From IMG/VR virus record IMGVR_UViG_3300025913_000026, positions 1 through 64,000 of that record: a stretch of 64,000 bases of DNA. The stretch is one strand, 5' to 3'. Both the position numbers and the translations under genes were made by a program. Origin of the DNA: a virus. Each line of letters starts with the position of its first letter. The stretch's first letter is position 1. This document shows positions 1 to 64,000 of this stretch, piece after piece. The notes under the pieces were generated by a model. It had not been told where the DNA came from and did not search any database. It saw only the letters and a list, made by a program, of their open reading frames with translations.

Positions 1-150
1 TCATATGTAACAAATCAGTTACATTATTGATATAACTAATTGTTAATCAAAATGTTGATAAAGTTTTCAAGCTTTGCTTGTAAGTTTCTTTATCAACATT
101 TTGATTAACAATTAGTTATATCAATAATGTAACTGATTTGTTACATATGA
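1..150. repeat. 63-bp perfect inverted repeat with 24-nt spacer
   Basis: 1-63 is the exact reverse complement of 88-150; the spacer holds a small hairpin caagc-ttt-gcttg (68-80). Confidence 0.95.
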
Positions 151-190
151 GTGTCTAATACTCACCGATGACGGTACTCACTTCGAAAAA

Positions 191-649
191 CTACGATAAA
201 ACATCCATGGAACTAAGACTTGGAGTATGGATATTTATCTCTATTCTCCCCGTAGGTTCATTGATCCAAATCTTTGCAAGTCCTGCATAGTGAGCTATCC
301 CTTTATCTTCGGTCATAAGCCCATCTTCCAGGGCCTTTAGTAAGTTCGACAAGTCCGGCTTATTTCTGTGAAGCTTCATATGTTGGGCTTCTTTTTGATA
401 TTTTTTCCAGCTTTTTGACACCGGGATATAGAATATTATTTCAGCCCCTTGCTCTGGAAGCATGAAATGTTGCTGCTTGGCTAATGCTAATACAGCTATT
501 TTATATTTATTATACTGCTCCAATCTTTCCAGTCTTTTCAAACTGGCTGGGCGTAATTTATCTCTTGGTATTCTGAAGAATATTCTATCATTCTGCGTCG
601 CCCGAACATATGTCTGCGGGGTTATTTCAAGTATTATTTTCTTTTGCAT
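191..649 (-). CDS. rusA: RusA-like Holliday junction resolvase
   Basis: KPDLSNLLKALEDGL..ED motif matches the RusA catalytic region. Confidence 0.75.
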   Translation of the reverse strand: MQKKIILEITPQTYVRATQNDRIFFRIPRDKLRPASLKRLERLEQYNKYKIAVLALAKQQHFMLPEQGAEIIFYIPVSKSWKKYQKEAQHMKLHRNKPDLSNLLKALEDGLMTEDKGIAHYAGLAKIWINEPTGRIEINIHTPSLSSMDVLS

Positions 650-818
650 TAGTGCGCTTTCTTTTAGATTCTTTTACCGCTCGTTCCAATAAAATAGCAG
701 CCATGTTTGACAAAGTTCTGTCATTTTTCTTAGCCATTTCATCTATTTCTTGATACAATCCCCAGCTTACCGTGGTACTGATTTGCGGATTCTTCCCATC
801 ATGCTCATTACTTATCAT
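627..818 (-). CDS. ribbon-helix-helix DNA-binding protein
   Basis: ISTTVSWGLYQEIDEMAKKNDRTLSNMAAILLERAV fits the Arc/CopG pattern. Confidence 0.7.
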   Translation of the reverse strand: MISNEHDGKNPQISTTVSWGLYQEIDEMAKKNDRTLSNMAAILLERAVKESKRKRTNAKENNT

Positions 819-838
819 AATTTAAGTACTTATTTTAA

Positions 839-1732
839 TTATTTATTCAATACCTGATACTTTTCGTGGAATTGATTCAACCAATCCCGGCCAAATTTTA
901 CCCTATCATACAGCTTTTGTTTCTCAAACTCCGTGAACGGCTCTACTTTGATCTTATGCACACGTTTATTTGGTGGAATGTGATCGAACCTCATTGATCG
1001 TTCCCATTTAGGCCATTCTTTTAGCATTTCAGGAGATTCTGGAGTGGTAGCACCGATCTTTTTAGTCACACGCCATCTCATTTCCTCTATAATGTGCTCT
1101 GGATTGCTGATTAAAGTGTTGGCAATATATCCTTCCCCGGCTCCGGTAATGTCACAGTATCCTTGGACCTGCTCTTTCTGACCATTTTCCAGCCCTGTAT
1201 TGATCTTCTTTAGAAACGTAGGATAATCCCATGAATTTTTTATGTCAGTTATATTGGTTGCAGCATAAACATGCTCCCCCAGGTAAATATCTATCTCTCC
1301 ACTCAGATAATCGTTATAAATCCTTTCTTTGTGGATTTGGTATGGTTGCTTATCAACTCTCATTAGAAGCGTTACAGCCTCATTTTCGCCTTCTCTGCCC
1401 TTCTGAATAGCCAATAACTCCATAGATTCCTTGTTTACGGCTATCATGCCTTCGGTTATCCAGGCATATTCAGCCATTAGATATGCTATATAGGTATCTG
1501 AGAGGACTACTTTCTTGCTATTTTCTTCCTTTACTTGTAATTCGGCTAATTCAGCCTGCTGTTTTTCGGTTATTTTGCCTTTTTCTTGCAGCTTATCGTT
1601 CAATTCCTTTATCCTAGCTTCCTGATTCTCTGTTAGAATAGGATTTGACCGGCTATTTGATAAGGCAGCTACAATCTGGGAACACCTAACCTTGAAACTA
1701 TCGAAGCTTATCACTTTATCGACCATCTTCAC
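839..1732 (-). CDS. YqaJ/lambda-exonuclease-like PD-(D/E)xK nuclease
   Basis: Motifs RCSQI, KGREGENEA, SGEIDI, DIKNSWD, QVQGY. Confidence 0.75.
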   Translation of the reverse strand: MKMVDKVISFDSFKVRCSQIVAALSNSRSNPILTENQEARIKELNDKLQEKGKITEKQQAELAELQVKEENSKKVVLSDTYIAYLMAEYAWITEGMIAVNKESMELLAIQKGREGENEAVTLLMRVDKQPYQIHKERIYNDYLSGEIDIYLGEHVYAATNITDIKNSWDYPTFLKKINTGLENGQKEQVQGYCDITGAGEGYIANTLISNPEHIIEEMRWRVTKKIGATTPESPEMLKEWPKWERSMRFDHIPPNKRVHKIKVEPFTEFEKQKLYDRVKFGRDWLNQFHEKYQVLNK

Positions 1733-2060
1733 CCTCCTTTTCTTCAGAAATGTACATTGGGTATATGTCTGGCATTACACCATGAGTAAGCAAGTTGTTA
1801 AGGACATTATCTAGCGCTTTGAATTGATCGTCAAACTCATCTGTGCCTATTTGTACCGTTTGCCACATTAATATTTCAGATGTTTCTCCTTGTCGGTATA
1901 CTCTAAACTCGTAAAACGAGGAACTAGTATAGCTCATGTCTACTTCATAGATAGTATATTTTTCAGAGGCTATAATAGATTTCCGTATTAATGATAAAAG
2001 CTGATCCATCTGTCGGTTATACCGAATCTTATCCAATAATCTTCTGTTGTGATTGCTCAT
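1716..2060 (-). CDS. hypothetical protein
   Basis: ORF tiles the leftward operon with short overlaps. Confidence 0.6.
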   Translation of the reverse strand: MSNHNRRLLDKIRYNRQMDQLLSLIRKSIIASEKYTIYEVDMSYTSSSFYEFRVYRQGETSEILMWQTVQIGTDEFDDQFKALDNVLNNLLTHGVMPDIYPMYISEEKEGEDGR

Positions 2061-2124
2061 TTTATGCTTTGATTTATATTACTGAAGTCTATTCCCATGT
2101 TCAATACAATATATAAATTGTTAT

Positions 2125-2391
2125 TTACCAAGGATTTGAATTATTATGTCTATTTAAATAAAGCGCCCAGACTTCTTCGTCCGTTTTGGATCCCCATTCA
2201 GGGATTTCACTTTTATACCATAGTCCATCTTGGTGATAGAGATAGTTTTCATTGACCCATTTAGCGAAATGAAGAGAAGTTTGTCGCGCATAATCAACCA
2301 TGCAATCAAAAACCAACGGCTCAGTAATGTGGTCATTTGAGAAGTATTTTGGCGTTAAATACCACTTATTTAATATTTCCTGCATGTCCAT
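2125..2391 (-). CDS. hypothetical protein
   Basis: 88-aa ORF with AT-rich leader, in operon. Confidence 0.6.
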   Translation of the reverse strand: MDMQEILNKWYLTPKYFSNDHITEPLVFDCMVDYARQTSLHFAKWVNENYLYHQDGLWYKSEIPEWGSKTDEEVWALYLNRHNNSNPW

Positions 2392-2393
2392 AA

Positions 2394-2659
2394 TTAATAA
2401 CTTTTACCCTGTGAATAAACGCAATATAAATACCACTGGCCTTGCTCAGTTAGCTTCCATTTATTTTTTTGCTTACTGTAAGCCCAAGTTCTGCACATAT
2501 GCTTGTAGCCGTAGCGCCAGTCCTTAATCCACTTGCGCATTTCAGGACTGTATTGTTGATTAGTTCTCGCTTGTTGTTATTCAGATACTCTCCAAAGTTC
2601 CCATTCCCCCAGGCCTTCTCTATCTGTTCATCTGTTATTAGTTCTTCTGGTTTATCCAT
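2394..2659 (-). pseudogene. hypothetical protein with apparent frameshift in an A7 run
   Basis: Adding one A to the homopolymer at 2464-2470 extends the ORF to NKWKLTEQGQWYLYCVYSQGKSY*, which ends next to the following gene. Confidence 0.55.
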
Positions 2660-2992
2660 TTATTCTGATTGTTTTTTAGGTTTTGCTTTAAATTTCGCTC
2701 TACATCTATCACAATATGCGGTTTTACTACCTGATCTTGATTGTTTTATACTGCCACCACATGAACAATGCCTATCCTTCAATAATTCAGCCATTTGAGC
2801 GTTAATGGATTTGTTTTTATGTTCTCTAATCGCGGCCTTTTCTTCTACTGTTGGTGGGCACAAGATCATCATCAAGCGCTTGTATTCCTTTGCAATCCAC
2901 GGCTCCTCATGATGCAAACCATCTCCCATCATTTCCCCCAGCCGGATGAATTGTCTCCATAAATGTTCGTTTCCAGGCTCTTTATTTATCAT
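2660..2992 (-). CDS. zinc-ribbon protein
   Basis: CSCGG...YCDRC at the C-terminus. Confidence 0.65.
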   Translation of the reverse strand: MINKEPGNEHLWRQFIRLGEMMGDGLHHEEPWIAKEYKRLMMILCPPTVEEKAAIREHKNKSINAQMAELLKDRHCSCGGSIKQSRSGSKTAYCDRCRAKFKAKPKKQSE

Positions 2993-3283
2993 TTCTCCAA
3001 GGGTATTTTAGTTTCCAGCACCAAAGTATTTTGTAGCGGCCTTTTGAATGTTTATCCTGCATTACCGGAAAGGTTGTAGTGGAATATTGCCGCTGATAAA
3101 CGTTATCCCAGTATACATAAAGTAGTCTGCGCCTGCGTCCCATTCTTTAACACATTGAATCTATTTTGTCCTGTTTTTGGTTTTCTTCATCAGTTCTTGC
3201 AATTGATAACATGGCCCGTAATATTCCTTCAAATGCTTTGGCCGGGCTCGTTTATCGCCTAAGATTGTTTCTTTAGTCATTTG

Positions 3284-3490
3284 TTATAGGTTTTTTATAA
3301 ACTCATATATTTTAGACTTCATGTCGGATTTAGTTCTCATTTCCTGAATAATATCTTCATGATTGGCTTCTCGGGGAATAACCTGCTGAACTCCCTTCAT
3401 AAGCGATATTGCCTGAATGAATACCTCTAAATCATCTTCTCGAACATCCTTTTCAAGGATAACTGTAAGCCCTTTTATTCTGTCTGTCAT
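3284..3490 (-). CDS. hypothetical protein (start MTDRIKG)
   Basis: Likely start at 3490, after the previous stop; AT-rich leader. Confidence 0.6.
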   Translation of the reverse strand: MTDRIKGLTVILEKDVREDDLEVFIQAISLMKGVQQVIPREANHEDIIQEMRTKSDMKSKIYEFIKNL

Positions 3491-3500
3491 ATATGTTGTT

Positions 3501-3689
3501 TTATTGTTTAGGTGGTTCAGGAAGTTCACACCAATGAGTCACGGGAAGCCATTCTTCTTTGTCATCTTCCCATCCAAGCCGGTACTTTGTGTTATACCAT
3601 GCGTGACCTACCTTATGATAGTCCAAGGCATATGTCAAATATTTGCCGCTATGTTCTGGATTTCTTTCGCTTACTGGTATCCATTCCAT
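3501..3689 (-). CDS. DUF551-family phage protein
   Basis: MEWIPVSERNPE...VTHWCELPEPP signature. Confidence 0.85.
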   Translation of the reverse strand: MEWIPVSERNPEHSGKYLTYALDYHKVGHAWYNTKYRLGWEDDKEEWLPVTHWCELPEPPKQ

Positions 3690-3701
3690 GTATTTATTGT
3701 T

Positions 3702-3959
3702 TTAGTATTGTTCTCTTACTTGAATTACAGGTAGTTGTTCGTCTGGGTTTAGAAGATTGGGATAACCATAATTTGCATTAGTAACAGGAGGATGAATAAT
3801 TCCTGAACGAGCAGCAAATGACTGTACTTTAGACATGGCTTCTTCTAATTTATCAATTGGGCTATGGATTGTATCTTCAAAGGGGAGTTCAATTCCCACC
3901 CAGCGCTTTAGACCTGTCATGGTCATAAACTCTTCGCTATATTTTACTGTTCCTTGCAT
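3702..3959 (-). CDS. hypothetical protein
   Basis: ORF in operon. Confidence 0.6.
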   Translation of the reverse strand: MQGTVKYSEEFMTMTGLKRWVGIELPFEDTIHSPIDKLEEAMSKVQSFAARSGIIHPPVTNANYGYPNLLNPDEQLPVIQVREQY

Positions 3960-3967
3960 ATAATTAT

Positions 3968-4201
3968 TTATTGTATTTTTAAGTACCCGTTTTCTTCAGC
4001 CCATTTTTTGAGATCTTTTTCAGTAAATACATCTTCTGGATTGAAATTACCTTGAAGATGACCTATTAAATCTTCATCATCAATTTCGGTTAAAAGCTCA
4101 TCTATATCTGGCGAATCCACTATCAATTTCATTTTTCTATATCCATCCGGCTTTGAAGTAATTTCTTCACAAGTAAATGATATCTCTTTTGTTTTTGCCA
4201 T
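3968..4201 (-). CDS. hypothetical acidic protein
   Basis: ORF in operon; PEDVFTEKDLKKWAEENGY C-terminus. Confidence 0.6.
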   Translation of the reverse strand: MAKTKEISFTCEEITSKPDGYRKMKLIVDSPDIDELLTEIDDEDLIGHLQGNFNPEDVFTEKDLKKWAEENGYLKIQ

Positions 4202-4306
4202 TTAATTAAAATTTAAGCCCCTTTCCATAGTCCATATATCATAAAGGGAGCTGGTTTTAATTTATGAACTACTTATAAGGGGCTTGGTTATTAAATATTG
4301 GTTGGG

Positions 4307-4559
4307 TTAGTATTGCCAAGTCACGGCTTTTACAGCCCACATTTGACTTGTTTGTGCTTCTGTAATAGCCACGGAGAGTTGGCGTTTTACTTCACCATTA
4401 GTCGTTTCATCACGAAAACTGATTAAGCATATCAATATACATAGCCTGAGCCTGCTTGATAGCATTCACCTTTTCATGACCACCTGGATTGAAAGTTAAG
4501 CCTACGGCTTTTTCGCCAAATGTTAATTCTCTCGTATCCTTCTGAGGAACTTCTGACAT
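4307..4559 (-). pseudogene. Acb2/Tad1-like helical-hairpin (putative nucleotide-sponge) protein, interrupted by a +1 frameshift
   Basis: The frame reads MSEVPQ..TFGEKAVGLTFNPGG..MLNQF. Skipping one base in the run at 4415-4418 continues it as RDETTNGEVKRQLSVAITEAQTSQMWAVKAVTWQY*. Confidence 0.6.
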
Positions 4560-4572
4560 AATTGATTTGTAT

Positions 4573-4929
4573 TTATTGGTTATTAATTTCTTCTGGCGTA
4601 TCCAGTACTTGCCTGATTGCACTTATTATTTGTTCCAATCCTTCATCCTGTATTTCCCAGCACATTAAATTAAGATCAGCAAGCAGTACTGTTTCGTTTT
4701 TAAGAAAGCTGCGTTTGAATGCCTTACGATGTTCTTCGGTTGTGTTATTGTGGTTTATGAAATACAATTCTACATTTTTAACTGCGTTCAGCACACACTT
4801 CACACGGTATTTAAGATTTTGCTTGGTATCATCAACTATTAACCTAGCACCGTAATCGGCCAGCATACAACCTAATACCATTAATTTAATTGCATCTACT
4901 GTTTCTGGGTTGTTATATACTGTTTTCAT
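4573..4929 (-). CDS. hypothetical protein (start MKTVYNN)
   Basis: ATG at 4929, downstream of the terminator hairpin. Confidence 0.6.
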   Translation of the reverse strand: MKTVYNNPETVDAIKLMVLGCMLADYGARLIVDDTKQNLKYRVKCVLNAVKNVELYFINHNNTTEEHRKAFKRSFLKNETVLLADLNLMCWEIQDEGLEQIISAIRQVLDTPEEINNQ

Positions 4930-4948
4930 TTGTGGGAGTTTAAAAGAA

Positions 4949-4970
4949 GGGGCCAGTAGAAATTGGCCCC
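4949..4970 (-). terminator. intrinsic terminator after the tRNA/ncRNA cluster
   Basis: ggggccagt-agaa-attggcccc hairpin followed by TTCTTTT on the minus strand. Confidence 0.6.
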
Positions 4971-5008
4971 GTATTATCAAATACCATTAACCATTAAACC
5001 TTATCCTG

Positions 5009-5081
5009 TAGCTACACCGGGATTTGAACCCGGACTGTACAGATTTTAAGTCTGTTGACTCTACCGTTGGTCTATGTAGCT
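5009..5081 (-). tRNA. tRNA-Leu(UAA), 73 nt, short variable loop, no encoded CCA
   Basis: Acceptor AGCTACA/TGTAGCT; D-loop with GG; anticodon arm ACAGA-CT-TAA-AA-TCTGT; T-arm CCGGG-TTCAAAT-CCCGG; discriminator A. Confidence 0.9.
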
Positions 5082-5215
5082 ATGTGCCACATCTTAACCA
5101 TGAATAGAATAGATGTGGCCTTTTGAGTTCTTGCTGTATCCTGTTAAAAAAATGATCGGGTCTTATGATGGGACGTGTACCGCCGGATTCCATTTGCCCG
5201 ACCTTAAGTAAGTAT

Positions 5216-5407
5216 CTACTATATGATGGCAGGATTGGTTACCTGCTTATGTTCCAGTTGACAGAGGGCCGCCTATTTCATGGATTTTAAATCCACTATG
5301 CACCCTTGCATATCTCCGAAGATGTAGTCGATAATGTTACCACTACCCGAGTGCTGCCTATCGGAACTTATCTGCATCAGCGTTATTCCAGCCACATCAC
5401 ACAGTAG
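5216..5407 (-). ncRNA. tRNA-like structured RNA with a large multi-hairpin insert
   Basis: 13-bp closing stem CTACTGTGTGATG/CATCATATAGTAG with G-U pairs on the minus strand; T-arm-like GCAGG-TAACCAAT-CCTGC; four internal hairpins. Confidence 0.65.
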
Positions 5408-5414
5408 AAAGAAG

Positions 5415-5511
5415 TTTATTGGTTACACCACTATTAAACCGCCATCCTTAGCTGGTCGAATGTTAGACAATAATTCCGTTAGGAATCCCGCGGCTTTTAG
5501 CAACCAATAAA
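5415..5511 (-). ncRNA. putative structured ncRNA
   Basis: TTTATTGGTT/AACCAATAAA closing stem, then GCTA/TAGT and AAGCCGC/GCGGTTT, with two internal hairpins. Confidence 0.5.
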
Positions 5512-5516
5512 TAAAA

Positions 5517-5528
5517 TTCAAAGAACTT
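5517..5528 (-). promoter_or_regulatory. boxA-like antitermination site
   Basis: AAGTTCTTTGAA on the minus strand, directly 5' of the RNA cluster; resembles rRNA-leader boxA. Confidence 0.5.
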
Positions 5529-5604
5529 AGCTATGATCTGATTACTAGTTTCAGATAGCACCCTTTTTTGCAACACTAATCCTAGATGTAGGTGGCATAG
5601 CTAA

Positions 5605-5799
5605 TTATTTAGTTTTTTCTTTAAGTCCCAGTTTATCTTTTACGCTTTTAGGCAGCTTACTAATCTTTAGAGCAATAGCCTCTTCAACGAAACGCTGAAT
5701 TGGGCATCCAGTAATTGCCTTAATATTCCTAACTATATCTAATACTCCGTTATCTATTCTCACAGGAGATGTTTCCATTATTTCATCGCTTCCTTTCAT
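5605..5799 (-). CDS. small RHH-like DNA-binding protein
   Basis: TSPVRIDNGVLDIVRNIKAITGCPIQRFVEEAI; first gene after a promoter. Confidence 0.6.
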   Translation of the reverse strand: MKGSDEIMETSPVRIDNGVLDIVRNIKAITGCPIQRFVEEAIALKISKLPKSVKDKLGLKEKTK

Positions 5800-5803
5800 G
5801 TAG

Positions 5804-5834
5804 CTAAATTACTACTTTTTATTACACTGCCAAA
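5804..5834 (-). promoter_or_regulatory. Bacteroidota sigma-A type promoter (leftward operon)
   Basis: TTTG (5834-5831), 19-nt spacer, then TAATTTAG (5811-5804), a near match to TAnnTTTG. Confidence 0.55.
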
Positions 5835-5856
5835 TATTTTTGAAATAAAAATCAAA

Positions 5857-5887
5857 AAGCCCAAGATTCAATTAAGAATCTGGGCTT
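5857..5887 (-). terminator. intrinsic terminator
   Basis: aagcccaagattc/gaatctgggctt hairpin with a T-run on the minus strand. Confidence 0.7.
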
Positions 5888-5908
5888 AGGAATAAATGAA
5901 GGCAAAAA

Positions 5909-6301
5909 CTATACAGGCGAAACAAAAACAGAATCAATATTATAAACTCTAGTGTTCCCAAAGTCTAATGGGAGTTCTAAATCATATTTCACTTTTCCTT
6001 CATAGAAATGAACCGTTAATATTTCGGCTATACAATCTACGGTAGCTAACGACCCATCACCTTTTGAAGATAATCCAGTCAATTTCAATGATGCCTTATC
6101 TCCTATTTGAAACTGAGAAGGCAAAATACATCCGGATGAATTACTGATTGGTTTTTGTTTTTCGTATTCTTCCTGGAATGTAATTAAATCTGGGATAGAA
6201 ACCTTAACCTCCCCGCTCAATAAGTGCTGTGTAAATTCTGTTTCGGTTGAATAAAATTGGCGTAGATGAGATAGCTTGTTAAAAAGAAATGAAGTAAACA
6301 T
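5909..6301 (-). CDS. hypothetical protein (likely start MFTSFL)
   Basis: ORF with SH3-like C-terminal half (QFQIGDKA..KVKYDLEL); ends at the terminator. Confidence 0.55.
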   Translation of the reverse strand: MFTSFLFNKLSHLRQFYSTETEFTQHLLSGEVKVSIPDLITFQEEYEKQKPISNSSGCILPSQFQIGDKASLKLTGLSSKGDGSLATVDCIAEILTVHFYEGKVKYDLELPLDFGNTRVYNIDSVFVSPV

Positions 6302-6428
6302 ACGAATTGAATAAACCGCTTTGCCGGTTCCTGCATTAAGGCCATAAATATAACCCAACTATTCTAATTTCAGTTATTCGATATTTTTTGATAACGGTGG
6401 AGGTATTGAAATTCTGATAACCTCCTTA

Positions 6429-6878
6429 ATGGATCAAAAGCAAGTTTCATATAATGAGTTCGTGTCCTTATACGAAAAGCGTTGGAATATAGAAGAAGCA
6501 TATAAGCTATATAAATGCCGCCTACAACTAGAAGCATGGTCTGGAAAAACTTCACTGGCTGTAAAACAGGATTTCTATGCAAAGGTATTCATTATGACCA
6601 CTACTGCTGTTTTAGCATTTCCAATAGATGAACAACTAAGAAAAGAACAGGAGGCAGAAAAGACCACTAAGCACAATTACAAGGTAAACAGAACAAATGC
6701 CCTGTCAATGGTAAAGGAATCTGCGCCAAAAATGTTTATCCATAAAGCCATTTCTTCAGCCATAGATGCTTTTGATAAAATAGCAAGAGCAACAGTAGAA
6801 ATAGTAAGACCAGGAAGAAAAGAAGCTAGAAAGAAAAGCCCTAAAAAGCCGCCATCCATGAATTATAAACAATTATAA
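6429..6878 (+). pseudogene. truncated IS4-family DDE transposase
   Basis: In-frame IEILITSL upstream, then LYEKRWNIEEAYKLYK (Y-R-E-K motif) and VKQDFYAKVF; the N-terminal part is missing. Confidence 0.85.
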
Positions 6879-6897
6879 CAAAACAAAAACTTTGTCT

Positions 6898-7038
6898 ATG
6901 TCAAATATTGATGATAGAATTATTTACGAGTTAATGGATAGCCTTAATCAATTAAAAAGAGAGATTAAAGATTTAAAAGAAGAAATAAGAGATTTGAAAA
7001 AAGCTGTTAAAGAAAATACAGATTTTCACTCACTGTGA
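6898..7038 (+). CDS. 46-aa coiled-coil peptide
   Basis: MSNIDDRIIYELMDSLNQLKREIKDLKEEIRDLKKAVKENTDFHSL*, translated by hand. Confidence 0.5.
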   Translation: MSNIDDRIIYELMDSLNQLKREIKDLKEEIRDLKKAVKENTDFHSL

Positions 7039-7199
7039 ATAGTAGAATGATAACTAATTTCTTCAAGCAGAGCATACAATATACGCTCTGCTTTTTTATT
7101 ATTACAACCATTCAAATATCCCAATATTGTATCGGCCACTGTTTTATCATCTTCTGGTAATCTTTCATATTGTTGTGAATGCTCTTCTTTATTACTCAT
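7026..7199 (-). CDS. 57-aa hypothetical protein
   Basis: MSNKEEHSQQYERLPEDDKTVADTILGYLNGCNNKKAERILYALLEEISYHSTIHSE*; convergent with the previous ORF. Confidence 0.5.
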   Translation of the reverse strand: MSNKEEHSQQYERLPEDDKTVADTILGYLNGCNNKKAERILYALLEEISYHSTIHSE

Positions 7200-7232
7200 A
7201 ATATATTATTTATTCTTAATTCAACGACATTG

Positions 7233-7545
7233 AATACCAAGTACCCACAAATCTAGGTACTTTCCCGTAAACCACCCCACCCTCGCTAATAAAACTGGGT
7301 ACCCCTCGATTTACACTCACTGAGTACACCCCCTACGTTTAGATCGATGGTCGGTCAATGGGCAAACGTTTATCTGTAATGGGGTGGGCGGCGTTTCCCA
7401 TTTTGCTTTCCAGGTAGTTATGTAATCTGCGCTGTTGTGGTTGTGATGGTCTATGGCTTTGACTAATTGGCGTTTAGGTTAGATTGCTTTGTGGTTAGAG
7501 TGTGGTGGGTTGGATTGGGGGATGGGGGGGATTGGGAGATATTTT
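7233..7545. other. non-coding divergence region with C-rich then G-rich skew (candidate genome end/origin)
   Basis: No credible ORF; C-runs at 7270-7335 and G-runs at 7380-7536; transcription diverges here. Confidence 0.45.
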
Positions 7546-7580
7546 GGTTAGGTTAATTAATGTGACTAACTTGTGACATC

Positions 7581-7769
7581 ATGGCTAAACAACCTAACCT
7601 AATTATAATAGACTTGACGCAATGGACTACCCAAGTAGACAAGGCAGCGAATACTATAGGCAAGTCCGGTAAACCTGTCACGGTTGAATATATTAGCAAG
7701 CTAGTAAGACAAGGCAAGCTGAGGAGTAAATACATTAAAGAATTGGGCATCACTCTAGTAGAGCGTTAA
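7581..7769 (+). CDS. small HTH (excisionase/MerR-like) DNA-binding protein
   Basis: WTTQVDKAA..VTVEYISKLVRQGKLRSKYI pattern. Confidence 0.6.
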   Translation: MAKQPNLIIIDLTQWTTQVDKAANTIGKSGKPVTVEYISKLVRQGKLRSKYIKELGITLVER

Positions 7770-7813
7770 CATTTACGTGTTTTTACTCAATCTTAAAATA
7801 GCTTCAAAATAAA

Positions 7814-7845
7814 TTAGGTTAGGTTAAATAACCTACATATCTTTG
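7814..7845 (+). promoter_or_regulatory. early promoter with overlapping palindromic operator
   Basis: TATCTTTG at 7838-7845 (-7 element); TAGGTTA-AA-TAACCTA at 7820-7835. Confidence 0.6.
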
Positions 7846-7864
7846 AAGGAACAAACAAGCAAAT

Positions 7865-8134
7865 ATGAAACAATATACCACTTCAGACTATTCTAATCCT
7901 GTTGTTGCTTTTTATGCGGCATGGGAAACACAGCCATATACCGAGGTAGAAACTAAACACAATGGTTGTTATGCGCTATGCACCATTGAGGGCGTCCAGT
8001 ATATGGATAGCGAGTTATACGGCCATCTCAATAGTGTCGATAATACCGCTGCTGTACGCCTCATTATTGAGGATAAATACACATTTGGGAGCCCGGAAAG
8101 CTGTTTATCTTATACGCGCCATGCACGTGACTAA
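7865..8134 (+). CDS. early hypothetical protein
   Basis: First ORF after the promoter; A-rich leader. Confidence 0.6.
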   Translation: MKQYTTSDYSNPVVAFYAAWETQPYTEVETKHNGCYALCTIEGVQYMDSELYGHLNSVDNTAAVRLIIEDKYTFGSPESCLSYTRHARD

Positions 8135-8226
8135 TAACCCTATTCAATAACACCACTAAAACAAATTAATATGTCGCACACACTCAATGTTAAATCCGAA
8201 ACTATAACACATTAATACATCTAGTC

Positions 8227-8568
8227 ATGAACTACTCATATAAACAATTCGATCAGGATTACATGCAGGCTGTTAATTATGATAGCCGCACCTATTACAA
8301 CCCTCCTATTACTATCGATGTGGATGGTGTTAAGTATATCCTGTCTTGTGGTACCTCAGATCATTTAACCACCATTGAAGATGGCAGTTATTTGCGTATT
8401 ATCGGCGAAAACTTCAACCTTGATTATATGTCATTGACTGTAATCAATACCACTACTAAAGAAATAGATTCATGTTACGTTGACAATATAGAAAGTGAAT
8501 ACCCTGGTATTTTCAAGATAGAGACAGATCAGCAATTAGCAATTCTATCACAACATTTAGCATTTTAA
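8227..8568 (+). CDS. early hypothetical protein
   Basis: 113-aa ORF in the rightward block. Confidence 0.65.
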   Translation: MNYSYKQFDQDYMQAVNYDSRTYYNPPITIDVDGVKYILSCGTSDHLTTIEDGSYLRIIGENFNLDYMSLTVINTTTKEIDSCYVDNIESEYPGIFKIETDQQLAILSQHLAF

Positions 8569-8694
8569 ATCAAACAATATTCAAAGCTCTAAAACTTAAC
8601 ACATGAAAAAACAAGATGAAACCGCTTATCCAGTTCCTGCTGAAAACGGCAGCTTCCCAAATGGCTGGAATATTAAACCTAAAAATAATTAATC

Positions 8695-8976
8695 ATGAAA
8701 ACAGAAATCCATATAACTGGTCAGATTAGTGGTAATATCCGCCTGCGTAATGCAATTATAACAGCAGTTTGCGAAGAACGGCGTGGCATGTTTAACTCTT
8801 ATATACTCACATTTAAGAGCAATAAAGCGGCTGTAAAGGCGCTATCTGAAGGCTATCAGTACATGAGTCGTGAAGAGCCTAGAATAACTAACCGCATTGG
8901 TGGAATCAATTATTCCCGTGGTCACGCGCTAAATTATGACGCATCTAGGGCAGTAATACAAGACAATAACTCATAA
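8695..8976 (+). CDS. early hypothetical protein
   Basis: 93-aa ORF in the rightward block. Confidence 0.65.
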   Translation: MKTEIHITGQISGNIRLRNAIITAVCEERRGMFNSYILTFKSNKAAVKALSEGYQYMSREEPRITNRIGGINYSRGHALNYDASRAVIQDNNS

Positions 8977-9194
8977 ATCCTTTTTATGCATAAAATTGTT
9001 TTTGAAAACGGACAAACAGTAGACAGTTATTACACTGATTATATTACCCTTATTACTTGGGAACAAATGTTTAACAGCAGGATAGCCACAATTGATGGTT
9101 TTTCTGTCCATCATTAACTAATTATCAGGACGGCGCACAAATGGCTGAACTCTAGCAACCAATAGATATTAGGCCATTTATTTAAATATTCCAT

Positions 9195-9491
9195 ATGTTA
9201 GTATCTGTACATAAATATCTCAATAGATTACCCACTTACCCAAATTTTGGAGATGTGAATAAATCTAGCTTCTCATTAGTGCGAATGGTGAATATTTCTG
9301 ATTTATGGCCAAATCAGAGGGAAGTAGATACGGACGTGATTGATATTAAAGTTAAAAACAAAAATCTTTCCCCTATATATGTTATTCAGACAGATGGCAA
9401 ACAATTTATTGTCGATGGCCACCATACTGTAATAGCTAAAAAATTACAAGGCAAAAAACGAATTAAAGTTAATTTTCTTCATCTTTCATAA
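9195..9491 (+). CDS. ParB/Sulfiredoxin-like domain protein
   Basis: VNISDLWPNQ..PIYV..FIVDGHH..AKKLQG motif order. Confidence 0.7.
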   Translation: MLVSVHKYLNRLPTYPNFGDVNKSSFSLVRMVNISDLWPNQREVDTDVIDIKVKNKNLSPIYVIQTDGKQFIVDGHHTVIAKKLQGKKRIKVNFLHLS

Positions 9492-9510
9492 CTTACTAAA
9501 ACTTAATATT

Positions 9511-9789
9511 ATGAATATCCCTACAATCCCAAACTTTCACATCTTAATAGTTAAAGCTATGGGCGCAACTGATAATAAACCTGCCCGCGTTAAAATCATT
9601 AGCGAACGTTTTAAACAGTCTATTACGCTCCCCTATACTAACCATACCGGCGCAAGTAATCCGGCTATTGATACCGCTTTATTATTTATTACCAATAAAG
9701 GATGGAATATAATCGGCAAAGGAGAAGGTAAAGACCATATGTATTTAATAACCGATACTTTCAATGATACTTTTGAACCTTTAAAATAA
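9511..9789 (+). CDS. early hypothetical protein
   Basis: 92-aa ORF (GATDNKPARVKI). Confidence 0.65.
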   Translation: MNIPTIPNFHILIVKAMGATDNKPARVKIISERFKQSITLPYTNHTGASNPAIDTALLFITNKGWNIIGKGEGKDHMYLITDTFNDTFEPLK

Positions 9790-9795
9790 CTATAT

Positions 9796-10017
9796 ATGTT
9801 GACACTACAAGAATATCTTACTCAACAGGAGCCGGTGTACATGCCAATGGTTAATCTTATACCAGCTGAATATACCATCGAACATGAACAACTACGCCAA
9901 ATTGTTCATATACACCATTATCCTGATTATCGTTATATGAAAAAAGGGAAATCAAATAAACTATATGCTATTAAGCCAGATGGCGATTGTGAGAGTGAAA
10001 GTTGTTTCTGGATATAA
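9796..10017 (+). CDS. early hypothetical protein
   Basis: 73-aa ORF. Confidence 0.6.
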   Translation: MLTLQEYLTQQEPVYMPMVNLIPAEYTIEHEQLRQIVHIHHYPDYRYMKKGKSNKLYAIKPDGDCESESCFWI

Positions 10018-10089
10018 AGTTTGTTTGTGTTGTCAATCAGGCCGAAACCCATGCACAACACTAGGGGAGTAGGCCATTAATTAAATCAC

Positions 10090-10247
10090 TATCATTTAAA
10101 TGGGGAGGTGGGCTTAAAAGTAGCCATCCTTTAAAGAGTTATCCGCTTCCACAATAGGAATAACTTACCGAGTAAAAGCGGATAAGTAGGTGAACGGTGG
10201 AGATTCAGCGGGATATTTGGTGTAACAACACACCCTATTAAATGATA
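10090..10247 (+). ncRNA. 23S rRNA L11-binding (GTPase-associated centre, H43/H44) mimic RNA
   Basis: GGAGGTGGGCTTAAAAGTAGCCATCCTTTAAAGAGT...GTGTAACAACACAC aligns with 23S nt ~1055-1104; enclosed by a 10-bp stem TATCATTTAA/TTAAATGATA. Confidence 0.8.
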
Positions 10248-10281
10248 TTAAATCTATTAACCTGTATTTAAATTATATATT

Positions 10282-10425
10282 ATGTATGTATATATTCAAT
10301 CAGAGCCCAATTTATGGACTGTAGGGCATTACGCCCCTAGTGGCATATGGATGCCCGAAAGCGACTGGAGCAGTAAGGAAGACGCCGCAAAGCGAGTAAA
10401 TTACCTAAATGGAAGTAAGCAATAA
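10282..10425 (+). CDS. 47-aa small phage protein (absent from ORF track)
   Basis: MYVYIQSEPNLWTVGHYAPSGIWMPESDWSSKEDAAKRVNYLNGSKQ*; resembles a small phage protein pattern I recall. Confidence 0.7.
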   Translation: MYVYIQSEPNLWTVGHYAPSGIWMPESDWSSKEDAAKRVNYLNGSKQ

Positions 10426-10515
10426 TATTATGGGAAGGGCAAGCCCGTTTGCCGGTTAACGGTGTCATGGAAGTATTTAACCGGCTTTATTTTTAAAACT
10501 TTTAATATTTATTAT

Positions 10516-10743
10516 ATGCGTAAAATAGCTGTATTAACTACCATTGTAGGCATTTGTTTTTTCTTATTATCCATTATTGCTGGATTATTATGGCTTTCCT
10601 TTAATTCATTCCCATCCAAAATGCCTAACTGGGCAAACATTTGCTTTATTGGTTCATTCCTGGTTATGATTATCGGCCTTTTAATGTGGCTCTATACAGA
10701 GAAGGATTATATTGTTTCTGAGATTAAAAAACTTTACAACTAA
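10516..10743 (+). CDS. two-TM membrane protein (start MRKIAV)
   Basis: Two hydrophobic segments. Confidence 0.65.
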   Translation: MRKIAVLTTIVGICFFLLSIIAGLLWLSFNSFPSKMPNWANICFIGSFLVMIIGLLMWLYTEKDYIVSEIKKLYN

Positions 10744-10749
10744 TATTAT

Positions 10750-10988
10750 ATGCAAACATTAGAACAAGCGGCTATTGATTATGCCCCATCATATGAAAAT
10801 ATGCTACCCAAAGATACTCGTCTGACTACATTTATGCGAGAATCTTTTAAAGCTGGTGCAGAATGGCAGAAAGAACAATATAAAGAAGTAATTCACCTTA
10901 TGAGCGCCTTAATAGGAGCCTTGCAGGCCACACAAATTCCGCAGTTATAACAAAAATTACGATGGATCTTAAACGTCTCCAAGACTGA
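10750..10988 (+). CDS. hypothetical protein, possible frameshift near the 3' end
   Basis: SFKAGAEWQKEQ motif; one extra A at 10934-10936 would extend the ORF from 10950 to 10988. Confidence 0.55.
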
Positions 10989-11203
10989 GAGCCCAAATTA
11001 TTAAAACCAAAACATATGCAACAGATAGACCTCACAGATGTACTAAATGCTCGAACCAGTGGCAGGCATTCAAATTTATTGAAGTGGGAACATTTTACAT
11101 GGTTTTACCGCGCAACTAATTTACGCGATGAACTAATTAGATATACTGGGCCATCCAATTGGATAGCCGATCTTTTAAACTAAAAAGGGTTAAACTATAT
11201 TTT

Positions 11204-11494
11204 ATGGGGAAACATCTGGATTTATACAATAAATACATGTCAGAAGGCGAAAAAATACCATACCTCTCTGGGCATTATAATGGAGGTCTTTGTGGAGTTG
11301 CGTACAACTCAGATTTAATCGACAAAATACTTCTATCAGTTTTTGAGCCAACAATTGATAATGCAATAGAATTTAATATTTCAAGAACTGGATTCTGGGG
11401 ATACGATTCTTACGGAATTGAATATGCTACAAAATTCACAGAATTGCGTCAAAATATAGTCTTATTCATGGCAGCTATGAACAATGAATTATAA
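11204..11494 (+). CDS. hypothetical protein (start MGKHLD)
   Basis: C-terminal FTELRQNIVLFMAAMNNEL. Confidence 0.6.
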   Translation: MGKHLDLYNKYMSEGEKIPYLSGHYNGGLCGVAYNSDLIDKILLSVFEPTIDNAIEFNISRTGFWGYDSYGIEYATKFTELRQNIVLFMAAMNNEL

Positions 11495-11515
11495 ACTCTT
11501 AAATTTTAAACAAAC

Positions 11516-12217
11516 ATGAAACAGTTATTTGCAACCCTAATGATTACTATTTCTTTAATGGCCTGTAAAAAGGATAATTCCTCAGTACAGCCTGAACATG
11601 AAAAAAGCACCTACCGGGTTTACCTATTGGGAGCTGCTGGAGATACAACACAATTGCCTGATATGATGGCCCGGGTAGCCACTGTGGGCCTTGATTCTGC
11701 CAAAGACGACAAATTGCGTGTAATACTCACCTCCTATCAAAACATTGGCGGATTGGGTTATTATGCGCTCTCGGTAACTAATCTACAAAGTTGCCAAATG
11801 TTATTGCGCTGGAATTGGGACGGGGATCTATTGCCTACTAGCATCCAGCCGACAGATACCACTGCTAATACTTCTCAAAGCGATGTATTAAAATCATTCC
11901 AGACTAAAACCTATGTGGTTATTGGTAATCCCAAGCCAGGAAGAATAAAAGTGCAGGCGCAAAAAATAAATAGTGATTGCCCTAACTCTAGCACATTGAT
12001 TATTAACATAACACCCTCCATTTTACCAATTAAAGTAGTACAGCATAGTGCTAACTATGATAAAACAACTAACAAAACTACTATCGCCTTCACTGTTACT
12101 GACCCCAGCTCCTTTGATTGGATTTTAATTGACAGATACAAAGGCAATAATGAATGGGAGCAAGCAGCTTTAATTGGGTCAGATCATGAAACTAAAAACT
12201 ATTCAATAAAACTATAA
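11516..12217 (+). CDS. lipoprotein
   Basis: Signal peptide II MKQLFATLMITISLMA-C-KKD; beta-rich body. Confidence 0.75.
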   Translation: MKQLFATLMITISLMACKKDNSSVQPEHEKSTYRVYLLGAAGDTTQLPDMMARVATVGLDSAKDDKLRVILTSYQNIGGLGYYALSVTNLQSCQMLLRWNWDGDLLPTSIQPTDTTANTSQSDVLKSFQTKTYVVIGNPKPGRIKVQAQKINSDCPNSSTLIINITPSILPIKVVQHSANYDKTTNKTTIAFTVTDPSSFDWILIDRYKGNNEWEQAALIGSDHETKNYSIKL

Positions 12218-12221
12218 CATC

Positions 12222-12431
12222 ATGGCCACTTCGGATAAAATAAAGTATTTAACGGCTAGGAATGTGGAAGTTTTAGAATTTCCATTAAACAGCCAAAATA
12301 TAATTCTCCCTAATGGCGTAGAATTAGCTTTACGGTTTGATCCAATTCGACAAGGATTAACTATCACAAAGTTAACAGAGGGCGAATTATTCATCCAACC
12401 TCATGTAAGTAATCAAATATTAATAAAATAA
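12222..12431 (+). CDS. hypothetical protein
   Basis: ORF in operon. Confidence 0.6.
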   Translation: MATSDKIKYLTARNVEVLEFPLNSQNIILPNGVELALRFDPIRQGLTITKLTEGELFIQPHVSNQILIK

Positions 12432-12434
12432 TCA

Positions 12435-12635
12435 ATGAAACAACAAACCCCACACCGCGCACACCGTACAAACATTCACGGCCTGTTTTTAATCCTATTC
12501 GCTTTAATGGCTCTTATTTATGCTTATGGTTGTAGCCCTCAAAGATCCGGCTGCTATGGAACTAGGGGCATGTCAGGATATAGTAGCGTGAACCATCTTA
12601 AGACTGAGAGTAAAATTATCAAATACGCAAAATAG
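12435..12635 (+). CDS. small membrane protein or lipoprotein
   Basis: Hydrophobic stretch followed by YAYG-C-SPQ. Confidence 0.55.
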   Translation: MKQQTPHRAHRTNIHGLFLILFALMALIYAYGCSPQRSGCYGTRGMSGYSSVNHLKTESKIIKYAK

Positions 12636-12667
12636 CCTCAATCATTTACATTTAAATATCATAAACC

Positions 12668-13027
12668 ATGACAATTCAAACATTAAGGAACAGAATAGTA
12701 GTACTCAAATGGTCATTAAATGAAAATGGCGCTACTATTTTATACCAAAGGACTGATAAATTAGATAAACAAATTGATCTCATATGCCCTCCTATAGATA
12801 CTTGTCAGGGGCTTTCGTCTATTGCGTCTATTGAGGACTATCACCTCTCTCCATTAACTGTAACAATGAATGAATGCACGTACACATGGGAGAATTTCTC
12901 CCGACAATATCCGCTCAGTCAATTTGAAGCCATTATTTTAGCATCAAGAAGAGAGGCGGAAATGGAAGAGTCAAAAATGATGGATATATTAGAATTAGAT
13001 GAAGCTATTAAAGCACTTTTATCATAG
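12668..13027 (+). CDS. hypothetical protein
   Basis: Last ORF of the rightward block. Confidence 0.6.
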   Translation: MTIQTLRNRIVVLKWSLNENGATILYQRTDKLDKQIDLICPPIDTCQGLSSIASIEDYHLSPLTVTMNECTYTWENFSRQYPLSQFEAIILASRREAEMEESKMMDILELDEAIKALLS

Positions 13028-13059
13028 GTTAAGTTTTAGTGGTACTATAAGGTACAAAC

Positions 13060-13092
13060 GCCCCATTCTATTCTTAGAATCTGGGGCTTTTT
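13060..13092 (+). terminator. intrinsic terminator of the early block
   Basis: gccccattcta-ttct-tagaatctggggc followed by TTTTT. Confidence 0.7.
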
Positions 13093-13208
13093 AATTAAAA
13101 AACCGGAACCATTGTAGCTCCGGTTAATGAAATTACTCTTTAAGAAATGGTGTAAAGCCCAGTTTTTGGTTTGTTTTAATGATTAGTTAATACTGTAATG
13201 TAACTAAT

Positions 13209-13673
13209 TTAACTGAAATATAATTGCGCTTCGCGTTTTCTTCTGGCTGCTAATATTGGTTTTTTCACTCCATCTATTGTTGAAAACCGCCACATATAAA
13301 ATGCATCTGAAATAGCAGGATCATTTGGATTAGCATTCACGCGTTTTAGGACAGTTGATTGTTTAAAATCAGATGCCCCTATATTATAACATAAGCTCAA
13401 TAACGCATTAAATTGATTTTGGTTAATGTCGTCCCTAGTAGTACTATACACTGTCATTAAGAAATGTTCATTGACCTTCTCAAATAAATCCCATGCAGCC
13501 TGCTCATTGGGCAAAACCGGATCATATTTTGTAACCCTCTTTCCTCCTGGATACCATGTGCATCCAATGCCAATAGTCCAGATGCCAGCAGAATCTGGAT
13601 ACACATGTAACATTATCCCCTCTTCTTTAGCCATAAAGTCACGGCCTACACTATCTAGTGTTCTTATTTCCAT
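13209..13673 (-). CDS. endolysin, GH24 lysozyme
   Basis: EEG..YPDSAGIWTIGIG (E-x8-D-x5-T), NQNQFNALLSLCYNIG, RRKREAQLY. Confidence 0.92.
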   Translation of the reverse strand: MEIRTLDSVGRDFMAKEEGIMLHVYPDSAGIWTIGIGCTWYPGGKRVTKYDPVLPNEQAAWDLFEKVNEHFLMTVYSTTRDDINQNQFNALLSLCYNIGASDFKQSTVLKRVNANPNDPAISDAFYMWRFSTIDGVKKPILAARRKREAQLYFS

Positions 13674-14044
13674 TACTTAACTTTAAAGATGTAGTGATAG
13701 AACAAAATGAAAGTAATGTTCCAAATAATACCAATGCTTATATAATGCACCCACCATTCATGATGTGGCCTATAAACGACGATTGCGCCTGCCCCAGCAC
13801 AAACCATTCCAGTGATACTTAAATGCCAGCTATCAATCTTATACGCGTCAATAACTTTCTTTGTAAACGGCAATCTAAATTTTATCTTTCTTGCATATTC
13901 CCATGAAACATCTTTACACCAGAATTTCTTGTTCCAGCTTTTGAAAATGCTTTCGTCAAAATTTGGGGTATTCTCAAACGCATCCGCAGCCGCTTTAAAG
14001 AAAGCAGCTACGAATACAAGCAGATATGACCAAAGAAACGTCAT
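13673..14044 (-). CDS. membrane protein of the lysis region
   Basis: Three hydrophobic segments; DSWHL motif. Confidence 0.6.
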   Translation of the reverse strand: MTFLWSYLLVFVAAFFKAAADAFENTPNFDESIFKSWNKKFWCKDVSWEYARKIKFRLPFTKKVIDAYKIDSWHLSITGMVCAGAGAIVVYRPHHEWWVHYISIGIIWNITFILFYHYIFKVK

Positions 14045-14466
14045 TTTGTTTGTTTTTTAATCCTATTTGCGAATGCTGTATCCGTCTTAGAAGAGTCATA
14101 CTTAATGGGTCCATCTCCTAATGCCTCGATACTATCTTCTTGTTTAGCTGCATTAGAATCTTCTATAACTGAATTGCGCTCATTTAATGCCGCCCTGAAC
14201 CCGCAAACATATATGATAGTTCCCATAGTAAGGGCACAAAATATCTTTCTAATCCAATCATAATTAGGGTCACTCATTTTAATGAAAATAATAGCGATTA
14301 ATATAGCGCATAGTACATTCAATCCCACTCCAACGCCTTGCCAAAATGGAGACATTGAACTCCATGCAGAATAACAAAAATCTACAATAGCGAGCACTCC
14401 GCCAAACAATATACATATGTATAAGAGCGACCCTAATTCACCATCTTTTCTTTTTTCAGTAGTCAT
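14041..14466 (-). CDS. three-TM membrane protein (holin candidate)
   Basis: Three TM segments and a charged tail; near the endolysin. Confidence 0.5.
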   Translation of the reverse strand: MTTEKRKDGELGSLLYICILFGGVLAIVDFCYSAWSSMSPFWQGVGVGLNVLCAILIAIIFIKMSDPNYDWIRKIFCALTMGTIIYVCGFRAALNERNSVIEDSNAAKQEDSIEALGDGPIKYDSSKTDTAFANRIKKQTK

Positions 14467-14777
14467 TGATTTTTCATTTTATTGTTAAATAATTCTGTCC
14501 ATCGTAAATCAGTTAAAATACTACCACTTCCTGCATAAGTATCTGAAATTATAATAGCCGAATCTAAATCTTTTATCAATAATACTCCTGGCCCTTCCCA
14601 ATCTTGACTAATTATTACTCTAGAATAAATCCAATTTTGAGGCGAATCTAAGTGATTATAAGCATCTATTGCCCAATCAATTTTATTTTCGTGATAGATA
14701 TTCATATTTTCCTGCACTGTTTGTTTTTTACAAGAAAGGCACAATACTGATGCTATCAATATGTTTATTAAATTCAC
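14463..14777 (-). CDS. lipoprotein
   Basis: ILIASVLCLS-C-KKQ lipobox-like sequence. Confidence 0.55.
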   Translation of the reverse strand: MNLINILIASVLCLSCKKQTVQENMNIYHENKIDWAIDAYNHLDSPQNWIYSRVIISQDWEGPGVLLIKDLDSAIIISDTYAGSGSILTDLRWTELFNNKMKNQ

Positions 14778-14925
14778 GAAATATCTATTTTATCTCTGTT
14801 AATAATTCTACGTGCTTCATTTATATTTTCTTCAGCTTGCAATTCGGTTTCACTTCTAGCAAGTATTCTACCTGCCGCAAATCCAATAAATAACATTGTA
14901 CCAATAGCTAATATGTGATTTATCA

Positions 14926-15705
14926 TTATCTAAAACTTAATGGCAAATGAACATCCAGCGCTTTAACTGATCCGTACTCTGACGTATACATCCGAAACCC
15001 AACTATTCTATACCTGCGATCCTGATACATCAGGCCAAGCCCTGCCGCGTTAGGTAAAACAGAATTAATACTCATTACCCCCATTGACCAATATAATCTT
15101 CGCCTTGGCTCAAACTTCTTTAAATTAATTGAATCATTTTTCAAGCAATCATTTAAATTATTTTTAACTAGCTGCTTTTCTTTTGTTAGTTCGTTTATTC
15201 GTAACTGTTGATTATTTATTCTTGAATTAAGAGATTGTTGCAAATCGCTCATTTCATCCCGCGCTACTTTAATTCTTTTCTGCTGTCCTTCTAATTCAGT
15301 AAAACATTGAGAGCATTCATTTATATATTCATTCGGAACCAGCGTAACATTTGTATCCGCATTAACTGTTGCCGGCCTGTATTTAATTATGAGTTTATTT
15401 ATTCGGTTATTTGCTTTATCAAGTGTATCATTAGCCGCATCCAAAGCATCTTGTTGCATTTCGATAGTATGATTATGAATACTATCCGAAAAGGTATATT
15501 CTTCTTGTGTATTTTTCTGATCCAAACTATCTTTTATAGCGCGTTGAATAAGGATTTTATTAGCTTCTTTAAGCTGGACATTTTCGGCTAATGTAGCTTT
15601 ATTATTGTGACACCCTCGAATAGCAGAAATTATTATGCATCCTACTCCTATAAGAATGGCTCCCTTAACCCAATTAGGTATATCAATTTTAATGTCTATG
15701 CTCAC
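14926..15705 (-). CDS. spanin-like membrane-anchored coiled-coil protein
   Basis: N-terminal TM followed by RGC, long coiled coil, beta-strand C-terminus ending in FR; likely GTG start near 15705. Confidence 0.5.
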   Translation of the reverse strand: MSIDIKIDIPNWVKGAILIGVGCIIISAIRGCHNNKATLAENVQLKEANKILIQRAIKDSLDQKNTQEEYTFSDSIHNHTIEMQQDALDAANDTLDKANNRINKLIIKYRPATVNADTNVTLVPNEYINECSQCFTELEGQQKRIKVARDEMSDLQQSLNSRINNQQLRINELTKEKQLVKNNLNDCLKNDSINLKKFEPRRRLYWSMGVMSINSVLPNAAGLGLMYQDRRYRIVGFRMYTSEYGSVKALDVHLPLSFR

Positions 15706-15726
15706 GCTACAAAAATTTAAAATAAA

Positions 15727-15809
15727 AATATCGCCTCGTCCGTGTTGCTTAATCAGAGCCTTTGGGATCTGCACGAATGAGGCGATATTCTATAAGGTCT
15801 GATTAAGCA
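15727..15809. other. interlocked inverted repeats (pseudoknot or switch element)
   Basis: 15727-15744 pairs with 15772-15789; 15746-15762 pairs with 15794-15809. Confidence 0.75.
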
Positions 15810-15817
15810 TTCCAAAT

Positions 15818-16039
15818 TTATACGGAATTAATAACTTCCCCAATTTTTTTTTGTTTTTCTAAAATATCTAATTCTCGCATACGCCTGTCCTGATTTTGCT
15901 TTACAACGTAAAAAAACAAACGCGCGATGCCGTAAAGTACAGCAATTACGAACAAAATAATCCCCTTAACGTTTTCAATATTAAGAAGAACTATTGCACC
16001 ATAGCCAGTGTTGAATGCCCATATTATAATTTTCTCCAT
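15818..16039 (-). CDS. two-TM holin-like protein (start MEKIIIW)
   Basis: Two TM segments and a basic C-terminal tail. Confidence 0.55.
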   Translation of the reverse strand: MEKIIIWAFNTGYGAIVLLNIENVKGIILFVIAVLYGIARLFFYVVKQNQDRRMRELDILEKQKKIGEVINSV

Positions 16040-16479
16040 TCTTTTCTTAGACGGTTTAATAGTTGCACTAGGGTTATGAATAGGGTTAGGTAGAACATAT
16101 AATCCACTACCTGTATATTGTTGACGTCCTTTGTTGTATTTTGGCATATTACTTCCCATATGAACCTAATGAGTGAATAAAAGAGTATTGGAAATATTTC
16201 AGCGCGATAGGTAGGTAATAATGAGTAAATAGTTAATATGAAAAGTACATCTTTTAGCATAGCCCACTCCCAGTAATAAGCCTTCCATATTTTAACTTTG
16301 AAGTTGGCTACTGCTAAAAAAATAAGTAAGCCGCCTTGGTATAGGCCAAGAGCGGCTTTAACTATATTATGGGTTCCCAGATGGGTCTTCTGGATGGTTT
16401 TGTCCTGGCCCTTCGTCATCCGCTGCCATAACAGGAGGAGGCGTTTGTGGAGGGGCTGGCGGTTGGGCTTCTTGTCCAT
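16024..16479 (-). CDS. multi-TM membrane protein, start uncertain
   Basis: About four hydrophobic segments from VKAALG onward; no ATG right after the upstream stop. Confidence 0.5.
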   Translation of the reverse strand: MDKKPNRQPLHKRLLLLWQRMTKGQDKTIQKTHLGTHNIVKAALGLYQGGLLIFLAVANFKVKIWKAYYWEWAMLKDVLFILTIYSLLPTYRAEIFPILFYSLIRFIWEVICQNTTKDVNNIQVVDYMFYLTLFITLVQLLNRLRKEWRKL

Positions 16480-16600
16480 CTAATAATTGAATGATTTCTT
16501 TAAGCAATTCATACAATTTTTTATCTGCCGGATGAGCATGTACTTCATTATGATTTTTCCAGATTTCCAATTTCTGAAGTAAATCTACTTTTTGTGACAT
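16367..16600 (-). CDS. 77-aa protein with Pro-rich acidic tail
   Basis: Helical N-terminal half, then QPPAPPQTPPP..DDEGPGQNHPEDPSGNP. Confidence 0.6.
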   Translation of the reverse strand: MSQKVDLLQKLEIWKNHNEVHAHPADKKLYELLKEIIQLLDGQEAQPPAPPQTPPPVMAADDEGPGQNHPEDPSGNP

Positions 16601-16616
16601 TGATTTATTTTTTTAA

Positions 16617-17021
16617 TTACGGTTGATTCGGTAATTGAATTCCATCTTTTTGAGCCTGCGATTGCAATATTTTTTCGCTTTTACCAAATAGAAACCACCC
16701 TATATTTTGACATAAATATCCAAACACAATAGAGATACAATTCAAGAAATTAATAAAGTATACCTTCCATTTAGCAGCTTCTAAATTTTTAAGATCGTCT
16801 TTTGTCACATCCATATTTATGAAGTTCGGCAAAACAAATAATGCGATCAATAACATTACAAACCCAAAAGCAAATGAAGCTGTTTCTTTTGTAAAATGCA
16901 TTTGTAATGCCTGCTTAAATGTAATTTTAATATTATTTCTTTGTATTTCCCAGCTTTTCTTACATGCATATGCTGCTTGACCAAGAAACCAACCTATAAC
17001 TAATATTATGTAATTATTCAT
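16617..17021 (-). CDS. three-TM membrane protein (holin candidate)
   Basis: Start MNNYIIL; three TM segments. Confidence 0.55.
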   Translation of the reverse strand: MNNYIILVIGWFLGQAAYACKKSWEIQRNNIKITFKQALQMHFTKETASFAFGFVMLLIALFVLPNFINMDVTKDDLKNLEAAKWKVYFINFLNCISIVFGYLCQNIGWFLFGKSEKILQSQAQKDGIQLPNQP

Positions 17022-17035
17022 ATACTTATTTTTTA

Positions 17036-20000
17036 TTAATATATCGCCCATGCAGATGTTGAAATAGCTCGTATCTTCTTTGAATCATATTGAGCAGGCA
17101 ATGTAAATGAATTAGCGCCATCAATTTGGTCTGAACCGGCTCGCTGTATCGTAACCGTATTACCGCTATTATCTATTCTTTTAAATACTAAATCCAGACC
17201 CATGTTCCCTGCGAATGCAGCACTGGCAGCAGGCAATGTTATCGTAATATTTCCTCCACTTGCATCAATTACACAAAAATTATCCGTTAATCCTAGTGTG
17301 CTTGTAGATGATACATTTGTTATCCCATAAAAATTACCCTGTTGTGATTGGAAGCCATTTCTAACATAAGCTGAATTACCGGTGGCATACAGAGGCATTG
17401 TAGTTATGGTATTATCTCCTAATCCAACATTATTTAAAGTGTCAACATATAACCCAACTCCTCTTGTGAATGGAGAGTACCCAAATTGCCATGATTGTCT
17501 GCCAGTGCTACCTGGATCAATAGCAGATGCGTATGCCCTTGAACCATCTGATTTAGCTTGATAAAAATAATTTGAATATACTCTAAATAGATTAGCCCCA
17601 GAAAATGTTAAACTATTACCGCCACCTGTAACAGTTCTATTACCTGATAATGTACCATCTCCACTGTATATTGTAGTGGCAGTTCCTAAATTAGAAGGAA
17701 GAATCCTTTTAACTCGATTACTATCTGTTGTAGCTGATGTATCCTGAATCAGCACATAATAGGGGCCAGATGGAGATGTAACAATTGGTACACTATCTTT
17801 TTCGATAGCCACTGACCCATGTACAGCCAACCCCCTACTTTCATCTGTTCCTGCCGATTCGGTGTTGTAGAAAATTGTTAGCCCTCCACGCGCCCAATAT
17901 CTGGCGCGACTTAATGTATTTGCTATAGAATAAATATTCAGGCCATCATCGTTAGCATATAACGACCAAGCAGCTGTGCTTGATTGTCGTGAATCAATTG
18001 ACACACCAGCAAGAGAACCATATGTGAACAGCGAACCGTGAACGCCAGCATGACCATTTACATCCAATTTATAATTTGGTACTATGGTTCCTATACCTAC
18101 GCTACCGGATGCAGTAGCAAAGTAAGCGTCTGCCGTTGATCTTAATGACCCCGTAACGGATAACTTATATGTAGCTGGCGTTTGCGCGATTCCGACATTG
18201 GTGCCGTCATCCTGAATTGTTCCATCTATAATTGTATTAGCATCTAAAAATCGTGATACATGATTAGATGAGCCATTCCCCCAAACGAGTTTCTTGGGGC
18301 CAGCACTGTTAACGAAGTAAAGCGCATCATTAGAATAGTACAGAGACCCTAATGGTTTTGAATCATTGGATATTGTAGCTATTGCACATGTTGCAAATTG
18401 TCCATGACCGGTATTGTTAGGGTGAATATGATCGGTAGAAAGCCCAGTTAAAGTATCATAGCACGTATTCGTGCGAACTAAGTAAGTTTTCAACCTGTAT
18501 GCTGCGGGAAAAGAATTAACAAGGCTGTCCACCTTATTGTTCATTGTGTCTGTCTTTATATCGGAACTATTGGATGGGGATGTGGAATAGCCTGTTGAAT
18601 CCATATAAGGTATATTCAACACTAGCAACGGTGGTGCGCTGGCCGCTTCTCTAAGGTGTGAGAAATAATCTACAATAAACACTCCACTTCCGTTATTAAC
18701 AACTTTTACTGAGTGTGCCGCATAACTCAATCCTGTAATAATCATAGCCATTGGCGCACGATTATCATTGTTGCTAAACCCATCTCCGATACCATCTGTC
18801 TGATTGTCAGTTGTACCTGTTTGTTTTAACACACCATCCACGTACACAGAAAATGCCGAACCTGCCTGAAACGAAGACGTCTGCCCAATTAGCCCTATGC
18901 AGATAGTACTGTCTGTAAATGCATATACTATTGAATCATTCACAGTTGAAGTATACGCCGCATTTGTGCTTTTACCTGCTTCTAATGTTGCGTCCCAAGA
19001 CGCTGTCCATGCTCCATACCTAGTAACTCCACACGATGTGCAACCAGATTGCACGTATGATTTCATAAAGTGATTCACAAAAATGCTCTTATGCGCATTA
19101 ATAATTTTATTCAACGTTTTAAATCCTGTTGTGCCTAATATATTATTTCGCCGGATATCATTAAAACCAACCATTACTGAAGTCATAGCGCCATTCGGGA
19201 TAGGAGTGTACCTGAAATGTTGTGATATAGCGGTAACAGCACCTGTTCCACTTATAGCGTAATTGCCCACAGGCTTGCCGAGGGACTTACCAATACGGTA
19301 TATATATCCAGAATCTGTTTGAGGTGACGCGTTTAAACCAACGGTTATGCTATTGCCAAATGCCCTTACAGTATCAATAACCTCGATTGCATTTAGCGTT
19401 ATATAATCAGCTCTGTGCTGAATAGCTGAAGTGCTGTCTACAGTTAATTCATTTATTATAGAATCGTATTGAAATGACGATTCACCTGGACTTAATATGC
19501 CTCCTACTCCACCAAAACCAACATTTTTATACGCCAACGACGGGCTTCCTCCGCCTCCAGCTCCCGAAGACCATCCAATCATTTTTACTACATTACCAGA
19601 TGCATCAATAGCAATAGGCTTATATGTTGTCGTATCTACTTGCGCAGTTAAGGATGGATACCCATCCCACGTCCATTGACCACTACCTGCCAGATTAGCC
19701 TTTCGTGCGAGGGTAGCATTATTTAAACTCCAAAATTCCAACGCAGATGTTCTGGATGCATTAGTGGCATCTGTATACTTCCATATGATCTGATTGGATA
19801 ATTGATCCGCTGTTGTAGTTCTAAGATTAAAATCTATACTACCACCAATCCCATTAGCCCCAGTTACACTTGATGATCTAGTAAATGATCCTACAGATTC
19901 TACTGAATTTGTAGTAGCAGGCATATTTATACCTTCAAATACTTTACCTGTTGTACTCTGGCTATATATAGCACTCCCATCTGTAGTTAAACCAAACAAT

Positions 20001-21190
20001 CCAATACCGCCGCTACCCGTTGCGGTTCCATAAACACCCACACCAGTTGTGGCTACTCCAAATAAACCGCGCCCATCGGTCGTAGTCCCTTTTACAGCTG
20101 TTCCTACACTACCAGTCGTGGTAACATCTAATTGAGCCCCATCTCCAGATGCGCTTACCCCAGAATAAATAATTCTATTTGCTCCTGCTGCACTACTTAT
20201 GGTAGTAGGCTGAATTAATGCCCCTCCTAATTGTATATTGGCCCCAGTTTTTGTTAATCCATTGTTGGCTGTAATTACTTGTCCGGTTGAGTCAAGAATA
20301 GCAGAAGTATCAGACCCTATAACAAAATAAATACTATCAATCCCTTGCGTTCTATAGATAGTATCTACCCCGCCACCTCCAGAAGCACTTCTAAGAGAAA
20401 TTAAGCCTGCTCCATTATCGATGAAATCTGAATTATTAAATGTAGCTACCCCTAATTGTCCAGTATTGTTTGCTCTTAATGCACCAATTATACCAGTAGT
20501 TTGGTTAAATGTTATAGGTGATGTGCCAGATAACAATCCGCGAACTTTTAAATAATAATTAGGGATCATGCTTGTATCAGTAGTAGCCAATGTCCCATTC
20601 CCGCGTATATATTGCGCAGTTGTTCCGGCACCAGATACGGCTATTGTTCCAGAAGTAGTTATTGGTGAATTGGTAACAGAAAAAGCAGCGGGCATCGATA
20701 ATCCCACGCTAGTTACAGTCCCTGAACCACCACCGCCACCCCCAGACGATCTACCTAATATTTGAAATGTTTGTTGCGTTCCATTATTAATTGTAAATCC
20801 AACTGTTGAATCATTTACACGATATACAGTATCTACCCATCTTTTGCCAACTCCCCACCACTTGCCAGTAGTATCTGTTATATTTAACTTTGTATTTATT
20901 CTATTGCTTAGTGAAATAGTATCCCGATCTAATAATGATCTAAACCATAAGTTTCCGCCTGCGCCAAAATAAAACGCCGTATCACCTCCTCCTATTTTTA
21001 CTAATTGAGTTCCAGGATAGCGAGCATTAAATAAGGATGTCCCCACAAAATTCACCAAAGGGCTATCTAATATCATCCATTGTGCTTCAGTATTCCCGGT
21101 AAATATTCGCGATCTAAATGTATTAGCTGGCAACTGCGCTATAACGTTGTAGCTAACAAACAATAAAATAATTGACAATAATTTTTTCAT
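17036..21190 (-). CDS. tail fibre/spike with SGNH (GDSL) esterase domain
   Basis: G/T/S-rich beta repeats (GTVTSVGLSMP); FGNSITVG, VGFND and DHIHPN motifs; C-terminal ITITLPAA..IDG domain. Confidence 0.8.
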   Translation of the reverse strand: MKKLLSIILLFVSYNVIAQLPANTFRSRIFTGNTEAQWMILDSPLVNFVGTSLFNARYPGTQLVKIGGGDTAFYFGAGGNLWFRSLLDRDTISLSNRINTKLNITDTTGKWWGVGKRWVDTVYRVNDSTVGFTINNGTQQTFQILGRSSGGGGGGSGTVTSVGLSMPAAFSVTNSPITTSGTIAVSGAGTTAQYIRGNGTLATTDTSMIPNYYLKVRGLLSGTSPITFNQTTGIIGALRANNTGQLGVATFNNSDFIDNGAGLISLRSASGGGGVDTIYRTQGIDSIYFVIGSDTSAILDSTGQVITANNGLTKTGANIQLGGALIQPTTISSAAGANRIIYSGVSASGDGAQLDVTTTGSVGTAVKGTTTDGRGLFGVATTGVGVYGTATGSGGIGLFGLTTDGSAIYSQSTTGKVFEGINMPATTNSVESVGSFTRSSSVTGANGIGGSIDFNLRTTTADQLSNQIIWKYTDATNASRTSALEFWSLNNATLARKANLAGSGQWTWDGYPSLTAQVDTTTYKPIAIDASGNVVKMIGWSSGAGGGGSPSLAYKNVGFGGVGGILSPGESSFQYDSIINELTVDSTSAIQHRADYITLNAIEVIDTVRAFGNSITVGLNASPQTDSGYIYRIGKSLGKPVGNYAISGTGAVTAISQHFRYTPIPNGAMTSVMVGFNDIRRNNILGTTGFKTLNKIINAHKSIFVNHFMKSYVQSGCTSCGVTRYGAWTASWDATLEAGKSTNAAYTSTVNDSIVYAFTDSTICIGLIGQTSSFQAGSAFSVYVDGVLKQTGTTDNQTDGIGDGFSNNDNRAPMAMIITGLSYAAHSVKVVNNGSGVFIVDYFSHLREAASAPPLLVLNIPYMDSTGYSTSPSNSSDIKTDTMNNKVDSLVNSFPAAYRLKTYLVRTNTCYDTLTGLSTDHIHPNNTGHGQFATCAIATISNDSKPLGSLYYSNDALYFVNSAGPKKLVWGNGSSNHVSRFLDANTIIDGTIQDDGTNVGIAQTPATYKLSVTGSLRSTADAYFATASGSVGIGTIVPNYKLDVNGHAGVHGSLFTYGSLAGVSIDSRQSSTAAWSLYANDDGLNIYSIANTLSRARYWARGGLTIFYNTESAGTDESRGLAVHGSVAIEKDSVPIVTSPSGPYYVLIQDTSATTDSNRVKRILPSNLGTATTIYSGDGTLSGNRTVTGGGNSLTFSGANLFRVYSNYFYQAKSDGSRAYASAIDPGSTGRQSWQFGYSPFTRGVGLYVDTLNNVGLGDNTITTMPLYATGNSAYVRNGFQSQQGNFYGITNVSSTSTLGLTDNFCVIDASGGNITITLPAASAAFAGNMGLDLVFKRIDNSGNTVTIQRAGSDQIDGANSFTLPAQYDSKKIRAISTSAWAIY

Positions 21191-21191
21191 A

Positions 21192-21764
21192 CTATACGTT
21201 AATAAGTTGTACAAAATGGATCATATAAAGTTGCCCATTTGATACCCCTTGATTAAAATCTATAACTATATTACTGGGATTATATGTTGCGGTAAATGCA
21301 ACCCTATCACTACGACCATATGGGACTTCTACTCCATCTAAATCTACATTAATAGAGGGATTTACTACTCCTGAATAATTCAGAGTAAGCTGCGTATCCC
21401 CGGCATTCATTAATGACCCGGATTCTCCAATAACGAATTGGATAAAAGGTGTTGCTATTGTCACGTTTTGCCCAGTTGAAGGATTAACAATATTTCCTGT
21501 TGCCCCACTTTCAATTATTCGTCTTGCATCCCGTACATATGGATCACACAGCGAATACATATAATTTGCCATTTGTGGCAAATTTAGATTGGCGGAATCA
21601 AGGTTATTCTGCCAATTAATTACTTTTCTGGTTATAAACAATAAGGTAGACTGCTGAAATCTACTATTATCATTTTTAAATAATAATTTCTCATTATTCC
21701 CATCTGCTGCTAAATACATACAGACTCGTGCGTAATTTAAATATGTTGCAACTTGAACTGCCAT
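21192..21764 (-). CDS. virion structural protein (fibre/collar associated)
   Basis: Position and composition. Confidence 0.55.
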   Translation of the reverse strand: MAVQVATYLNYARVCMYLAADGNNEKLLFKNDNSRFQQSTLLFITRKVINWQNNLDSANLNLPQMANYMYSLCDPYVRDARRIIESGATGNIVNPSTGQNVTIATPFIQFVIGESGSLMNAGDTQLTLNYSGVVNPSINVDLDGVEVPYGRSDRVAFTATYNPSNIVIDFNQGVSNGQLYMIHFVQLINV

Positions 21765-22295
21765 TTAAAAAAAGAAGGATGAGTTATTTTTCAAATAAAG
21801 ACCTCTATTTATAGCCGCCTGTGCTGAAAATTGCTGACCATCATTAGTCGATTGTTCTGCACAACTAATATCAACTATTAATTGAAGCATACTATTATAC
21901 CAGTTTGCATCTCTTAATATGTTTGGATTGTCAGATAAAGTACTTATTTGACCAGACAGAAATGTATATAAATAATTCAAAAACGTTTCAACTGACTGGG
22001 CCGAATAAACCGACCCTGGTTGAGGATTATTACTTAACCACACCACATTTACTAATAATGAATAATCTGTATTTAATACTCCGTTAATAGTAATAGATGT
22101 TCCCGCAGAAAATGGGAAATCAATATATGATGTGATAGTTCCCGTAGGTACAAGGGTATTCCCATCAACTAAATAAACATAAATTCTTCGGCCAGAAAAC
22201 GTCCCTTGATTTTCGCTAGAATAACTAGAAGTATCATTGACAATAAAACTAGTTATATCAGATGTTTGCGTTATTGAAAATTGACCAGTAAACAT
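21765..22295 (-). CDS. virion structural protein
   Basis: Beta-rich N-terminal half, helical C-terminal half; position. Confidence 0.55.
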   Translation of the reverse strand: MFTGQFSITQTSDITSFIVNDTSSYSSENQGTFSGRRIYVYLVDGNTLVPTGTITSYIDFPFSAGTSITINGVLNTDYSLLVNVVWLSNNPQPGSVYSAQSVETFLNYLYTFLSGQISTLSDNPNILRDANWYNSMLQLIVDISCAEQSTNDGQQFSAQAAINRGLYLKNNSSFFF

Positions 22296-22972
22296 TAGTT
22301 TTTATATTTAAATATGAATCCTTTTGTTTGTTTTTGGTCGCCACATAATACCGAATAAATATATCTTTTATCAATACTCATTTCACTAGCCGCTTCATGA
22401 ACGGAAACATATTCTTTTATTATATTTAAATTCAAATCATACATTGTGACTGGTCTTCTCATTTTATTCCTAGCCTCTCTTCTTGCCATAATTGCTTTTG
22501 GGGTAGATTTAATCCCCAATGTATATTTTTTACCAGTATTTGCTTTCTTTATACTTTGAATATGCTCTTCAGATAGCTTTCTCCCCTTTCCTGCATTAGA
22601 TATTTTAATTCTCGCCTCTGCTGTTATTGTCATCCCCTTACTACCTATCCCCCCATCAGTTAGATTCAGTCCATTCTTTTCTGGCCATTTATTATAATTA
22701 CACATATTTGTCCTAATCCAAAATATTTCCTTCCCCTCTGCATATAAATGTGTGTCCTCAAATTCCTCAATTACTTCTATTGAATGGTTGTTAAACCCAT
22801 ATGTAACCAAAGAATTATATAGTAATCTCTGCTTCTTTACAGAACTATTTAATGTTTTATATGCTTTAAATCGGCGCTGAAAATAAGCGGTACAACCTAC
22901 ATATACTTGGCCTATGGGATTGGTAATTTTATAGATAGTCCATTCTTTCATTTCAGAAGAAGGCAAACTCAT
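22295..22972 (-). CDS. GIY-YIG homing endonuclease with NUMOD3/NUMOD1 repeats
   Basis: TIYKITNPIGQVYVG..RRF..E..NLTDGG; LSEEHIQSIKKANTGKK; YVSVHEAA..GFIFKY. Confidence 0.88.
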   Translation of the reverse strand: MSLPSSEMKEWTIYKITNPIGQVYVGCTAYFQRRFKAYKTLNSSVKKQRLLYNSLVTYGFNNHSIEVIEEFEDTHLYAEGKEIFWIRTNMCNYNKWPEKNGLNLTDGGIGSKGMTITAEARIKISNAGKGRKLSEEHIQSIKKANTGKKYTLGIKSTPKAIMARREARNKMRRPVTMYDLNLNIIKEYVSVHEAASEMSIDKRYIYSVLCGDQKQTKGFIFKYKN

Positions 22973-23004
22973 ACAAATCAGGTATTTATTTAATAAAAAT
23001 ACAT

Positions 23005-23715
23005 TTATTTTTTAACTTTTACCATCACTTTTGGAGCACTTGATGGGGATGTTTGCCCATAAGCTGGGACAGTATTTATCAATTCAGTAATTCTTGGATT
23101 TTTACTAATCACCTCATCACGTAATTGCTTAACAATTTTCCCATAAGCTGGATTTTTCTTTAAATTTAATGGGTTGGCATGGGTAACTGGTATCCCATAA
23201 TAGCTTTCATTTACATGCGGCCCTGCTGTTTGACGAGGGGTAAGAATCCCAAGACCATTATATGTCTGAATATCATATTCTTCCCCATGAGGAAGAACCC
23301 CCTTTTTTCTTAATTCTTGTGCATATGCTAATTTCTCCTTAAGGGCTTTCGCTAAAATGTTAGCATTTTTATCACGCTCTGTGGGCAATCCTTGATCTTC
23401 AAATGTCCCCCAAGCTGATCCATAATTAGGGTCTAATTGCCCCATATTAGTCTCTTGTAATGCAATCGCTAAGGCAGTGTGTGGACTTACCCCTTGGGCC
23501 TTTGCATGTGCAATGATGGCTTTTGCATCTTCTTCATTTATTTTTATTCCTTTCCCTCCTATATTTTTAAAAGGAGTACCTGTTGCCGGATTAATTTGTC
23601 TCTTATCCTCTAATTGGATCAATCGCGTGGCATCTGTCGGCTTATACAAGGTAATAGGATCGTCCGGGCCTGTTTCGGACATAGAATTTAAATTCTGAAC
23701 TCTTACTTTAGCCAT
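23005..23715 (-). CDS. lysozyme-like (transglycosylase fold) virion protein
   Basis: AKAQGVSPHTALAIALQETNMG and a later YNG motif. Confidence 0.55.
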   Translation of the reverse strand: MAKVRVQNLNSMSETGPDDPITLYKPTDATRLIQLEDKRQINPATGTPFKNIGGKGIKINEEDAKAIIAHAKAQGVSPHTALAIALQETNMGQLDPNYGSAWGTFEDQGLPTERDKNANILAKALKEKLAYAQELRKKGVLPHGEEYDIQTYNGLGILTPRQTAGPHVNESYYGIPVTHANPLNLKKNPAYGKIVKQLRDEVISKNPRITELINTVPAYGQTSPSSAPKVMVKVKK

Positions 23716-23716
23716 A

Positions 23717-24175
23717 TTAATTATTTTTTACTTTTATGCGTATTGGATAGATAACTCTACCTGTTTTCTCTAATTTAACATTAGGGACATTATATGGAAT
23801 ACCTTGTGGATTAATCGCATTATTAACGCCTGTCCCTATTTTATACCCATTATTGGCAAACCAAGTTCCTTCTTGGACTGGCAGTTGTATTCCCGTATTC
23901 GTTTCTCTGGCATAATCTTCTGCATTATCCCCTAAGTATTTTAACTGCCCATTTATTCTAACAATTTCTGGGAAAACATATCCCTTCCCGTCATCCCCCA
24001 TAAAATGGGTCGATCTTTCTGGTTCCCCTTGAATCTGAATAGAGGGCGCATTTTTTTCATACAGCCTTTGCACCCAATCTAAATGTTTATTTGCATTTAA
24101 AACACTATCTACATAAGCTGTTTTGTTGGATAAAAACAAAGGATGCGGCTTAGGTTGTATTTTAACTTTAGCCAT
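23717..24175 (-). CDS. putative virion cargo protein
   Basis: STHFM..VFPEIV..WFANNGYK; follows the ejection genes. Confidence 0.55.
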   Translation of the reverse strand: MAKVKIQPKPHPLFLSNKTAYVDSVLNANKHLDWVQRLYEKNAPSIQIQGEPERSTHFMGDDGKGYVFPEIVRINGQLKYLGDNAEDYARETNTGIQLPVQEGTWFANNGYKIGTGVNNAINPQGIPYNVPNVKLEKTGRVIYPIRIKVKNN

Positions 24176-24180
24176 ATAAT

Positions 24181-27100
24181 TTAATGTTTAGTTGTTTTTG
24201 TTTGTTTGCCCAATTTAGTTGTTTTACTGAATTTACCGGTTGCACCTGCCCCTCCTCCACTTCCCCCTGACTTGGGTGTATATGTTTGCGCACCGATCCC
24301 CAAGAATGATAAAACTCCAGCAACAGCCGCGCCATCTGCTCCTGAATCTTTTCTGGCATCATTAATATCATTCCACAGCATGGGTACTGTTAATTTCCAT
24401 GCATCTTTTAATTTAACTTCTTCCCCAACTATATTTTTACCCAAAGTCACATCAACACCAAATCCAACCAATGGTGACAACTTGCTTCGTACTAAATTTG
24501 CGCCTACTACTTCTTGATTTTTAGTATCAAGTTTCTGCATTCCTCCATTAGTTTTTCGTGTAGCTGTCAAGATTTGTGCAAATGCCCTGATGTATTGAGC
24601 ACCACCACCCCAAATATCATATCTGCTGTTTCCTACTTTCAATTTACCAAAATCACTACTTCTTGGGTCGGATTCCACTTCGGCTCCCAGTCTATGCGCC
24701 ATTGCCAAAAACGCGACTCCAGTAATCGTATATTGAGCCATATTTTTTAAAGCCATTATTCTTGCTGTTTTTGGCAATTTGTAATAGTAGTAAGGATTCA
24801 ATAAATTAATATTGGATGCTATAAGTCTTGGTGACCAGAAAGGGATGGCTAGTTGCCCGGCAACCGGCTCAAACGCACCTAATCCACCCCTGCCGGTCAT
24901 GTTATTTACCGCGCTTGCCCATCCTTTATATTCATCTGCTGCATTTTCAAATGTTTTTCCTTGTTTTCTTAAAATATCAACCCCTTCCATAAACCAATCC
25001 ACCCTAGCCATGTTCGCAGCCGATGTAAATGCCCTTTCACTTGCCTTTGCAACTTGTCCAGCTACTGGTATTTTATGAATCAATTGTGAACGCCATTGTT
25101 CTTCTCGCATTGATGCATGAAGTGTATTAGGATCTAACACAGCCAATCCTGAATCCTCAATAAGTTTCCATGCAGGTGAATTATGAAGGTCGTATAACCA
25201 ACGATCATATCTAGCTTGTGAAAATGCTTGTTTGGCACTTTCCCAGAATAATTTAGCGCCTTTAATCGGATGAGTAACCATGAACTTTATTCCTTGCCTT
25301 CCAAAGAATGACATATCAGGATTTGTTTGTAAAGTTCTAACAACATCCAGCGATTCCGATGCTAAATCTTTTGCCTTTTGTAATTTGCTACGATTCTCAT
25401 ATTCTTGTTTAGCCAAACGAGCTTCCCGATCCAATTTTAATTTTATCATTTTATCTTTCAACTCAATAGCTTCCTGATCTAATTTAATTGGTTCTGGTTT
25501 TTCATCTGGGCCATAATCTCCTTTTGCTATTTTATTTTCCAGGTCGGCTATTTGAGATTTATAGCGCCCCTTTAATGCTTCTAATCTTTTTTCATCCGAA
25601 ATCCCCATCTCATCTTCTAATCCCTTTATTTGTTTCTTCAATTCTTCTATCCTTTGATTCCTTGCTCTTACCTTTTTAGGATTAGAAGGAACTTGCCCAT
25701 TAAGCAATTGATCTAATTCATTCATCAATTTTGCTTCTCTACGCAAATCATATAACTGTTGTGTTATTTGATTTCTGGTTTGTTTTTTATTATATTCTCC
25801 AGCTATTATATCATGAACATCGTTCTCTGTTATTTTGGGTATAATATCTTTTACCTGATTATGAACTGCTTTTATTACATCTGGCAATTTAGTAACTCCT
25901 TCTTCTACTAAGTTTTTAACCAGTTTCATTACATCAGGAGATATAGCGGCTAATTCTTTTGCATAAGGAAGTATAGATGCTCCTAAGTTCTCCTTAGAAG
26001 ATTTCTTCCATTTTTCTACAATATTTTTTAATATCTCTTGACGTTCAGATTTATAATCTTTCCCAATTTGTTTCTTGGCTTCTTTTGCTTTTTGTTCTAC
26101 TATTTTTTGCGCCTTTTCTTGATTACTTTTTTCTTTTTGTTCTGCTAATTTCTTTTCATATGCTTCTTTAGCGGCCTTTATTTCCTCATATTCTTTTTTA
26201 GATACCCTTATCTGTTCATCTGTTAATTGGGCCTTATTAGATTCCCTGTCTCTCATTAAAAAGTCTCCCAAAGTTTCCTCAACAGGAACAGAGCCTTTAC
26301 GAGCTACTAAAGCCTTACCTTGAATCCTACCCGCCACATTAAACAAATCCTTTGTTCTTATTAATTGATCTTGTAATTGTCTGTTATATGGGTCTTTATC
26401 TATTTTGGCTAATAAATCACCCATGTATTGTAGCATCATTCTAGTTTCAACATGATCTGGAGTAATTCCATTTCTTAGCTTTGTAAATAATTCATCTAAT
26501 GCGCCTGGTTTTTGTAATTGTTTTGTCGCCTGTTCATCCCATTCGGCTACTTTCTCAGGAGATTTTTCATAGGTTGGCAATCCAAACTCTTCGGCCATTG
26601 CATCCATTTGCCTATGAGTTATCCCTGCCATTGGCGGTTCACCTACTTTTTCTTCACTCGAACCTTGACCCGTTTCTTCTCTCCTTCCGGCTTGTTGCTC
26701 AGTTTCTCCGCGCTCGGATGTGTTTGGCGGTACTTGTTGTATGTCATTGCTGCCAGTGTCTTGGCTTCCTCCTCCGATTTCCCCGCCTTTAGGTATGAGT
26801 CCCTGATTTCCTCGTACATCTTTGGCATGTGTTAATTCTTTATTGTTTAAAAATATATTTGTTGTTTCATCAGTCCATTTACCATCTGTTTGCTTTAACG
26901 CTTCTAATGCTCTCATTACTTTTGAATGGGTAACAACATGGGTATCTTCAGGTAATGATTTTATGTATTCATTAGCTTGTTCCATTCGTTTAGTGAAGTC
27001 ATTGAAACTTTCACCACCAGGAACTAATTCATTATGCTTTTGCGCCCATTCTGATTCATTAAATGATCCTTCTGGCTTTCCATCAAATTCTCCAATATCC

Positions 27101-29427
27101 CATGTATTTAATATTGGAGTTGATTCAACTGGTATTTCTTTGCCAGATATACTTTTAGCTTCCACCGCAGCTTCATTAGCAGTTTGTTTCGCTCTCTCTA
27201 CTTCGCTGGTTACAATTTTATTCTTGTTATTATCGACTATGTATTTCCCTAATTCTTTAGCCTCACGAATACCTTGTTCAGATAATTTTGATGGCTCAAT
27301 CCCATTTTCTTGCCTAGCAGCTGTTTTTGTATCCTCCCCATGTTCAGATACTACTATATGGCCAATTTGTTCTGATGGCACCTTCCCGGCCCCAGTTTCA
27401 GATGACTCAATTTCTTTTGGGTATAATTCTTTAGCTTTATTTACTATTTCTTCTCCAAATGCATCTATAGTTGCCTGAGCGGTAGCTGGATCATGAGCCT
27501 GTTCTGCTATGTCTTTCATATGAGTCCCCAACTCTTTTTCTGTTGCATTTTTTAATACATCAACAGCAAATCCTTTTATTCTACCATCTTTTATTTCTTT
27601 ATCTATTAATTTTTGCAATTCTCCACGATCATTCCCCTTTGAAATATTTACAATTTCTTCATTTAAAATTTTAATACGTTCTTTTAATTCAGGATGAAAG
27701 GCCGGATCAACTTTTTCAAGTTGTCCTTCCAATATATCACGCTCTTTTATCTTCGCTTGAATTTTCAATCTTTCTGTTTCAGGAACACTTTCGGGAATTG
27801 AAGCATTTATTTCTTTTTGTTGCCTAATAGCATTTTGTGCTGACCGTAATTCTTCAGGCGAAATGACTCCTACATCTTGAAGATGATTAAATTCCTGATT
27901 CAATACTTCTTCTGGCATTTTAGATAATCCATGAAGTATTTTATTATAGGTTGATGGCTTCAATAAATTAGCAAACTTACCTACCATCGCGCTTCCAACA
28001 GTTAAAATGAATCCCATTTTAGATTGATCCGCAACACCCTCATCTGTAGATACTGATATTCCTTGTTGTTGAGCTAATATATTTTTAATAGCTTGCCCAC
28101 CTCCTGCGACGCCTCCTATAGCTATTCCTTCTAACCCTTTCTCAACACCAGCTTTGCCTAATTGCTTCAATGCACTAGCTACTGATTTAGTAAGAAGTGT
28201 ATTAGTTCCGGCAGCAGCACCTGATAAATTTTTTATACCTACAAATCCCATTACTGCTCCAGTAATCGCATCAGTGGCTGCTTGATGTGCCGATAATTCT
28301 TTTGCCTTTTTATATGCATCATAATCAGGCATATCTGGATGTTCTTTTTTTATGGATGCATAATTCTGTGGCAACGCTCCGGCATATCCTAATTTATACA
28401 TTTCGTGGGATGTAATACCTCCCGCGGCAGCTGCTCCTCCTAATGGTGTTGTAAAATAACTTGCAACAGCTCCTCCCACTAAAGGCTTTATTGGCGTTCC
28501 TCCTAAAATAGAACCAGCTTCACCTAATGCACCATCAGGCACTTTTGTAGCTTCATCAGGATCATAATCCTTCATTTTGCTATTAAGTTCTTTTATGATA
28601 GCTGCTTCATTCTCTGTTTTAGTATAAAATTCATAATCTTTAAAAAGTTGATTCTTCTGTTTGAATCCTGTAGCTAAACTTCCAAAAAATCCTTGTGGCT
28701 GTGTAAGGACACCTCTTTTTATATCATAATCAAAATCACCACTTTTAAGTTTAGCTACATTCTTTAAAACTTTATCTTCTTTATCAGATCGTTCTTGTGC
28801 ATCTAATCTATATATATCTGCCTTAATTTGACTAGCTCTTGCTGGATCTGTATTTAATAAATCTTTTACTTTTTGTTGTAATGCTTCCCGGGCCATTGCC
28901 GGATTCGTAGCCATTTCATTTTTGTAACGCTCTATTTCATGTGGTTGCACATCTATAGGCTTCTCAAATTGCTTGTCTAATTGTTGAGCTTGAAAATTTA
29001 CCGGCCCTTCTTCTTTAGGATTAAATCCCAATTGCACATTTTTAATTTTCCCCTCCATATCCTTTTTACGATCATAGATAAGATTGCCTATATGTGGGTC
29101 TATATCTCCTAATTCATTTGATACTCGTGTAGCAGCTTGTCCAATACTTTTAGTGCGCTCGTCTATAGGAATAGCATTAGCTTCAACCATTGGCTGATAT
29201 CCTTCTTTTGGAATATCTAACCAATTGGTCATCGGCTTAAATTCTGGGGCCGACTGTTGTGGCTGTGATTGCTTCTGAATGGGTTGATAATTTATCCTCT
29301 CTTTATACTCTGGATATTTTTGAACCATTCTATCAACCAATTCGCTATCATTAACATCCTTATATTGAGGATATTTCTGCTTTATTCTTTGCGCAAATTG
29401 CTCTATGGATAATTTATCTACTGGCAT
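24181..29427 (-). CDS. large ejection/polyvalent protein with internal histidine-phosphatase domain
   Basis: 1748 aa, mostly helical; EHGED..TSEVERAKQTA..GGESF..VVTHSKVMRAL at ~26850-27360. Confidence 0.75.
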   Translation of the reverse strand: MPVDKLSIEQFAQRIKQKYPQYKDVNDSELVDRMVQKYPEYKERINYQPIQKQSQPQQSAPEFKPMTNWLDIPKEGYQPMVEANAIPIDERTKSIGQAATRVSNELGDIDPHIGNLIYDRKKDMEGKIKNVQLGFNPKEEGPVNFQAQQLDKQFEKPIDVQPHEIERYKNEMATNPAMAREALQQKVKDLLNTDPARASQIKADIYRLDAQERSDKEDKVLKNVAKLKSGDFDYDIKRGVLTQPQGFFGSLATGFKQKNQLFKDYEFYTKTENEAAIIKELNSKMKDYDPDEATKVPDGALGEAGSILGGTPIKPLVGGAVASYFTTPLGGAAAAGGITSHEMYKLGYAGALPQNYASIKKEHPDMPDYDAYKKAKELSAHQAATDAITGAVMGFVGIKNLSGAAAGTNTLLTKSVASALKQLGKAGVEKGLEGIAIGGVAGGGQAIKNILAQQQGISVSTDEGVADQSKMGFILTVGSAMVGKFANLLKPSTYNKILHGLSKMPEEVLNQEFNHLQDVGVISPEELRSAQNAIRQQKEINASIPESVPETERLKIQAKIKERDILEGQLEKVDPAFHPELKERIKILNEEIVNISKGNDRGELQKLIDKEIKDGRIKGFAVDVLKNATEKELGTHMKDIAEQAHDPATAQATIDAFGEEIVNKAKELYPKEIESSETGAGKVPSEQIGHIVVSEHGEDTKTAARQENGIEPSKLSEQGIREAKELGKYIVDNNKNKIVTSEVERAKQTANEAAVEAKSISGKEIPVESTPILNTWDIGEFDGKPEGSFNESEWAQKHNELVPGGESFNDFTKRMEQANEYIKSLPEDTHVVTHSKVMRALEALKQTDGKWTDETTNIFLNNKELTHAKDVRGNQGLIPKGGEIGGGSQDTGSNDIQQVPPNTSERGETEQQAGRREETGQGSSEEKVGEPPMAGITHRQMDAMAEEFGLPTYEKSPEKVAEWDEQATKQLQKPGALDELFTKLRNGITPDHVETRMMLQYMGDLLAKIDKDPYNRQLQDQLIRTKDLFNVAGRIQGKALVARKGSVPVEETLGDFLMRDRESNKAQLTDEQIRVSKKEYEEIKAAKEAYEKKLAEQKEKSNQEKAQKIVEQKAKEAKKQIGKDYKSERQEILKNIVEKWKKSSKENLGASILPYAKELAAISPDVMKLVKNLVEEGVTKLPDVIKAVHNQVKDIIPKITENDVHDIIAGEYNKKQTRNQITQQLYDLRREAKLMNELDQLLNGQVPSNPKKVRARNQRIEELKKQIKGLEDEMGISDEKRLEALKGRYKSQIADLENKIAKGDYGPDEKPEPIKLDQEAIELKDKMIKLKLDREARLAKQEYENRSKLQKAKDLASESLDVVRTLQTNPDMSFFGRQGIKFMVTHPIKGAKLFWESAKQAFSQARYDRWLYDLHNSPAWKLIEDSGLAVLDPNTLHASMREEQWRSQLIHKIPVAGQVAKASERAFTSAANMARVDWFMEGVDILRKQGKTFENAADEYKGWASAVNNMTGRGGLGAFEPVAGQLAIPFWSPRLIASNINLLNPYYYYKLPKTARIMALKNMAQYTITGVAFLAMAHRLGAEVESDPRSSDFGKLKVGNSRYDIWGGGAQYIRAFAQILTATRKTNGGMQKLDTKNQEVVGANLVRSKLSPLVGFGVDVTLGKNIVGEEVKLKDAWKLTVPMLWNDINDARKDSGADGAAVAGVLSFLGIGAQTYTPKSGGSGGGAGATGKFSKTTKLGKQTKTTKH
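26643..26828 (-). CDS. nested out-of-frame 61-aa basic protein
   Basis: MPKMYEEIRDSYLKAGKSEEEAKTLAAMTYNK looks like a folded helical hairpin; it overlaps a low-complexity linker of the host gene. Confidence 0.55.
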   Translation of the reverse strand: MPKMYEEIRDSYLKAGKSEEEAKTLAAMTYNKYRQTHPSAEKLSNKPEGEKKRVKVRVKKK

Positions 29428-30852
29428 TTAAAATAATCCTAATGGGTCTTGATGATTAGTTGATTCTTTTTTAGGGCGGCCTCCTGACATTGTTTTGCCT
29501 AATTCTTTTTTCGTTTGCCCTTTATACCCCAATGCTAATTTAGTTTGTTCTAGTGTCATTGGTTGGCTATAATCTTCATCAACTATGGGGTGTCCATTTT
29601 CATTTTTTAAAACTACCGAAGTACCTTTTATTGGATTTTTATCCTTATCCTTTTCTGGGCCATATTTATAAAAAATAGGCCATATCCTACCCTCTTTTGT
29701 TACAAATATTTTATCAGGTTCACTTTTACCTCTGGTCAGAGCCTTACTTAATACAACATCTCCTTTAAGCTCATGAGCTAACGTTGTCGTATGTGGAGTA
29801 TATATCTTCATTAAATTCCTGTCATCAGATTGAGCTTCTTGAACAGATTTTTCTAAATAATTGTCAATCCATGTATTGTTTAATTGGGTATCATTTGGAT
29901 CAATTCTTTTTCTATAATCTATAAGTTCTTTTGCATTTTTTTGCCTCATTCCCATTAATGCTAACTCTCTGCCATATGTATCTTGCCCTTCCTTATATTC
30001 CGTAGCCTTCATATTGTTATCTATGATAGATTTAACCGCCCACGCATCCCGTTCATTATCTATCGGCTTACCTAATATTTGTTGAGAAACTGCATCGTAT
30101 TTTTTATGCATTAAAGGATCATTCATTACTTCAGAGAATGTTTTTACTGCTTCGCCTCTCCATCTCCTATCTGTATCATATGCATTAAATGCATGTTGAG
30201 CTATTACTTTTTGATTCTCTGGACTATATTGTTGATATATTGGTGTTCTTGTTTTATATCCAGGCAAATTCTCTACTTGGCCTGGAACTTTATCGAATGG
30301 TACACCACCTGTTAAATACTTCTGAAGACCTTCTAAGTCTTTAGTTGTTATGGGTTGTGGTGGCATAGATAGCGTAGCTAAATTTATTCCTACTCTATTA
30401 GGATTACCAATTGGTAAATCGTGTTTTTTAATTTGATCCATAAACGTCGGATCTTCAAAAACATATGACATTTGTGGATTTAATTTCATTTTACCTATTT
30501 CATCCATCGATTTATGAGCATCTTTGCTTTCATTGATTAATGCTCGTTGTTCATTAAGAAGGCGCATGTAATCGGTATATGATTTACCGTTATCCAACTT
30601 AGGATTTAAAATAGCAGCCTTATTTTGAGCATATGCATTACGCCATTCTTGTTGCTTTTGTAATAGCTGAGGTACATCTTGTGAACGCATTCCGGCAGAT
30701 GTAATATCATTACCTAAATTCCTGAAATAATTATCTAAAGCATCTTCCTTGGCCTGCTTTTTTGCTGCTTGTCGTTCATAAAATGCTTCCCACGGTTGTT
30801 GGTTGAAAACAACTGCTCCAGCACTATAAGGGTTTGGTGAATATACAGCCAT
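29428..30852 (-). CDS. putative ejection/internal virion protein
   Basis: Helical and Q/K-rich; position. Confidence 0.6.
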   Translation of the reverse strand: MAVYSPNPYSAGAVVFNQQPWEAFYERQAAKKQAKEDALDNYFRNLGNDITSAGMRSQDVPQLLQKQQEWRNAYAQNKAAILNPKLDNGKSYTDYMRLLNEQRALINESKDAHKSMDEIGKMKLNPQMSYVFEDPTFMDQIKKHDLPIGNPNRVGINLATLSMPPQPITTKDLEGLQKYLTGGVPFDKVPGQVENLPGYKTRTPIYQQYSPENQKVIAQHAFNAYDTDRRWRGEAVKTFSEVMNDPLMHKKYDAVSQQILGKPIDNERDAWAVKSIIDNNMKATEYKEGQDTYGRELALMGMRQKNAKELIDYRKRIDPNDTQLNNTWIDNYLEKSVQEAQSDDRNLMKIYTPHTTTLAHELKGDVVLSKALTRGKSEPDKIFVTKEGRIWPIFYKYGPEKDKDKNPIKGTSVVLKNENGHPIVDEDYSQPMTLEQTKLALGYKGQTKKELGKTMSGGRPKKESTNHQDPLGLF

Positions 30853-31508
30853 TATGAATATGGTAAAGTTTTAGTAGTAAATGGTTTTAATTCCTCCCCT
30901 TTCGTCAGTTCATATTGTGAATAATCAGGAGTTTTATTGCCAAATAGTTTACTTCCATAAGTCGCTCCCATTGTAGCTCCTGTCAATCCTCCATACACAT
31001 TCTGTAATCCTGCATTCATTAGTTGAGTATATCCGGCTGCTTTTTGGCCTAATAAATCTGCCTTCCGTTGATACGGGAGCATTTTATTTATATTGAATGC
31101 CTGCCTTTCCTCTCCCGCCATTGCCTGGGAAGCTGATCCCAATTGAGCAAAGTTTTGAGATTGCTGTTGTTCAGCCGCCGCCGCCGCCTTTAAATAAGCG
31201 TCATTTTGTCCCTGTACTAATGCGGGAATACCAGCTAATGCACTTCTTCGATCTTGCAGCCCAGCTATTCCCTGCGCAGTCCCCCTTGCTATATTTTGCG
31301 CCTGCATTTTATACAAGTTACTTTGATATGGAGACTGCTGGTATCTACCCAACGCCTGATTATAATAATCAGTAATTGATCTTGACTTTTCATATTGCGG
31401 AGTCTGCAAGCCTTCTAATTCCCTTCTCGCTTTCCTTGCTTTGCTGCCGCCAATAATTGACTGTATCCCTCCTATTGCTGCGGTTGCGCCGCCAATGATT
31501 ACAGGCAT
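30852..31508 (-). CDS. putative ejection (pilot-like) protein
   Basis: G/A-rich hydrophobic N-terminus and Q/A-rich helices. Confidence 0.65.
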   Translation of the reverse strand: MPVIIGGATAAIGGIQSIIGGSKARKARRELEGLQTPQYEKSRSITDYYNQALGRYQQSPYQSNLYKMQAQNIARGTAQGIAGLQDRRSALAGIPALVQGQNDAYLKAAAAAEQQQSQNFAQLGSASQAMAGEERQAFNINKMLPYQRKADLLGQKAAGYTQLMNAGLQNVYGGLTGATMGATYGSKLFGNKTPDYSQYELTKGEELKPFTTKTLPYS

Positions 31509-31510
31509 GA

Positions 31511-31969
31511 CTAAAATATTAAATGAGTTATTAAATGATCCTGTGCTATAATCTTCATTCCATTCTTAACTAACCAGCTTATGCCTCTGCCATTTGCGCT
31601 CCATAGAAAAGCTTGGAAGCCACCTTTTAAATCCATTCTTATTTTGCTCCAAAATTCCTTTAAATATTTTCTAGTTCTGTACTTAACATTCAACGCGAAA
31701 CTGATAAGAGTTTTACCTTCATATACATAGTACCCGATCAATTCTCCTTTTTCATACAACCCCTTCAATGTTGCATCCCCTTTACCTCTTTCGATTCTTA
31801 AAGATATATCATTTACAATATCATCCACCGTTTCTACTTTTACGTGAGGACAATACATGGGATATATCTTAGCGTCAGAATCGAATCCGACCCTTATTGC
31901 CTCTTTAAATTGTTCTCTATTTATAGGTTTTACTATCATATTATCTATTTGTAAAGGGTGAATCCACAA
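31511..31969 (-). CDS. GNAT-like protein (T7 gp13-like position)
   Basis: ELIGYY..FALNVKYR..NGRGISWLVKNGMK. Confidence 0.55.
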   Translation of the reverse strand: MWIHPLQIDNMIVKPINREQFKEAIRVGFDSDAKIYPMYCPHVKVETVDDIVNDISLRIERGKGDATLKGLYEKGELIGYYVYEGKTLISFALNVKYRTRKYLKEFWSKIRMDLKGGFQAFLWSANGRGISWLVKNGMKIIAQDHLITHLIF

Positions 31970-34900
31970 AGTAAAGATTTATCGCGGAAAGCGTAGCCAA
32001 GTCATTAGGGCTTGAAGCTAAAAATTTAATCCCTATTAAATTCCCTTTTAAAACATCGCCATTCCCTATGCCGCCTATTGAATTAATATCATTTAAAAAA
32101 CTGGCCGAAAATGTTGATTCAATATCTGCAAAATCACTTAAAATTAAATTGCTTTCTTGTGGAGTATTCCCATAAGACATATAGTTGGTGTATATGTAGG
32201 GGCAAATCCAAATTTGGTTGGCTATCTCTGTCAGACTCAGCCAGCTCTTTTTTTCAATAAGCCCCGCATTAAACACTCTGGTTATAGTAGAATCATATGA
32301 TACTCCATAGAATTTATTTCTTCCACCAGTACCAGTCTGATCGTGAATATACATACGCCCACCTACAAAACTATATAAAGTATTTTCCGCACAAACTATA
32401 CAATCAGGAGCAAAGGAATATAAACTTGTGAAGTAATTCCTAGTTTCATCAAAAGCCATCGTCTGCCCATTTTCTACCAAATCTCCTAATGTCCCAGGCT
32501 GCAACACGCATAAATACTCTCCTACATTATCCTTTCTTATGTTAAAAGTACCGGTAATCCTTGTTCTGCCACCATATATATAATTATAATCAGTAAGGTA
32601 TTTTGATATATTGGCCGAGCTCCATGTTTGTGTTTTATAGGTTTCAGATAAATCAGTAATTCCGTCACGGCTTAACCTTAGTTGCTTTCCTTTTATTGGA
32701 TCAACGAAATAGTATACAAATCCACTTTGAACTACTGAATCTGGCTGATTGCTTACCCCAAAATCACCTGCATAATATTGCACATTATTAGCAGTGATTA
32801 TATCGGTTGTGGTAATCAATTGCTGATTCCCAGCAGTATCAGTAATGAATTTCTTATATACACCGGTTTGGCCACATTTCCTTTCTTGAAAAAATGTAAG
32901 TACTTTATCCCAGAACATCATCCTTTTTATTGCTCCATATTCTCTAACTAATTCATCGAAGTTCTGCGAATAGAATCTATTAGTTTGGTTTATATTAGTA
33001 TTTCTCTGATATGCCAAGCTCCATCTATGCATTACGGGGTATGTAACTCTATTAGCGTTTTCATCGTACACAAATGCCCTTCCGTTTGAGTTAACTGAAC
33101 TTGCATAGAAATCTGAGAAGTTTGGATCAATACAATATTGATTTATTACCTTATCTGTTGTCAGAGTTATGCTACCAGCAAGGAATGTGCATTGCCTATC
33201 GCTATTATTGTTAACGCATTCAAAAAGCAAAAATATATGGTCATTAGCCAAATTAACTGTTCTAGTTATACTACCGTCAGAGTTATAAAATAACGTTAGC
33301 GGGAATGTATATGTCCCAGCATTACTAGCATCAAATGCAGGCACAATCATAGATGAGTCACCGAATCTATTTTGAACCCTTAATCTCCATGAATCTCCAC
33401 TTCTTGCGGTTGGGAATGTCACAGAAAATGAACCTCCTAATGTAAATGTTGTTAATAGGTTTGCTGATTGAAACCATCTAGTATCTGTATGTGGATCAAA
33501 GGAATTACCAACTCCAACATACGGGACGCTATGGGGTATTATATTAGGATCATTATATGTAGACCCTTGAAAGTTTAATGGGACTAAAAACCTAAATCCA
33601 TTAGCCACGGTGTCTGGTATATTCCACGTATAGATATTACCGGTTTGTATAGCCCTTAATTTTATATAGTCATCCCCTTTAAAGAAATTAAATGTTGCTG
33701 GCTGTACTAAATATTCCTGGTTTTGTGTTTTACCTTGATGGAATCTATTTGAAAGAGTTGGGTTGCCTATTAAATATCGTTCCCCAAATTCATAATAAAG
33801 ATTTAGATTATTGGCAACTGGTTGTGCTGGCGTATATATTTCAATAAAATAATTATTAAACCCAGCACCAAAATCAAATGTTCCATCGGTAGATGGCAAT
33901 ATTATTTTTATAAATTGCCCGTCTTTTGTTTCTCCGTTTACAACCGGCCCTATTATGGATGCTATTATTTCAAAGTCTTTTGTATTGCCGTATAAATTAG
34001 CTGTAGTCCCATCATCATTATATCTTTTAAAGAATCGTATACGATCCCCTGGAGTAAAGCTATAACCCAATGGGCTGCCCGGATTATTTGTAACAAATGC
34101 CCTTAATGATTCTATACTCAGGTAAGCATACTTAGTAACTCCTGAAACCGCTACCAAATCTTTATATGTTCTATCGGATACCCATTGAATAAAATTAGAC
34201 TTACTTAAGTTTTTAGTTCTTACCCATTGATAATAATATGCCCAATCTGGTGGTAAATTATAAATAGAGGCATTGAATACAGTAGTGTCAGCAGATGCCA
34301 AACTCTCTGCGTAAGGTTCAGATTGAACTGAAAAACCATTCGTATAAACGGCACCATTTGTTCTTCCCTTCTGGTCAAAATATACTAACCCAAAACCATA
34401 ATTACTCAACCAGTCATATGCATTAAATGATTGAAGTGCCAATGCATTATAACTAAAATTACCTGATGATGAAATATAGCTATTGGCTAATCCAGTTCCT
34501 AATTTAAAAATATACAAATCATTTGACCCAGATGAAATTATTGTAAACCCAGCAGCCAATGCAGCCACCCTAAGCCCCTCCATAATTGCAGCAGAATCAT
34601 CTCCTACCTGTACTGCGTAATTAATATTACTTCCATCTACAAAATTCACATAATAAGTATCCATTGCAACAGTAGACACAATAATACCTCTTACTACAAT
34701 ATGGATATTACCTGTACTTAACCCGCTATCTCCAGCCTGATTAGTTACAAATGAGGCGGCATAATTACCATAATAATATGGAACGTATCCTACAGATATA
34801 TTGCTTGTATTCGTACCATCGCTAAAATCAGTCAAATTAGCATACCCTTCGGTAATATTCCCATAATCCAATACATTCCCATTTGGCAATACTTGGGCAC

Positions 34901-35855
34901 CGGCAACTTGTGGGACATAATCAAATATCTGCGTGCTTTCTTCTACATCAATGTATGTATATGCTTTATCGTTATAAAATAAAAATGTGGCTACATCATT
35001 GTCAGGGATGCCAACAACTGATTTGTCTAACGATGCTACCAAATAGAAATCACTCATGGTTACACCTAATGAGTTAGCAGCTAATATCTCAATTTTTTTA
35101 ACGTTTGACGGCCCAGTTTGATACGTAATAGCTATCCTGCAATTTTTAGTTGGGTCTGAATCAATAGCCTGATTAAATGCGCTATAAGGCAGAGGCATTT
35201 CACTTTGGCTACTAGTTACTGATTTATCTTTGTCATCAAATACCCAACGTATTTTAAATCTAAAAAGTTTCTTTCTACAGTTATTCACCGTATTTGAAGG
35301 ATCATTTTCATAGGCAACAGCTGGAGGTATATCTGCTGGTTGTTTTGCAACATCTAAATATTGTGGCTGAATAGTTCCATACCCACCAGCCAATGCTCTT
35401 TGTACATTTACTTTTTTAGGAACTCCATAGCTATCTAAGTAGCAAAGTAAGTCCCCTTGTTCAGCATCTCCATAAATCATGTTTACATGAATGATTGGAG
35501 AATTATCAAGAAATCCTAGAGTTCCGCTAACTGCATTAAAATTTTCATCAACTATTCTATAAAATTGCGCACCAAGCGTATCATACATATAGATAGCTTT
35601 CTTCGCGTCTCCACGATAATTGAAAAAGAATATTCTTTTATTTACAGAATCATAGAATCTTCCTATTGTTAAATTATTCCCTCCTGGAAGATATGGGTTT
35701 GTTTTTTCTCTTGTTCCAGGGACATTCTCAATACGCATATTGGGTGCAGTCCCTCTTGGGATGCAATTTAACGCGTCCCTATGATGCGAAGGATTGATAA
35801 CCTCATCTGGGTCATCATAATTTAAAAATCCACTAAAAGGGAATGCCTGAACCAT
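31941..35855 (-). CDS. tail stabilisation/muzzle protein
   Basis: 1304 aa; GFLNYDD..RDALN start, YGAIKRM, YYAGDFGVSNQPDS, YFVD..LRLSRDGIT; crAss-like. Confidence 0.8.
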   Translation of the reverse strand: MVQAFPFSGFLNYDDPDEVINPSHHRDALNCIPRGTAPNMRIENVPGTREKTNPYLPGGNNLTIGRFYDSVNKRIFFFNYRGDAKKAIYMYDTLGAQFYRIVDENFNAVSGTLGFLDNSPIIHVNMIYGDAEQGDLLCYLDSYGVPKKVNVQRALAGGYGTIQPQYLDVAKQPADIPPAVAYENDPSNTVNNCRKKLFRFKIRWVFDDKDKSVTSSQSEMPLPYSAFNQAIDSDPTKNCRIAITYQTGPSNVKKIEILAANSLGVTMSDFYLVASLDKSVVGIPDNDVATFLFYNDKAYTYIDVEESTQIFDYVPQVAGAQVLPNGNVLDYGNITEGYANLTDFSDGTNTSNISVGYVPYYYGNYAASFVTNQAGDSGLSTGNIHIVVRGIIVSTVAMDTYYVNFVDGSNINYAVQVGDDSAAIMEGLRVAALAAGFTIISSGSNDLYIFKLGTGLANSYISSSGNFSYNALALQSFNAYDWLSNYGFGLVYFDQKGRTNGAVYTNGFSVQSEPYAESLASADTTVFNASIYNLPPDWAYYYQWVRTKNLSKSNFIQWVSDRTYKDLVAVSGVTKYAYLSIESLRAFVTNNPGSPLGYSFTPGDRIRFFKRYNDDGTTANLYGNTKDFEIIASIIGPVVNGETKDGQFIKIILPSTDGTFDFGAGFNNYFIEIYTPAQPVANNLNLYYEFGERYLIGNPTLSNRFHQGKTQNQEYLVQPATFNFFKGDDYIKLRAIQTGNIYTWNIPDTVANGFRFLVPLNFQGSTYNDPNIIPHSVPYVGVGNSFDPHTDTRWFQSANLLTTFTLGGSFSVTFPTARSGDSWRLRVQNRFGDSSMIVPAFDASNAGTYTFPLTLFYNSDGSITRTVNLANDHIFLLFECVNNNSDRQCTFLAGSITLTTDKVINQYCIDPNFSDFYASSVNSNGRAFVYDENANRVTYPVMHRWSLAYQRNTNINQTNRFYSQNFDELVREYGAIKRMMFWDKVLTFFQERKCGQTGVYKKFITDTAGNQQLITTTDIITANNVQYYAGDFGVSNQPDSVVQSGFVYYFVDPIKGKQLRLSRDGITDLSETYKTQTWSSANISKYLTDYNYIYGGRTRITGTFNIRKDNVGEYLCVLQPGTLGDLVENGQTMAFDETRNYFTSLYSFAPDCIVCAENTLYSFVGGRMYIHDQTGTGGRNKFYGVSYDSTITRVFNAGLIEKKSWLSLTEIANQIWICPYIYTNYMSYGNTPQESNLILSDFADIESTFSASFLNDINSIGGIGNGDVLKGNLIGIKFLASSPNDLATLSAINLYFVDSPFTNR

Positions 35856-35856
35856 A

Positions 35857-36624
35857 TTATGATTTCACAGTTAGGCGCATTGAGTTGAGCCACCATTGAT
35901 ATGCCTCTTCCAAGTGAAGTGGCCTATATCTTGCCCAGCCAAGTCTGCGCTGATTATAAAATTCGTGCCTTCTATCTCTTTTATCTCCTAAATTACCGCG
36001 TCTTGAAGATGGTATTGATCGAATATCCAACCATGCCAATCCCGCAATCATTGCCTCTTTAAACTGAACTGGGATATAGTATTGTTGCCCTTGTTCTGGT
36101 TGAGACAAATACTCTAACATTATATAGTCATAAGTAAATGTCTCATTCAGCAATATGATACCGGCTGCATTGTCTATCTTGAAACTACCAACGAATGGCG
36201 CACCACTTGGGAATCCATATAGAGTTGAAAAACTATTCCCCGTCCAGAAGTTATACCAGATAGGAGTATTGAATAAAAAGAAATTAAACAGAGTGTTATC
36301 CTGCGTTTTCTGTAACCTATCAGCCGACAAATCTGCGTAGGTAGTAAGCTTATCATTATACCTTAAGGTTATAATTTCTCCAATATCATTTAATACACCT
36401 ACTTTGGAGTAGTTGAGATAATCAGATGGTAAGTCAACCGTGAAGTTTGGATTAACCGGCAGCTTTACAGACTTAATTTGATAGAAAAAATCCAAACCAA
36501 GCTCGGTCATCACTCTAAAAGATAATTGCCATATCTTAAAGAATTTATGAATTGACTGCTCAGACTCATCCAAGTAGGCATTTATGCAATCATCCACGGG
36601 GATCCAGGCTTGATGTTGACTCAT
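35857..36624 (-). CDS. tail ring/tubular protein
   Basis: LPSDYLNYSKVG and IMLEYLS motifs. Confidence 0.7.
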   Translation of the reverse strand: MSQHQAWIPVDDCINAYLDESEQSIHKFFKIWQLSFRVMTELGLDFFYQIKSVKLPVNPNFTVDLPSDYLNYSKVGVLNDIGEIITLRYNDKLTTYADLSADRLQKTQDNTLFNFFLFNTPIWYNFWTGNSFSTLYGFPSGAPFVGSFKIDNAAGIILLNETFTYDYIMLEYLSQPEQGQQYYIPVQFKEAMIAGLAWLDIRSIPSSRRGNLGDKRDRRHEFYNQRRLGWARYRPLHLEEAYQWWLNSMRLTVKS

Positions 36625-36625
36625 G

Positions 36626-36895
36626 TTAATTTAATTTGGCTATTAACCAAGATTGTTCAATCAAAAAATGCAACTCCCCATTAAATTCAATTGGATCACC
36701 TAAATCCTTTACCCTAAAAACAGTATCCCCTTTCTTGAATTGCATTGGCGTCTGCTTTGTGCCGTTACCAACCTCAATCACTTCCAATTTATTACTTATT
36801 GCTCTATGTGCTTCAGAAACAATGATGCCGCCTGCACTCCTCTCATCGGGAGGGAATGGCTTAACGAGTACTTTATTTTTTATTGGTCTTATCAT
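36626..36895 (-). CDS. groES: GroES-like co-chaperonin
   Basis: IRPIKNKVLV..SAGGIIV mobile loop..VIEVGNG..KKGDTV. Confidence 0.9.
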   Translation of the reverse strand: MIRPIKNKVLVKPFPPDERSAGGIIVSEAHRAISNKLEVIEVGNGTKQTPMQFKKGDTVFRVKDLGDPIEFNGELHFLIEQSWLIAKLN

Positions 36896-37533
36896 AATTG
36901 TTTTAAGTTATTATCTGTACCATCCGAAACCGTGTCCTGTGGAATTGATCTTTCTTTTAATAATTGATTATTAACATGCTCACGAATAACAGGAAGATAG
37001 TCCGGTGGCACATTTAATTCTGAATTAAGATTGCTCACATCTCCACCGCTAATCATTTTCACCGTAGCGGTATAGTTGCTTAATATTATGGTTGATTTAG
37101 TTCTTACTACCTTCCCTTCTGGCAAAAACAGTAGCTTATTTGAAATAACAGGCATACTGTCAAAATAACCCCATTGATTCATGGATAAAGGAATCCCTGG
37201 TAGTGATGTTTGGTTATTCGCCTTAAACCTAACTTCTGCCACCCCCATATTAGCACTAATACCAACCGGTATTTCTGGGAGTGTAAATACCCAACACAAA
37301 TTATCTGTTGAATCTTGCGTTATTGTTAACCCTGAAAATGTTGTATAAAATCCATTATTCACATACCCCACTCCATCCATCTGAATAGCTCCTTTGTAAG
37401 CCGCTTGTGCTGCTAGGCCGATACCTTCTGCTATGTATAGGTTAACAAGATTATATGTTATTTCAGCATCATCTGATGGTTTGCCGCCATATATCTGCAT
37501 TAATATCGACTCTGCAAATGCTCCTCTTGTCAT
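36892..37533 (-). CDS. tail ring protein
   Basis: Position; GGKPSDD and NVPPDY motifs. Confidence 0.65.
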   Translation of the reverse strand: MTRGAFAESILMQIYGGKPSDDAEITYNLVNLYIAEGIGLAAQAAYKGAIQMDGVGYVNNGFYTTFSGLTITQDSTDNLCWVFTLPEIPVGISANMGVAEVRFKANNQTSLPGIPLSMNQWGYFDSMPVISNKLLFLPEGKVVRTKSTIILSNYTATVKMISGGDVSNLNSELNVPPDYLPVIREHVNNQLLKERSIPQDTVSDGTDNNLKQL

Positions 37534-37534
37534 G

Positions 37535-38206
37535 TTATTGTCCTTGTGTTTTTATGACCTGAGAATATTGTTCCACTACATTGAGTTGCAAATTAACGCC
37601 AACTATCGCCAATGCACGCACGATAATTTCTAACATGTCCAAGTCCAGCCATTGGGGCTGTACGCTTGCCCCTGGATTGTAAACAGGCCTTCCTTGTGGG
37701 TCTAATGTAAACGCCCACACCAATTCATCTGGCTGTTTTATATATGATAAGTAAGCAGTCCCTAGATTAATTGGATAGAATTGAAACCCGTCTTTATAAA
37801 TTAGATAAAATGGATTTGTTGCAACTGGATCAATGTAACTATTCAAATGGCTGAACAACCTATCCTGCTGAATAAACTTAACTCGCTGCTTGTATATTCC
37901 ATAGGTCATTGCATCTGAATTAAGATACCCAGTAGGATATGGCGCAATCCCGCTACCATTAATAGTCAACGTTACTGGCGCAGGTATAAAAGGACTAAGC
38001 CGCTGACGAATGTCTTCATTTTGACTAAATTCGACAGCGGCAAATGGTCTTCCAGGTGTGTATTTTTGGAATTCCCCCAATAGATAACCCGTATAACTCC
38101 ATTGGGCCTGATTTATCACTAAGTTAAAGGAGGCAGGATTGAGATTACCATTCTGGTTTTTCCGAATGGCATACAACATGATATTATAAACGTCATTTAT
38201 ATCCAC
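37535..38206 (-). CDS. tail ring protein (portal-adjacent)
   Basis: KNQNGNLNPASFNLVINQAQ..YIKQP; crAss-like. Confidence 0.7.
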   Translation of the reverse strand: MDINDVYNIMLYAIRKNQNGNLNPASFNLVINQAQWSYTGYLLGEFQKYTPGRPFAAVEFSQNEDIRQRLSPFIPAPVTLTINGSGIAPYPTGYLNSDAMTYGIYKQRVKFIQQDRLFSHLNSYIDPVATNPFYLIYKDGFQFYPINLGTAYLSYIKQPDELVWAFTLDPQGRPVYNPGASVQPQWLDLDMLEIIVRALAIVGVNLQLNVVEQYSQVIKTQGQ

Positions 38207-38228
38207 CTAAATCCTCCTTTTAAATAAT

Positions 38229-39140
38229 TTATGTTACTATTCTTTCAAGTTCTTGTTTAAATTCTTTTCCTTCTTTTGAATTAGTTAAAGCTAGTTGAGT
38301 TAAGTACTGAATGGCGTTTTCATTCTTTGGCATGTTACAAACTACACCACCATTTTTACCATAGTAGATTCTTCCATCTCCTCTTGAAATATCCAGCTTC
38401 CCATCAATAATAGCTTGTCTAATCTTATAATGTATATCTACTTCTTTTGCATCGAAGCTCTTTTCAAATTCATCTGGGTTTCGTTTTGCATAAAGCAAGT
38501 ATTCTCCCCGTAATGCTTCTTCTGATTTAGGCGCACCTGTTATGTCATGCGTTAATTTAATCCCTAAATAGAAGGCATGTTTCTTCATCTTATCTTCTGG
38601 CTGTTTCTGTGCTTTCATCAACATTTCAATCTCCTTCATCTCAATTGCCAGTTTTTCTTTTGCTACTGCTTCTGGATCGTATTTAAAAAACTCGGTTTTG
38701 CTTATTTTAGTTCTGTTTGGGTTAAGCCGATTATGACAGCATAATTCCATGAACTCTAATTTAGCTTTATCCCATGCTGGCACGTACATAAATCTTGAAC
38801 CTTTAGGCCATTCTAAGAATCTAATTTTACGAGATGCCTGACTATCTGGGATATCCTTCTGATCTTTTACCCAAATGGATGGAACTCCTTCCAGCAATCT
38901 CATCATTTGTGGCCCCTTTTCTGGTTCTTCTGGATTAATCGCAAAATCAATTGGCTGAATATAAACACCGCTTGTGTTTTTCTTTACCAATTTAAATACT
39001 ACCATCCCCTGCAAATCTTTATTAGCTTCATTTGTAGTAGAAACCCCTTTTGCGCTTGGAATATAATCTGTATCTGCTACTTTAATTACTTCATCTTGTT
39101 CACCTCTCATGGCGAACTCAATATCTTTAATACTTGACAT
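38229..39140 (-). CDS. conserved protein downstream of the capsid gene
   Basis: 303 aa; syntenic with the post-MCP gene of crAss-like phages. Confidence 0.6.
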   Translation of the reverse strand: MSSIKDIEFAMRGEQDEVIKVADTDYIPSAKGVSTTNEANKDLQGMVVFKLVKKNTSGVYIQPIDFAINPEEPEKGPQMMRLLEGVPSIWVKDQKDIPDSQASRKIRFLEWPKGSRFMYVPAWDKAKLEFMELCCHNRLNPNRTKISKTEFFKYDPEAVAKEKLAIEMKEIEMLMKAQKQPEDKMKKHAFYLGIKLTHDITGAPKSEEALRGEYLLYAKRNPDEFEKSFDAKEVDIHYKIRQAIIDGKLDISRGDGRIYYGKNGGVVCNMPKNENAIQYLTQLALTNSKEGKEFKQELERIVT

Positions 39141-39206
39141 TTTTTATTATTTTGATGTGACGCATAATTTAAGGGAGAACACCCACGTACACATTGATTA
39201 TTAAAT

Positions 39207-39230
39207 AGAGCCTCCAATTAAGGAGGCTCT
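39207..39230 (-). terminator. hairpin after the major capsid gene
   Basis: agagcctcc-aattaa-ggaggctct. Confidence 0.7.
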
Positions 39231-39240
39231 TTATTACATA

Positions 39241-40680
39241 TTAGGCACTTACTATATTAATGAACTGATTGGCTGCCACTACTCTCGTCCCACGGTATGT
39301 TGCCATTTCAATATTATCCCGCAGTGTACCATCTGTAGGATTGGTAGAACCACCACCCCAGTTCCATACACGAATACCATTACCTATTGAACCACCTTTA
39401 GGGGGCTGTTGGCTCATTACGGTAATGTTTTTGTAAACGCGTGAAGGAGTTTTAGCGTCTGGTGTTTCGCCCATCGGACACAAGAAGCCATAGTTGCGGT
39501 AGTAATCCGTTGCGGGAGTTACACCAGTATATGCTTCTGTGTTGAAGTTGCGATATTTACCGATTTGGAAACGGTAGCCGTCAATATCAATTACCTTGAA
39601 ACCATACGCTACGCTGGCTTCTTCTGACTTTTCACCATATCCCCAAACGAATGCACCGGCAGGGAACTGAGCGAAAATACCATCCGAGAAGTCTTGGCGT
39701 TGGAAGATATCACTCATCCACATGTTCTGTTTAACACATCCGTTTACATCCATTACACGGGTAAGGGTATGCAGGAACGCGATATCCAAGTTACCTGGTG
39801 TATAGGTTACAGTTTCACCATCTGCTGCAATCTTAGGCAGTAAGCCTTGAGAACCCACAGATGTATCTGTTGTCAGGCCGGTGTTATTTACTGAATCACC
39901 AAACATCAACTTACGCTCTACGTTATTCACGAAACGTTGAGATGCTTTTGTAAGACCCAGATAAGTGAAATAAGAAACCCCAGCTTGTGCTGCGCCACCA
40001 ATTGGAGAACCAGAAACACCAGTATCAATATACACATCGGTCATTTCTCCTAAGTCGGTAGCTGACCAAGTATCGTGAATTTCAGTGATATTGTTATTGT
40101 ACTGTTGAGTCAAGTACACTTGCGGAATGCTTGTTCCAGATGCCTCACCAACGTCAACACGGCCACCAAAGATCAATACGTCTGTAGCCAGCAAAGTTGA
40201 TGCTTGCCCAGCAGAAGCTAGAGATTGAGTGCTTTGTTTTGGTCTGATTGTAAATTGGAATGCGCTAGGAGTAGTATCCGTAATTGCAAGAATTTCACCG
40301 CCTACGCCAGTTGATGCGATATAAATAGTTTCACCGGGTCGTAATGGGGTTTGTGTTCCTGAATTGTAATGATAACCGGCAGCTAAGGTTGCTGTAACTG
40401 TAGCGCCAGCAGTAGCACCTGTTGCATTAGACGCTAACTGGATACCTATTTGCAATTTCCCACGGCTTTCAAACCAGAAGTAGTTACGGTTCAAAACTTG
40501 CTCCATGCCACCATAGGTAGCTAACCACCATGTCCAGTTTTCAGGGCCATATTTTTCAACGAATGTTTTATAATACTGAGGCGTTAATAATTGAAGTTGT
40601 GATACTAACGCCCGATTGGCACCACCGGAAACTGATATGTTGCCGGGCTGCAATATATTACTGGTAGGAATTCCTGCCAT
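39241..40680 (-). CDS. major capsid protein
   Basis: 479 aa after scaffold and portal; YFWFESRG, VERKLMFG, GSQGLL; codon choice (more C-ending) differs from neighbours. Confidence 0.88.
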   Translation of the reverse strand: MAGIPTSNILQPGNISVSGGANRALVSQLQLLTPQYYKTFVEKYGPENWTWWLATYGGMEQVLNRNYFWFESRGKLQIGIQLASNATGATAGATVTATLAAGYHYNSGTQTPLRPGETIYIASTGVGGEILAITDTTPSAFQFTIRPKQSTQSLASAGQASTLLATDVLIFGGRVDVGEASGTSIPQVYLTQQYNNNITEIHDTWSATDLGEMTDVYIDTGVSGSPIGGAAQAGVSYFTYLGLTKASQRFVNNVERKLMFGDSVNNTGLTTDTSVGSQGLLPKIAADGETVTYTPGNLDIAFLHTLTRVMDVNGCVKQNMWMSDIFQRQDFSDGIFAQFPAGAFVWGYGEKSEEASVAYGFKVIDIDGYRFQIGKYRNFNTEAYTGVTPATDYYRNYGFLCPMGETPDAKTPSRVYKNITVMSQQPPKGGSIGNGIRVWNWGGGSTNPTDGTLRDNIEMATYRGTRVVAANQFINIVSA

Positions 40681-40707
40681 TGTTTTAAAATTTAATTAGT
40701 GAAAGAA

Positions 40708-41949
40708 TTACATTGACCAAATACGATCTGCCACTAATTGAGAGTCATTTTTAGGAGCTTCCTGGCTTGTTGGAATTGGCCCAAGTTCTGGATTAACTCC
40801 CTTCAAGTTAATATTGTTTCTTACTTTTGTATCGTGCAACATTCTTTTACTCCCAGCATCATTGATTAGATTCTGAGTAATGTTATTTTTATATTCCAGC
40901 CAATAGACATCTTCGGCCATTTGTCTAGTATTAAATGATCCATCCTTATTAACCCATCGGCCCGTCAAATAATCCCATTTAGAGTAAAGACTTTCCACGA
41001 TATTTTTAACATTTACCTTTTCTTCGCTTGTAACATCAAAAGATAGTGGCAACTCGACTTCCTTGTCTTTGTAGCTCATCTTAATGTCGTTAAAAGTTTT
41101 AAGGCTGTTTTCTAATGACTCATAATAAGCCTGTTGCTTTTTTTCAGCCGCCGCCAATTCCTCTGGGGTAGGCTCATTAAATTGCTGAGGCTTTTGTATA
41201 TCTGGGAGAACGATTTGACTTCTTAATTTGGAGAGTTCAGGTTTAGTCATCTTGGCCTCAATAATCATATCCATCTGCCTTTCCCTTACCTGATCTTCCC
41301 ATGCTTTTACTTCAGCGGCATAATCATCTGCATCTTGATCCAGCGTTTGTGCTGGGTTAGATGGCAATGAATATTGCTTATTGTATAAGCGGTCTATCTC
41401 TTGTGTAGTAAGAGTATCTTTATATTTGAATTGAAGATTAGCCCGAAGAATTTCACCGGCCTGTGTGGCATCGGCTACATCATACTTCTCTAATTTTTCA
41501 AGTTGTTTCTTTTGATTTAGAAAATTGTAAACATCATCCTCTTTACCTTCTTTCAAATAATCGAAGAAACGTTTACTATCTTCATTAGCCCATTGAATTT
41601 CTTGTGGGGTTGGGGCTTCTTGCGGCTTATTGAATTGCTCCCATTTGGTTTTAAATTCATCCATGCCTAAGCCGCCTGTTACACGCCGAATAAAATCATC
41701 TTCATCTAGGATTTCATCTGCATTTGCCGCTGGGACTTGCGCCGCTGGTTGCTGTTCTGTACTAGCTACGGGAGTTTCGTTTACAGCAGGAGTAACTTCT
41801 ACATTTTGATATGGAGTGGTTTGCGCCCCCCATAAAGTATCGGCCACGACTTGGCTTACTTCAGGAGTTGCTTGTACAGCCTGATCTTGGCCTTGTGTCT
41901 CTGTTTGTGCTGTTGTGGGTGGTTCTAAAGTCGCTACATTATCAGACAT
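40708..41949 (-). CDS. capsid scaffolding protein
   Basis: Acidic, P/Q/T-rich N-terminus; directly upstream of the MCP. Confidence 0.75.
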   Translation of the reverse strand: MSDNVATLEPPTTAQTETQGQDQAVQATPEVSQVVADTLWGAQTTPYQNVEVTPAVNETPVASTEQQPAAQVPAANADEILDEDDFIRRVTGGLGMDEFKTKWEQFNKPQEAPTPQEIQWANEDSKRFFDYLKEGKEDDVYNFLNQKKQLEKLEKYDVADATQAGEILRANLQFKYKDTLTTQEIDRLYNKQYSLPSNPAQTLDQDADDYAAEVKAWEDQVRERQMDMIIEAKMTKPELSKLRSQIVLPDIQKPQQFNEPTPEELAAAEKKQQAYYESLENSLKTFNDIKMSYKDKEVELPLSFDVTSEEKVNVKNIVESLYSKWDYLTGRWVNKDGSFNTRQMAEDVYWLEYKNNITQNLINDAGSKRMLHDTKVRNNINLKGVNPELGPIPTSQEAPKNDSQLVADRIWSM

Positions 41950-41968
41950 AAATCTATGGGTTTTAATT

Positions 41969-41991
41969 GCTACAACGTTAAAGCAAATCTA
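41969..41991 (-). promoter_or_regulatory. late promoter plus palindromic motif
   Basis: TAGATTTG (41991-41984) abuts GCTACAACGTTAAAGC (41969-41984). Confidence 0.6.
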
Positions 41992-42001
41992 TAAAAAAAT
42001 A

Positions 42002-42361
42002 TCAATATGGTTTAGTACAATGAATCAAAACTTTTGTGGCCCCAAATGTGGAACCATCCCCCAATCGTAAATATTTGAACCCAATAGGAGATATTCGGAA
42101 CAAAGTAGTCCCGGTAACTGCTGTTGCTGCCGCTCCAGTTGTTAAATTAGTAGCCTGTACAGCATTATAGTTGGTTGAATCTTTTGCCGTCCCATCAATT
42201 ACTCCAGTAACTTCACCGCCATCATTTGTTGCTGCAATTGTACAAGTACCGGCTAATCCAACTACTTGAATTGTAATAGTTTCCCATTCAGAAATATCGG
42301 CTATAGCATAAAAATTAGTAGCGCTAAGTTGTGGAGCTAAGTCCATCAAACGAGAAATCAT
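42002..42361 (-). CDS. small beta-rich virion protein
   Basis: T/A/G-rich; FKYLRL motif. Confidence 0.6.
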   Translation of the reverse strand: MISRLMDLAPQLSATNFYAIADISEWETITIQVVGLAGTCTIAATNDGGEVTGVIDGTAKDSTNYNAVQATNLTTGAAATAVTGTTLFRISPIGFKYLRLGDGSTFGATKVLIHCTKPY

Positions 42362-42372
42362 ATTATAATAAT

Positions 42373-42666
42373 TTATGTAGTTACGGTAATTGAATCATTC
42401 ACATCAAATGTGTTTTTGGTCGTATCTGGATGCGCTCCTGTTCCCAATGATAACTCTGGTTTATTTGGAATGGCTTTAAAGCTATGGCCATAATAATCCA
42501 CCGAATAAATAGTGCATGTATTAGTTGAGCTATCTAGGTTCCCTTGTTGACCTGGCACTAATTGCGGCAATATGGTTAATGCATCTGCCGCCGAAAGAGT
42601 ACATGTTATTGCCGTCCCTTTAGCTGCCGGAGATACTTTTGTATTAGTACATGTTAATTCTGCCAT
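42373..42666 (-). CDS. small virion protein
   Basis: T-rich beta composition. Confidence 0.55.
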   Translation of the reverse strand: MAELTCTNTKVSPAAKGTAITCTLSAADALTILPQLVPGQQGNLDSSTNTCTIYSVDYYGHSFKAIPNKPELSLGTGAHPDTTKNTFDVNDSITVTT

Positions 42667-42672
42667 AATAAG

Positions 42673-43356
42673 TTAATTTATATATCCAAATGAATATTTT
42701 ATATCGACACCTCTGGTATATCTTCTCTCTTTTATGCTTCCTCCTTTCGATCCCACTGGATAAGTTAAAGCATCTTTCAAATTCCATCCGTTTAATATTC
42801 TTTTTCTTAATGTAGGGGCTGGTAGATTGTATTGATACGCCCATTCTCCATATGTTTTGCTTTCTCCATTATATGTAACGTATGTATTATTTATTTTTGA
42901 ATTACAATTGCTTCTTGATGATACTAACGAACATCTTTGGGGAGAATATAAATCAGGCTTTACCCCTAGTCTTTTAGCTATTATATCTTTGTCAACCTGT
43001 AACCCTTTTTGCCATCCGGTTGCTATACACCAATTATAAAATGAGAGAAAATCATTCAGCCATTCGTCACATACTTTTACGCCTTTTGCTCCATAATTTT
43101 TATATTGTTTATTATATGGTTTATAGCATCTTTCTATCATACTATTCCATACTCTAAATAAAGGATGATTAGATAATCCATGTGTCAATGTTGGTCTTAA
43201 TGATTTATGATAACATCCGCAACTCTTTGTTTTACCAGAATTAACATTAGAATTCAATATTTCTTTTTCAACACCACACTTACAGATATATAACCCAATA
43301 GTTTTACCACTTTTATCTTTGCCAACATTTTTTATGAAAGTCAAATAATTTTCCAT
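42673..43356 (-). CDS. HNH-type homing endonuclease-like protein
   Basis: CKCG..SCGC..WNSMIERC..YGAKGVKVCDEW..YSPQRC..N; C-terminal HTH-like segment. Confidence 0.8.
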   Translation of the reverse strand: MENYLTFIKNVGKDKSGKTIGLYICKCGVEKEILNSNVNSGKTKSCGCYHKSLRPTLTHGLSNHPLFRVWNSMIERCYKPYNKQYKNYGAKGVKVCDEWLNDFLSFYNWCIATGWQKGLQVDKDIIAKRLGVKPDLYSPQRCSLVSSRSNCNSKINNTYVTYNGESKTYGEWAYQYNLPAPTLRKRILNGWNLKDALTYPVGSKGGSIKERRYTRGVDIKYSFGYIN

Positions 43357-43364
43357 TCTATTTT

Positions 43365-45791
43365 TTATTGCTGTTGAACTAATCCTTCTTGCTGCTCGTA
43401 TTCTGGATTTTCTTGTTCTTGGCCCTCTTTCGGCTGTTGTTGTTGTGCCTGAGCCATTATATTCTGTGTTAGGATTTGGTTTTCTTGCGAAATCGGGATT
43501 GCCATGTTGGGCACCAACTGATTAATAATCGGAGCAAGCCATTCAGGCATTTGCGGATTTTCGCTTTTAGCGGCAATTGCAAACGATCCAATAACAATTT
43601 GCTTTTTAATTTCTTGTAAAGCAGTATACTCTGCCAACTGCTTATCCGTTTCTAATTTCTGCATCAAAAGCTGCATATCGCCCTGAGCCTTTTGTTGCGC
43701 TGCTTGTGCTTGAATTTGCGCGTTCTGTTCGCTCTGTTGCTGTGCTTTTTCGGATTCAGAACGAATCATTTTCTTCATACTGTTACGCAGGTATAGCTCA
43801 CTCAATTTCACATTCTCTTTTGCTATTCTACGTAATTTAGCCGGGTCTAAATATTGGATTAAAGCAGGATTACTAGCCAATGCATTTTGCATATCGGCTT
43901 CCATCCTTTGTATCTCAAATTGATCTGGCAACAATTGAAACTTGGTGCTAAACTGCCTATCCTTCACATCTTCCTCCTGCATAATATGCCTATAAGTATT
44001 GCTACCAAATCGAACAGAATTATTTAAGAGACAAGCAATTTTCTTAGCGGTCTGCTCCAACACGTTGGCCACGGCATCATACATATAGTCCGTAGCAAAG
44101 GCAGCGGCTTGTTGTGAGGCTTGTACATTCTCTGAGGTTACCCTTGGCTGAACTGCTTGGGTAATAAGGTTAGGATCTTCACCTAATTGATCTTTAAGTA
44201 CGCGATATTGGAAATCATATTGCTGAATTAATCCCTGCATTGCCCCAATGAACCCGGCATTCTGTAATTCTTGAATAGGCAATGGTATTGGATTACCTTC
44301 TGCATCCCGCCCACGGTAATACAAGCGGCCAGTTTGCTCATATAGCTTTTGTACGTTAATGGAGCTTTCCCCGTCTGCCGCCAGCCCCAGATCCACTTCC
44401 TGCATGGCATCTACATTTATCGCGGCCCCTGGTGGAATCATGGTAGCGATTATCTGCTGCATCTTCATGTAGATAACCATCATCTGCTTCACGGGCGCTT
44501 CTATCTTTTCAGGTAATGCGATATTTCGCATATCCTGATTTTGATACATGTAAAAGCTGATTGGGAATTCTACATCCCCGCTTTCTTTAGGGTCTTGTGG
44601 CCGGATCATATTATTGTCCAATCCCCATTCCAGCATCTTTTGAGCGTACCGGACGTACACCCCCTTATATAAGTTCCACTTATCTTTCTTTACGTATTCC
44701 TGATTATCTCCTAAGCTATTTGGGGATTGCTGCCTACGTTCTATGATAGTCCTTTGATTCTGCTTAGTTACTGTCATTAAATAACCATCTTCATCAACTG
44801 ATTTTATCCAGAAGTAAATACATTCAACATTCCATTCATCGTATGGCCGGATATACGCTAACAACCAATCATAATTCCATGTAAGCTTATCGAATCGTTG
44901 ATACTCGAATGAGGTTTGAGCTATTTTGAATATTTCTTCTTCTGATAATGTGCCGCCAAATTCTTTACCGTACTTACGTCTGACTTCTGAAATCTTTAAC
45001 GACTTTACAAACCCACGCATAGCCGTATCCCGTAAGTCATCAAATTCAGAATAGGAATACAAACTATTTAATGGTTTAACCCATTCTACATGAATTACTC
45101 CATATTCATCCATCCAAACATAAGTACATACTAAACCACATTCAGCCGAATCATGCAGCAGCTTTTTCTTCATTTCACTGAAGAACCCTTCACTACTTAA
45201 GATGTCATTAGTCCCTACCTCATATTTTATTTCTTCTGGGAGTAGGTTACCTATCAAATTCCATTCTTCTAAATCATCTTTATCTTCTGCTACAAATTGG
45301 TCAGGGGAAACCATTGGGACTCCCGATTGCTGTTGGAGTTGTTCTAGCTGCTTTTTATTGTAAAGGACAAATTCAGCCTGTTCGTACTGTTCTTTCTTTT
45401 GTTGAACCGACAATGGATCGGTAGCTGTCACCTGGATTTTCTCTATGCGCTGCATCCACCGGCCCACCAACCCGGTTATAATCCTATTTGTAATGAGCAA
45501 CGGGCTCCAAATAAGATTCGCATAGTTAATCTTTCCATTAAAGTTCAATAAATCGGCAAACATTGCATAAACATTCGTCTTACCGGCTGACCATAAGATG
45601 TTGGTTTTGAACCTGTCGTTACGAAGAAATGAGTAGCCATTTACGACCCCGGCCGAATATTTCTGCTCTATATCGAGAGCTAATTGGAGGCCATATTTAG
45701 GGCCAAGTTTATCTTGGATATTCTTTGTGAGTAAGAAATCCTTATACGATTGACCAGATACCCCTATACTATTTGACTGATTTTCAGACAT
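43365..45791 (-). CDS. portal protein
   Basis: 808 aa directly after the terminase; Q-rich C-terminal barrel; LYEQTGRLYYRG. Confidence 0.88.
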   Translation of the reverse strand: MSENQSNSIGVSGQSYKDFLLTKNIQDKLGPKYGLQLALDIEQKYSAGVVNGYSFLRNDRFKTNILWSAGKTNVYAMFADLLNFNGKINYANLIWSPLLITNRIITGLVGRWMQRIEKIQVTATDPLSVQQKKEQYEQAEFVLYNKKQLEQLQQQSGVPMVSPDQFVAEDKDDLEEWNLIGNLLPEEIKYEVGTNDILSSEGFFSEMKKKLLHDSAECGLVCTYVWMDEYGVIHVEWVKPLNSLYSYSEFDDLRDTAMRGFVKSLKISEVRRKYGKEFGGTLSEEEIFKIAQTSFEYQRFDKLTWNYDWLLAYIRPYDEWNVECIYFWIKSVDEDGYLMTVTKQNQRTIIERRQQSPNSLGDNQEYVKKDKWNLYKGVYVRYAQKMLEWGLDNNMIRPQDPKESGDVEFPISFYMYQNQDMRNIALPEKIEAPVKQMMVIYMKMQQIIATMIPPGAAINVDAMQEVDLGLAADGESSINVQKLYEQTGRLYYRGRDAEGNPIPLPIQELQNAGFIGAMQGLIQQYDFQYRVLKDQLGEDPNLITQAVQPRVTSENVQASQQAAAFATDYMYDAVANVLEQTAKKIACLLNNSVRFGSNTYRHIMQEEDVKDRQFSTKFQLLPDQFEIQRMEADMQNALASNPALIQYLDPAKLRRIAKENVKLSELYLRNSMKKMIRSESEKAQQQSEQNAQIQAQAAQQKAQGDMQLLMQKLETDKQLAEYTALQEIKKQIVIGSFAIAAKSENPQMPEWLAPIINQLVPNMAIPISQENQILTQNIMAQAQQQQPKEGQEQENPEYEQQEGLVQQQ

Positions 45792-45808
45792 TATGAGAGA
45801 AAGTTATC

Positions 45809-45848
45809 CAAATGTAAGTTTTTTTTAAACACGCTACAACGTTTGAGC
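45809..45848 (-). promoter_or_regulatory. promoter plus palindromic motif upstream of portal
   Basis: TACATTTG (45816-45809) and GCTACAACGTTTGAGC (45833-45848). Confidence 0.55.
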
Positions 45849-47923
45849 TAATTGGCATTAAAATTTTGCTGCCCATGGTTGTTAATATAGCTTTTTACTA
45901 ATGGCTCTGTCGGCTTTTTAGGCTGTCTTATTGGCTCCATTAAGCACACCAAAAGAATAAGAAATGACACAACAGTATCATAAGCTGTGCGGTCGTACGG
46001 GTCGAATACTTTAGCATTTTCTAGCAATTCTTCAAAATCTATTAATTCACAATAGTTCTCAAAGTATGCAATCCCCGTATCCAGTTGCTTGGTTAGGCTG
46101 AATGGTGTTGTAGGGAACCCTTTGAATCTATCCGCATCGCTTCTTTTAGTTGGGTCTATGGTGCTTAGTGGATAGGTTCCTAAATAGCCTACCTTACCTC
46201 TATCCCTAAAATATGATAGGTAGTCATCAGCATTATGCTCATACCATATTTTAAAACCAAAATATTCTCCGGCCAGCATCACTTGATCGTGTAGCGTTTC
46301 TTTTACCGCAGGCCGACCATACAAATGGCCTATCGCCTTCCCTGTATTATGAGGATTCATTATATCAGGTCTTAGCCCAATCCATGCAGACGCCTTTGAT
46401 CCGTATTTTCGCCCACCCTGGCTATTGCTATAGCCATCTACCGCTATAGCTCCTATTGAAATTCGATCCGGGTATCTTAGTTTGTTTTCGTACTTAAATT
46501 TATTTTCTTGTCCCTTTTCCGGGAAAGCTGTAATGGTCCAATGGAAGTTCTTTTCATTTTCTTGAATATCTCTCCATCTTACAACTTGATCTAAATCTCT
46601 GTAGAAAATGATCTTTCTTTTGTAGATGGGATTTTCTTCTAAATGCTTTAGCCGCTTGTTTATATTGAAAGAATTAAAGGCGCAATTTGTATTGGCCGCC
46701 TCAAACATTTCATCTACCGTACAAGGATTCATACGAATCTCTTCTTCCAATAAATCACCAGTAAGCCCTTCTCTTCTTTTAACCATCACATACTTTCTGG
46801 CCCCCATTTTAATATCATCCTCTGTTAATTCAGAAACTACTATGCCAGTTATCGGGTCTTTCTTAACCCATTTATCTACTAGATATTGGAATTGTTCATG
46901 CGTAGGTTCGCCTATGACAGAAATACCATGCCTATCAATAAACCCTTCATATCCATCGTATGCAGAAGAAAAATATGTAACAAAACGATTAGGTGTTGGC
47001 TTATTGGGATATTTGAATTGATTGGCTCCATCCCATGCTTTTTTAAACGCGGCACCCCCGCCTTTGGTCATTTCGTTTACAGTAGACGGTGCCTCGCAAA
47101 ATCCAACACGCTTCGCACCCTTAACCATCGTCTTACTGACAATGGCTATGAACTTTGAGAAATCAACTTCGGTCGGCCATTTGCCCCCCTCATCGGCCAG
47201 TAAGCGGGTAACACGACCGGAATCATACGCATTTAATACAGGCGCTCTATAGGTAACCTTTGATCTATTCCCAGCATCCTCCTCTTTGCCTTTCTCTATT
47301 TTAGCAGCCAGAACTATTTCCGTTACACTGTCAGGTTTATTAAGTTGTCGCGGCTTTAAGAATACTGGCAATTGGTTATAACCATGCCGCACCATGTCTG
47401 TGAATGTATTACGGCTGTCATCTTTTGTTTTACTAACTAAGCCGCAGTTGCTGTTGATGTAAAAGATACATTCGTAAATCAAGTTAGAAGTAGCTTGAGA
47501 CGATGCACCTTCTCGCCTTTTTTTGCCCCTGAAAATACCCAAACACCATAGTATATTTTCCCAATGGTTTAAAAATAAAAAATACCGCCGATCTGTATCG
47601 CGGTATTCGGGGTATATATCGTCCTCAAGTTTCCACCATTGAAGATAAAAATAGTGTTTGCCAGTTACATAGGTTGGTACGCCATTGTTAAAGAACCAAA
47701 ATCCGTCCCTACATTTTACAACCTCTTCTCTGGCAAATTGCTCTTGTTCTAGTGTTAATAGGGCCGCACCATTCGAATCATATTCTATTTTATTGAATAC
47801 GGATGGGAGCTCTCTTCTTCTCCATATTTGCTCATAATTCTCTTTCCCCCATCCAGGCATTAATGTTTCCAATGGATTATCGGGAGTATACACCAATGAG
47901 CCATATACATCTACATAAAGCAT
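45848..47923 (-). CDS. terminase large subunit
   Basis: TGKHYFYLQW, KKRREGAS (Walker A), LLADEGGKW (Walker B), nuclease AVDGY..YDTVVS. Confidence 0.92.
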   Translation of the reverse strand: MLYVDVYGSLVYTPDNPLETLMPGWGKENYEQIWRRRELPSVFNKIEYDSNGAALLTLEQEQFAREEVVKCRDGFWFFNNGVPTYVTGKHYFYLQWWKLEDDIYPEYRDTDRRYFLFLNHWENILWCLGIFRGKKRREGASSQATSNLIYECIFYINSNCGLVSKTKDDSRNTFTDMVRHGYNQLPVFLKPRQLNKPDSVTEIVLAAKIEKGKEEDAGNRSKVTYRAPVLNAYDSGRVTRLLADEGGKWPTEVDFSKFIAIVSKTMVKGAKRVGFCEAPSTVNEMTKGGGAAFKKAWDGANQFKYPNKPTPNRFVTYFSSAYDGYEGFIDRHGISVIGEPTHEQFQYLVDKWVKKDPITGIVVSELTEDDIKMGARKYVMVKRREGLTGDLLEEEIRMNPCTVDEMFEAANTNCAFNSFNINKRLKHLEENPIYKRKIIFYRDLDQVVRWRDIQENEKNFHWTITAFPEKGQENKFKYENKLRYPDRISIGAIAVDGYSNSQGGRKYGSKASAWIGLRPDIMNPHNTGKAIGHLYGRPAVKETLHDQVMLAGEYFGFKIWYEHNADDYLSYFRDRGKVGYLGTYPLSTIDPTKRSDADRFKGFPTTPFSLTKQLDTGIAYFENYCELIDFEELLENAKVFDPYDRTAYDTVVSFLILLVCLMEPIRQPKKPTEPLVKSYINNHGQQNFNAN

Positions 47924-48246
47924 TAATCCCTCCTTGTTGCTATTGATTCAATAAATGGCTTTTTAGCTACATCCTTTTCTTCATCTTGCGTTACCCCAGC
48001 AATTGTACCTAACACCTTAGCTGAATTAGCTACTGTTTCACTTTTTTCAAGCAATTTAAATATACGGTCAAAACTTTTATCTTTAGGATCGTCTATATTC
48101 ATACCTTTTAATGAATTATCATTTAGCATATCTGCCATCTCATTCATCTTTCTATTAAGGGCATAATACAACTTCGCTAACCCATTTTGCTCATAAATAG
48201 ATAACCGCTGTTCAAGTTGCTGTATTTTTTTATTTAAATCATCCAT
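47923..48246 (-). CDS. candidate terminase small subunit
   Basis: Helical 107-aa protein abutting TerL. Confidence 0.45.
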   Translation of the reverse strand: MDDLNKKIQQLEQRLSIYEQNGLAKLYYALNRKMNEMADMLNDNSLKGMNIDDPKDKSFDRIFKLLEKSETVANSAKVLGTIAGVTQDEEKDVAKKPFIESIATRRD

Positions 48247-49153
48247 ACTTAGCTCCCTTTTTTAAGTTATCTAATTCCCATAAGGGTTGCAAATTTGAAT
48301 AATGAAAACATTGCATTTGTTCTTCCGGATTGCTTAAATCGAATTTTGAACAGGGCTTTTTATGGTCGATATGAATATTGCCTGCCATAAACTCATTCCA
48401 TGACATTCCATCTATAAAAAGGCTGCAAAAATAATCTTTAAATTCGGCTATTGTACACCCAAGCATTATCTCAGTAGAAGCGCATTTATGTGTATTCCAT
48501 TGCTTTAGTGCCAATCTAGTTCTACTTCTTATATTTTTAGCGATCCGATATTCAATATCTGTTTCTGTTTTCATCTTAGACCACTCTCTATTCCTTACCT
48601 TCCTATTTTCTTTGGCCCATTCAGATAATTGATAATTCTTATACCGGTCTGGATATTTAGCTTTAAAGGCTCTTTGTTTGGCTAAATATTCTTCCTTTTT
48701 ACCTGTTCGTTCTAAGTATGCTTTTCTTCTTTGATAAGCCTTTTTACTATACTCAGGATCACTTGATCTTCTCCTTATCGCACCCTCTGCTGCTTTCTTT
48801 TTATATTTATCTAGTTTTCTATAGTTTCTATTCCTTTCATTTATTTTATCCTTGTATTTTTTGGCTTGTTGTTTATTTCTTTCTAAACTTTTTTCTCTAT
48901 TTACTGCATACCATTTCTTGTGATAGTCAGGATCATTTTCAATTAATTTTTTATACCTCTCTTTGCCTTTTAATCTTTGCTTTTCCCTATTAGCTTCATA
49001 CCACTTCTTTTTTCTAATACTATCACATGGTTTACAATATGGCTGAGGCCATTTACCACCGCCAGCCTTGTTATAATCGCTAATATATTTTTCTTGATTG
49101 CAATCCTTGCATATCTTCTTCTCTAGTTCTTTTATTTCATCAGGCATACCCAT
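48239..49153 (-). CDS. HNH/Endo VII-like endonuclease with Zn finger and basic repeats
   Basis: CKDC..CKPC; HIDHKKPCSKFDL..CFHYSNLQPLW..NLKK. Confidence 0.82.
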   Translation of the reverse strand: MGMPDEIKELEKKICKDCNQEKYISDYNKAGGGKWPQPYCKPCDSIRKKKWYEANREKQRLKGKERYKKLIENDPDYHKKWYAVNREKSLERNKQQAKKYKDKINERNRNYRKLDKYKKKAAEGAIRRRSSDPEYSKKAYQRRKAYLERTGKKEEYLAKQRAFKAKYPDRYKNYQLSEWAKENRKVRNREWSKMKTETDIEYRIAKNIRSRTRLALKQWNTHKCASTEIMLGCTIAEFKDYFCSLFIDGMSWNEFMAGNIHIDHKKPCSKFDLSNPEEQMQCFHYSNLQPLWELDNLKKGAKYG

Positions 49154-49433
49154 GAATTTTTTTATTTAAAAACATACTACAAATAATAAATACAAGTGAC
49201 ATTCTAGCCCTGTCCTTTTCTTCTTCTGTAAATATTTCGCCACTTCTAAACCACACACCTGTATATTTAGATCCCATGGGCATTTTTATTTCGCACATAT
49301 AAGCCCCGTCTTTTACCTCAATAATTTCGCTGCCATCGCTCATTGACATTGCACCTTTATCTGCTATATATTCTCTATATTCTAATTTATATTCATCAAC
49401 TAGTCTATTTATTATATCTAATACTATTGACAT
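49140..49433 (-). CDS. hypothetical protein
   Basis: ORF in operon. Confidence 0.6.
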   Translation of the reverse strand: MSIVLDIINRLVDEYKLEYREYIADKGAMSMSDGSEIIEVKDGAYMCEIKMPMGSKYTGVWFRSGEIFTEEEKDRARMSLVFIICSMFLNKKIHGYA

Positions 49434-49438
49434 ATTAT

Positions 49439-49681
49439 TTAATTTAGAATTTGTTCTTGTGGCACAACAGGAAGGTCATCAGCTTCACATGTACAAGGTC
49501 TTAAAACAAGGGTTGAAATGTACGAAAAGCCATCTTCGGCTTCTTCATCTTCAACCGGGAAGTCAACAAGTTCGGATTGTTCAAAACAGACAGTGATATA
49601 AGTTTCCTCACCGTGAGGCATTACTACTGTCATATCATCTGGTAGTTCTTGGATTAGTTCTTTTAGTTGTGCTACTGTCAT
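49439..49681 (-). CDS. hypothetical acidic protein
   Basis: MTVAQLKELIQELPDDMTV start. Confidence 0.65.
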   Translation of the reverse strand: MTVAQLKELIQELPDDMTVVMPHGEETYITVCFEQSELVDFPVEDEEAEDGFSYISTLVLRPCTCEADDLPVVPQEQILN

Positions 49682-49894
49682 TTATTCTGGTATTGTGTTT
49701 AGAAAATTATTGCATTGTTCTACGTGTGTTGTCTCCTTAGATTTAAATTCACAATGCGTGTCATCCTCCATGATTATGCTTAAATAATCATCAAATGGGC
49801 CATTTACTGGGCCACCACCCCATTGCCATACTTTTTTCACCTTGGGATGAATACATTTAATGCCTTCGCTTGTTTGTTCAATGTACTGTTTCAT
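49682..49894 (-). CDS. hypothetical protein
   Basis: ORF in operon. Confidence 0.55.
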   Translation of the reverse strand: MKQYIEQTSEGIKCIHPKVKKVWQWGGGPVNGPFDDYLSIIMEDDTHCEFKSKETTHVEQCNNFLNTIPE

Positions 49895-50666
49895 TTATAT
49901 ATTCATTTATTGGTTTAGCATCGGATTTAGACAGGCCCACATGGACAAGTCCTTCTTTTACTTTTTTAGTAAGGCTATGATCTATGGCTATAACCTCTTC
50001 CTCTCTTTTTGTGCGTTCATCTCCATTAGGTCTGCATCTTATTATTCTGGCTTCTTGTCCTGTGCTGGGTTCTCTAAAGACGATTTCGTAATCACAAGCC
50101 TTAATGGTTCGTACCACGAAGCCTGCATATTCTCCTGTCCTCATATAAAGAGTATCTTTACATAGTGTTGGTTCTATTCCATGAATTGGGCCTTTGTATG
50201 GGATAAAAACTCTGTATGCAAAATCAAATGTGGATGTTGGTTGCCATTCTCCATCTGGAACTTTCCAAGCAAAACAATCTTCCTCCAAGACAGAAAATAT
50301 CTTAATGTCGCTTGCTATTTGTTCGCCACTTAGTTGGCCGCTATTCAGAACCTCGTTCTCTTCTCTACACCCATTATGGTGAAAAAGCATAAGTACTCCT
50401 TTTGGCAAGCCACCTCCACTTATCACCTCTCCATGTACTGGCTCTGTGTATTTCCTGTCAAAATTTTCGTATTTACGTTGAAGCGAGATAGTCACTCCAT
50501 TTGAGAAAGTATGGTTATTTTTATAATTTAAATCTACCTTTAAAAGAACCCGACCTTCTGTGTTAGTTAATCGGCCTTCATTAGGTGTCCATAATCTTTC
50601 CATAAATTCAGTTGTAATCTCCCCCTCAGTTGATAAATGTACATATCCTTTATTCTGTTTCTTCAT
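49878..50666 (-). CDS. protein with degenerate GroES-like fold
   Basis: RVLLKV..HGEVIS..KGVLMLFHHN pattern resembles GroES-like proteins near terminase in crAss-like phages. Confidence 0.45.
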   Translation of the reverse strand: MKKQNKGYVHLSTEGEITTEFMERLWTPNEGRLTNTEGRVLLKVDLNYKNNHTFSNGVTISLQRKYENFDRKYTEPVHGEVISGGGLPKGVLMLFHHNGCREENEVLNSGQLSGEQIASDIKIFSVLEEDCFAWKVPDGEWQPTSTFDFAYRVFIPYKGPIHGIEPTLCKDTLYMRTGEYAGFVVRTIKACDYEIVFREPSTGQEARIIRCRPNGDERTKREEEVIAIDHSLTKKVKEGLVHVGLSKSDAKPINEYINETVH

Positions 50667-51085
50667 TTAATATTCTGTTTATGCTTTTCTAATTCTTTCA
50701 TAAATAACTCATAGTAAGCCTCAAACGTTTTGTGCTTTACTTCCGGGAAGTATATTTCAAATGACTTGAACCAACCTGGGTAATAGTTTTTATATAGTTC
50801 CACCAATCTCCTTTTATCGCCATAATCCAATTCACTTACTTCCCATACATTCTGCTTTTGCTTGACCCATCCTTTTTTAGTTTTAATATCTACATCCTTT
50901 AGTACTTCGTCAATGGTGGTATCTACGATTCTATTATTATCCTTATCATACACGGTAAATCGTTCATTTATTTGAACCTTTTTAGAGTGAACTACATAAA
51001 GGCTATCTTCATCAACTAACCCATGCGTCTTTTGGGTATCTTCCTTAACCCATGATTCAACTTTTACTATTAAGTGTTCTTTCAT
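50663..51085 (-). CDS. hypothetical protein
   Basis: ORF in operon. Confidence 0.6.
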   Translation of the reverse strand: MKEHLIVKVESWVKEDTQKTHGLVDEDSLYVVHSKKVQINERFTVYDKDNNRIVDTTIDEVLKDVDIKTKKGWVKQKQNVWEVSELDYGDKRRLVELYKNYYPGWFKSFEIYFPEVKHKTFEAYYELFMKELEKHKQNIK

Positions 51086-51323
51086 GTTGTTTAGCTTTTC
51101 TTAATTCTTGTTTTAAATAATCAATAGCGCGACTCCAATCAATATATTTGCCACCCATTGGGGTTGGTTTTCTAAAATTGATATAGCTTATTAGTTGATT
51201 ATAGTCGAAAACATTCATTAATTGACAATACCTTTTTACAATAGCTATCTCTTCTTTAGCGAAATCATTATAATCAGTCTTACTTACTTTATCAATTATC
51301 CCTATGGCTTCCTCTTTGTTCAT
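51057..51323 (-). CDS. hypothetical protein
   Basis: ORF in operon. Confidence 0.6.
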   Translation of the reverse strand: MNKEEAIGIIDKVSKTDYNDFAKEEIAIVKRYCQLMNVFDYNQLISYINFRKPTPMGGKYIDWSRAIDYLKQELRKAKQHERTLNSKS

Positions 51324-51468
51324 GAGCTTTTCTTATAATTGATCTTAGTTCCCGGCTTAAGGATAATTCTTCCTTCTTTTAATGAAGTCGTAAGCGTTTC
51401 TTTATATTTCCATACTCTTATAGTTCCTTCAACTATAAAACTTTTTTTCTCTGGATTTAATGGGCTTT

Positions 51469-51711
51469 TCATTTTTCTTTCTCCTTTTTACGTGGCATCC
51501 ACCAATCCGAACAATAATCATCCGGCTTTTCAGGTATTTCTCCACTTCCATTATTCCACTTTCGATAATAGGTATTTTCACAGTCCTCTCCGTCCCAGAA
51601 AAAGCAGTTAGCGCAGCAACTTCCACCATGCGCTACTTTCATGCCTGGCTGGTGATCTTTAGGGTATTCGATGGGGCCTTTTTTATTGGATAGTTTTACT
51701 TTGGTAGCCAT
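51469..51711 (-). CDS. HiPIP-like Cys-rich protein
   Basis: CANCFFW..C..GEIP..YCSDWW. Confidence 0.5.
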   Translation of the reverse strand: MATKVKLSNKKGPIEYPKDHQPGMKVAHGGSCCANCFFWDGEDCENTYYRKWNNGSGEIPEKPDDYCSDWWMPRKKEKEK

Positions 51712-51883
51712 TGTTAATTAGTTTACCAAATTTATCAAAATAAACCTGTGTACCAAGGTATCTTTCAGGGAAAGCATAATACAAGTCCATAATATTTAAT
51801 GGGCGGCTTAACTCCATTTCAGATATAATCTTAGGAGCTACAGCCAGCATGGCTATTGACTTTAAAAATCCCTTTCTGTTCAT
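51683..51883 (-). CDS. small protein with Tat-like signal
   Basis: MNRKGFLKSIAMLAVAP. Confidence 0.5.
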   Translation of the reverse strand: MNRKGFLKSIAMLAVAPKIISEMELSRPLNIMDLYYAFPERYLGTQVYFDKFGKLINNGYQSKTIQ

Positions 51884-52686
51884 TGGTTAAATAGTTTATT
51901 CACGTAATATTCAAGATTAGGCTGCGTTAAAAACTTATAATGGTTAGGCCCGTACCCAATAACATTCGGGATGGATTTACACACTTCCAGTATACGCGGT
52001 ATCTTTAGCCCCTCGCTTATCTGGTATACCGAACTTTGATTCCCAATGTACAATTTACAGTTATACAAAGCTATAGCTATTTCAAAGTAATCCTTTGCCT
52101 CTAATCTTGGAATAGATATGTTATTCTGTTTGCAAAACCATTCATGTTCACTTGGTAATCCTACAAACATTACATTCCCTTCATACTTTCTTAGAAAATT
52201 GTAGCTTATGAACATGTTATTATATCTCTCCGTCCGATTGATTAAAATCTTGCCTATAACCTGCTGATTAATAAAATACGGGATATTTAACCACGGTTTA
52301 CTTAAGTCACAGGCTGTTTGGGGCAACACAAAGTGGAGGTATTCATTGATTGATCCAAATGGCATAGGAGTGTCGTGCTGCCGGAGAATGTCGAGATGAT
52401 GATCTACCTCATGCCCATCCCAAATTTCAAAATCGTGAATGTAGTCTTGACTTAATAGTAAAGGTTTTACTGCATCAAAAACTGCCCTATTCATCGTTAC
52501 TGGAGTATCATTTTCATCCTTTATTGAATATTTTGCTCCGGGATAGGCTCCTACTCCGTCGTAAGGGATATTCACTCTTTGGTAAATAGTACATTTATGG
52601 CCAGTACTTTCGTAAATCTCTTTAAATGAAGGCATTAGGCTAAGAAGGTCGCCGCACGGCATCGAATGACTGAATCTAAGTACCAT
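51880..52686 (-). CDS. GT9 (heptosyltransferase-like) glycosyltransferase
   Basis: CGDLL..P and CKLYIGNQSSVYQISEGLKIPRILE. Confidence 0.7.
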   Translation of the reverse strand: MVLRFSHSMPCGDLLSLMPSFKEIYESTGHKCTIYQRVNIPYDGVGAYPGAKYSIKDENDTPVTMNRAVFDAVKPLLLSQDYIHDFEIWDGHEVDHHLDILRQHDTPMPFGSINEYLHFVLPQTACDLSKPWLNIPYFINQQVIGKILINRTERYNNMFISYNFLRKYEGNVMFVGLPSEHEWFCKQNNISIPRLEAKDYFEIAIALYNCKLYIGNQSSVYQISEGLKIPRILEVCKSIPNVIGYGPNHYKFLTQPNLEYYVNKLFNQ

Positions 52687-52782
52687 AATTTTGCTATAAC
52701 GTTATAGTTATTTAGTTTTACAAGGTCGCCGGGATTGTCTCCGGGTCAGGCTCTTTTTATTAACACTTAAAATTTTAAATCT

Positions 52783-53055
52783 ATGGCACTGACAGGCCGC
52801 GTTATCACATCGGCATACCGGAAAAACCAGTATGACCTTACCACTGCAAGAGGGATTCCCGCAACAATGGGCGTTCCCATCAATTTACCATCAGCATTGT
52901 GTCAGCTTAGTCCAGCACCATCAGGCACAACAGCTAATGGAGTAACCATGAACTCTATCATTGAGCTTTTACCAAGTGGCTTGTACCATAATGGACAATC
53001 TACTTTCTATTACAGCGCTGATTCTGTCGCTACCTTACAAACCAACGGAACCTAG
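52783..53055 (+). CDS. lone plus-strand 90-aa protein, virion-like composition
   Basis: Fills the gap between minus-strand genes; good AT-rich leader; T/S/A/G-rich. Confidence 0.65.
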   Translation: MALTGRVITSAYRKNQYDLTTARGIPATMGVPINLPSALCQLSPAPSGTTANGVTMNSIIELLPSGLYHNGQSTFYYSADSVATLQTNGT

Positions 53056-53074
53056 TTTCTTCAAGGTTAGATTC

Positions 53075-53275
53075 TCATGGGTTGGCCCTGGTACTTACAT
53101 TAGTATTGGGGCTTTTTCTTTGCTTTTTTCGCTCATGGCCATTCCATATCTTTTCAAGATTATGGGCTGCTTGTATGGTTCTTCTCTTTTTATGTAATAT
53201 TCGGATAAATCCCATCCCATCATCACAATAAACAACAGGAACCTTGTCTTTATATCCGGCAAAGTATCTATTCAT
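53075..53275 (-). CDS. hypothetical protein
   Basis: Overlaps the GT2 stop codon. Confidence 0.45.
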   Translation of the reverse strand: MNRYFAGYKDKVPVVYCDDGMGFIRILHKKRRTIQAAHNLEKIWNGHERKKQRKSPNTNVSTRANP

Positions 53276-54036
53276 ATAATGTCATTAATTATATTCCTAT
53301 TATTCGCCCATTCCTGAATATACATTGGTAGCGGCTCAATAATTGGTACTATATCTTCCTTCGAGAAATGCACCCACGGATCAAATTCACCTCCCATGCT
53401 TTTTAATTTTTCATCCATCCCCCATCCGAAAGTATTGCACATCATGTCCTCTATCTTTGCCATGTGCTTTTTTTTATCCCTTACAAAACCTGTATGGTAG
53501 ATTCTTATTTTATCTATGTAATCTGAGTTGGCCGGTGCATCTAAGGATTGGGCATCATCAACGGATTGATATTTAGATTTCGCTAGTCTAAGTATTACTT
53601 CTCCGACAGGCATACGATCTTCAGGTACACTCAGATAATGCTGGCTGTCTCCCCATAAGTTATATCTCCTGCAAAGATAGGCTTCATTGTTTAGCTCTAT
53701 TAGCTGTCTAATGTCATCAAAACAATCTTCATGGATACATTCATCAGCTTGTAGATTTATATTCCAATCAGTATTTAAAGCGTTAATTGCGACATTGGTA
53801 AAATAAGATAATTTTTGCTGGCCTTTTTGTCGATCCCATTCTTCAGGAGGCAGGAGTAATATTTTGACTTTTTTAAATTCCAATAAAGATTCAACCAGCC
53901 GTGTAGTACCATCTGTAGATCCCGCATCCACCACGACTACTTCATCACATAAATCATTCAAACACTTAACGGATTCTATTATGTGATAATCCAGAGCAAT
54001 TGAATTTCTAATAAATATTGAGCCGCCTAATGTCAT
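53272..54036 (-). CDS. GT2 glycosyltransferase
   Basis: DEVVVVDAGSTDGT and LQADE (DxD) motifs. Confidence 0.88.
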   Translation of the reverse strand: MTLGGSIFIRNSIALDYHIIESVKCLNDLCDEVVVVDAGSTDGTTRLVESLLEFKKVKILLLPPEEWDRQKGQQKLSYFTNVAINALNTDWNINLQADECIHEDCFDDIRQLIELNNEAYLCRRYNLWGDSQHYLSVPEDRMPVGEVILRLAKSKYQSVDDAQSLDAPANSDYIDKIRIYHTGFVRDKKKHMAKIEDMMCNTFGWGMDEKLKSMGGEFDPWVHFSKEDIVPIIEPLPMYIQEWANNRNIINDII

Positions 54037-54569
54037 AATTTTTGTGCTACTAAATAAAATGAATACCTGTCCTCGCCTACATCTAACCCACTTTCAACTA
54101 CTCTAAAATATGGTGGATAATAATTCCCTTCATAATCTTTTGCTTCCCCGCAAAATGCTCTTTGAAAGAAGAACAAAAAGCTATCATAGTTATAGTCCCG
54201 GAAGTGCTCTTCGTTTTCTTTGTTATTATAATAACGACCATCTGGTAAATACAGTATCAAATAGCCGCACTTTTTAATGAGCCGATACCAATTCTGTATA
54301 GCGGCAAAATCATTCTCTAAATGTTCTAAGCAATGAGATGAAAAAACTGCGCTCGCGCCCACTAAAGCCGGATGATGTAAATAACCCAATCTGTAAATAT
54401 CATTTCTATCTTCTAAGACAACATCAACTCCATCTAAAGCGCGGCCATCTACTCCTATTGCGTCCGGTTTTATTTTATGATCTGCACAACCAATATCAAT
54501 TACTTTCCCTTCTAAATATTTCGGGTTTAATAACTCTCTAATCTTGTCTGTTTCGGAACAGTATGCCAT
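54033..54569 (-). CDS. class I SAM-dependent methyltransferase
   Basis: IDIGCA, VFSSHCLEHL, GYLILYLPD; likely start MAYCSE. Confidence 0.85.
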   Translation of the reverse strand: MAYCSETDKIRELLNPKYLEGKVIDIGCADHKIKPDAIGVDGRALDGVDVVLEDRNDIYRLGYLHHPALVGASAVFSSHCLEHLENDFAAIQNWYRLIKKCGYLILYLPDGRYYNNKENEEHFRDYNYDSFLFFFQRAFCGEAKDYEGNYYPPYFRVVESGLDVGEDRYSFYLVAQKL

Positions 54570-55969
54570 AAATCTTTTATTTTTTCTATAACTTGATTTG
54601 ATGTGTATTGTGTGCATGGCGGGTATTCTTGACTATAGATACAATCATTGCCCACCACATCTACTTTATTATGATAGCAGTTTTTTGTTTCTTCTTTACA
54701 GCATGGAGACTGAACCACTCGCATGTTTGTCATATCCGCATATCTGTATTCAGGATTTACGCTGCCAAAGAATATTACCGATGGCACATTTAACCCTACA
54801 GCTACTTGCGCTGGCCCCGAATCTGCGCCTATAAACAAATCTGCTCCTTTTAATATGAACATCATAAATTCCAGGTTCATCGTATTCAAATAGGTAGCTA
54901 TTTCGTATTCGATTCGTTTCCCTATCTGAAACACCTTATATCCATTAGCCTCTAAATACTTAACCACAGTTCCCCATTCTATTCCATGAATATCTCTATA
55001 TGGCATTCCTGTACTGTCTATGTGGATGACAGCATATTTATTGAACATCTTTTGATCTTCCCCGGCATAAAGGTTCAGTCTTGCATTTCTTATTTCCCCG
55101 TCTTTTACCCCTGCTATGTCATAATAAGACTTCAGAGTTAGCTGTTTTGGATTTATCTCGTAGGCCATATCAAGATTAACCTCAGTGTATGGCGTATCGG
55201 GGCTTAAGGCATATTTGGGAAGAACTTGGAAGTAATGCTGAAAAAACACTTTATAAAACTCTGGCTGCGTATCCAAGACCACTCTATACCCTTTTTTGTG
55301 AAAGTAATGAAGTAATGGTTCAGCCATAACACAATCCCCCAAAGCGCCTGATCGCTTAATTACGATAGTTTCCTTAAAAGGTTCCACGTGGAAAGCGTGA
55401 AACCCAAATGTAGGTTGTTTAGGCGCGGTTAATTCATATGCAAACCTTGCGGCTACTTCATCAGTTGGGTATTTAAAATAATAATGCTTTTCTAAATAGT
55501 ATCTATATAATCGACACAGCACCTCATCTTCAGGTGAAGTAATTTCAATCATCTTATCTTTGGCAATCCTCTCTTGAAAGTGCCTTGATCTAACCGAAAA
55601 CCCCCCATTTAAGTTATTACGACCATCTGTATATAATCCAGGAGCGCCTATAATATCATAATCGTAAAATTCATCTGACCATTGATCGGCATCTAAGACC
55701 CAACTATCCCATTGACATATTAAGCAATAATCAGTAACAAAATATTTATACAACTCTTTTATAATAAATCTATTATATTGATGCCAATCTTCTAAGCCAC
55801 CAACATTTATTACATCTATTCCACTAGCTTTCAAATCTATATTTGTGATTAATACACAGGCTCCAAAATCAACTTTAGCCATTGATTTATACATGGAAGC
55901 AACCGTTTCGGCTTGCTTATTTCCCGCAACTGCAATTAGCGTAACATTCGGTAATTTTAGTTTATTCAT
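54527..55969 (-). CDS. DUF5672-like + GT9 fusion glycosyltransferase
   Basis: N-half QWDSWV..DIIGAP..NGGFSVRS..PED..FGFH; C-half ALGDCV..FIGADSGPAQVA. Confidence 0.8.
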   Translation of the reverse strand: MNKLKLPNVTLIAVAGNKQAETVASMYKSMAKVDFGACVLITNIDLKASGIDVINVGGLEDWHQYNRFIIKELYKYFVTDYCLICQWDSWVLDADQWSDEFYDYDIIGAPGLYTDGRNNLNGGFSVRSRHFQERIAKDKMIEITSPEDEVLCRLYRYYLEKHYYFKYPTDEVAARFAYELTAPKQPTFGFHAFHVEPFKETIVIKRSGALGDCVMAEPLLHYFHKKGYRVVLDTQPEFYKVFFQHYFQVLPKYALSPDTPYTEVNLDMAYEINPKQLTLKSYYDIAGVKDGEIRNARLNLYAGEDQKMFNKYAVIHIDSTGMPYRDIHGIEWGTVVKYLEANGYKVFQIGKRIEYEIATYLNTMNLEFMMFILKGADLFIGADSGPAQVAVGLNVPSVIFFGSVNPEYRYADMTNMRVVQSPCCKEETKNCYHNKVDVVGNDCIYSQEYPPCTQYTSNQVIEKIKDLWHTVPKQTRLESY

Positions 55970-56940
55970 TTAATAGAGCTATGATTTGTTTTAAATACTT
56001 CCAATGTAGGTGGTTCTTGTAATGGTCTGTCTGGTTGCTGTTGTGCCCAATGCCACATTTTAGCAAGCCCATCAACCAGTCTGGTTTCTTTGTTATATCC
56101 TAAAAGTTTTTGTGACTTTTCTATGGTGCACCATGCTTCTTTTACTTCATGCCTTTCTTCAAGAAATTCTACTTTGTCATACCCAGTTATTTTTTGTAAA
56201 AGTTGATTGGCTTCAATAATAGAATACGTAGTGTAACTTCCCAGATTAATTATCTCATTACTTACGTCTTTAGCTCGATATAATGGCTCTAAAATATCTT
56301 CAATATAAGTAAATGCCCGACTATTACTCCCATCTCCAAATATCGTCATTGGCTTATCGTGTAGTATTTGATACATCCAGATGCCGAAAACATTTCGTGC
56401 CTGATCCCATAGATTTTGCCCAGGGCCATAAACATTTCTTGGCCGAATAATGCACCAATCCAATCCTTGTGTTTCACCTGCTATTCTTATGTCCATTTCT
56501 GAGCAATACTTTGAAACTCCATAACTATCTATCGGATTAGGTGTCATTTCTTCTGTAAATGGAGGCGCACCAGAGTAAACCGCAACTGAACTAGTAAAAA
56601 CTAATTTACAATTATGATTAACACAAGCGTTTATAATATTTGAAGTCCCGACAGTGTTATTAGTATGATTAAATGCTCTAATATAATTAGACCTGCCTTC
56701 TGCCGCATAAGCAGCAAAGTGATAGCATATATCGAATTTAAATGTATCAAATAAAAAATCTAATTCATTTTTATTTAAAATATCTAAAGAAGTAGTTACT
56801 AAATTTTCGTATTGTAAAAAGTTTACAGGACTACCACTAAAATTATCAACTCCTATTATAGTATGATCTGTGTTGATTGTTAACCACATCCCTAAGTTAC
56901 TTCCTATCAAACCAGCGCATCCAGTAATTAATATTTTCAT
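55966..56940 (-). CDS. NAD-dependent epimerase/dehydratase
   Basis: TGCAGLIG, SSVAVY, YGVSK, RPRNVYGP. Confidence 0.92.
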   Translation of the reverse strand: MKILITGCAGLIGSNLGMWLTINTDHTIIGVDNFSGSPVNFLQYENLVTTSLDILNKNELDFLFDTFKFDICYHFAAYAAEGRSNYIRAFNHTNNTVGTSNIINACVNHNCKLVFTSSVAVYSGAPPFTEEMTPNPIDSYGVSKYCSEMDIRIAGETQGLDWCIIRPRNVYGPGQNLWDQARNVFGIWMYQILHDKPMTIFGDGSNSRAFTYIEDILEPLYRAKDVSNEIINLGSYTTYSIIEANQLLQKITGYDKVEFLEERHEVKEAWCTIEKSQKLLGYNKETRLVDGLAKMWHWAQQQPDRPLQEPPTLEVFKTNHSSIK

Positions 56941-57146
56941 TGAGTAGGTAGTTTTATTCCTTGATTCATTAATATGGCATCTTTTACTTTTTCAGGCAAC
57001 TGATCGAAACTTATCCTATCATACTCTCCCGCACCAAGATGATGAAGATAATAAGGGCTATACAAGTAAATATGACCATCTACGATGATTGTTTTTTGAA
57101 AATTCCACAGGGTTGATTCTTGGTCCCGGGTTAGTAATATTTTCAT
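56937..57146 (-). CDS. hypothetical protein
   Basis: ORF in operon. Confidence 0.55.
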   Translation of the reverse strand: MKILLTRDQESTLWNFQKTIIVDGHIYLYSPYYLHHLGAGEYDRISFDQLPEKVKDAILMNQGIKLPTQ

Positions 57147-57156
57147 TTAGGTTGTT

Positions 57157-57363
57157 TTAATCGGCACTAAGATATGATTTAGTTCTATCACAGTTTTCAC
57201 CATTATTCAGAACTAGGCTGGCGGGTGTTGGATATTTTTGCCTGAACTCTTCTCGGGTATATAATTTATTATCTTCTATAAAGAAGCCTTTACCTGTTTC
57301 GCTAATGATAAATCTTGTATTTATTAATTTGTCCTTTCGGATTAAATATGTTTTAATATCCAT
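57157..57363 (-). CDS. hypothetical protein
   Basis: ORF in operon. Confidence 0.55.
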   Translation of the reverse strand: MDIKTYLIRKDKLINTRFIISETGKGFFIEDNKLYTREEFRQKYPTPASLVLNNGENCDRTKSYLSAD

Positions 57364-57589
57364 CTTCTTTTTGTTTTAATCCAAGTATGATATGTTCTTT
57401 TTTTAAACCTGGTATTTCACATTCCAAATATGCAATCTCCATTTTTACTTCCTTTCTTTCAGAAGTAACTTGAAATGCAATCGTATCACCAACAATATAA
57501 TTCCTATCATCCTTTAGGCATATAAACGTTTTTCTGCCAGTATTAAGTAATTCAAACAATCCGTCTACTACATCTAATGTATGAGTCAT
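57353..57589 (-). CDS. DUF3850/ASCH-like protein
   Basis: TGRKTF..DDRNYIVGD. Confidence 0.7.
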   Translation of the reverse strand: MTHTLDVVDGLFELLNTGRKTFICLKDDRNYIVGDTIAFQVTSERKEVKMEIAYLECEIPGLKKEHIILGLKQKEDGY

Positions 57590-57591
57590 TA

Positions 57592-57888
57592 TTAATTCTT
57601 TTTAGGTTTAGTCGTATCTTTTTTTTGTTCTGCATTTATTTGCGCTTGCACTTGTCTTGAAATTTCAGCTTGGAGAGGGGTAAGTAAGGAGTCATTGATA
57701 AGGGTTACTGTTTTAGATGGTAGGTCTGAGTTTTTTAGATTATTCTTTGTGAACTCTAATCCGTTTGTAGCCTGTACCCAGAAGTTAATATCTCCTTCTA
57801 CGTGATACATTTTCTTTGCTTGATGAGACTGAAAAGCTAATAGACCGATAAATACTAATACCATTGATGCAAATTGCCAATTTTTCAT
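57592..57888 (-). CDS. secreted or membrane-anchored protein
   Basis: N-terminal hydrophobic signal. Confidence 0.6.
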   Translation of the reverse strand: MKNWQFASMVLVFIGLLAFQSHQAKKMYHVEGDINFWVQATNGLEFTKNNLKNSDLPSKTVTLINDSLLTPLQAEISRQVQAQINAEQKKDTTKPKKN

Positions 57889-58259
57889 GTTGTTGTTTTA
57901 ATTGTATAATTTTTAATTGAAATTATTTTGCCTAATTCTATACAGAAATACCAGTTTTGTGTTAAGAATCCTATCCAATCCTCATTAGCCATTCCATAAT
58001 GAATACCATTACAAACCACATCTATCTCTGGATCTTTCTTAGCATACCCATTCCTAAACCTCACAACATCATACTTCTCAAACGATTGCTTATGCATTAG
58101 AGCCTTTATTAAATCTAATTGACCTAATTGGTGACAACTTTTAACAGTAAGTCTTTTAATCCAATAAGGTTTTACTTCTCTGTACTCTTCTAGCTTTATG
58201 CCAGACGCTATCATTTCAAACGGCTCTCGCTTTAGACTTAAATGCAATATTCTATCCAT
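57885..58259 (-). CDS. ASCH domain protein
   Basis: LHLSLK..FEMIASGIKLEEYRE..YWIKRL..FRNGY. Confidence 0.8.
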   Translation of the reverse strand: MDRILHLSLKREPFEMIASGIKLEEYREVKPYWIKRLTVKSCHQLGQLDLIKALMHKQSFEKYDVVRFRNGYAKKDPEIDVVCNGIHYGMANEDWIGFLTQNWYFCIELGKIISIKNYTIKTTT

Positions 58260-58285
58260 TTGTATTTATCTTTAATAACTGTTAG

Positions 58286-58678
58286 TTAAAAAGGCAAGTC
58301 ATCGTCGCCAGATGTATCAGAGGATACCGGATTAGTGGCTGGACTTCCTGTTTGTTCCTCTCGTTTACCACCCAACAACTCAACTCTCATTACACGCATA
58401 TTCAAAAAGGCTTTTGATTCCCCTTGCTTATCTTTCCAGTTCTTTGCCTCTGGCACTCCTTCAGCCCATATTAACGTCCCCTTTTTAAGATACTGAGCTA
58501 TGTTAGTGTTTTCAACCCACCAGGAACAACTAACCCAGGTTGCCTTTTCGTATTTCTGCCCGCTGGCGTCTTTATATTTATCCGTATGGCATAACGAGAA
58601 ATTAATAACGCTTTCTGTCCCATGTTGCTGAACAACAGCGTCTCGTCCACAGTAGCCTATCATTTGAATTTTCAACAT
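58286..58678 (-). CDS. ssb: single-stranded DNA-binding protein
   Basis: OB-fold pattern, YLKKGT, C-terminal DDDLPF. Confidence 0.92.
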   Translation of the reverse strand: MLKIQMIGYCGRDAVVQQHGTESVINFSLCHTDKYKDASGQKYEKATWVSCSWWVENTNIAQYLKKGTLIWAEGVPEAKNWKDKQGESKAFLNMRVMRVELLGGKREEQTGSPATNPVSSDTSGDDDLPF

Positions 58679-58718
58679 AATTTTTCATTTAAAAAATAAT
58701 CAACTGTATTTAATTAAA

Positions 58719-59657
58719 TTAAAACGGGTTATCATCTTGACAATTACTTTCCTCCGGCTTCCAATACTTCAAGCTTTTGTCTGCCTCAGAGAACATCATT
58801 TTTCTTGGATTAAAATCCAATTCGATATTTAAGTTAGCGGCCCCGTTTCTCCATTTTCTCACAATAAGATTTGCTTTAAATTCCGTGCTATTACCATTTT
58901 CATCTACCTGATATGATTCCCCCATCATCCAATCTCTATGAATAAACATTACAACATCTGCATCTTGTTCAATACTTCCACTTTCACGTAAGTCAGATAA
59001 TTGAGGATACCGGTCAATCCCCTTCCTTCCTGTTACCGCTCTATTCAATTGACACAACACAATAACAGGGATTTCTAAATCCTTTGCCAAAAGTTTACAA
59101 GCTCGACTCAATTGGCTTACTTCGTTCTCACGCGTTCTGTTTCTTGTGTCATTTTCGCTATTCACCAATTGCAAGTAATCAATCATCAAAACATCCAAGC
59201 CATCTGAGTGTTTTAATTTTACAGCTTTAGCCTTAATGCTTGTAGGCGAAACATCTGTCTTGTCGGTTATGTAAATAGGCAATTCTATCAACTCTTGGAT
59301 TCTCCTATACCATTGCGCCTTATGATCTTCATCCCTATATAAATTCCTAAATATGGTTTTGAAGTCATCATCAGACCCCAAAGAAGATAACCTAGCCCCT
59401 ATTTCATTATTATTCATCTCCAATGAAATAATTCCAACTTTTTTCCCAGTCCTGGCTATCGACATGGCCATTTGGCCCATATAAGCCGATTTGCCGACAC
59501 TTGGCCTAGCGCCTATCACAATCATCTGCCCAGGGTAGAAGCCGCCATTTTCGCGATCTAATAGCGAATTACCGGTAGTTATTCCCATGCCGCCAGTTTT
59601 ACTAATCTCTTCCTGATGTACTACGAGATTGTACATCACCTCGCTCATGTCAATCAA
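58719..59657 (-). CDS. dnaB: DnaB helicase, C-terminal ATPase part
   Basis: GARPSVGKS, SLEM, IDYLQL, QLNR, LRESGSIEQDAD. Confidence 0.9.
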   Translation of the reverse strand: MIDMSEVMYNLVVHQEEISKTGGMGITTGNSLLDRENGGFYPGQMIVIGARPSVGKSAYMGQMAMSIARTGKKVGIISLEMNNNEIGARLSSLGSDDDFKTIFRNLYRDEDHKAQWYRRIQELIELPIYITDKTDVSPTSIKAKAVKLKHSDGLDVLMIDYLQLVNSENDTRNRTRENEVSQLSRACKLLAKDLEIPVIVLCQLNRAVTGRKGIDRYPQLSDLRESGSIEQDADVVMFIHRDWMMGESYQVDENGNSTEFKANLIVRKWRNGAANLNIELDFNPRKMMFSEADKSLKYWKPEESNCQDDNPF

Positions 59658-60127
59658 TCTTTAGCATAAGCCCCTTGATTTATCTGCTGGATGGCTCTGT
59701 TTAACTGGCTAATTTGCTCTCCTACCGCCCCCTCTAGCTTAATCCCGCCATGAGTGAGGGTTATTAGCTCTCGCTCCATCCACATCCGTTTTACGATATG
59801 GCAATGATATTCCAAATGAGCAGAAGTGCATACGGAGTTAGTAGTTCGCATTAAGTAATACGGTGTTGCGTATTGCATATCACCATCATTCAAATGAGTT
59901 TTATTCTCTTTATTGAACATATAATCCGCAACTGTAAGTAAATCAATTGGTAATGAAGTTTTATACATTTCAGTCATGGCTTTATAGGTGACCCTGTTTG
60001 ATTCCCTGTAAAAGTTCTTTTCTTCCACAAGGCCGTATGTTCTCCCAAAAGCAGACTTCTCTAACAAGCATATGCCAATGATAGCCGTTTCTAATTCTTC
60101 GTTGTAATGAATATTTGCTTGAAACAT
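59654..60127 (-). CDS. dnaB: DnaB helicase, N-terminal domain (split or frameshifted)
   Basis: ELETAIIG..FY..PIDLLTV..SAHLEYH. Confidence 0.85.
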   Translation of the reverse strand: MFQANIHYNEELETAIIGICLLEKSAFGRTYGLVEEKNFYRESNRVTYKAMTEMYKTSLPIDLLTVADYMFNKENKTHLNDGDMQYATPYYLMRTTNSVCTSAHLEYHCHIVKRMWMERELITLTHGGIKLEGAVGEQISQLNRAIQQINQGAYAKD

Positions 60128-60942
60128 TATAAATCAGGTGTTAAGGTTCTTAATCCATTTGAAGGCGCTCGTGGCTTTTCAGGTAGCTTATAGCCACTTT
60201 TTATTTTTGCCTGTAACCAACCGTTAAACATCCGTTTGTATTTGGATGCAGTAAAATCCCTAATATCTGTTGTTCCGGTCAAAGATGCGTTGTACATGTA
60301 CATCCATTGCTTCAGGTCATCGACTTTGAAATAATTAGCCATGCAAATCTGTTCCCTCCATTTCTGATCTTCCCAAGCCTGCTTTGCGGCAGACAAAACA
60401 ACTTCACTTCCGATTTCAGGATTTTCTACGTTGTTGTTGTTATTCTCTTTCTCTCTTTCTTTCTCTCTTTCTTTCTCTGCTTGATTTTGTTCAGCATTTG
60501 CTTCGGTTTGCTTAACATTTGATTCAGCTTGTTGGTCTGCCGACTTTTCTTGCTTTACAATTGCTCCATTTTTGCCAGCCTCTGAACGTGCTTTGCTGAT
60601 CCTTTTCCGTTTTGTAAGATTCTTTTCTACCCTATTAGAACTCAGGTAATTATCATCTACTTTGGTAAAAAGTTTAAAAGCTATACACTTTAGAAGAATT
60701 GATTTTACTAAGTCTAAATCTTCATTGAGATCGTGCGCTATGGCCGAAAAAGTTAGTTCATCAATTTCCAACGTCCCTCCTTCTTCATGCATCATCTCGA
60801 CCGCGCACCAATAAATACCGTAACCAGCGGATTTAAATTCCCGGACTAATGCTGCTATCTTTTTATCATTCCTGGCATTTAAATCATGGCTGAAAAAAAG
60901 TGCATCTTTAGCCATTTTGCTTTGATTTTGCCAGTTTTTCAA
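60127..60942 (-). CDS. replication initiator (DUF4373/Lin1244-like)
   Basis: FFSHDLNARNDKKI..GYGIYW..E; charged linker; directly upstream of dnaB. Confidence 0.78.
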   Translation of the reverse strand: MKNWQNQSKMAKDALFFSHDLNARNDKKIAALVREFKSAGYGIYWCAVEMMHEEGGTLEIDELTFSAIAHDLNEDLDLVKSILLKCIAFKLFTKVDDNYLSSNRVEKNLTKRKRISKARSEAGKNGAIVKQEKSADQQAESNVKQTEANAEQNQAEKEREKEREKENNNNNVENPEIGSEVVLSAAKQAWEDQKWREQICMANYFKVDDLKQWMYMYNASLTGTTDIRDFTASKYKRMFNGWLQAKIKSGYKLPEKPRAPSNGLRTLTPDL

Positions 60943-61255
60943 GCTGGGTATTTACGATATTGTTTAATGCATCTCGTATTTCCGAATTAAACATACCCAG
61001 CATATGGAGAGTATGGTATATGCTATCCCCATCTTGTTTAATATCCTCTTCCTCTTTGTGGCATTTATAGCAAAGTGTTACGAGTAATGTATCTGGATAG
61101 TCCAAAGGCTTTCTTCCGTTAATATAATGCCGGTGGTGGATATGAAGTGTGTCTTTTTTGTTCCCGCACTTTTGACAAGAAAAGTTATCTCTATTAAGTA
61201 TCTCTAATCGTTTACGTTGCCAAATAGGGTCTTTTAGCATGTCTTGATATGTCAT
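60908..61255 (-). CDS. HNH endonuclease
   Basis: WQRKRLEILNRDNFSCQKC..LHIHH..LVTLCYKCH. Confidence 0.85.
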   Translation of the reverse strand: MTYQDMLKDPIWQRKRLEILNRDNFSCQKCGNKKDTLHIHHRHYINGRKPLDYPDTLLVTLCYKCHKEEEDIKQDGDSIYHTLHMLGMFNSEIRDALNNIVNTQLEKLAKSKQNG

Positions 61256-61268
61256 TGGATGCCAGGAT

Positions 61269-61478
61269 TTAATAGGTTCCAGAAATAGATTTCTCGTTAG
61301 CTATCTTCTTTTTAGCTAAATATTGCTCGTATTCTTCGATTCTGTTGTAGAGAGTTTTTCGATCTATCTGGAGAAGTTCAGCGGCCTTGCGCTTGTTGAA
61401 TTTTGTTTTTTTTAGGGCATCTACAATAATTTCATATTCCGCCAGCAAGGCGGCTTCACTTAGGGGTGTAAGATTCAT
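61269..61478 (-). CDS. Fis-type HTH protein
   Basis: ALKKTKFNKRKAAELLQIDRKTLYNRI. Confidence 0.85.
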   Translation of the reverse strand: MNLTPLSEAALLAEYEIIVDALKKTKFNKRKAAELLQIDRKTLYNRIEEYEQYLAKKKIANEKSISGTY

Positions 61479-61630
61479 ATTTTATAGGAATTGTTTTACG
61501 AATATAGGTGGAATAGAAATTGCAGAAAAATAAATCTTTTGCATATGCGAATATATTTCCACATATTTTGAAGGATTATAGAACATTGGAGTGGTACGAG
61601 TTTTTAAAGGCGCTGGTGGTTTTTCAAAAA

Positions 61631-61945
61631 TTATTTTGTGGTATTATACCATTTTATTGCCATTACTAAGTTATGAAAAGCGGCCTCTTTATTGTCATAG
61701 CAAATTGCCCCAGCAACTAAACCTTTAAGATCGCTATGCCTGAACTGATGCAGTTCTTTCTTGAATTTCAAGTCTCTAAACTTAAACCATGCATCCATTA
61801 GCCAGTTCCAATCTGTATGATATTTCATTGGCGGAAGCGATTCATCTGGACATCCTTTATAATCACTTATATGAGAAAGCTGAAATGATTTACCAACAAA
61901 TTCACCTATGACCCTATTCCCGGATAAACGTTCTTCTTTTGTCAT
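61631..61945 (-). CDS. hypothetical protein
   Basis: KYHTDWNWLM motif. Confidence 0.65.
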   Translation of the reverse strand: MTKEERLSGNRVIGEFVGKSFQLSHISDYKGCPDESLPPMKYHTDWNWLMDAWFKFRDLKFKKELHQFRHSDLKGLVAGAICYDNKEAAFHNLVMAIKWYNTTK

Positions 61946-61954
61946 ATTTAATAA

Positions 61955-62197
61955 TTATTTTTTACGTTTCTTTTTATTCGTCTTTTTATTAAGTGATGCA
62001 ACTATGCCTTGCAGGCCATGTGAAATATACCGTAAAGTCTTCCCGGTACCTACAGTCGTTAAATGCCACCCATTGCCTTCTGGGCATCTATATGGAGTCA
62101 TTTTTATCCTATCATCATCCCATATTCCAATAGCAGAAGTTCTTGCTTGGGTTTTTGTTTCAAAAGAATTTTTATAACAATTGCATTTAGTCTCCAT
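61955..62197 (-). CDS. zinc-binding small protein
   Basis: CYK.SF..A....YRCPEGNGWHLT. Confidence 0.65.
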   Translation of the reverse strand: METKCNCYKNSFETKTQARTSAIGIWDDDRIKMTPYRCPEGNGWHLTTVGTGKTLRYISHGLQGIVASLNKKTNKKKRKK

Positions 62198-62200
62198 TTT

Positions 62201-62425
62201 TCAATAATTAGTTACAGGAGTTTTGTTATTAGGCCAATTAACTTTAATTGGACACCATGCAGGTATTGGAGGCTTTTCATGCCATTCTACAAATGGTTCA
62301 ATTTCTTTTTCAGCTTTCTTGCAAAACCAATCTTCACCTCTATCAAATCCATCTGTACTTGATACTCCGGTTATTTTAAAGAATGGGCATTCTTTACAGG
62401 ATTGTATATCTATTATTATTTTCAT
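62201..62425 (-). CDS. Cys-rich hypothetical protein
   Basis: SCKECPF..C..IPAWCP. Confidence 0.65.
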   Translation of the reverse strand: MKIIIDIQSCKECPFFKITGVSSTDGFDRGEDWFCKKAEKEIEPFVEWHEKPPIPAWCPIKVNWPNNKTPVTNY

Positions 62426-62482
62426 TACTGTAGGTTACTATTATTGGTTTCATAGTGGTTCATTGTTATTATCAAAGACTAT

Positions 62483-62740
62483 TTAATTTTTAAAATAATC
62501 AGGCTTGGGGAAACGATTTGTAAATTCAATAGCCTCATGCTCTGTATATTCAATATTAAAGGCATCGTTCCAGTAATGATGTAAGTTTTCATTAATAGGT
62601 AGCCATGCTATAATGGTAGCACTTGTTTCTCCTTCCCATGAACACCACCAAGGATATTTAGGATTAAATATTAATGGGCGATAATCATCAGTAGAATTGG
62701 TTTTAAACCGGTATCTACGCCATTTAACTTCTTTCATCAT
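62483..62740 (-). CDS. hypothetical protein
   Basis: DDYRP..YPWWCS motif. Confidence 0.65.
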   Translation of the reverse strand: MMKEVKWRRYRFKTNSTDDYRPLIFNPKYPWWCSWEGETSATIIAWLPINENLHHYWNDAFNIEYTEHEAIEFTNRFPKPDYFKN

Positions 62741-62746
62741 AATTAT

Positions 62747-63220
62747 TTATTTGGATAGTAGCCTTTGGTTTACTTCTTCAATGGTGGTCAAATCATTTTC
62801 AAGCAAATGGATTAATATATAGCCCATTGCTTCTGCTAGGTTTTTATGGTCACCCAATTGAACATACGGGCGGCTAAATGTTTGGTGATATTCTACACTC
62901 CATTCGTTTTCTCCACGGTATATTCTTAAATGTGGGTTTTCGTTTTTTTCTGCGTCTCGCAATCGATATGGAAGCATTTCTCCTAATTCTGATACCGTGA
63001 AGGCAGAAAACTCAAAATGAATATTAGCGCCGGATAATATACTTTGTTGCCCATGTGTTATTCTGAATTGCATTTTAGCCTGCTGACAACCGTAGTGATG
63101 TAAATTTGGGTTGGTTGGTGTTTTATCTTGAATATGATAGAATAGACTCTTTTGAATTATACCTAATTTATTTAGGCGCATACCCTGCTCGATAGTAATT
63201 ACCTGATCTTCTAATTTCAT
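62747..63220 (-). CDS. hypothetical protein
   Basis: LEDQV..SAFTVSELGEMLP. Confidence 0.65.
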   Translation of the reverse strand: MKLEDQVITIEQGMRLNKLGIIQKSLFYHIQDKTPTNPNLHHYGCQQAKMQFRITHGQQSILSGANIHFEFSAFTVSELGEMLPYRLRDAEKNENPHLRIYRGENEWSVEYHQTFSRPYVQLGDHKNLAEAMGYILIHLLENDLTTIEEVNQRLLSK

Positions 63221-63257
63221 GGTTTATTTTATTTAGTTAGTGTGGATGCATCTATGG

Positions 63258-63665
63258 CTAATCCTGAAAATATTCCAAATCTATTTGCCAATTGAGTATT
63301 TGACCTTCTTCGTTTACTTTCATGATAATATAATCACCAAACCCGTTTTCTTCTGGGCACATGATTGCCGGGACATAACCTTCTTTTGTTACTACTATTT
63401 CGCCATCCTTGTCTTTTAATTGATACTCGCCTTCATCACATACTTTATAATGAATATCAGCAGTTACTCCTTTTATCCAATTAATTATTATTCCAGAATT
63501 AACATTTATTAAAGGGCACCAATCATTACCGATCCGACAAGGGATTCTATCACCATCGACATCTTCAATGTCATTAACGGTAGCATCCTTCCAATATCTA
63601 ACTTTAGCTTTTACTTTCAAAATCTGAATATCAAATCCCTTTTCTATTTTTAATGTTAATTTCAT
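63258..63665 (-). CDS. hypothetical protein
   Basis: VRYWKDA..HYKVCDEG..GYVP..GDYI. Confidence 0.65.
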   Translation of the reverse strand: MKLTLKIEKGFDIQILKVKAKVRYWKDATVNDIEDVDGDRIPCRIGNDWCPLINVNSGIIINWIKGVTADIHYKVCDEGEYQLKDKDGEIVVTKEGYVPAIMCPEENGFGDYIIMKVNEEGQILNWQIDLEYFQD

Positions 63666-64000
63666 AATAAATCAAGTTGTTTATAAGTTGGGGGAATAAG
63701 TTTACGAGGATAATCTACTATTGCTTCTCCTTTTAATGCCTTTTCTGAGGCTTCTGTTTTTGGGATATAATTAGAAGTCAAAGCCCATTCATAGCCTTGT
63801 CTTCCTGATTTTAATACTTTCTTTGATCCTGGTCGGAAGATTAATCCCATGCGTTCCATTTCACTAAGCCTCTTCCATATTCTAGACTTATCTTCTCCTA
63901 AATAGGCTGAAATATCTTCAAATGTACCCTTTATAAGGACAGATAAGGCAATCATTATATCCCGGTATGCGCCTCTTATTTCGTCAGGATTTAAAGATTT
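63662..64000 (-). CDS. winged-HTH protein, 5' end probably beyond the window
   Basis: Frame stays open to the window edge; GTFEDISAYL..IWKRLSEMERMGLI. Confidence 0.6.
   Translation of the reverse strand, partial: KSLNPDEIRGAYRDIMIALSVLIKGTFEDISAYLGEDKSRIWKRLSEMERMGLIFRPGSKKVLKSGRQGYEWALTSNYIPKTEASEKALKGEAIVDYPRKLIPPTYKQLDLL

Follow-up and report, generated by a model that had tools for sequence, protein, structure and literature searches.

The GTPase-associated centre (GAC) of bacterial 23S rRNA, composed of the top of helix H42 together with H43 and H44 (E. coli nucleotides 1051–1108), is a 58-nt domain that binds ribosomal protein uL11 and thiostrepton. According to work by Draper and colleagues, the isolated 58-nt domain reportedly folds by itself and is a tight in vitro binder of L11 and thiostrepton; the isosteric exchange of the base triple 1072.(1092–1099) from C.(C–G) to U.(U–A) is said to preserve its fold. 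Thiopeptides bind the isolated domain tightly, and uL11 is required for the activation of RelA. The leaders of ribosomal-protein genes mimic rRNA sites, and in Y RNAs a stem that binds Ro60 is joined to a further module. As for GOLLD and ROOL, found in phages and prophages, we know of no report of either copying an rRNA domain. In the Y RNA YrlA, one module mimics tRNA (PMC4201824).

Here we describe a non-coding element of 158 nt, located at positions 10090–10247 (plus strand) of an 85-kb soil phage, which contains a near-exact copy of the GAC. The window referred to throughout is the analysed stretch of 64,000 nt, corresponding to positions 1 to 64,000 of IMG/VR record IMGVR_UViG_3300025913_000026. 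Full-text literature searches, including one on Ro60/TROVE systems, returned no description of a phage family of GAC-copy RNAs, and we found no described virus-borne RNA family that is encoded in trans and reproduces a functional rRNA domain almost exactly.

A copy of the GTPase-associated centre in a soil phage

The element lies in the intergenic gap 10018–10281, between an ORF of 73 aa (9796–10017) and one of 47 aa (10282–10425), both on the plus strand and neither matching any family. No ORF of at least 30 aa overlaps 10090–10247 on either strand. The two ends, 10090–10099 (TATCATTTAA) and 10238–10247 (TTAAATGATA), are exact reverse complements of each other in the sequence read. They form the perfect 10-bp closing stem of the original prediction, which is additionally supported by covariation in the RNA family described below and which replaces H42. 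Positions 10100–10103 hold one side of a 2×2 internal loop (A and U facing U and A), followed by G10102 and G10103. The latter pair with C10235 and C10234, respectively; these two pairs are equivalent to 1053–1054/1105–1106 and were imposed as constraints in the folds. On the opposite side, 10234–10247 comprise the CC that pairs with G10103 and G10102, the U and A of the internal loop, and the 3′ strand of the closing helix.

Within this frame, the 5′ half of the GAC copy (10104–10139; 23S nucleotides 1055–1090) contains the H43 hairpin (10106–10130, with its loop at 10115–10121) and the 1082–1086 turn (10131–10135), whereas the 3′ half (10220–10233; 1091–1104) corresponds to the top of H44 with the loop GUAACA. 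The halves are separated by an inserted domain between 1090 and 1091, an irregular hairpin (10140–10215) obtained in both MFE and constrained folds, and by a UUUG linker (10216–10219) preceding G1091. The H43 pairs 1057–1059/1079–1081 and 1062–1065/1073–1076 are present with a 7-nt loop, as are the H44 pairs 1087–1102, 1090–1101, 1091–1100 and 1092–1099 with the G1093–A1098 loop closure. The MFE of the whole element is −46.4 kcal/mol, compared with −32.7 ± 3.9 kcal/mol for shuffled sequences (z = −3.5).

Positions 10104–10139 align without gaps to positions 1096–1131 of the Rfam LSU_rRNA_bacteria model (15.7 bits, E = 0.013 in a search of 601 nt; the gathering score is 50). In E. coli numbering, 10104 corresponds to nucleotide 1055, as in the original prediction. 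When a full-length 23S gene (L284, 2408.7 bits) was used as the reference, 47 of the 50 positions of 1055–1104 turned out to be identical (34 of 36 in the 5′ half and 13 of 14 in the 3′ half), with differences at 1061, 1068 and 1101. The only gap in this alignment, of about 80 nt, falls between 1090 and 1091. The gapless correspondence of the two halves to 1055–1090 and 1091–1104, and the insertion of about 80 nt at 1090 (80 nt at 10140–10219), are therefore as had been proposed. The same holds for individual nucleotides. U1060, A1067, A1088 and A1095, claimed to be retained, are found at 10109, 10116, 10137 and 10224, respectively. The three positions claimed to have changed jointly have U (1072, position 10121), U (1092, 10221) and A (1099, 10228) in place of C, C and G of the Rfam bacterial consensus, so that the triple 1072.(1092–1099) is in the U.(U–A) form. 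A1101 (10230) pairs with U1090 (10139).

A search of the whole 84,697-bp virus record returned no LSU match, and the phage has no rRNA gene. Between 9900 and 10500, Rfam searches at E ≤ 10 returned nothing else except for a chance match to psRNA6. Both results agree with the earlier statement that no other rRNA sequence flanks the element. No Rfam 15 family reached its gathering threshold in the element, and the whole window gave a single tRNA at this level; as had been expected, the partial LSU match is all that Rfam recognizes here. Likewise, in 11 other loci of the family described next, the elements are free of overlap with any Rfam family.

A family of related RNAs on viral contigs

Relatives were collected by three pattern scans of IMG/VR contigs, based on the H43 loop (any nucleotide being allowed at 1072), on the 3′ half of the C–G type and on the 3′ half of the U–A type, each of which gave at least about 120 loci. 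At least 129 non-redundant relatives on viral contigs were identified. All have the same architecture: a closing helix of arbitrary sequence, a 36-nt 5′ half, an insert, and a 14-nt 3′ half with A1101. The window copy conforms to it in the 10-bp closing helix with two further pairs flanking 1055/1104, in the helix 10140–10146/10208–10215 of the insert, in UUUG at 10216–10219 and in A10230. When 100 loci outside the seed were searched with a covariance model (R1), built from 23 members including the window copy, 37 additional matches were obtained at E ≤ 0.01. Two or three copies are present in some phages. The element belongs to an extensive family of phage RNAs with a horizontally scattered distribution; blastn against the 'phages' collection retrieved no relatives of it.

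Covariation and the tertiary base triple

In an alignment of 41 relatives, 85.8% of the cells are paired in the specified structure, versus 65.6% in shuffled alignments. The covariation score (0.548) is far above both the shuffles (0.165; none of 500 reached 0.548) and the slid controls, in which partners were displaced by 1–3 columns (0.09–0.18). In the family alignment, all 13 pairs of the closing helix change on both sides, and the sequence of this helix is not conserved across the family. The H43 pairs are 99.3% paired, with four of the seven changing on both sides, and H44 covaries too. The helix closing the insert likewise covaries in its first four pairs (columns 53–56/244–247 of the 41 relatives, 93% paired). 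Among individual pairs, 1058–1080 occurs as UA (37), GC (27), AU (14) and CG (3), 1082–1086 as UA (49), CG (24) and AU (6), and 1092–1099, in the first member set, as CG (79) and UA (4).

The triple 1072.(1092–1099) was counted among the 129 members as C.(C–G) in 93, U.(U–A) in 33 (including the window copy), C.(U–A) in one and U.(C–G) in none (Fisher p about 1e−29, uncorrected for phylogeny, as are all the statistics given here). All nine members with U1072 that were found via the H43 loop have U–A, and 31 of the 32 members selected by the U–A 3′ half alone have U1072. When members are compared by core distance, those with U.(U–A) are interspersed among those with C.(C–G); one of them (L036) is a single change away from L047 and at least nine changes away from other U.(U–A) members. 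This interspersion suggests that the triple has switched several times between the C.(C–G) and U.(U–A) forms. The U.(U–A) triple is also native to the archaeal and CPR 23S genes recovered in a genome scan for the U1072 variant. The family is, to our knowledge, the best-populated natural test of this triple.

Nine nucleotides of the GAC copy that build its fold, U1060, A1077, A1084, A1085, A1088, G1089, G1093, A1098 and A1103, are invariant in the family (for example, U1060 in 113 of 113 and A1088 in 84 of 84 members), and so is A1101. In samples that leave the respective positions free, A1067 is kept by 94 of 113 members and A1095 by 27 of 29, while 1096–1097 vary.

These observations bear on the possibility that the element is a captured rRNA fragment with no function. 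In its favour, the 5′ half differs by as few as two to five mismatches from genuine 23S contigs of the same habitats. On the other hand, relatives numbering 129 show compensatory changes that extend to the tertiary triple, the insert always sits at the same place, ahead of a conserved UUUG linker, A1101 is invariant, and the whole is enclosed by a phage-specific helix. We therefore regard such a fragment as extremely unlikely, in agreement with the original prediction, in which the fold was held to be under selection and decay of an rRNA fragment was rejected. As the covariation of both helices and triple shows, selection on secondary and tertiary structure maintains an autonomously closed, high-fidelity copy of the GAC.

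Genomic context of the family and of the window copy

We analyzed the neighbourhood of 94 members. A tRNA gene is located within 100 nt of the core in 47 of them, in practice abutting the closing helix, and within 500 nt in 58; in 24 members the fetched locus has no tRNA gene. In all of these 58 members, the tRNA gene is on the strand of the element, which fixes the functional strand of the family RNA. This arrangement suggests that the RNAs are co-transcribed and processed together with tRNAs. Among the protein clusters encoded within 4 kb of family elements, none is recurrent, the maximum being four of the 94 loci. Adjacency to tRNA genes, combined with the lack of a recurrent protein gene, speaks for a stable RNA that stands alone rather than for a leader. 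One family element (L011) lies 110 nt downstream of a match to GOLLD.

For the window copy, the nearest and only tRNA gene, Leu-UAA (5008–5081), is 5 kb away and on the opposite strand. This copy has no neighbouring tRNA genes and with them lacks the processing route suggested for other members. It resides in a plus-strand block of small ORFs that match no family, and no relatives were found for a neighbouring protein of 233 aa. No promoter-like or terminator-like sites were seen flanking the element on the plus strand, a result of little weight, as the host may use promoters of another type.

The original prediction had raised the possibility that the element senses uL11 in cis, as a leader controlling the 47-aa gene at 10282–10425. 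The location seems suitable, since this ORF starts 34 nt downstream of the element and is read in the same direction, and imitation of an rRNA site is what ribosomal-protein leaders do. Most other evidence is at odds with this idea: half of the family members abut tRNA genes, no gene family recurs downstream of them, and in the window a gap of 34 nt separates the closed helix from the start codon, so that the helix does not overlap the start region. Besides, the 47-aa ORF cannot be assigned to any family, and ribosomal-protein genes are absent from the phage. A cis-acting leader is therefore very improbable.

The phage and the distribution of this copy

The phage record (84,697 bp) has inverted terminal repeats and is estimated to be 100% complete. 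Its genes include those for a portal protein and a large terminase, along with others of tailed phages. Genes for uL11, RelA/SpoT or TROVE proteins were not found in the phage, nor was any ribosomal-protein gene; the sole match to PF00298, inside the portal gene, is below threshold (12.7 bits). Since the phage has no partner gene, a partner of the RNA would have to be a host protein. The element is single-copy in the phage genome (103.4 bits with model R1, a value which, with the window copy in the seed, shows only that there is no second copy). Model R1 detected no copies in nine phages related by the large terminase (49–88% identity; three of them at least 92% complete). A weak match in one genome (G005; 14.3 bits, E = 0.034) was treated as noise. 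The block surrounding the element is not conserved in relatives either, the closest complete one sharing only the ORF of 92 aa at 9511–9789. Taken together, the single copy, its absence from nine related phages and the unconserved surroundings identify the element as a sporadically distributed accessory cassette in a hypervariable region.

DNA of this phage occurs in rhizosphere and soil metagenomes. In DNA contigs from other soil and rhizosphere runs, the stretches 9929–10102 and 10171–10326 are present without differences, so that phage DNA runs uninterrupted into each arm of the closing helix and into the 3′ part of the insert. With flanks joined to the arms of the element in independent samples, an assembly chimera is unlikely. 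An element with a near-identical core and a different insert (L243) was found on a contig of 4.7 kb from the bin of a Flavobacteriales MAG. The contig and the phage have no proteins in common, and we do not deduce a host for the phage from it.

Free-standing copies in cyanobacteria

The genome-wide scan for the U1072 variant returned archaeal and CPR 23S genes, phage-type elements (two, on MAG contigs) and cyanobacterial loci. The last of these belong to a set of 79 loci, nearly all cyanobacterial, which have a free-standing GAC copy with no insert. In these loci, the sarcin-ricin-loop motif AGUACGAGAGGA, exact or with at most one mismatch, is found upstream of the H43 loop, at a distance of 69–78 nt in most of them (outliers, 34 and 140 nt), and the combined GAC and sarcin-ricin copy is part of a conserved RNA of about 230 nt. 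The gene order on the same strand is a 477-aa protein, sometimes a Schlafen AlbA_2 protein, the RNA, a 277-aa protein and a ThiF/E1-like protein. The 477-aa protein carries a vWA domain at its C terminus and, over its full length, weakly matches TROVE-domain (Ro60-like) proteins of solved structure, and the 277-aa protein matches no known family. Chen et al. could find few tRNA-like Y RNAs near cyanobacterial Ro60 genes (PMC4201824).

The cyanobacterial locus has the appearance of a cellular system centred on an RNA that replicates the factor-binding site of the ribosome. Its existence adds weight to the idea that replicas of this kind serve as functional tools. The association, in one operon, with Ro60-like, Schlafen-like and E1-like proteins hints at a cellular use and offers a genetically tractable entry point.

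The insert

In the window copy, the insert is closed by UAUCCGC (10140–10146) pairing with GCGGGAUA (10208–10215), followed by UUCCAC with GUGGAG, and contains an inner hairpin at 10164–10187. For the segment TTATCCGCTT, the original prediction had proposed two pairings, one with 10176–10185 and a partial one with 10207–10215. Both exist and, with the GAC pairs enforced, have similar energies (−33.4 vs −37.2 kcal/mol), so this part of the proposal stands. They are not equally compatible with the family, the architecture of which matches the partial pairing and not the 10-bp one. The latter (10139–10148/10176–10185) would unpair U1090, and no comparative support for it was found in the family. 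A switch between the two pairings is a possibility.

Family inserts range from 27 to about 390 nt, start with a helix of their own and end with a nearly invariant (Y)UUUG linker. In alignment A1 the linker corresponds to T129–T131 and G132, and its last three nucleotides (UUG) are present in 25 to 29 of 29 members anchored at the 5′ side. A recurring sub-motif, such as GGCACCCCGUAACUGGUAAGGC, is shared by the inserts of several members, and two larger relatives (L090 and L158) have sarcin-ricin-like hairpins. No sarcin-ricin motif was detected in the window with up to one mismatch, and this copy is consequently GAC-only. The replica would thus consist of the uL11-binding centre alone, as in the window, or of this centre joined to a sarcin-ricin loop, as in the larger relatives.

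The variety of inserts brings to mind a division of labour in which the GAC copy is a handle that recruits a GAC binder such as uL11, the activity itself residing in the variable insert. Such a tether would resemble Y RNAs. Recurring sub-motifs within inserts of such different length and the sarcin-ricin-like hairpins of L090 and L158 are consistent with it, as is the Ro60-like TROVE and vWA gene next to the cyanobacterial RNA that combines GAC and sarcin-ricin copies. This idea has to be reconciled with members whose inserts are as short as 27–29 nt (L102 and L128), and with a phage that lacks a TROVE gene. Moreover, the window insert resembles no other: no matches across its core-insert junction were found in metagenome contigs, and tblastx detected no similarity between the window and the loci of other U.(U–A) members. 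On balance, we find a role of the GAC copy as a mere handle improbable.

Possible modes of action

Our main reading, to which we assign a probability of about 0.5, is that the element is a trans-acting imitation of the GAC which competes for uL11 or for proteins docking on the uL11 arm. The 10-bp terminal helix would close an autonomous GAC copy (H43, H44; nucleotides 1055–1104), from which the 80-nt hairpin domain would protrude on the 5′ strand of H44, between 1090 and 1091. The RNA would accumulate during infection and act in trans, away from the ribosome. There it would offer a surface recognized by host uL11 and, once together with uL11, a surface recognized by the proteins that dock on the uL11 arm, and in this way it would compete with the ribosomal site for uL11 and for its docking ligands. 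Considering that the isolated domain binds by itself and that RelA activation needs uL11, competition is the most economical mechanism; a link of the phage RNA to RelA and the stringent response is speculation. It should be noted that a pure uL11 decoy leaves the conserved presence of a variable insert unexplained and that a decoy working stoichiometrically would be up against thousands of ribosomes. In addition, A1067 and 1096–1097 are probably more conserved in real rRNA than in the family, and the ligand may therefore not read the loops exactly as translation factors do.

Alternatively, the same competition could serve protection, with the RNA soaking up an agent that attacks the GAC so that translation of phage genes continues. 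Candidate agents could be an abortive-infection or competitor toxin, such as an ADP-ribosyltransferase or a nuclease acting on H43/H44, or a soil thiopeptide. A1095 and A1067 are dispensable for the GAC fold, and their retention at the frequencies given above would fit a bait of this kind, as would the addition of a sarcin-ricin-like hairpin in the two larger relatives, the sporadic distribution of the cassette, which is frequent among anti-defence genes, and the origin of the phage from soil and rhizosphere samples. Toxins directed at exactly this site do exist: Tre23 ADP-ribosylates H44 of 23S rRNA at 1095–1098 and thereby blocks the GTPase of EF-G, while VapC toxins cut the sarcin-ricin loop (PMC8661411). 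Nevertheless, 1096–1097, within the target of Tre23, vary freely in the family, and abundant ribosomes must be outcompeted unless the toxin prefers free RNA. Furthermore, we know of no such defence toxin for the host of this phage. For these reasons, protection of the GAC by the element seems to us rather unlikely.

Returning to competition for uL11 and its ligands, it can be placed in a broader picture, which we put forward tentatively and with reservations. Phages, and a chromosomal system of cyanobacteria, might use free RNA replicas of the factor-docking surface as weapons or shields in a contest over translation. The window RNA might then draw away from the ribosome either the uL11 of the host or an effector directed at the GAC, such as a toxin, RelA or a translational GTPase, and so reprogram or protect translation during infection.

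If this picture is true, the family would represent a new class of RNA decoys, mimicking rRNA instead of tRNA or DNA. Binding of uL11 or of factors directed at this site would give phages a new route to manipulate or protect the translation apparatus, with stringent-response signalling, recruitment of GTPases, and toxins or thiopeptides acting at the GAC as possible targets. The family also provides a compact natural scaffold for studies of the uL11 arm and a large natural mutational data set on tertiary structure.

Comparison with known systems

Like GOLLD (RF02032) and ROOL, the family RNAs are encoded by phages or prophages, stand alone, and are frequently located in tRNA clusters. They differ from these RNAs in that no sequence or Rfam model match links the two to family elements. 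With the YrlA Y RNAs, which associate with Ro60/Rsr, the phage RNAs share a modular non-coding design, a terminal closing helix and a module mimicking an RNA of translation, and the cyanobacterial relative of the GAC copy adjoins a Ro60-like gene. In contrast to Y RNAs, the closing helix of the phage family has no conserved sequence for a Ro60 site, the phage has no TROVE gene, and the mimicked molecule is rRNA, not tRNA.

The autoregulatory leaders of L10, L1 and L20 are similar in that a non-ribosomal RNA imitates the rRNA site of a ribosomal protein. However, these leaders are loose mimics which act in cis, upstream of the ribosomal-protein operon that they regulate, whereas the phage element is a near-exact copy with no ribosomal-protein gene nearby and its family is found mostly among tRNA genes. 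The closest counterpart is the GAC of 23S rRNA itself. The phage element has the same H43/H44 pairs, keeps A1067 and A1095, and shares the tertiary determinants, namely, U1060–A1088, 1082–1086, G1093–A1098 and the triple 1072.(1092–1099). Unlike the ribosomal domain, it is located outside any rRNA gene, has H42 replaced by an arbitrary Watson–Crick helix, contains an 80-nt domain with the UUUG linker between 1090 and 1091, and has A at 1101, which gives a U1090–A1101 pair.

Triple variants, inserts and surroundings of the phage elements

The U.(U-A) form of the base triple 1072.(1092-1099) in phage copies of the GTPase-associated centre (GAC) is a natural isosteric state, because U1072 together with U1092-A1099 is native to genuine 23S genes in CPR bacteria and in archaea, DPANN among them (L222, L245, the full-length gene L284 and other archaeal/CPR loci). 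Among the matches listed, only L450 mixes the two forms of the triple, combining C1072 with U1092-A1099.

Recurrent motifs are shared by the 3′ parts of the inserts at L011, L020, L022, L023, L141, L171, L192 and L202, and also by L029, L070 and L113. In a subset of inserts GGCACCCCGKAAMYGGUAAGGC is found directly 5′ of the linker; the insert of the window has merely a loose counterpart of this motif, at 10188-10202. Other inserts have in common the motif pair GUGCGAAAUG and AGU(AU)GAUGUGC, which is similar to a loop-E or kink-turn element.

The block of small plus-strand ORFs around the window element differs almost completely in the closest complete relative phage: when positions 7865-12635 are compared with its locus L215 (G004:789-4061), ORF 9511-9789 is the only one common to both, at 75% amino acid identity. 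The stretch that separates the element from the upstream ORF contains a 7-bp inverted repeat with a 21-nt loop (10027-10033/10055-10061, GTGTTGT/ACAACAC). Some phages encode two or three family copies spaced within a few kb (L393, L417, L409 and L395), those on L393 being located at 2697-2897, 3884-4052 and 4757-5058.

A cyanobacterial RNA combining GAC and sarcin-ricin motifs

Free-standing GAC copies of the U.(U-A) type, devoid of an insert, were observed at 79 loci among the matches listed from genome contigs (L216-L335). Their carriers are nearly all cyanobacteria (Nostoc, Calothrix, Tolypothrix, Moorena, Microcoleus and others), joined by one Acidobacteriota MAG. At these loci the copy is accompanied by the sarcin-ricin-loop motif AGUACGAGAGGA, either perfect or with a single mismatch, which is positioned upstream of the H43 loop, mostly by 69-78 nt (outliers, 34 and 140 nt). 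Both lie within a conserved RNA of ~230 nt (e.g. L257, ~5500-5770 (-), and L217, ~2800-3030 (-)), which is outside any 23S gene and corresponds to no family in Rfam.

Several genes neighbour this RNA on the same strand, namely, those for a 277-aa protein without known family (52 of the 79 loci), a ThiF/E1-like protein (39/79), a putative Ro60-like TROVE+vWA protein (also 39/79), its likeness resting on a weak full-length match to solved TROVE-domain proteins, and, in some loci, a Schlafen AlbA_2 protein.

tRNA genes and other non-coding RNAs near GAC copies

At L011, a GOLLD match (RF02032, 184.6 bits; 1582-2047 (+)) with an embedded tRNA is followed ~110 nt downstream on the same strand by the GAC-copy element (2160-2275 (+)). 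The MAG contig L317, which carries several tRNA genes in addition to a phage-type U.(U-A) element, has a Pistol ribozyme match (64 bits) at 1325-1397 (+). The copy of the cyanobacterium Lusitaniella coriacea (L253, 7131-7840) is embedded in an array of ~40 tRNA genes, a setting reminiscent of the context of the phage members.
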